In this document: piece by piece, positions 1-17,858 of the stretch
Layout of the letters: each line of letters begins with the position of its first letter
Position numbering within the stretch: position 1 is the first letter of the stretch
From: Candidatus Altiarchaeota archaeon
GTDB taxonomy: Archaea; Altiarchaeota; Altiarchaeia; IMC4; SCGC-AAA252-I15
NCBI GenBank assembly: GCA_043813075.1
Contig: JBDRLL010000027.1
Coordinates: 1-17,858 of the forward strand
Reading direction: 5' to 3'
DNA: 17,858 bases
Made by a program: the position numbers and the translations under genes
Notes under the pieces: generated by a model
The model's database searches: none
The model's input: only the letters and a program-made list of their open reading frames with translations
What the model was told of the DNA's origin: nothing

Positions 1-2
1 CA

Positions 3-566
3 TCCGTATTCTTCATAAAAAAAGCCGGCCAATACCTCGAGAAAAAGGAGTCCAAGGCCTTCATAATCATCCTGTCGCTTCCAATAGCATTGACCCTCTG
101 GGCGGACGTTGACGGCTTCATGCTCGGCGGCATATACAGGATGCCGCTGGATGCGGTGGATGAGGTCAACAACTTCATAAACCAGAACACGCGGCCCTCA
201 GACTTGGTCGTATCATTCAGCTACTTCAAACCCTATCTAAAGCCTGAGATGACTGTATTCGTCCAAGTCATGGGCTACTACGGGCACGAGATAGTCCCCT
301 ACATGAGGGGCGCCAGCATGGGAGACTTCGCATACAACCAGAGCATCGAGAACGTCCGGTACATGGTACTCCCCGAAGGCCTGTTGGATTCCCTTAACGA
401 CAGCGAGTATGATGTCCCCGTCAGCGACCTTCGCGAGTGGCCTGCTGTCCTCCAAGTTCACCGTGTTCAAGCGCGTGGCCCCGGCTTACCATCACTTTTA
501 CTGGAATACCTTGGAATACCAGCAGTATTAGAGCATGACTACGTCATACTCGAGAATCCATTGTAG
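3..566 (+). CDS. C-terminal part of a membrane protein (5' truncated by the window edge), possibly a GT-C/ArnT-like glycosyltransferase
   Basis: The frame of ORF 90..566 is open back to base 3 (SVFFIKKAGQYLEKKESKAFIIILSLPIALTLW), giving a hydrophobic helix followed by a soluble domain (VNNFINQNTRPSDLVV). The family assignment is a weak inference. Confidence 0.55.
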   Translation, partial: SVFFIKKAGQYLEKKESKAFIIILSLPIALTLWADVDGFMLGGIYRMPLDAVDEVNNFINQNTRPSDLVVSFSYFKPYLKPEMTVFVQVMGYYGHEIVPYMRGASMGDFAYNQSIENVRYMVLPEGLLDSLNDSEYDVPVSDLREWPAVLQVHRVQARGPGLPSLLLEYLGIPAVLEHDYVILENPL

Positions 567-623
567 GCTACTTTATAAGCATCTCCTCAAATATTCAACT
601 AATAAATTGGGGGTGATTGGATA

Positions 624-2120
624 ATGGCTTTGGCTGAAGCATTTACTCAGCAGATATCTGTCGTATTCGGAAGTTCTGTGCCAAACATTATAGGCGCAAT
701 AGCGTTTTTGGTGTTAGGATGGGTTTTCGCACTGTTGATATCCAGTGTTGTCCGGAAGCTTCTCAGAAAGACGACCATCGACAATAAGCTGGCTCAAATA
801 ATAACCGGTAAAAAGAAGTCGGCTGACCTTCCTGTAGAGAAGATAATATCAAAGTGCGTTTTCTACCTGATAATGCTCTTCATACTCGTCGGCTTCTTCG
901 AGGCCATGGGCCTAACGCTCATCGCACAGCCGTTGAACCGTTTCATAACGCAGATGACCGACTATGCGCCCCGCCTTCTTGGCGCGGGAGTGCTTCTCCT
1001 TTCCGCATGGTTTATCGCGAGCATAGTGCGGCGCGTTGTTGTGGGACTGCTTGAGACGGCGGGCATAGACGAGAAGATAAGCTCGACCGGCGGATTCGAG
1101 ACGAGCATATCCATCGCACACACGATAAGTGAGGTAGCCTACTGGATGATATTCCTCTTCTTCCTTCCCGGAATCCTCGACGCACTGGCTTTGAAGGGGC
1201 TTCTAGACCCGGTCCAGTCAATGATAAACAAGGGAATGCAGTTCATACCCAACGTTTTTGCGGCAGGCATGGTCATGGCTGCAGGATGGTTCATAGCCCG
1301 CATAGTACAGCGCATAACTTCAAACGTGCTGGCAGCATTCGGCGTTGATGCTTTAAGCAAGAAGGTTGGTTTGAGCAAGGCTTTGGGCAGGCAAAAATTA
1401 TCCACCGTGCTGGGGATGGTGGTTTACGTCCTGATAATGCTCCCAGTGCTCATAGCAGCATTGGATGCGCTATCGCTGGACGCCCTCACAAGGCCTGTGT
1501 CAAACATGCTGAATGACATACTGGCTGCACTCCCAAACATATTCGCCGCGTTATTCCTTATGTCAATATCCTACGTAGTCGCTAAGGTGGCGGCAGCGTG
1601 GGCTGCCAACATGCTTTCCGCAATGGGTTTTGACAACATACTATCGAAGCTGGGCCTGAAGAAACAGCCCACTGAGGGGTCTAGGAAGCCGTCCGAAACT
1701 GCGGGATACCTTGTCCTACTGGCAATCATGGTTTTCGCGAGCATAGAGGCGTTAAACCTCATAGGATTCATCAAGCTTGCTGAAATGCTTGCAGGATTCA
1801 CGGTTTTCGCCGGCCAGATAGTGTTCGGGCTTATAGTGTTCGCAATAGGCATATACTTCGCGAACATAGCCTCACAAATCATACTGGACAGCGGCATGAA
1901 GGACGGGCAGATGCTTGCCACTATCGCGAGAGCATCGATACTGGTCCTAACCGGCGCGATGGCGTTGAACCGGATGGGGATAGCAAACGACATAATAAAC
2001 ATGGCTTTCGGCCTGTTGCTCGGCTCTCTGGCGGTGGCTTTCGCGCTGGCTTTCGGCCTAGGCGGGAGGGATATAGCCGCCGGAATCATGCAGGATTGGC
2101 TTAAAAAGCGTTCAAAATAG
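624..2120 (+). CDS. CmpX-like mechanosensitive-channel-related membrane protein with repeated TM_helix units
   Basis: Five repeats of P-x-(I/L/V)-x-x-A...(G/A)W-x-(I/F)-A type (PNIIGAIAFLVLGWVFA, PRLLGAGVLLLSAWFIA, PNVFAAGMVMAAGWFIA, PNIFAALFLMSISYVVA, QIVFGLIVFAIGIYFA), the C-terminal AFALAFGLGGRD signature, and a GGGGTGA Shine-Dalgarno-like site upstream. Confidence 0.85.
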   Translation: MALAEAFTQQISVVFGSSVPNIIGAIAFLVLGWVFALLISSVVRKLLRKTTIDNKLAQIITGKKKSADLPVEKIISKCVFYLIMLFILVGFFEAMGLTLIAQPLNRFITQMTDYAPRLLGAGVLLLSAWFIASIVRRVVVGLLETAGIDEKISSTGGFETSISIAHTISEVAYWMIFLFFLPGILDALALKGLLDPVQSMINKGMQFIPNVFAAGMVMAAGWFIARIVQRITSNVLAAFGVDALSKKVGLSKALGRQKLSTVLGMVVYVLIMLPVLIAALDALSLDALTRPVSNMLNDILAALPNIFAALFLMSISYVVAKVAAAWAANMLSAMGFDNILSKLGLKKQPTEGSRKPSETAGYLVLLAIMVFASIEALNLIGFIKLAEMLAGFTVFAGQIVFGLIVFAIGIYFANIASQIILDSGMKDGQMLATIARASILVLTGAMALNRMGIANDIINMAFGLLLGSLAVAFALAFGLGGRDIAAGIMQDWLKKRSK

Positions 2121-2150
2121 GGGATATCCTCCCCCAACCTTTTTTTTTAT
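2120..2150 (+). terminator. Short GC hairpin plus T9 tract; the T-tract/TAT may double as the TATA box of argA
   Basis: GGGGA-TATCC-TCCCC followed by a T run at 2140-2148, directly after the stop codon and about 25 bp before the next ATG. Confidence 0.55.
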
Positions 2151-2173
2151 CTTTGATTACCTAAATGTAGGAG

Positions 2174-2626
2174 ATGATATCAAAGGCTAGTGTCACGGAC
2201 GTGGACCAGATGAAGACGCTCATAGACTTTCACGCGTCAAAGGGCCTCATGCTTCCCCGTTCCATGAGCTATCTCTACGAGAACATCAGGGACTATTTCG
2301 TCTTCCGCAGCGGAGAACTTGTTATCGGATGCTGCGCCATCCACATCAGCTGGAAGGATATCGCTGAGATAAAGAGTCTTGCAGTCGACCCCCGCCACGT
2401 CAACAAGGGTGTCGGCAAGGCCCTGCTTCAGGCATGTGTTGAAGAGGCGAAAAAGCTGGGCATACCAGTCTTGTTCACCCTGACGATGGAGCCTGAATTC
2501 TTCAAGAAGCTCGGCTTCAAGACGGTCAGCAAGGAGAAGCTTCCGATGAAGATATGGGGGGAGTGCATGCACTGCAGCAAGTATCCTGAATGCGATGAGG
2601 AAGCCCTCGTGTTCAAGGTTAGCTAG
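2174..2626 (+). CDS. argA: Short-form amino-acid N-acetyltransferase (N-acetylglutamate synthase, GNAT, COG1246)
   Basis: GLMLPRS..LYENIRDY, AEIKSLAV, the GNAT motif NKGVGKALL, and the family-typical C-terminus KLPMKIWGECMHCSKYPECDEEAL. Confidence 0.85.
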   Translation: MISKASVTDVDQMKTLIDFHASKGLMLPRSMSYLYENIRDYFVFRSGELVIGCCAIHISWKDIAEIKSLAVDPRHVNKGVGKALLQACVEEAKKLGIPVLFTLTMEPEFFKKLGFKTVSKEKLPMKIWGECMHCSKYPECDEEALVFKVS

Positions 2627-2627
2627 G

Positions 2628-3251
2628 ATGACGCCCCTACTTTACCTTCTTTCTATCGGATTCATTATCGGCTTGTCCGGAGCAATGCTGCCAGGACCAC
2701 TACTCGTATACACAATATCCGAGTCGATGAAGAAGGGCGTTAAGACCGGGCCGCTGGTCATACTCGGTCACATGATCGTTGAGGTTTTTCTAATAGCTCT
2801 TATCGCCTTGGGTTTGTCCAGCATAATGACTTCCACGCTTTTCGTAAGGATGGTCGGTGTTGTGGGGGGATTCGCATTGGTTGTCATGGGATCAAGCCTG
2901 TACGTAAGCAACTGGAGTCTTAAGGATGTGAAGTCCAGTGGCAAGGGCAATATCGTGTTGGGAGGCATGTTCTTCAGCGCATTCAATCCGGGTTTCCCTG
3001 TATGGTGGGCTACGGCAGGCCTAGTGATGTTGATAAAGGGGTTTGAACTGTCAGGATACACGGGTGTTGCAGTGATTGTGGTCGGACACTGGCTTGCTGA
3101 CCTTGGTTATTTCACGTTGATAGCAGGTCTCGTGCATCATGGCCGTGAAAGCCTATTGTCCAGCAGGTGGGTTAACCACTTCAAGAATATTCTATCACTG
3201 ATACTGGGGGTAATAGGATTGTACTTCATATACTGGGTTTCACGAATGTAG
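2628..3251 (+). CDS. LysE-family amino-acid translocator
   Basis: GLSGAMLPGPL N-terminal motif, NPGFPVWWAT motif and about six TM helices. The start was moved to ATG 2628, 1 bp after the argA stop. Confidence 0.85.
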   Translation: MTPLLYLLSIGFIIGLSGAMLPGPLLVYTISESMKKGVKTGPLVILGHMIVEVFLIALIALGLSSIMTSTLFVRMVGVVGGFALVVMGSSLYVSNWSLKDVKSSGKGNIVLGGMFFSAFNPGFPVWWATAGLVMLIKGFELSGYTGVAVIVVGHWLADLGYFTLIAGLVHHGRESLLSSRWVNHFKNILSLILGVIGLYFIYWVSRM

Positions 3252-3252
3252 G

Positions 3253-3966
3253 CTAGTACCACCCGCACTTGCCGGAAGCCTTCCTCTCATACCCGCCCCA
3301 CTCCACGACCTTCAAGCCCTTTGTTATGACGTCTGGATTATCCCTGTCGGCAGCCTTACACAGGACATTAGCTGGGTTATCTGACACTGTCTTAACCCAC
3401 CCGCTTCTGTCCAGTCCCAGCAGGCATCCTATGGACGCCAGCTCCAATGGCGCCCTTAACTGCATTTTGTCTGTTGCGCAGCTGGCTGTTACAATATTGA
3501 CGCCGTATTTCGTGCATAGCATCACGTTGTACCTAATCCTCCACAGTATCTGCGCCCTCTTCATACCCCTGGACTCCAGTACGTTCCTGTAGTTTATAGC
3601 GTACCCTATGTTGTTCAAGCTCATGGATTTTGCTATTATGCCGTCCAGTCCAGACGAAGGGTAGTCTACCGCATCGTTTTTACTCATCAGCTCCGGATCC
3701 TGAATCAAGTCGACTTCCACGCACTCTGACGCTTCCCTATAGAATTCATCAGAATCACCGGAAGCTATTATTATCTCCGACTTCTCCAACGCTTTGCGGG
3801 CATTCTTACGCGGGTTCTCTGAGACTATCGCAGTCCTAACCAATCTTAAGGCCGAGCCGCTAAAATCCCCGCCAGTGGCTCCGGCAGCATTCCAGCCAAG
3901 CCTTTCGAGCAGGCTTTTCTTGGCCTCATCAACGGCCCCAGCGTTAAGATCGTAGTATTCCCGCAT
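3253..3966 (-). CDS. rnp3: Ribonuclease P protein subunit p30 (Rpp30)
   Basis: YYDLN start, LGW, VDLI..P, GLDGIIAK, KYGVNIVTASCA..MQLRAP.EL...LLGL, VSDNP. It lies next to COG1325 as in the archaeal exosome/RNase P gene neighbourhood. Confidence 0.85.
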   Translation of the reverse strand: MREYYDLNAGAVDEAKKSLLERLGWNAAGATGGDFSGSALRLVRTAIVSENPRKNARKALEKSEIIIASGDSDEFYREASECVEVDLIQDPELMSKNDAVDYPSSGLDGIIAKSMSLNNIGYAINYRNVLESRGMKRAQILWRIRYNVMLCTKYGVNIVTASCATDKMQLRAPLELASIGCLLGLDRSGWVKTVSDNPANVLCKAADRDNPDVITKGLKVVEWGGYERKASGKCGWY

Positions 3967-4399
3967 CCTTCATCAGCTCCCCAATAACATTCAAAGTATT
4001 TTCCCTTGTCGCAGGATAGGCTGCTATCTTGAATTTAACGTGTATGCAGTCCCTGCTGTCCAGCACAATCCTGCCTCCGGAGGCCTCTCTCTTAGAAAGC
4101 CTAATGTAGAATATGCAGTCATCATCCACATGCTCTTCCACGCCACTGGCCAGTTCCTCCCTGTCATACTCATCTAGAGAGCCTGTTATCCTCCTGAAAA
4201 AATCCTCTGCACCACTCTTCTCTATCCTCGACTCCAGTAAATACAGTTTATGCGTGAAAACCTCACCCTCCTCCTCAGGCTCCAGCACCTCTTGGGATAC
4301 GCTGACACCCTCAGGTATTAGCGCCTCAAAAGACTTCTTAAGGGCTTCCAACCCGTCTTCCCTAGAAAACGCGTTCACTATCGCATAGTGGATTTTCAC
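3944..4399 (-). CDS. Predicted RNA-binding protein (COG1325, exosome-superoperon associated)
   Basis: Motifs HVDDDCIFYIRLSK and DCIHVKFKIAAYPA; overlaps the rpp30 start; GTG start with TTATTAAA about 25 bp upstream. Confidence 0.8.
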   Translation of the reverse strand: MKIHYAIVNAFSREDGLEALKKSFEALIPEGVSVSQEVLEPEEEGEVFTHKLYLLESRIEKSGAEDFFRRITGSLDEYDREELASGVEEHVDDDCIFYIRLSKREASGGRIVLDSRDCIHVKFKIAAYPATRENTLNVIGELMKDAGILRS

Positions 4400-4405
4400 G
4401 GTATA

Positions 4406-5560
4406 CTATTGAGGCAGAAGGCTTTTAATAAGAAAGTAAGGCACTCTCGGCAGAACCCATTTCTTGAATTCCTTATACGTCTCTTCACCCGTCTGTATGC
4501 GGGCGAAGTGCTCTACAAAAGCGTTGTCAGAGAACAGTATCCTCACCGACAAGGGCCTCAACATGAAGAACGCCTTCATCGCCTTCAAACCCCTCCTGAA
4601 TTCATCGCAGAACTCCTTTATGCATTCCTCCTCATACTCCCTCAGCGTCTCCTCGCTGAATTCGTTTCTCTCGTATGCGTGAACTATAGTGTCTGTGGCC
4701 AGTCTTCCTGAGAGTATGGCATAGTATATCCCCTCCCCAGTGAATGGCTCAACAAATCCTGCCGCATCGCCCACTAGGATAGTCCTATCCGAGACAGTCT
4801 TCCGCTTGTCGTTGCCTATCGGTATCATGTGGGCGTGCACTCTACTATCCCCCAGGTCAAGGTCAAGCTGCTGCACGTATCTCTCGAAGACTATCCTCGA
4901 ATTCTTGAATCTGTTCATGACACCACCCATCCCAACAGACAAGTGCTCCCTCTTCGGGAAAACCCATCCATAGCCCATGCACTCACAATCCAGATGTGTC
5001 TCCGCAAGATGCCCTCTCTCGTCTATTATGCTCTTCTTCAACGGTATCTCCGTCTCATACGCGAGTATCACCTCATCCGGCCTGTAGAATGGCCTCACCC
5101 TCTCGGCGACAATGCTTCTAACGCCATCACCACCGACCACTATCGGCGTCTTGAACTCATTATCGCATGTCTTCACGATGCAGTACCCCCCCATGTTATT
5201 GACTTCAGTCACCGGCGCGTTGTCCCTCAACTCCACACCCTCCTCGACTGCTTTTTCAACGAGGTAGCTGTCAAACTCTCCCCTGTCTGTCATGGATACC
5301 AGCTTATCACTGCTCTCGTGCTTCAAGTACCCTCCCCCATAGTACATCCTGAACTCGCGGACCTCCCTGTGGATGATATCATCAGGAAGCTTGAATCCAA
5401 GGGCCTTCTCAGCCTTCTGCGTCACACCTCCCCCGCAGGCCTTGTATCTCGGCAAAACCTCCTTCTCAAGCAGAAGAGTCTTAAGACCTCTCTTAGCGCA
5501 CTCTCTCGCAGCAGTGCTTCCAGAAGGTCCCGCACCCACAACAACAACGTCGTAATCCAT
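4406..5560 (-). CDS. Geranylgeranyl reductase family FAD-dependent oxidoreductase
   Basis: YDVVVVGAGPSG Rossmann motif, PRYKACGGG, DRGEFD, GGDG, GYGWVFP, LVGDAAGFVEPFTGEGIYYA. ATG 5560 preferred over TTG 5569. Confidence 0.9.
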   Translation of the reverse strand: MDYDVVVVGAGPSGSTAARECAKRGLKTLLLEKEVLPRYKACGGGVTQKAEKALGFKLPDDIIHREVREFRMYYGGGYLKHESSDKLVSMTDRGEFDSYLVEKAVEEGVELRDNAPVTEVNNMGGYCIVKTCDNEFKTPIVVGGDGVRSIVAERVRPFYRPDEVILAYETEIPLKKSIIDERGHLAETHLDCECMGYGWVFPKREHLSVGMGGVMNRFKNSRIVFERYVQQLDLDLGDSRVHAHMIPIGNDKRKTVSDRTILVGDAAGFVEPFTGEGIYYAILSGRLATDTIVHAYERNEFSEETLREYEEECIKEFCDEFRRGLKAMKAFFMLRPLSVRILFSDNAFVEHFARIQTGEETYKEFKKWVLPRVPYFLIKSLLPQ

Positions 5561-5570
5561 GCTGTTCAAA

Positions 5571-7598
5571 TCACTTTATCCTGCTGCCTTCCCTGACCCT
5601 GCTTTCAGGCTGCAGTATTATGGGCTTACCCTCCTCGTCGGCCGCCAGCAGCATGCCCTTCGATTCCACACCGCGTATCTTGGCTGGCTTCAGGTTTGCC
5701 ACCACGATAATCTGCCTGCCTTCCAGTTCTTCTGGCTTGTACTGCTCTCGTATGCCTGCAACGATCTTTCGTTCGCCGAGCTCTCCCACGTCTATGGTGA
5801 GGAGCAAAAGCTTGTCCGCGTTAGGATGGTCTTCCACCTTCTTTATCGTCGCTACACGCATGTCTATCCTGCTGAACTCGTCATACTCCACTTCAATCAC
5901 CTCATCCTTACTGCTTTCTCCAGTTGCCGGAAGATACTTCCCCTTGAATTCGCGTATCTCATCCTCCTCTATCTTAGAATATAATGCTTTGACCTTACCT
6001 ATCCCATGCCCTGGCATGACTCCAAGCTCCCCAGCAGACTCCCAAGCCTGATCCGCAACCCGGCCTTCCAGGCCGAGCATAGCCCACACCTTCTCCGCTG
6101 AGAACGGCAGTAGCGGGTGCATTAGTATGGCGAGGCTACGGCACAGGTTAGCGCAAAGGTACAGTGTCGTGTCGTTCTCGCCCTTCCACGGCTCCTTGTT
6201 CTGGAAGTATACGTTCCCCCTCTGAGCGCAATGCATCAACGCGTCCAACGCATTCTTGAACTTGAACCGGTCCAGTTCTCCACCAACGACTTCAGGGCAT
6301 TTTTTAATCCCATCCTCGAACGCCTTGTCATCCTTATTCATGTCTCCTGGCGCAGGGACTACTCCCCCCTTCTTGCTTTCTATGAACGTTAGCGTCCGGT
6401 TCATGAAGTTTCCGAGGGTTCCAATCAGCTCCTTATTCACCTTGTCCCTGAATTCGTCGAGCTTGAAGTCGCTGTCACTGGTCTCCGGGGCTATCGAGAG
6501 CAGATAATACCTCACCGCGTCCGGGTCGAACTCACCGAGTATGTCGTGGAGCCAGATAACCCACCCCCTGCTCGTCGACATCTTACGGCCTTCAAGATTC
6601 AGGAACTCGTTGCTCGCCACCTGCCAGGGCAGGTTGTAGGAGCCTTCCGCCATGAGCGTGGCAGGCCATATAACTATGTGGAATGGGATGTTATCCTTGC
6701 CTATGAAGTGGACTATCCTACAGTCCTTATCTCTCAGCCAGTATTCCTTCCATGCTTCAGGCTCCCCCCTTCCCTCAGCCCACTCCTTGGTCGAACTTAT
6801 GTATCCTATGGGCGCGTCAAACCAGACGTACAAGACTTTGCCTTCAGCACCCTCTGCGGGGACCGGGATGCCCCAGTTCATGTCGCGTGTTATCGCCCTG
6901 TCCTTCAAGCCCTCCCTTATCCACCCTAAAGCAAAGTTCTTCGCATTGTTGGGGAGGCTTGGACTTACCTTATCACCGTCAACCCACTCCTTCAGCTTAT
7001 CCCCTAGTCTGCTGAGCTCGAAAAACCAGTGGTCAGTCTCCCTCATCACCGGCGTCTCACGGCATATGTCGCAGTAAGGGTCGACGAGCTCATGAGGCTC
7101 CAACTGCTTCCCACAGGCCTCGCACTGGTCTCCGCGCTCGTCCTCTGAACCGCATTCCGGGCACTTTCCCTTAACGTATCTGTCCGGGAGGAACCTGCCG
7201 CACTTCGGACAGTAAGGCCTCTCCACAGTCTCCTTGTGTATGTACCCGTTCTCATCGACTTTCCTGAAGAAATCCTGTGATATCCTATGGTGCACTTCCC
7301 TGGCAGTGCCTGAAAAATTATCGAAGTCAACGCCAATACCCTTGAAAGCGTCCTCATGCATCCTATGGTATTTGTCCACCACTTCCCTGGGGCTCACGCC
7401 CTCCTTCTCGGCAGTCACTGTTATAGGCGTCCCATGCTCGTCGGTACCGCAAATGTATATCACGTCATTACCACACAGCCTGTTGTACCTCGTGTAAACG
7501 TCCGCTGGTATGTAACAGCCTATGGCGTGCCCTACATGTATGGGGCCGTTAGCGTATGGTAGTGCTGCTGTAACAAGTATTCTCTCTTTTTTGGGCAT
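5571..7598 (-). CDS. metG: Methionine--tRNA ligase with C-terminal tRNA-binding (Trbp111/EMAP-like) domain
   Basis: ALPYANGPIHVGH (HIGH), GTDEHG, zinc knuckles, LYVWFDAPIGY, HFIGKDNIPFH, KMSTSRG (KMSKS), and OB-fold HPNADKLL...NLKPAKIRGVESKGMLLAA. ATG 7598 has TTTTATTTAA about 25 bp upstream. Confidence 0.98.
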   Translation of the reverse strand: MPKKERILVTAALPYANGPIHVGHAIGCYIPADVYTRYNRLCGNDVIYICGTDEHGTPITVTAEKEGVSPREVVDKYHRMHEDAFKGIGVDFDNFSGTAREVHHRISQDFFRKVDENGYIHKETVERPYCPKCGRFLPDRYVKGKCPECGSEDERGDQCEACGKQLEPHELVDPYCDICRETPVMRETDHWFFELSRLGDKLKEWVDGDKVSPSLPNNAKNFALGWIREGLKDRAITRDMNWGIPVPAEGAEGKVLYVWFDAPIGYISSTKEWAEGRGEPEAWKEYWLRDKDCRIVHFIGKDNIPFHIVIWPATLMAEGSYNLPWQVASNEFLNLEGRKMSTSRGWVIWLHDILGEFDPDAVRYYLLSIAPETSDSDFKLDEFRDKVNKELIGTLGNFMNRTLTFIESKKGGVVPAPGDMNKDDKAFEDGIKKCPEVVGGELDRFKFKNALDALMHCAQRGNVYFQNKEPWKGENDTTLYLCANLCRSLAILMHPLLPFSAEKVWAMLGLEGRVADQAWESAGELGVMPGHGIGKVKALYSKIEEDEIREFKGKYLPATGESSKDEVIEVEYDEFSRIDMRVATIKKVEDHPNADKLLLLTIDVGELGERKIVAGIREQYKPEELEGRQIIVVANLKPAKIRGVESKGMLLAADEEGKPIILQPESRVREGSRIK

Positions 7599-7637
7599 GG
7601 GATAGATTATTGAGAAGTCGTTAAATAAAACCAATGG

Positions 7638-7680
7638 AAAAAGAAAAGAATTTGGGTGCCCGTCCTATGGACGGGCTTTT
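7638..7680 (-). terminator. Hairpin plus U-rich tract after the GILT-like gene
   Basis: Perfect 8-bp stem GCCCGTCC(7658-7665)-TAT-GGACGGGC(7669-7676), followed on the minus strand by TTCTTTTCTTTTT. Confidence 0.7.
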
Positions 7681-7692
7681 ACTGCAACAAGC

Positions 7693-9531
7693 CTAGCCGC
7701 ACGCGCCTGCCGCAACCGGTTGCGCCGGCTGTCCTGCAAGCGTGTTCTCGCAGCCTTCAAGACCCTCGTTATAAGCGCAGTAGTTGCTCTTTATGGTCTC
7801 GGAGTCCAGTCCGCTGAACGTGTACTTGTTGTTAGCCAGCCATGTTGGGCTTGCACCTACTCCGAGCGACTGGGCAATCTTCAGGTCCTCTTTCAAAAGA
7901 CCCTTGCCTTCATCGCCTTCAGCGCACGACTTCATCTTCGCCAAGTCCATTCCCGCCTCAGTAACGCAATTGCTCCATTCGGCGTTCATGTTCTTGTCCC
8001 TGCACCACACGTAGTCCATGTACCTGTAGTTGTCTGGATAATACTTCATGGCGCACAATTCCCTGATGTTCTCGTCAACCTCTGGCTGACCGTGCAGTGA
8101 GTTAAAAGTGTCTGTCTGCTCGCTGTAGGATGCGATGTAGTGTATGTTGAAGTCTATGTTTTCGCCGAAGTTCTCCAGCACGTCCTTCATCGCGTCCAGG
8201 GCTCTCATGCCGTACGGGCACATGCTCATCACGTACACGTCAAGCTTCTTCTCCATCTCCTCGCGGCACTTCATGTCTTCAACACAGTCCGGGTCATCAC
8301 AGTCTATCTTACCGTTGCCTGTGTCGTCCTTCTCGTTGTCGCATATCTCCTTTGTGGGATCGAAGTCCGAGCCTATCGCCAGGTCGTAGTATTTCCCTTT
8401 CTGAGTGAGGTATCTCTGCACGCTACTGTATCCCTCGCCCTTTGTGACTGACTCGTCGAACAGTATTGCTGGCAGGTACTTAAGCCCCACGTCACCGTAG
8501 AACTTCTTCCCATCCTGTGTTCCGTAGTCGTAGTCAGTGAACACTATCCCCGGGAATATGGCCTTCAGCTGGCTCTTTATCGACGTGACGTCGCTGTCAC
8601 AGGTCTCACACCTGCTGTCTGACATTGTTACCGCCATCACCTTCACAGGCTCCGGTATGTTCGAACAGGCGTCCGGCTTATTGCCTGGGAACTCATTGCA
8701 TATCGCCCTTAGGAAGTCGGTGCTCTTCCTGCTTCCACTGTACTGCTTGTTGTTTATGTACATGGTCGGGCTTCCCCTCGCCTGCCTGTTTGCCGCCTTC
8801 TTGGATGACTCTGACAGCAGATTCTTGCCCTGGTCTCCGTTATAACAGCTCTTTATCCCCTCGACGTCCATGTTATTCTCCTTTGCACAAGACTCCCAGT
8901 TGTCTGGTATGTTCTGCGCATTCTTGTTCATGCACACGACCATGTCCATGTACTTGTCCGGACTGATGTCGGCGGCGCACAACTGGACTATATTACCTCT
9001 AACCTCCTTCTCACCGTGCAGTGACGTGAATGTCCCATCACCATTGTCTGTCGCAATGAAATCCAGGTGGAAGTCAACAGAGCCACCTATCTGGTCGAGA
9101 ACCGGCTTTATAGCGTCCTCAACCTGCGTGCCGAACGGGCACTGGCTCATAACATAGAATTCTACAGTAACCTTGTCTCCCATATTGCCTGGTTTCGTGG
9201 TCGCGGTTGGCTTGGCCTTGAGCGTGGTGGTCACCCCGGCCGATCCCCCAACCTTCATCTTCTCGACCTCACTCTTCAGAGAGCTGTTCTCATAGAAGAA
9301 GTAGAAGTTCAGTAATAGCGACAGGAACAGGAAAACCACGAGGAGAACGTCCAGTGATACCGACTTCTCCTTATCCTCCTTTATGTCGTCGCTAACGTAT
9401 GCAGTCTTTGAAGGCTTTTTCCTTGCAGCCTTTTTTGAAGACTTTTTCCTGACAGCCTTCTTCTTAGACTCCTTAACCTCTTCGGGTGCGGGAGTAACGT
9501 CCAAATCCTTTTTCACTTCATCATCTGCCAT
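7693..9531 (-). CDS. Membrane-anchored Cys-rich protein with two GILT/DsbA-like thioredoxin-fold domains
   Basis: Basic N-tail, single TM (VLLVVFLFLSLLLNFYFFY), Thr-rich linker, and duplicated domains FYVMSQCPFG...SLHGEKEVRGNIVQLCA...GSPTMYIN and VYVMSMCPYG...SLHGQPEVDENIRELCA...ASPTWLAN. Confidence 0.75.
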   Translation of the reverse strand: MADDEVKKDLDVTPAPEEVKESKKKAVRKKSSKKAARKKPSKTAYVSDDIKEDKEKSVSLDVLLVVFLFLSLLLNFYFFYENSSLKSEVEKMKVGGSAGVTTTLKAKPTATTKPGNMGDKVTVEFYVMSQCPFGTQVEDAIKPVLDQIGGSVDFHLDFIATDNGDGTFTSLHGEKEVRGNIVQLCAADISPDKYMDMVVCMNKNAQNIPDNWESCAKENNMDVEGIKSCYNGDQGKNLLSESSKKAANRQARGSPTMYINNKQYSGSRKSTDFLRAICNEFPGNKPDACSNIPEPVKVMAVTMSDSRCETCDSDVTSIKSQLKAIFPGIVFTDYDYGTQDGKKFYGDVGLKYLPAILFDESVTKGEGYSSVQRYLTQKGKYYDLAIGSDFDPTKEICDNEKDDTGNGKIDCDDPDCVEDMKCREEMEKKLDVYVMSMCPYGMRALDAMKDVLENFGENIDFNIHYIASYSEQTDTFNSLHGQPEVDENIRELCAMKYYPDNYRYMDYVWCRDKNMNAEWSNCVTEAGMDLAKMKSCAEGDEGKGLLKEDLKIAQSLGVGASPTWLANNKYTFSGLDSETIKSNYCAYNEGLEGCENTLAGQPAQPVAAGACG

Positions 9532-9638
9532 GTTAAAACACCATATTGCTAAAAGAAAATTTAGATATATTATCTGAGTACACGCTTTAATAAATGGTCC
9601 AGTATCCTATTGTAGACCATTGAATCGTGGTTTTCAGC

Positions 9639-9658
9639 GGGCCCGCCCGGATTTGAAC
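9639..9658 (-). repeat. Exact 20-bp duplicate of the tRNA-Val 3' end (att-like)
   Basis: gggcccgcccggatttgaac at 9639-9658 is identical to 9881-9900. Confidence 0.9.
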
Positions 9659-9691
9659 ATAAGGGCAGGCACCTACGGTTCCCGCCCTTAT
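9659..9691. repeat. Imperfect palindrome/hairpin abutting the tRNA fragment
   Basis: ATAAGGGC(9659-9666)...GCCCTTAT(9684-9691) with inner pairing; the minus strand reads ATAAGGGCGGGAACC-GTA-GGTGCCTGCCCTTAT. Confidence 0.75.
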
Positions 9692-9879
9692 CAACCCTAC
9701 CCTCCCCCTGAATATTGTGCTAAAGACGGCGATATCCTGGATATTAATACTTTCTCCAATAGAATCTCCTAATCACTAAGCGAACGTATGTGCGCGCATG
9801 TGGCTCCCACATGTAAACGCAACGGAGATAGGGTCTGTGTGAGCATGAAAGCAGGACTTGCTTTGCAGAGTGAGCCGTT

Positions 9880-9954
9880 TGGGCCCGCCCGGATTTGAAC
9901 CGGGGATCTCCCGCACGTCAAGCGGACGTCATAACCGGTCTAGACTACGGGCCC
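9880..9954 (-). tRNA. tRNA-Val(GAC), intronless, CCA not encoded
   Basis: The minus strand folds as a cloverleaf: GGGCCCG TA GTCT AGACCGGTTA TGAC G TCCGC TTGACGT GCGGG AGATC CCCGG TTCAAAT CCGGG CGGGCCC A. Confidence 0.97.
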
Positions 9955-9996
9955 TTATGTTGGTATTAGGGTGTTTAACGTTAAATCTCGGGCTTT

Positions 9997-10155
9997 CTAC
10001 TCCTTTTTCGGGCTGTTTTTCTTTTTGCTCTTGCCGTATCCGCATGCAGCGCATACTTTCTTCTTGGAGTGGTAGCTTGCTTTCCCGCAGCGTTTGCACT
10101 GGACGTGAGGCTTTTTCTTGCTTTTCTTGCCGTGTGACTGTATACCCTTTGTCAT
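9997..10155 (-). CDS. rpl37e: 50S ribosomal protein L37e (52 aa; absent from the ORF track)
   Basis: Manual translation MTKGIQSHGKKSKKKPHVQCKRCGKASYHSKKKVCAACGYGKSKKKNSPKKE* shows a C2-C2 zinc finger. GAGGT SD upstream; downstream of lsm as is conserved in archaea. Confidence 0.96.
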   Translation of the reverse strand: MTKGIQSHGKKSKKKPHVQCKRCGKASYHSKKKVCAACGYGKSKKKNSPKKE

Positions 10156-10193
10156 TGCCTTACCTCAGAGGAATTTCTCCCTAAAAAATGGAT

Positions 10194-10400
10194 TTACCCT
10201 ATGAAGAGTATCATGTCGCCTCTCAGGAATAGTCTCTTGAATTTCTTCGAGACTTCATTGTCCTCGAACTCGGCCTCCTCCAGCACGACGTTTATGTGCT
10301 GGTCGAATGCCTTCAGCGTTCCCCTCATCTCTATCCCATTCTTCAGTCTTATTAGAACTTGGTTGTCCAACAGTTCGCCTAAAGCGTCTAGTGGTCTCAC
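10194..10400 (-). CDS. lsm: Sm-like archaeal protein (SmAP/Lsm)
   Basis: RPLDAL, Sm1 motif VLIRLKNG.EMRGTLKAFDQHINVVLEEAE, Sm2 motif LFLRGD; GTG start with GGTGA SD. Confidence 0.95.
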   Translation of the reverse strand: MRPLDALGELLDNQVLIRLKNGIEMRGTLKAFDQHINVVLEEAEFEDNEVSKKFKRLFLRGDMILFIG

Positions 10401-10480
10401 AATAAATCACCTAATTGTTAAAAAATAATGTATATTATTCATGTTTACTGCTTAAAAAGGAATTTTCCCGCATCATGTTC

Positions 10481-11347
10481 TCACCTGACTGGATGCAATC
10501 CATTTCTAACCGTAGCTTTTTCAAGTGCCATGTATACCTTGTCTCTCACTCCAGGGTCTGGTAGTCTGAATCCAGTCGACCTTGCTCCTTCAAGAAATCC
10601 TAGTGCATCCTCCAACTTAATCCTCATGTCTCCCCCCTCTCTTGGCAGTATGACTGGGGGGTGTTCGTCATTTTCATGTCTTAAAAATATTATGTCTGCC
10701 AACTCCACTTCTCTTGGCGTGAACTCCATCTTTTTCCATGGTGGCATCATTGCTGCTACTGATGTTCCCACAACCCTTGATAGTCTCGTGGAGAAGTTAT
10801 ACCACACCTTCCTGTCAGTAAAAGCTTCATCTGATTGCCCGCCCACCAAATCCAGGTAAGGTGTGTTTGGGACAAGCATCCGTCTTAAGGCACCCTCCAC
10901 CCGTCTCATTGTAGTGCTACCATGGATTCCTGTCTGAATCACCTTCGGCTGCCCGCCTTCATTATCCACTCCAGCAAGTACGAATCCGTCATCCATAACC
11001 TTAATGTTAAATCTCCTTCCTAGTTTTGCGATGGCAGTGGATTTTCCTATTCCAGGCGGCCCTGTAAGCATCACTGCCTTTCCGTTCGCTTCAAATGCAA
11101 TTCCATGCATCAGTATCATGTCACCTACATTAAATTCTCCCCTGACCCTATCTACCTCCTCTTGGTCGTATTCCCTACCCTGGGGTATTCTCAGAGGGAA
11201 TACTATTGCTCCCATTGGGGCTATGGCTTCTCTCATCACCTGGGTCAGTTTCTTCACTCCTATGGTTGTAAGAGCTCTGTATACTATATCCCCCTGCTGT
11301 CTTGCTCCCTCTTGAGGTAAATCTCCTGAACTTGCGCTTCCCATCAT
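10481..11347 (-). CDS. HPr-kinase-like P-loop protein
   Basis: MHGIAFEANGKAVMLTGPPGIGKST (His-x + Walker A arrangement of the HPrK/PEPCK fold) followed by the VMDD acidic pair. Start placed at ATG 11347 (or 11344). Confidence 0.7.
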   Translation of the reverse strand: MMGSASSGDLPQEGARQQGDIVYRALTTIGVKKLTQVMREAIAPMGAIVFPLRIPQGREYDQEEVDRVRGEFNVGDMILMHGIAFEANGKAVMLTGPPGIGKSTAIAKLGRRFNIKVMDDGFVLAGVDNEGGQPKVIQTGIHGSTTMRRVEGALRRMLVPNTPYLDLVGGQSDEAFTDRKVWYNFSTRLSRVVGTSVAAMMPPWKKMEFTPREVELADIIFLRHENDEHPPVILPREGGDMRIKLEDALGFLEGARSTGFRLPDPGVRDKVYMALEKATVRNGLHPVR

Positions 11348-11378
11348 TATTATAATCTCAATGACACAATAAATCAAG
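11347..11378. promoter_or_regulatory. Crossed divergent TATA-like promoters for mtrA (+) and the HPrK-like gene (-)
   Basis: TTATTATAAT at 11347-11356 lies about 25-30 bp before ATG 11379; ATTTATT (minus strand, 11368-11374) lies about 25 bp before ATG 11347/11344. Confidence 0.5.
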
Positions 11379-11957
11379 ATGGAACACCGGCTTTACCCTT
11401 GGGGAGGGAAGTTCGATAAGGGTAGTGCGGAGAGTTCTGTCGCGGTCGTGACCCTGTCCGACGAGATATCCCTGCCCAAAGACAAGGTCGCGTTATTCGG
11501 TGCGATGAAGACTGAGAACCTGGGTGTCGAGAAGGTTATCGCCAACATCGTGTCAAACCCGATCATACGGTTCGTCATAGTCTGCGGCAAGGAAGTAAGA
11601 GGCCATCGTTCCGGCGACTCTATAGTAAATATATATAAGAACGGTGTCGACGAGAACAACAGGGTGGTCGGCGCGAAGAGCGCGATACCCTACATAGAGA
11701 ACCTTCCCGTGGATGCTGTTGACCGCTTCAGAAGGCAGGTCGAGTTGGTAGATCTTGTTGACGTCACTGATGAATCCAGGATTTTAATGGAGATAGACAA
11801 ATGCTTAAAACAGGGTAAGAAACCGTTCGGGGAGCCGTTGTATGTTGAGCCACTTGCGAAGGGCACCCGCAAGGAGTCGGTGCACACTGAGATAGGGCTT
11901 CATGCAGGCATTGACTTGGACTTGTACGGTTACGTGCGGTCTCCGGAGTGTGTTTAA
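11379..11957 (+). CDS. mtrA: Soluble MtrA-like corrinoid protein (MtxA type, no membrane anchor)
   Basis: SSVAVVTL, KTENLGVEKVIANIVSNP.IRFVIVCGKEVRGH (cobalt-ligating His), IPYIENL...AVDRFRRQVELVDL; no hydrophobic C-terminal helix. Confidence 0.92.
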   Translation: MEHRLYPWGGKFDKGSAESSVAVVTLSDEISLPKDKVALFGAMKTENLGVEKVIANIVSNPIIRFVIVCGKEVRGHRSGDSIVNIYKNGVDENNRVVGAKSAIPYIENLPVDAVDRFRRQVELVDLVDVTDESRILMEIDKCLKQGKKPFGEPLYVEPLAKGTRKESVHTEIGLHAGIDLDLYGYVRSPECV

Positions 11958-11959
11958 GG

Positions 11960-12895
11960 ATGTACGCTTTCAGTAGAGAACAGAATGTGGTCGAATTGGG
12001 TGGTGTGCTTTTTGGCGGGCAGCCTGGGCAGAACCCAACAGTACTGTTCGGCACACTATTCTACGGCAAGCAGTGGGCTAGCCTGGGTAAGGGCAGTCTG
12101 GAGAATGCGAAGAGTCTTGTCGAAGCCCAGGATGCGGTGGGTGATGAACTCGGGATTCCTGGAATAGTCGACATATACGTGAAGGATGAGGGAATGCTGA
12201 AGAAAGAGATAGACCTGGTTGCGGACTCAACAGAAAAACCATTCTCAATAGACATATCAGCTTCAGAGCTTAGGATAAAGGCGTTGCAGTACCTGGATGA
12301 GGCAGGACTGCTCGGCAGGGTAATCTACAACTCGATTAACCTTGGCATAACCGAAGACGAGGTCTTGGCATTGAAGGAGCACGCTCCCGCCGCCGCGATA
12401 CTCCTGGCTTATAACCCTAAGGACACCAGCGTCGACGGCAGGATAGAGATACTCCAGACTGGTGCGGGCATGATAGCTCTAGGTGAAAAGAACATGGGTT
12501 TAATGGAGTTGTCAGAGCGTGTCGGAGTAAAGAACCTCATAATAGACACTGGTGCGACACCATTCGGCCAGCAGTCTGCCGAGACCCTTCGCGCCATCCC
12601 TGTGATGAAGAACGAGTTCGGGCTTCCAGTCGGATGCGCGATACATAATACCCTGGAGTCCTGGGTGTGGATGAAGAAAAACCCTGGGAGGGGAGAGATA
12701 TACGGGTATTGCGACAGCGCGGTCAACGCCCTGGTGCCATTGATGTCCGGCGACTTCATAGTATACGGTCCCATAGACTCCCACGAAATCGTCTTCCCTT
12801 CGATAGCGTTCGTCGACAAGCTCATGGCTGAGGGTGCTGCGGACTATTTCGGGGCTGAAATAGGCGAAAACCATCCCTACAAAAAGCTAGAATGA
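11960..12895 (+). CDS. mtrH: MtrH-family methyl-tetrahydropterin:corrinoid methyltransferase (MtxH type)
   Basis: GGQPGQNPTVLFGTLFY, RVIYNSIN, AAILLAYNP.D.SVDGR, FGLPVGCAIHN, GDFIVYGPI; ATG 2 bp after the mtrA stop. Confidence 0.93.
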   Translation: MYAFSREQNVVELGGVLFGGQPGQNPTVLFGTLFYGKQWASLGKGSLENAKSLVEAQDAVGDELGIPGIVDIYVKDEGMLKKEIDLVADSTEKPFSIDISASELRIKALQYLDEAGLLGRVIYNSINLGITEDEVLALKEHAPAAAILLAYNPKDTSVDGRIEILQTGAGMIALGEKNMGLMELSERVGVKNLIIDTGATPFGQQSAETLRAIPVMKNEFGLPVGCAIHNTLESWVWMKKNPGRGEIYGYCDSAVNALVPLMSGDFIVYGPIDSHEIVFPSIAFVDKLMAEGAADYFGAEIGENHPYKKLE

Positions 12896-13776
12896 TTCCC
12901 TGCAATGTTATCGGGAGCTATCCCCCGGTGCTGGACAAGTCCAAGTATGCGGACGCCTACCTAAGCGGGGGTATGCGGGATCCTTCAGGGGAGATGATAA
13001 GGAATGCCGTCAACTCACAGCTCGAAGCCGGCATAGACATCATCAGTGACGGTCAGACTCGGGCGGACTTCATATCCCTCTTCGCGAGGAACTTCAAGGG
13101 GGTACTCATGCAGCGACGTCCAGTCGTTGTCAGCGAAATCGAGTACAAGAATCCCGTTACTGTGGAAGACCAAGAGTTTGTCAGAAAAATCATTCCAAAG
13201 GAAACAATGTTGAAGGGCATTATCACCGGACCTTATACTCTCGCTAAATACAGTGAGAACCGTTTCTACAATGGCACTGAAGAACTCGCGTACGCGTACG
13301 CGGAGGGATTGAACAATGAGGCCAGGGCGTTGGACGGCGTAGTCGACTTCATCCAGGTGGACGAGCCTGAGTACAGCATAGATTATCCAGAGTATGCTGG
13401 CGGGCTTCTCGACACAGTCTTCAAGGGAGTCTCCAAGATTCGGATGCTCCACTCTTGCGGCGACGTTTCGCACGTATTCGAGGATATGGTTGAACTGAAC
13501 GTCGACGTCCTCGAACACGAGTTCGCCGCGAACCCGGAATTATTAAACACAGTAAAGCGAATAGACTTCAAGCAAAAGCTCGGATACGGCTGCCTAAGGT
13601 CTGACAAAGACCGTGTGGAGCCTGTAGACGAGGTTAAGACGATAGTGCGCAGGGCTCTTGACGTATACCCCCCGGGCAAGATACTGTTGAACCCGGATTG
13701 TGGGCTTAGGAACCTGCCTCCCAGGGTGGCGTTCCAGAAACTACGGAACATGGTGGAGGCCAGGAACTCCCTATAA
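12892..13776 (+). CDS. metE: Core (single-barrel, MesA-like) methionine synthase, methylcorrinoid:homocysteine methyltransferase
   Basis: VIGSYP, QLEAGIDIISDGQTR, KGIITGPYTLA, FIQVDEP, Zn ligands H-S-C...E...NPDCGL. At 294 aa it lacks the N-terminal folate-binding barrel. ATGA overlap with mtrH. Confidence 0.92.
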   Translation: MIPCNVIGSYPPVLDKSKYADAYLSGGMRDPSGEMIRNAVNSQLEAGIDIISDGQTRADFISLFARNFKGVLMQRRPVVVSEIEYKNPVTVEDQEFVRKIIPKETMLKGIITGPYTLAKYSENRFYNGTEELAYAYAEGLNNEARALDGVVDFIQVDEPEYSIDYPEYAGGLLDTVFKGVSKIRMLHSCGDVSHVFEDMVELNVDVLEHEFAANPELLNTVKRIDFKQKLGYGCLRSDKDRVEPVDEVKTIVRRALDVYPPGKILLNPDCGLRNLPPRVAFQKLRNMVEARNSL

Positions 13777-13811
13777 ATACGCGGAATGCGTATAATTGGG
13801 TATCCGTAAAG

Positions 13812-15386
13812 ATGGCGCAGATAATATCAGACCGTAGTGTACCTGGCTTCTCCCAGTCTGAAGGTGGCCTACTAGTCCCCGACTCCCCCCTGAAGTCCAT
13901 TGAAAACCAGAAGAGGGCTGTCGGAGGCCGAATAGACTTCGGAAGCCACTTCCAACACCGCTATAGTCTTATGCCCCGGGAAGGTGCTACTCCAGTGGAG
14001 CAGCTTGACGATTGTGTCAAACAGTTGAGAAATCTCACCGGCCGCAGAGGACTAAGCCTTAGTCACGCAGTCCAGATGACCGTCTTCGTACCTTCGGAAG
14101 GGTATGCTGATACAGTGAAGCAGCTTGAAAAGCATATGGAAGACGTTTACGGCGGGAAAGAGAATGTTCCGCCAATCAGTTTCGTTGGGCAGACCCCTGC
14201 GGACGGCAGGAAGTCCGGCATGGAGGCTGTCGTTATAGAGCCGAAGAAAGGCCATGAACTGATGATTAATCCTGGCATAATCGGTGCTGATGGCATTGCG
14301 GCTGTCGGCAGGCCGAAGGCAATCAATGAAGGCGAGATGGAGCGGCTGCTCGGCATGGAGGAGGGTTCCCTGAAGGGTGTTGGGGAGGCGAGGTATTCTG
14401 TAGTCATTGTGGGCGACGAGAAATGGGTTTACGCCGCTGGTCTGGCTGGGAATCCGGATTCAACTAACGCTGGCGAGAAGGCTTGGGGCGCACTGGCGAA
14501 GGAGATGGCTATACTTGTGCGTGAAGGAATATTCGAGAGGGATGCTGTGGTCAACACAGGACTGCTTAACTCTCATCACACAGTCCACGACATTATCGGC
14601 GACAACTACAACCACTTGAATGTGGTCCGCGACGAGATGTACAAGCGTATGGGAATATACAAGTACCCCTCTGCGACAGGAATAGGGTCTTTCTCAAGTG
14701 AGGGCGACGTCATAATCGGGATGATAGGCGCTAAGGGCGTTGACTATGAGCCTGTCGTCGTAGTCCAGCACGGTGAGGCTCACCAGTACTCGATGCAGTT
14801 CATGAAGCAGCAGGTCGTAGGAAAACCAGTTGGCGGCCAGGTTGATGCTACTGGAGTCGGAAAGCCGGTGTCGGTGCCTAAATTCAACAGGGCGTTATAC
14901 CTTCCAGGCCACGAAGTCGTTCTGGTTTCCGGTACAGCCTCAGTGGAGAAGGGAAAGGGGCTGCTCTATGGGCCGGAGGCGTTTGAGGCTGAAAGCCAGG
15001 CTAACGGCGGCAGGGGGGTGCAGCTTGACGTCACCGAGATAGTCGATTCAGTGGGAATGAAAAGAATTAGGGAGAGGGGTCTTGGAGTCATTGCTGGAGC
15101 AGACAACAGGGTATACTTCCGGGCGGAGACCGCAGCGGAAGCCCAGACCATAGTGACCATACGAAACATGACCCGTCTTCTAGCAGCTAAGGGGATGAGT
15201 CTGAACGACCTTGCCCACAGCAGGGTTTACGTTGCAGACCTCGACGACAGCGGCCGCGTAATGGACCTGGTAGGCAAGATATTCGGCAACAACCCAACGC
15301 AATGCGTTGAGGCTCCAGTCTGCTATAAAGGATGGCTGGTTGAGATAGAGGGCATTGCCGGGAAAAACAAGTCTCTGATACAGTGA
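13812..15386 (+). CDS. Multi-domain YjgF/Rid-fold protein of the chorismatase (FkbO/Hyg5)-like type
   Basis: PPISFVGQTP, YPSATGIG, PKFNRA, VLVSGTASV, AQT..TIRNM..LL, RVYV, APVCYKGWLVEIEGIA. Confidence 0.7.
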   Translation: MAQIISDRSVPGFSQSEGGLLVPDSPLKSIENQKRAVGGRIDFGSHFQHRYSLMPREGATPVEQLDDCVKQLRNLTGRRGLSLSHAVQMTVFVPSEGYADTVKQLEKHMEDVYGGKENVPPISFVGQTPADGRKSGMEAVVIEPKKGHELMINPGIIGADGIAAVGRPKAINEGEMERLLGMEEGSLKGVGEARYSVVIVGDEKWVYAAGLAGNPDSTNAGEKAWGALAKEMAILVREGIFERDAVVNTGLLNSHHTVHDIIGDNYNHLNVVRDEMYKRMGIYKYPSATGIGSFSSEGDVIIGMIGAKGVDYEPVVVVQHGEAHQYSMQFMKQQVVGKPVGGQVDATGVGKPVSVPKFNRALYLPGHEVVLVSGTASVEKGKGLLYGPEAFEAESQANGGRGVQLDVTEIVDSVGMKRIRERGLGVIAGADNRVYFRAETAAEAQTIVTIRNMTRLLAAKGMSLNDLAHSRVYVADLDDSGRVMDLVGKIFGNNPTQCVEAPVCYKGWLVEIEGIAGKNKSLIQ

Positions 15387-15468
15387 TTCATTTCTTGATT
15401 TTATGCATTCTTCATGCTGTTTAAACCCTTTTTGCCGTAAATATATGCTAGCACTCGCATTACCCTTA

Positions 15469-16497
15469 ATGATGAAGGGAATACTCTTGCTTTCCATCAT
15501 GCTTGCCTTGTCGTCTGTGGCGTCAGCCTACGATTGTTTAGACTCTGACGACGGTAAGAACGAGTTCAAGCAGGGCTACGTTCACATACCCGAGTCGACT
15601 GACATATACAAGCAGTACGACAACTGCTATCAACCCGACAGTATCCTCCCAGACGGCACTCCAGAGCGGGGTAAGAGGGTCTCATCATGCAGTTCAGATG
15701 ATTTGTGCTACGTGGTTGAGGCCTATTGCAGCAAGCCGTCGGCTTCCGGGGAATATGCTGTTGGAATAGAGTACATAAAATGCCTTCTAGGTTGTGAGGA
15801 CGGGGCGTGCCTATCATGCGAAGACTCTGATAAGGGCGAGTACTACTACATCAAGGGTGTGGTCAAGACGCCTTGGACAACGGCCTCCGACCGGTGTGAT
15901 GAGGAAGGCGGCAGAGGATTGTTCGAATACGTCTGCAGTAAGAGGGTGGACGGCAGGCATGAAGTGGACAAGATACTGTACGACTGCCCGTACGGCTGTC
16001 GTGATGGCGCATGCATGTCATTCGCTGAAAGCATAGGCGGCATTGAGATACCTGGCCTGATTAGGGAGAAGGAGTATGTTTACGCCTGTCAGGGATGCCA
16101 GTTGGAGGCTAAGATATGCATTCCAGTCGGAACCAGGCTTAAGGCAGGCGACACGGAATACTACTGTGGGCTTGGCGGCATCTTAACTTTTCAGGGAGAT
16201 GATCTGGCGGAGTGCCAGAACAACTATGAGTGCAAGACCAACCTATGCCTGGATGGCACATGCCTGCCAGACTGTACGGGCTGCTTCAGCGAGGACAAGG
16301 CTTGCATGCCATTCGGGTTCAGGACTGGTGGCGAATACTGCGACATAGACTATAAGCTCAAAGAACAGAGGCCTGAAGACCAGGAGTGCTCGAACAACTA
16401 CGAGTGCGCGACAGACACGTGTCTAGACGGTAAATGCGAGCCATCCAGCATGTTGGATAGGGTGATAAAGTGGATACGAAAGATGATCGGCGTCTAG
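15469..16497 (+). CDS. Secreted cysteine-rich repeat protein
   Basis: Signal peptide MMKGILLLSIMLALSSVASA, two CxDSDxG...CxxGCxDGAC repeats and two CxGC...ECxNNYECxTxxCLDGxC repeats; TAAATATAT about 25 bp upstream of ATG 15469. Confidence 0.8.
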   Translation: MMKGILLLSIMLALSSVASAYDCLDSDDGKNEFKQGYVHIPESTDIYKQYDNCYQPDSILPDGTPERGKRVSSCSSDDLCYVVEAYCSKPSASGEYAVGIEYIKCLLGCEDGACLSCEDSDKGEYYYIKGVVKTPWTTASDRCDEEGGRGLFEYVCSKRVDGRHEVDKILYDCPYGCRDGACMSFAESIGGIEIPGLIREKEYVYACQGCQLEAKICIPVGTRLKAGDTEYYCGLGGILTFQGDDLAECQNNYECKTNLCLDGTCLPDCTGCFSEDKACMPFGFRTGGEYCDIDYKLKEQRPEDQECSNNYECATDTCLDGKCEPSSMLDRVIKWIRKMIGV

Positions 16498-16512
16498 CCT
16501 GATTGAGCCTTG

Positions 16513-16869
16513 ATGCAGTTAAAAAACATTCCGCCCGAATATTATACGATGACCGTAAAGAGCGTTCCGTTCAAGCCGGATCCAAAGGGTTTCTTCTACA
16601 TCTACGTTGATGTGGAGCGTAAGGAGATTGTTGTGGAGCACTACAAGAATGTCGAGCGGAAGCTGGGCTTGAAGAAGGTTATCGTCTCCGGGAAAGTGAA
16701 CAGGAAGTTTAGGGGAAAGAAGGCGGAGAAAATATATCGTGAGATAATCGCACACAACCTTGTGTCGCTCATGGATCACGCAGCCTATCTTGGCGCGGAG
16801 CTGGCGAAAGCGGAATTGGCGTTGACCAAGGGCGTCGAATACGAGCAGGACGAGAAACTGACGATCTAG
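16513..16869 (+). CDS. Stand-alone DUF4346 domain protein
   Basis: DPKGFFYIYVD...IVVEHY...FRGKKA..IY..I....LVS..DHAAYLG.EL.KAE.AL..G.EYEQD matches the remembered DUF4346 pattern. Confidence 0.85.
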   Translation: MQLKNIPPEYYTMTVKSVPFKPDPKGFFYIYVDVERKEIVVEHYKNVERKLGLKKVIVSGKVNRKFRGKKAEKIYREIIAHNLVSLMDHAAYLGAELAKAELALTKGVEYEQDEKLTI

Positions 16870-16902
16870 ACAAGTTTCCTAATTGCCCTAATTAACACAT
16901 CC

Positions 16903-17013
16903 CTATTGCCGTCGTCTGACAGTAATAACATGTCTTGAAGTTGATACTCCACTCTCAACTGATAGCACCCCCGCGAGTGCTATGAAGAAGGCGACTATGG
17001 TGATGGAGTCCAT
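16903..17013 (-). CDS. Candidate 36-aa hydrophobic small protein (alternatively a structured ncRNA)
   Basis: MDSITIVAFFIALAGVLSVESGVSTSRHVITVRRRQ* fills the intergenic gap, with TTTATC about 25 bp upstream. Confidence 0.35.
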   Translation of the reverse strand: MDSITIVAFFIALAGVLSVESGVSTSRHVITVRRRQ

Positions 17014-17057
17014 CGTAAACAATATGAATTCAGGGATAAATCATTTTCAGCGGATGA

Positions 17058-17471
17058 TTATTCACCCTCATGCTCGCGGGTGTCGTAGCCGTCCTCATGG
17101 TCTTCATGATGCTCGTCATAACCCCCGTAATCCTCCTCCTGCTGCCTGTAATGCTCCGCCTCATGCTCGCTCATGTCTGCACTGAATCCCTTACCCATGC
17201 CGAAAAGAACGAGTATTCCCGCGATGAAAACCAATGCGATAACCGCCAATACAACCGCGGACGCTCCCACAAGGATTGCCGCCAGCAGTGCGACCGCGCC
17301 TATTATGACTGCGTAAAGCACCCGCTCGATAAAAGTCTTCTTCCGCTCTTTTTTCCCTGCGTCAGGGTCGTATGGTTCATGCGGCTTCTCGCCCGCAGGC
17401 CCCTGGGCCATGCCGCTGCCAGCATCATGCTGTCCAGAATTCCCTGGGCCAGTGATACCAACATCGTCCAT
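17058..17471 (-). CDS. Hypothetical two-TM membrane protein with a His/Asp/Glu-rich C-terminal tail (137 aa)
   Basis: Start MDDVGITG at 17471 (the longer ORF overlaps proA antisense), KKERKK then a long hydrophobic hairpin, and tail EHEAEHY...DEHHEDHEDGYDTREHEGE. Confidence 0.7.
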   Translation of the reverse strand: MDDVGITGPGNSGQHDAGSGMAQGPAGEKPHEPYDPDAGKKERKKTFIERVLYAVIIGAVALLAAILVGASAVVLAVIALVFIAGILVLFGMGKGFSADMSEHEAEHYRQQEEDYGGYDEHHEDHEDGYDTREHEGE

Positions 17472-17523
17472 AGTAATTACTCTACTGAAAACCCTTAAAA
17501 GCATCGCATACCAATAATACATC

Positions 17524-17858
17524 ATGTCCTCTGTGCTGGAAAAGGCTATTGCCTCTAGGAAGGCCTCGCTCGAGCTGGCGAAGACTAGCACCGAAGCTAA
17601 GAACAATGCTCTGGAGCGTATAGCTGAGGCTATAGAGTCAGGGTCCGGGCGCATACTGGACGCCAACAAGAAGGATCTTGAGGGGGCAAAAAAGCTTCTG
17701 GATGATGGCGGGCTGACGAAGGCGTTATACGAGCGGCTTGAGCTTAGCCAAGAGAAAGTTTCCGGAATGGCGGAGAGCGTTAGGAGCGTCGCTGAACTAG
17801 CTGACCCGTCAGGCAGGGTGGTCGGCGTGACAGAACTGGATAAAGGCCTCGAGCTGAG
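17524..17858 (+). CDS. proA: Gamma-glutamyl phosphate reductase, 5' part (truncated by the window edge; absent from the ORF track)
   Basis: Manual translation MSSVLEKAIASRKASLELAKTSTEAKNNALERIAEAI...ILDANKKDL...LYERLEL...MAESVRSVAELADPSG...LDKGLEL matches the ProA N-terminus. Confidence 0.9.
   Translation, partial: MSSVLEKAIASRKASLELAKTSTEAKNNALERIAEAIESGSGRILDANKKDLEGAKKLLDDGGLTKALYERLELSQEKVSGMAESVRSVAELADPSGRVVGVTELDKGLEL

What the first reader, a model, noticed from the sequence alone, without database searches (positions are those of the whole stretch)
11379..13776. Soluble mtrA-mtrH-core methionine synthase operon: a three-part pterin-corrinoid-homocysteine methyl relay
Seen: three genes packed as one unit (2 bp gap, then an ATGA overlap). 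MtrA keeps its cobalt-ligand His (EVRGH) but has no TM anchor, no mtrB-G or mtxX is adjacent, and the MetE homologue is a single catalytic barrel with intact Zn ligands. Known: MtrH moves methyl from methyl-H4MPT to the MtrA corrinoid, and archaeal core methionine synthases use methylcobalamin-type donors rather than folate; MtrA has been proposed as the donor for MesA in methanogens. Inference: parts of the Na+-pumping methanogenesis complex are redeployed as a stand-alone biosynthetic module, functionally a split MetH analogue built from different parts, in an organism that may not be a methanogen. The operon would be direct genomic-context evidence for the physiological donor and a function for orphan MtxA/MtxH pairs.
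Basis: partly seen in the sequence, partly recalled or inferred. Interest (0 to 1): 0.85.

Follow-up and report, generated by a model that had tools for sequence, protein, structure and literature searches.

The report
Soluble MtrA-MtrH-core MetE methionine synthase operon
A non-methanogenic archaeon carries a tightly packed, widely conserved operon that most likely makes methionine by passing a methyl group from a folate-type carrier through a vitamin-B12 protein borrowed from the methanogen toolkit to homocysteine, which would give a job to "methanogenesis" genes whose role outside methanogens has been unclear.

Summary
Three co-directional genes (2-bp gap, ATGA overlap) encode an anchorless MtrA-like corrinoid protein with the cobalt-ligand His, an MtrH-like pterin methyltransferase and a single-barrel MetE-type enzyme with intact zinc and homocysteine-binding residues.

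- **Not a methanogen.** This Altiarchaeota genome (89% complete) gave no match for McrA, MtrE, MetH, a second MetE, CoFeSP, Mch or Mer. It has MetVF and FolD, so methyl-tetrahydrofolate is the likelier donor, not methyl-H4MPT.
- **Conserved synteny.** Among the 80 closest Mes loci, each from a different species (Altiarchaeota, Thermoplasmatota and others), mtrH lies directly upstream in 70 of 72 testable loci and mtrA in 63 of 66.
- **A fourth gene.** A DUF4346 gene follows in 69 of 80 loci. In this window two inserted genes displace it to 16510-16869.
- **Module genomes.** Of 50 tested, 0 have McrA or the MetH homocysteine domain, and 46 have MTHFR.
- **Within Altiarchaeota** the module and split or full-length MetE never co-occur.
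- **The Mes proteins** form a sister clade to methanogen MesA.

Nothing has been tested biochemically. Print holds only hints (Price 2021; Price and Arkin 2024). This scan found the same cassette earlier in another genome (e1-1423876). I class it as a new variant of a known kind.

The parts
11350..11355 (+). TTATAA hexamer 24-29 nt upstream of the mtrA ATG. It may be an archaeal TATA box for a leaderless operon transcript (inference only).
   Evidence: Read directly. Its function is inferred from the usual archaeal TATA-to-start spacing (recalled) and was not tested.
11379..11957 (+). mtrA-like gene: a soluble corrinoid (B12) carrier protein of 192 aa. His76 is the lower cobalt ligand. There is no C-terminal transmembrane helix, and the C-terminal tail carries an invariant His175.
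   Evidence: PF04208 169.9 bits. NF002126 173.7 bits against a cut-off of 161. 5laa 150 bits, with His76 aligned to His84. No hydrophobic tail. Conserved columns, including H175. Only MtrA copy in the genome.
11960..12895 (+). mtrH-like gene: a methyl-pterin:corrinoid methyltransferase of 311 aa.
   Evidence: PF02007 245.7 bits and weak PF00809 Pterin_bind 18.7 bits. TIGR01114 267.0 against a cut-off of 271.4. PDB MtrH 9qtp_o 207 bits, and methylcorrinoid:THF methyltransferase 6sj8 139 bits. Only copy in the genome.
12892..13776 (+). Core methionine synthase (MesA-like, 294 aa): a single MetE-type zinc barrel. It is predicted to be a methylcorrinoid:homocysteine methyltransferase.
   Evidence: PF01717 130.6 bits. 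NF002119 244.3 against a cut-off of 258. Zn ligands H187/C189/E210/C270 and substrate residues S9/Q55/D157. 34-40% identical to named methanogen MesA-type proteins. Separate clade with 100/100 support. Only PF01717 match in the genome.
13812..15386 (+). FkbO/Hyg5/RidA-fold protein of 524 aa, inserted in the array. It is specific to this genus and probably not part of the relay.
   Evidence: PF01042 50 bits at residues 439-516. Atlas structure match to RidA/FkbO-like clusters, TM 0.64-0.66 by query and 0.84-0.86 by target. No tblastn hit in any of the 80 loci. Present after mes in the same-genus genome G083, 53% identity.
15403..16497 (+). Cys-rich protein of 364 aa with a hydrophobic N-terminus, probably secreted, inserted in the array. 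It belongs to no known family and probably not to the relay.
   Evidence: 0 Pfam and 0 NCBIfam families. No tblastn hit in any of the 80 loci.
16510..16869 (+). DUF4346 (PterinBD-DUF4346) protein of 119 aa. It is the conserved fourth member of the module, displaced here by the two inserted genes but still in the same tightly spaced, same-strand array (gaps 35, 16 and 12 nt).
   Evidence: PF14251 98.1 bits. The gene lies directly after mes in 69 of 80 loci. The domain is fused to MtrA-like domains in 15 of 20 long MtrA homologues tested. AF2 model pLDDT 83.6, with no PDB fold match at E<=0.001.

Best explanation
The unit is a multi-component, corrinoid-dependent methionine synthase, and it is the organism's only recognisable one.

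Proposed steps:
1. MetVF, encoded elsewhere, makes a methyl-pterin, most likely 5-methyl-tetrahydrofolate.
2. The MtrH-like barrel binds the methyl-pterin and methylates Co(I) of the cobamide held by the soluble MtrA-like protein (His76, base-off/His-on).
3. Methyl-Co(III)-MtrA docks on the core MetE-type barrel (Mes). There zinc (H187, C189, E210, C270) activates homocysteine, which takes the methyl group to give methionine and regenerates Co(I).
4. DUF4346 is an accessory partner of the MtrA/MtrH half, with an unknown role.

Functionally this is a MetH analogue assembled from non-MetH parts.

What is shown here: the gene content, the conserved residues, the operon conservation and the phyletic patterns. 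What is inferred by homology: the direction of transfer, the identity of the pterin, physical docking, and the way oxidised Co(II) is reactivated. None of these was tested.
For: 1. Tight packing in the window and across relatives. By most-upstream ORF starts, the median gaps are 0, -4 and -17 nt. Gaps of 50 nt or less occur in 50 of 54 (mtrA to mtrH), 63 of 65 (mtrH to mes) and 56 of 57 (mes to DUF4346) loci.

2. Synteny in the best 80 of 558 Mes-encoding loci, one genome per species. mtrH lies directly upstream on the same strand in 70 of 72 loci with room, mtrA in 63 of 66, and DUF4346 follows in 69 of 80. The other conserved neighbours are unrelated housekeeping genes, mostly on the opposite strand.

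3. Sole methionine synthase. In the own genome the PF01717 match is single and the MetH homocysteine domain PF02574 is absent. Across 50 module genomes PF02574 is found in 0 of 50, and 47 of 50 have exactly one NF002119 match. That model also detects full-length MetE in the controls.

4. No other corrinoid donor. CdhD is absent from the own genome and strong in only 2 of 50 module genomes. All 16 PF02310 matches in the own genome lie in open frames of 460-617 aa, which I take to be B12-radical-SAM enzymes from their size alone.

5. Not methanogenesis. McrA is found in 0 of 50 module genomes and not in the own genome; MtrE passes its cut-off in 0 of 50.

6. Pterin supply. MetV+MetF and FolD are in the own genome. 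MTHFR is in 46 of 50 module genomes, FolD in 46 of 51, Mch in 2 of 50 and Mer in 0 of 51.

7. Complementary distribution among 61 Altiarchaeota genomes. Ten have close MtrH, MtrA and a single core Mes. Twenty-three have split or full-length MetE and no MtrH or MtrA. None has both.

8. Catalytic residues. Zinc HCEC plus S/Q/D, with Gln in place of E. coli Glu484. Price 2021 gives that as the MesA signature (section 11).

9. Established biochemistry of the families, taken from passages in papers. MtrH methylates the MtrA cobamide from methyl-H4MPT. MesA and core-MetE use methylcobalamin rather than methyl-folate, with a KM high enough that a corrinoid protein is expected as the donor.
Against: - No biochemical or genetic test exists for any member of this clade.
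- No reductive activator was found: RACo PF14574 gave 0 matches in the own genome, and no MetH activation domain can be present because MetH is absent. How Co(II) is rescued is therefore unexplained.
- The MtrH-like protein scores closer to H4MPT-type MtrH (207 bits) than to the THF enzyme MtgA (139 bits). The folate assignment therefore rests on phyletic pattern only. Two module genomes (G038, G043) have Mch and CODH/ACS and no FolD, so they may use H4MPT.
- One locus (L038) has the Mes gene with no mtrA or mtrH in the 3.2 kb upstream, and two (L052, L087) have mtrA away from mtrH.
- In the same-genus genome G083 a 706-aa ORF of no known family sits between mtrH and mes.
- Six Altiarchaeota genomes have a divergent MtrH (34-42% identity) without Mes, so MtrA/MtrH also serve something else.
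- The own genome is 89% complete and the 50 module genomes are MAGs of unstated completeness, so absences are not proofs.
- Only the best 80 of 558 relatives were examined. I chose the 50 genomes from those 80 for contig length and label diversity, not at random.
Confidence: 0.75

Rival explanations
1. Catabolic three-component methyltransferase running the other way. The Mes-like barrel would strip a methyl group from methionine or another methyl-thioether onto MtrA, and the MtrH-like enzyme would pass it to tetrahydrofolate for oxidation. This is how MtgA works in the glycine-betaine system.
For: The MtrH family includes enzymes that work in the corrinoid-to-THF direction: 6sj8 is named methylcorrinoid:tetrahydrofolate methyltransferase and scores 139 bits. 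NF047990 MtgA scores 161.6 bits. The layout of a substrate methyltransferase, a corrinoid protein and a pterin methyltransferase is typical of methylotrophic systems. FolD is present for oxidation.
Against: - The Mes gene is the only methionine-synthase homologue in the own genome and in 47 of 50 module genomes.
- The module is mutually exclusive with MetE types among Altiarchaeota, which is the pattern of a biosynthetic replacement.
- The homocysteine-binding residues S/Q/D are invariant.
- Transfer from a thioether to N5 of a pterin is thermodynamically uphill (general knowledge, not computed here).
Confidence: 0.07
2. The same relay, but fed by methyl-tetrahydromethanopterin as in methanogens: MtrH keeps its canonical substrate.
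For: The MtrH-like protein misses the TIGR01114 equivalog cut-off by only 4 bits (267.0 against 271.4). Its best solved match is MtrH of the Mtr complex. Two module genomes have Mch and CODH/ACS with MTHFR but no FolD.
Against: Mch and Mer were not found in the own genome, and MetVF and FolD are present. Across module genomes Mch is in 2 of 50 and Mer in 0 of 51, against MTHFR in 46 of 50 and FolD in 46 of 51. H4MPT biosynthesis genes were not searched.
Confidence: 0.12
3. MtrA and MtrH form a methyl-THF:coenzyme M (or other thiol) methyltransferase, or they funnel methyl groups into the Wood-Ljungdahl pathway, as proposed in print. On this view the adjacent Mes gene is only a neighbour that uses another donor.
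For: Proposed for MtrAH of Lake-Pavin Methanomassiliicoccales by Speth and Orphan 2018 (passages). Adam 2022 reports the Wood-Ljungdahl idea as the current hypothesis (passage).
Against: - McrA is found in 0 of 50 module genomes and not in the own genome.
- CdhD is strong in only 2 of 50 and absent from the own genome.
- By my reading of passages, the CoM-methylating site of Mtr lies on the membrane subunits around MtrE, and these are absent.
- The gene order with overlapping stops and starts is kept in about 70 species.
- No other corrinoid donor for Mes is encoded.
Confidence: 0.05

Closest known systems
MesA, the core methionine synthase of methanogens (methylcobalamin:homocysteine methyltransferase), with MtrA as its predicted donor (Price, Deutschbauer and Arkin 2021, PMC7857596; Price and Arkin 2024, PMC11378808)
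   Same: Single MetE-type barrel of about 300 aa with no folate-binding domain. Zinc ligands HCEC and substrate residues S/Q/D, with Gln for Glu484. An MtrA-type corrinoid protein is the proposed donor. NF002119 scores 244 bits here and exceeds its cut-off in 20 of 50 relatives.
   Different: - The window protein is 34-40% identical to named methanogen proteins (37%, 165 blastp bits to Methanothermobacter tenebrarum). Price's family bar is about 40% identity, or 174 phmmer bits, to METE_METTM.
- It lies in a separate clade with 100/100 support.
- It occurs in non-methanogens, whereas MesA was reported only in methanogens.
- It is encoded with its own soluble MtrA, MtrH and DUF4346, rather than borrowing MtrA from the membrane Mtr complex.
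- The likely pterin is folate, not H4MPT.
Cobalamin-dependent methionine synthase MetH
   Same: The same overall chemistry is proposed: methyl-pterin to Co(I) to zinc-activated homocysteine. The pterin-binding barrel of MtrH is distantly related to the Pterin_bind family PF00809, which holds MetH's folate module (weak PF00809 hit of 18.7 bits).
   Different: Here there are separate polypeptides. The corrinoid domain is MtrA-type; Wagner 2016's abstract calls it not homologous to any known B12-binding protein (listing). The homocysteine module is MetE-type, not PF02574, which gave no match. No SAM-dependent reactivation module is present.
N5-methyl-H4MPT:coenzyme M methyltransferase MtrA-H of methanogens
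   Same: MtrA and MtrH homologues with the His84 ligand, its Glu54 partner and the GAIPYxEN meander. The first half-reaction, pterin to cobamide, is presumably the same.
   Different: MtrA has no transmembrane helix. MtrE was not found (MtrB-D, F and G were not searched genome-wide), so no Na+ pumping is expected. The acceptor is homocysteine on a soluble zinc enzyme rather than CoM at the membrane. DUF4346 is added.
Three-component corrinoid methyltransferase systems with an MtrH-family member (MtgA/MtgB/MtgC of Desulfitobacterium; the Mto system of Methermicoccus, PMC8630106, search listing only)
   Same: Soluble MtrH-family pterin methyltransferase, plus a separate corrinoid protein, plus a substrate-specific methyltransferase.
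   Different: Those systems use a MetH-type B12-binding corrinoid protein (my recollection; not checked in any call), run catabolically towards the pterin, and come with a RamA/RACo activator. Here the corrinoid protein is MtrA-type, the predicted flow is biosynthetic, and no RACo gene was found.
MesB/MesC with the CoFeSP of the Wood-Ljungdahl pathway (Price 2021; Deobald 2020, PMC7005905)
   Same: [quoted passage not shown] An operon with the donor's genes serves as the argument.
   Different: A different Mes family and a different corrinoid protein. CoFeSP (CdhD) is absent from the own genome and from 46 of 50 module genomes, with 2 strong and 2 marginal matches.

Membership tests
MesA family (Price 2021) | Single Meth_synt_2 barrel without the MetE N-terminal folate-binding domain, at most about 386 aa | tested here: met
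   294 aa. PF01717 covers residues 3-290. PF08267 scores 23.1, under its cut-off of 27.
MesA family (Price 2021) | Zinc ligands H/C/E/C and homocysteine-binding S, Q (in place of E. coli Glu484) and D | tested here: met
   H187, C189, E210, C270, S9, Q55 and D157 align with the MetE positions and are invariant in 23 relatives. The signature is as stated in section 11 of PMC7857596.
MesA family (Price 2021) | At least 174 phmmer bits (about 40% identity) to METE_METTM | tested here: inconclusive
The proxy, Methanothermobacter tenebrarum P0278, gives 37% identity and 165 blastp bits; other named methanogen proteins give 34-40%. In the tree the window clade is split from the methanogen side with 100/100 support.
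MesA family (Price 2021) | Found only in methanogens that carry the Mtr complex | tested here: not met
   McrA and MtrE gave no match in the own genome. Across module genomes McrA is found in 0 of 50 and MtrE over its cut-off in 0 of 50.
NCBIfam NF002119 (PRK00957, methionine synthase equivalog) | Score at or above the curated cut-off of 258 bits | tested here: not met
   244.3 bits. Among 50 module genomes, 20 pass and 30 fall just below, over a range of 215-296 bits.
MtrA (PF04208; subunit A of the Mtr complex) | MtrA B12-binding fold with the His84 ligand, Glu54 and the GAIPF/YxEN segment | tested here: met
   PF04208 169.9 bits. NF002126 173.7 against a cut-off of 161. His76 aligns with His84. 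His76, E46, P104, I106, E107 and N108 are conserved in at least 95% of 64 sequences.
MtrA (PF04208; subunit A of the Mtr complex) | C-terminal transmembrane anchor and assembly with MtrB-G (equivalog TIGR01111) | tested here: not met
   No hydrophobic C-terminal segment. TIGR01111 scores 158.4 against a cut-off of 249. MtrE was not found. Assembly itself cannot be tested with these tools.
MtrH (PF02007; TIGR01114) | MtrH-family pterin methyltransferase barrel; equivalog score at or above 271.4 | tested here: inconclusive
   PF02007 scores 245.7 bits, so the family criterion is met. TIGR01114 scores 267.0, 4 bits under its cut-off. Pterin specificity cannot be read from the sequence with these tools.
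MtxX/MtxA/MtxH cluster of methanogens | Presence of mtxX beside the mtxA and mtxH paralogues | tested here: not met
   No such gene among the 7 ORFs around the trio scanned with NCBIfam. TIGR03270 (methanogenesis marker 4) gave 0 matches in the own genome. That TIGR03270 is the MtxX family is my recollection and comes from no call.
MetH (cobalamin-dependent methionine synthase) | Homocysteine S-methyltransferase domain PF02574 together with a MetH-type B12-binding domain and an activation domain | tested here: not met
   PF02574 gave 0 matches in the own genome and in 0 of 50 module genomes. All PF02310 matches lie in open frames of 460-617 aa. The module works like MetH but is not a member of that family.

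The most novel reading that the evidence does not exclude
The soluble MtrA/MtrH/DUF4346 set is an old, general 'methyl-pterin to cobamide' platform. Its original job was biosynthetic, in methionine synthesis and perhaps other methylations. The Na+-pumping Mtr complex of methanogens then arose later, when this platform was tethered to membrane subunits.

Several observations fit this reading:
- A 2026 reconciliation study inferred only MtrA and MtrH, of the eight Mtr subunits, in the last archaeal common ancestor under one of its two roots (PMC13473441, passage).
- MtrA-DUF4346 fusions are widespread (15 of 20 long homologues tested).
- The MtrA domain is fused to thymidylate-synthase-like (5 of 20) and dCTP-deaminase (1 of 20) domains, which hints at further acceptors.

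No rooted MtrA or MtrH tree was built here. The Altiarchaeota module is nested among Thermoplasmatota sequences in a midpoint-rooted tree and is confined to two families of its phylum, which looks like lateral transfer rather than antiquity in this lineage.
Probability: 0.15. Interest if true: 0.85.

Novelty: new variant of a known kind. Interest (0 to 1): 0.65.

Why it matters
**A job for orphan MtrAH genes.** Papers on non-methanogenic archaea have listed MtrA and MtrH as unexplained 'methanogenesis remnants'.
- Adam 2022 calls their role 'currently unclear'.
- Zinke 2020 writes 'unknown function'.
- Speth and Orphan 2018 proposed a methyl-THF:CoM transferase.

A conserved operon with the only methionine synthase homologue of these genomes offers a concrete and ordinary job, at least for this large clade. 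It also warns against reading such genes as signs of methane metabolism in metagenomes.

**A testable system.** The operon turns Price's prediction that MtrA feeds a core methionine synthase into an experiment with four soluble proteins, with no membrane complex needed.

**A third methionine synthase architecture.** The module would add a distinct B12-dependent architecture beside MetH and the CoFeSP-fed Mes enzymes.

**A context for DUF4346.** It places DUF4346, a domain found in no paper of the searchable library, in a defined biochemical setting.

**Genome annotation.** These genes are currently named hypothetical protein, 5-methyltetrahydropteroyltriglutamate--homocysteine methyltransferase, or Mtr subunits. 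Pathway tools would therefore score these organisms as methionine auxotrophs or as partial methanogens.

Tried and rejected
- **Expression.** The look-up of sequencing runs listed no RNA holder.
- **Fused forms of Mes.** The 'longer' search found none at E<=1e-20, which the tool itself calls weak evidence. None of the 20 long MtrA homologues carried a Mes or MtrH domain.
- **DUF4346 fold.** Foldseek against the PDB gave 0 matches at E<=0.001, so no function could be read from structure.
- **Reductive activator.** RACo PF14574 gave 0 matches in the own genome. The upstream divergent P-loop gene (10481-11377) and the two inserted genes have no counterpart in the 80 loci, so I rejected them as module members.
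- **Context of the divergent MtrA/MtrH type.** In G092 and G096 the neighbours are triosephosphate isomerase, SAICAR synthetase, a pseudouridine synthase, DUF460 and pilin-like proteins, which give no lead.
- **Mes proteins closer to the MesA model.** The two such genes in G038 and G043 have no mtrA or mtrH within about 4.5 kb (0 of 2). This serves only as a small negative control.
- **Motif regex.** A strict regex for the His motif matched only 16 of 66 proteins. I replaced it with an alignment, which shows the His in 64 of 64.
- **Earlier scan notes.** A lookup by the Mes sequence found nothing. A lookup by words found one earlier report.
- **The preprint holding both 'mtrAH' and 'methionine synthase'** turned out to be unrelated.
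- **Not done.** Rooted MtrA and MtrH trees (no named reference sequences were reachable), H4MPT and folate biosynthesis genes, homocysteine biosynthesis genes, and the remaining 478 of 558 Mes-encoding loci.
- **Supplements were closed.** S1 Table of Price 2021 and figures S1/S2 (MtrA and MtrH trees) of Adam 2022 may already show these clades.

Full report
**What is in the sequence.**
The window is contig C27 of a 1.80-Mb, 41-contig genome that is 89.3% complete. Earlier notes of this scan place it in Altiarchaeota, and the names of the closest Mes homologues agree. The window's other genes are archaeal: RNase P p30, a geranylgeranyl-reductase-like flavoprotein and MetRS.

The finding's three ORFs are as described:
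- 11379-11957 (192 aa).
- ATG 11960-12895 (311 aa), starting 2 bp after the first gene's stop.
- 12892-13776 (294 aa), overlapping the second gene in ATGA.

Pfam and NCBIfam name them MtrA (169.9 bits), MtrH (245.7 bits; TIGR01114 267.0 against a cut-off of 271.4) and the catalytic barrel of MetE (130.6 bits; NF002119 'methionine synthase' 244.3 against 258).

Three more genes follow on the same strand, with gaps of 35, 16 and 12 nt:
- a 524-aa RidA/FkbO-fold protein;
- a 364-aa Cys-rich protein of no family;
- a 119-aa DUF4346 protein at 16510-16869 (PF14251, 98 bits).

A TTATAA hexamer lies 24-29 nt before the mtrA ATG. It would suit an archaeal promoter of a leaderless transcript, but that is inference only.

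**Residues.**
- *MtrA-like protein.* His76 aligns with His84 of the solved MtrA homologue 5laa. Wagner 2016 gives His84 as the cobalt ligand, with Glu54 and a GAIPF/YxEN segment as the most conserved parts (passages). His76 is kept in 64 of 64 module MtrA proteins. Glu46 and P104/I106/E107/N108 are kept in at least 95% of them.
- *No anchor.* Canonical MtrA has a C-terminal transmembrane helix. Here the most hydrophobic 19-residue stretch (mean 1.48) lies in the Rossmann core. No module MtrA has a hydrophobic tail, and the median length is 189 aa. Instead there is a roughly 40-residue tail with an invariant His175.
- *Mes.* H187, C189, E210 and C270 align with the zinc-ligand positions of T. 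maritima MetE, and S9, Q55 and D157 with the substrate-binding positions. All seven are invariant in 23 relatives. Price 2021 (section 11, read in full) gives HCEC plus S/Q/D, with Gln replacing Glu484, as the MesA and MesC pattern.

**The organism is not a methanogen and has no other methionine synthase.**
In the own genome MtrA, MtrH and PF01717 each match once, all three in this window. The following gave no match:
- McrA and MtrE;
- Mch and Mer;
- CdhD;
- the MetH homocysteine domain PF02574;
- RACo and TIGR03270.

All 16 B12-binding-domain matches sit in open frames of 460-617 aa, a size that suggests B12-radical-SAM enzymes. MtrA is therefore the only carrier-type corrinoid protein seen.

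A MetV-MetF pair (DUF5981 plus MTHFR) lies on contig C41, and FolD lies on C28. The genome is incomplete, so each absence is provisional. The set as a whole points to a folate-type C1 pathway ending in a methyl-pterin.

**Synteny.**
I aligned 23 of the 120 listed Mes homologues and used the alignment to scan one genome per prokaryote species. Of the stretches matched, 558 encode a relative, and the tool kept the best 80.

By their record titles these are:
- 59 Thermoplasmata, Thermoplasmatales or Thermoplasmatota;
- 7 Altiarchaeota, two of them assigned through;
- 5 'Methanomassiliicoccales';
- 5 'Methanobacteriota';
- 2 Undinarchaeota;
- 1 Nanoarchaeota;
- 1 unclassified.

With tblastn of the window's proteins:
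- mtrH lies directly upstream on the same strand in 70 of 72 loci with at least 1000 nt of room. L013 has it 740 nt away, and L038 lacks it.
- mtrA lies upstream of mtrH in 63 of 66 loci with room. L052 and L087 have it elsewhere in the locus, and L038 has none.
- A DUF4346 gene follows mes in 69 of 80 loci, counting tblastn and blastp clustering together.

Gaps are minimal. The other recurrent neighbours (RadA, an OB-fold protein, NAD kinase, an aminotransferase, ScpA/B) lie mostly on the opposite strand and reflect lineage synteny.

The window's two inserted genes and the upstream P-loop gene have no counterpart in any of the 80 loci. The RidA-fold gene does follow mes in the same-genus genome G083, where an extra 706-aa ORF of no family also separates mtrH from mes.

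**Phyletic pattern.**
I searched the genomes behind 50 of the 80 loci, chosen for contig length and label diversity.

| Family | Genomes with a match |
|---|---|
| McrA | 0 of 50 |
| MtrE over cut-off | 0 of 50 |
| PF02574 (MetH homocysteine domain) | 0 of 50 |
| CdhD | 2 strong, 2 marginal of 50 |
| Mch | 2 of 50 |
| Mer | 0 of 51 (own genome included) |
| MTHFR | 46 of 50 |
| FolD | 46 of 51 (own genome included) |

NF002119 also detects full-length MetE in the control genomes. It matches exactly once in 47 of 50 genomes, so the module's Mes is their only MetE-like gene.

The two genomes with Mch and CODH/ACS (G038, G043) lack FolD. They also carry a second Mes that is closer to the MesA model (315 and 313 bits) and has no mtrAH nearby.

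**Within the phylum.**
Of 61 Altiarchaeota genomes, 16 have an MtrH match and 14 an MtrA match. All are in families f1 and f5.
- Ten genomes, including this one, have a close MtrH (50-100% identity), MtrA and a single core Mes beside it.
- Six have a divergent MtrH (34-42% identity). It is followed by DUF4346 in the two cases I looked at, with MtrA on another contig or not found, and no convincing Mes.
- Twenty-three genomes have split MetE (two adjacent PF01717 genes) or full-length MetE and no MtrA or MtrH.
- No genome has both systems.
- Twenty-two have neither.

Related genomes are not independent, so this is a pattern and not a statistic. It is the pattern expected if the module replaces MetE.

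**Family placement.**
The window's Mes is 34-40% identical to named methanogen proteins, among them Methanocella arvoryzae 'methylcobalamin:homocysteine methyltransferase' and Methanothermobacter tenebrarum (37%, 165 bits).

I built a 46-sequence tree from 24 of the 120 hits and 22 of the 120 hits. Hits were chosen for diversity or for carrying a name, and the tree is midpoint-rooted. The window-like clade is separated from the methanogen side by a branch with 100/100 support. Within it the six Altiarchaeota sequences nest among Thermoplasmatota sequences. Together with the patchy distribution in the phylum, this suggests lateral acquisition (inference).

**DUF4346.**
- The domain occurs in no paper of the library.
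- Of 20 long MtrA homologues taken from the 150 listed representatives (695 hits at E<=0.001), 15 carry a DUF4346 domain after the MtrA domain. Five carry a thymidylate-synthase-like domain, and single examples carry dCTP deaminase, ArsR-type HTH and TusA domains.
- NCBIfam also places the domain at the end of a dihydropteroate-synthase-like protein family (TIGR00284).
- The AF2 model (pLDDT 83.6; three long strands and two helices) has no PDB match at E<=0.001.
- A co-fold of MtrA with DUF4346 gave weak support. The score was 0.44 against a best control of 0.02. The mark was reached by 58 of 80 solved complexes and 2 of 110 mismatched pairs. At 0.60 or under, only 7 of those 80 solved complexes reached it, as did both mismatches that passed. 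The runs agree in at least 33% of contacts and the partner's pLDDT is at least 75. My own alignments were used, so these counts hold only roughly.

With the fusions as a prior, I read DUF4346 as a partner of the MtrA/MtrH half. It may stand in for the juxtamembrane segment that stabilises the cobamide in canonical MtrA (Wagner 2016). That role is a guess.

**Literature.**
- Price 2021 (sections 7 and 11 and further passages) found MesA only in methanogens. The paper predicted MtrA as its donor from phyletic profile, not from gene context.
- Deobald 2020 (passages) recalls that Schroeder and Thauer considered MtrH-related candidates.
- Adam 2022, Zinke 2020 and Speth and Orphan 2018 discuss non-methanogen MtrAH. 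None mentions methionine, and the last two do not mention metE either; each term searched occurs 0 times.
- Only one paper in the library holds both 'mtrAH' and 'methionine synthase', and it is unrelated.
- Supplements were closed and may hold relevant trees or tables.
- This scan reported the same four-gene cassette earlier in another genome (e1-1423876). My analysis was done before I saw that note, and it agrees.

**Verdict.**
The best explanation is a four-gene, soluble, B12-dependent methionine synthase fed by a methyl-pterin. My confidence is 0.75 for the relay and about 0.65 for folate as the pterin. It is a new variant of a known kind, MesA-type core synthases with a corrinoid donor. 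It is widespread in uncultured archaea and directly testable.

Noticed in passing
proteins P0154, P0195, P0196, P0206, P0228, P0215: MtrA-like corrinoid domains are fused to thymidylate-synthase-like domains (5 of 20 long homologues tested) and once to a dCTP deaminase, often together with DUF4346. This hints at an undescribed corrinoid-linked enzyme of pyrimidine or C1 metabolism.
   Followed up: partly
L113 (G092:C5) and L115 (G096:C29); MtrA on L114 and L116: A second, divergent MtrH type in Altiarchaeota (34-42% identical to the window's). It is followed directly by a DUF4346 gene, has MtrA on another contig, and has no Mes or MetE in the genome. Its acceptor is unknown, and its neighbours gave no lead.
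   Followed up: partly
L112 (G083:C15), ORF 6117-8237 minus strand: In the same-genus genome a 706-aa ORF with no Pfam family sits between mtrH and mes, overlapping the end of mtrH. The window has no such gene there.
   Followed up: partly
window 13812-15386: A 524-aa protein whose Atlas model matches RidA/FkbO-Hyg5 (chorismatase-like) clusters, all of them bacterial in the listing. It is conserved after mes only in this genus.
   Followed up: partly
window 15403-16497: A 364-aa Cys-rich protein with a hydrophobic N-terminus and repeated C-x-C/'NNYEC' motifs. It has no family in Pfam or NCBIfam.
   Followed up: no
window 7693-9531 minus strand: A 612-aa protein with a Lys-rich N-terminus, one hydrophobic segment and two GILT/DsbA-like thioredoxin-fold modules. 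It is probably an extracytoplasmic disulfide oxidoreductase.
   Followed up: no
window 5571-7634 minus strand: Methionyl-tRNA synthetase lies 3.7 kb from the methionine synthase module. This is probably coincidence, since it is not a neighbour in the 80 other loci.
   Followed up: partly
G038 (L063, L093) and G043 (L075, L094): Two genomes labelled Undinarchaeota are 3.6-3.8 Mb and carry Mch, CODH/ACS, MTHFR without FolD or Mer, and two Mes genes (one in the module, one closer to the MesA model). That size and metabolism are unexpected for the label, so the label or the binning may be wrong.
   Followed up: no
window 10481-11377 minus strand: A divergent P-loop protein with weak HprK-related-kinase-like hits. 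If it starts at its first ATG (11347), about 31 nt separate it from mtrA. It is not conserved beside the module elsewhere.
   Followed up: partly
alignment A3, window MtrA residue 175: An invariant His in the C-terminal tail that replaces the membrane anchor of canonical MtrA (46 of 46 sequences). It could be a second cobalt-facing or docking residue.
   Followed up: no
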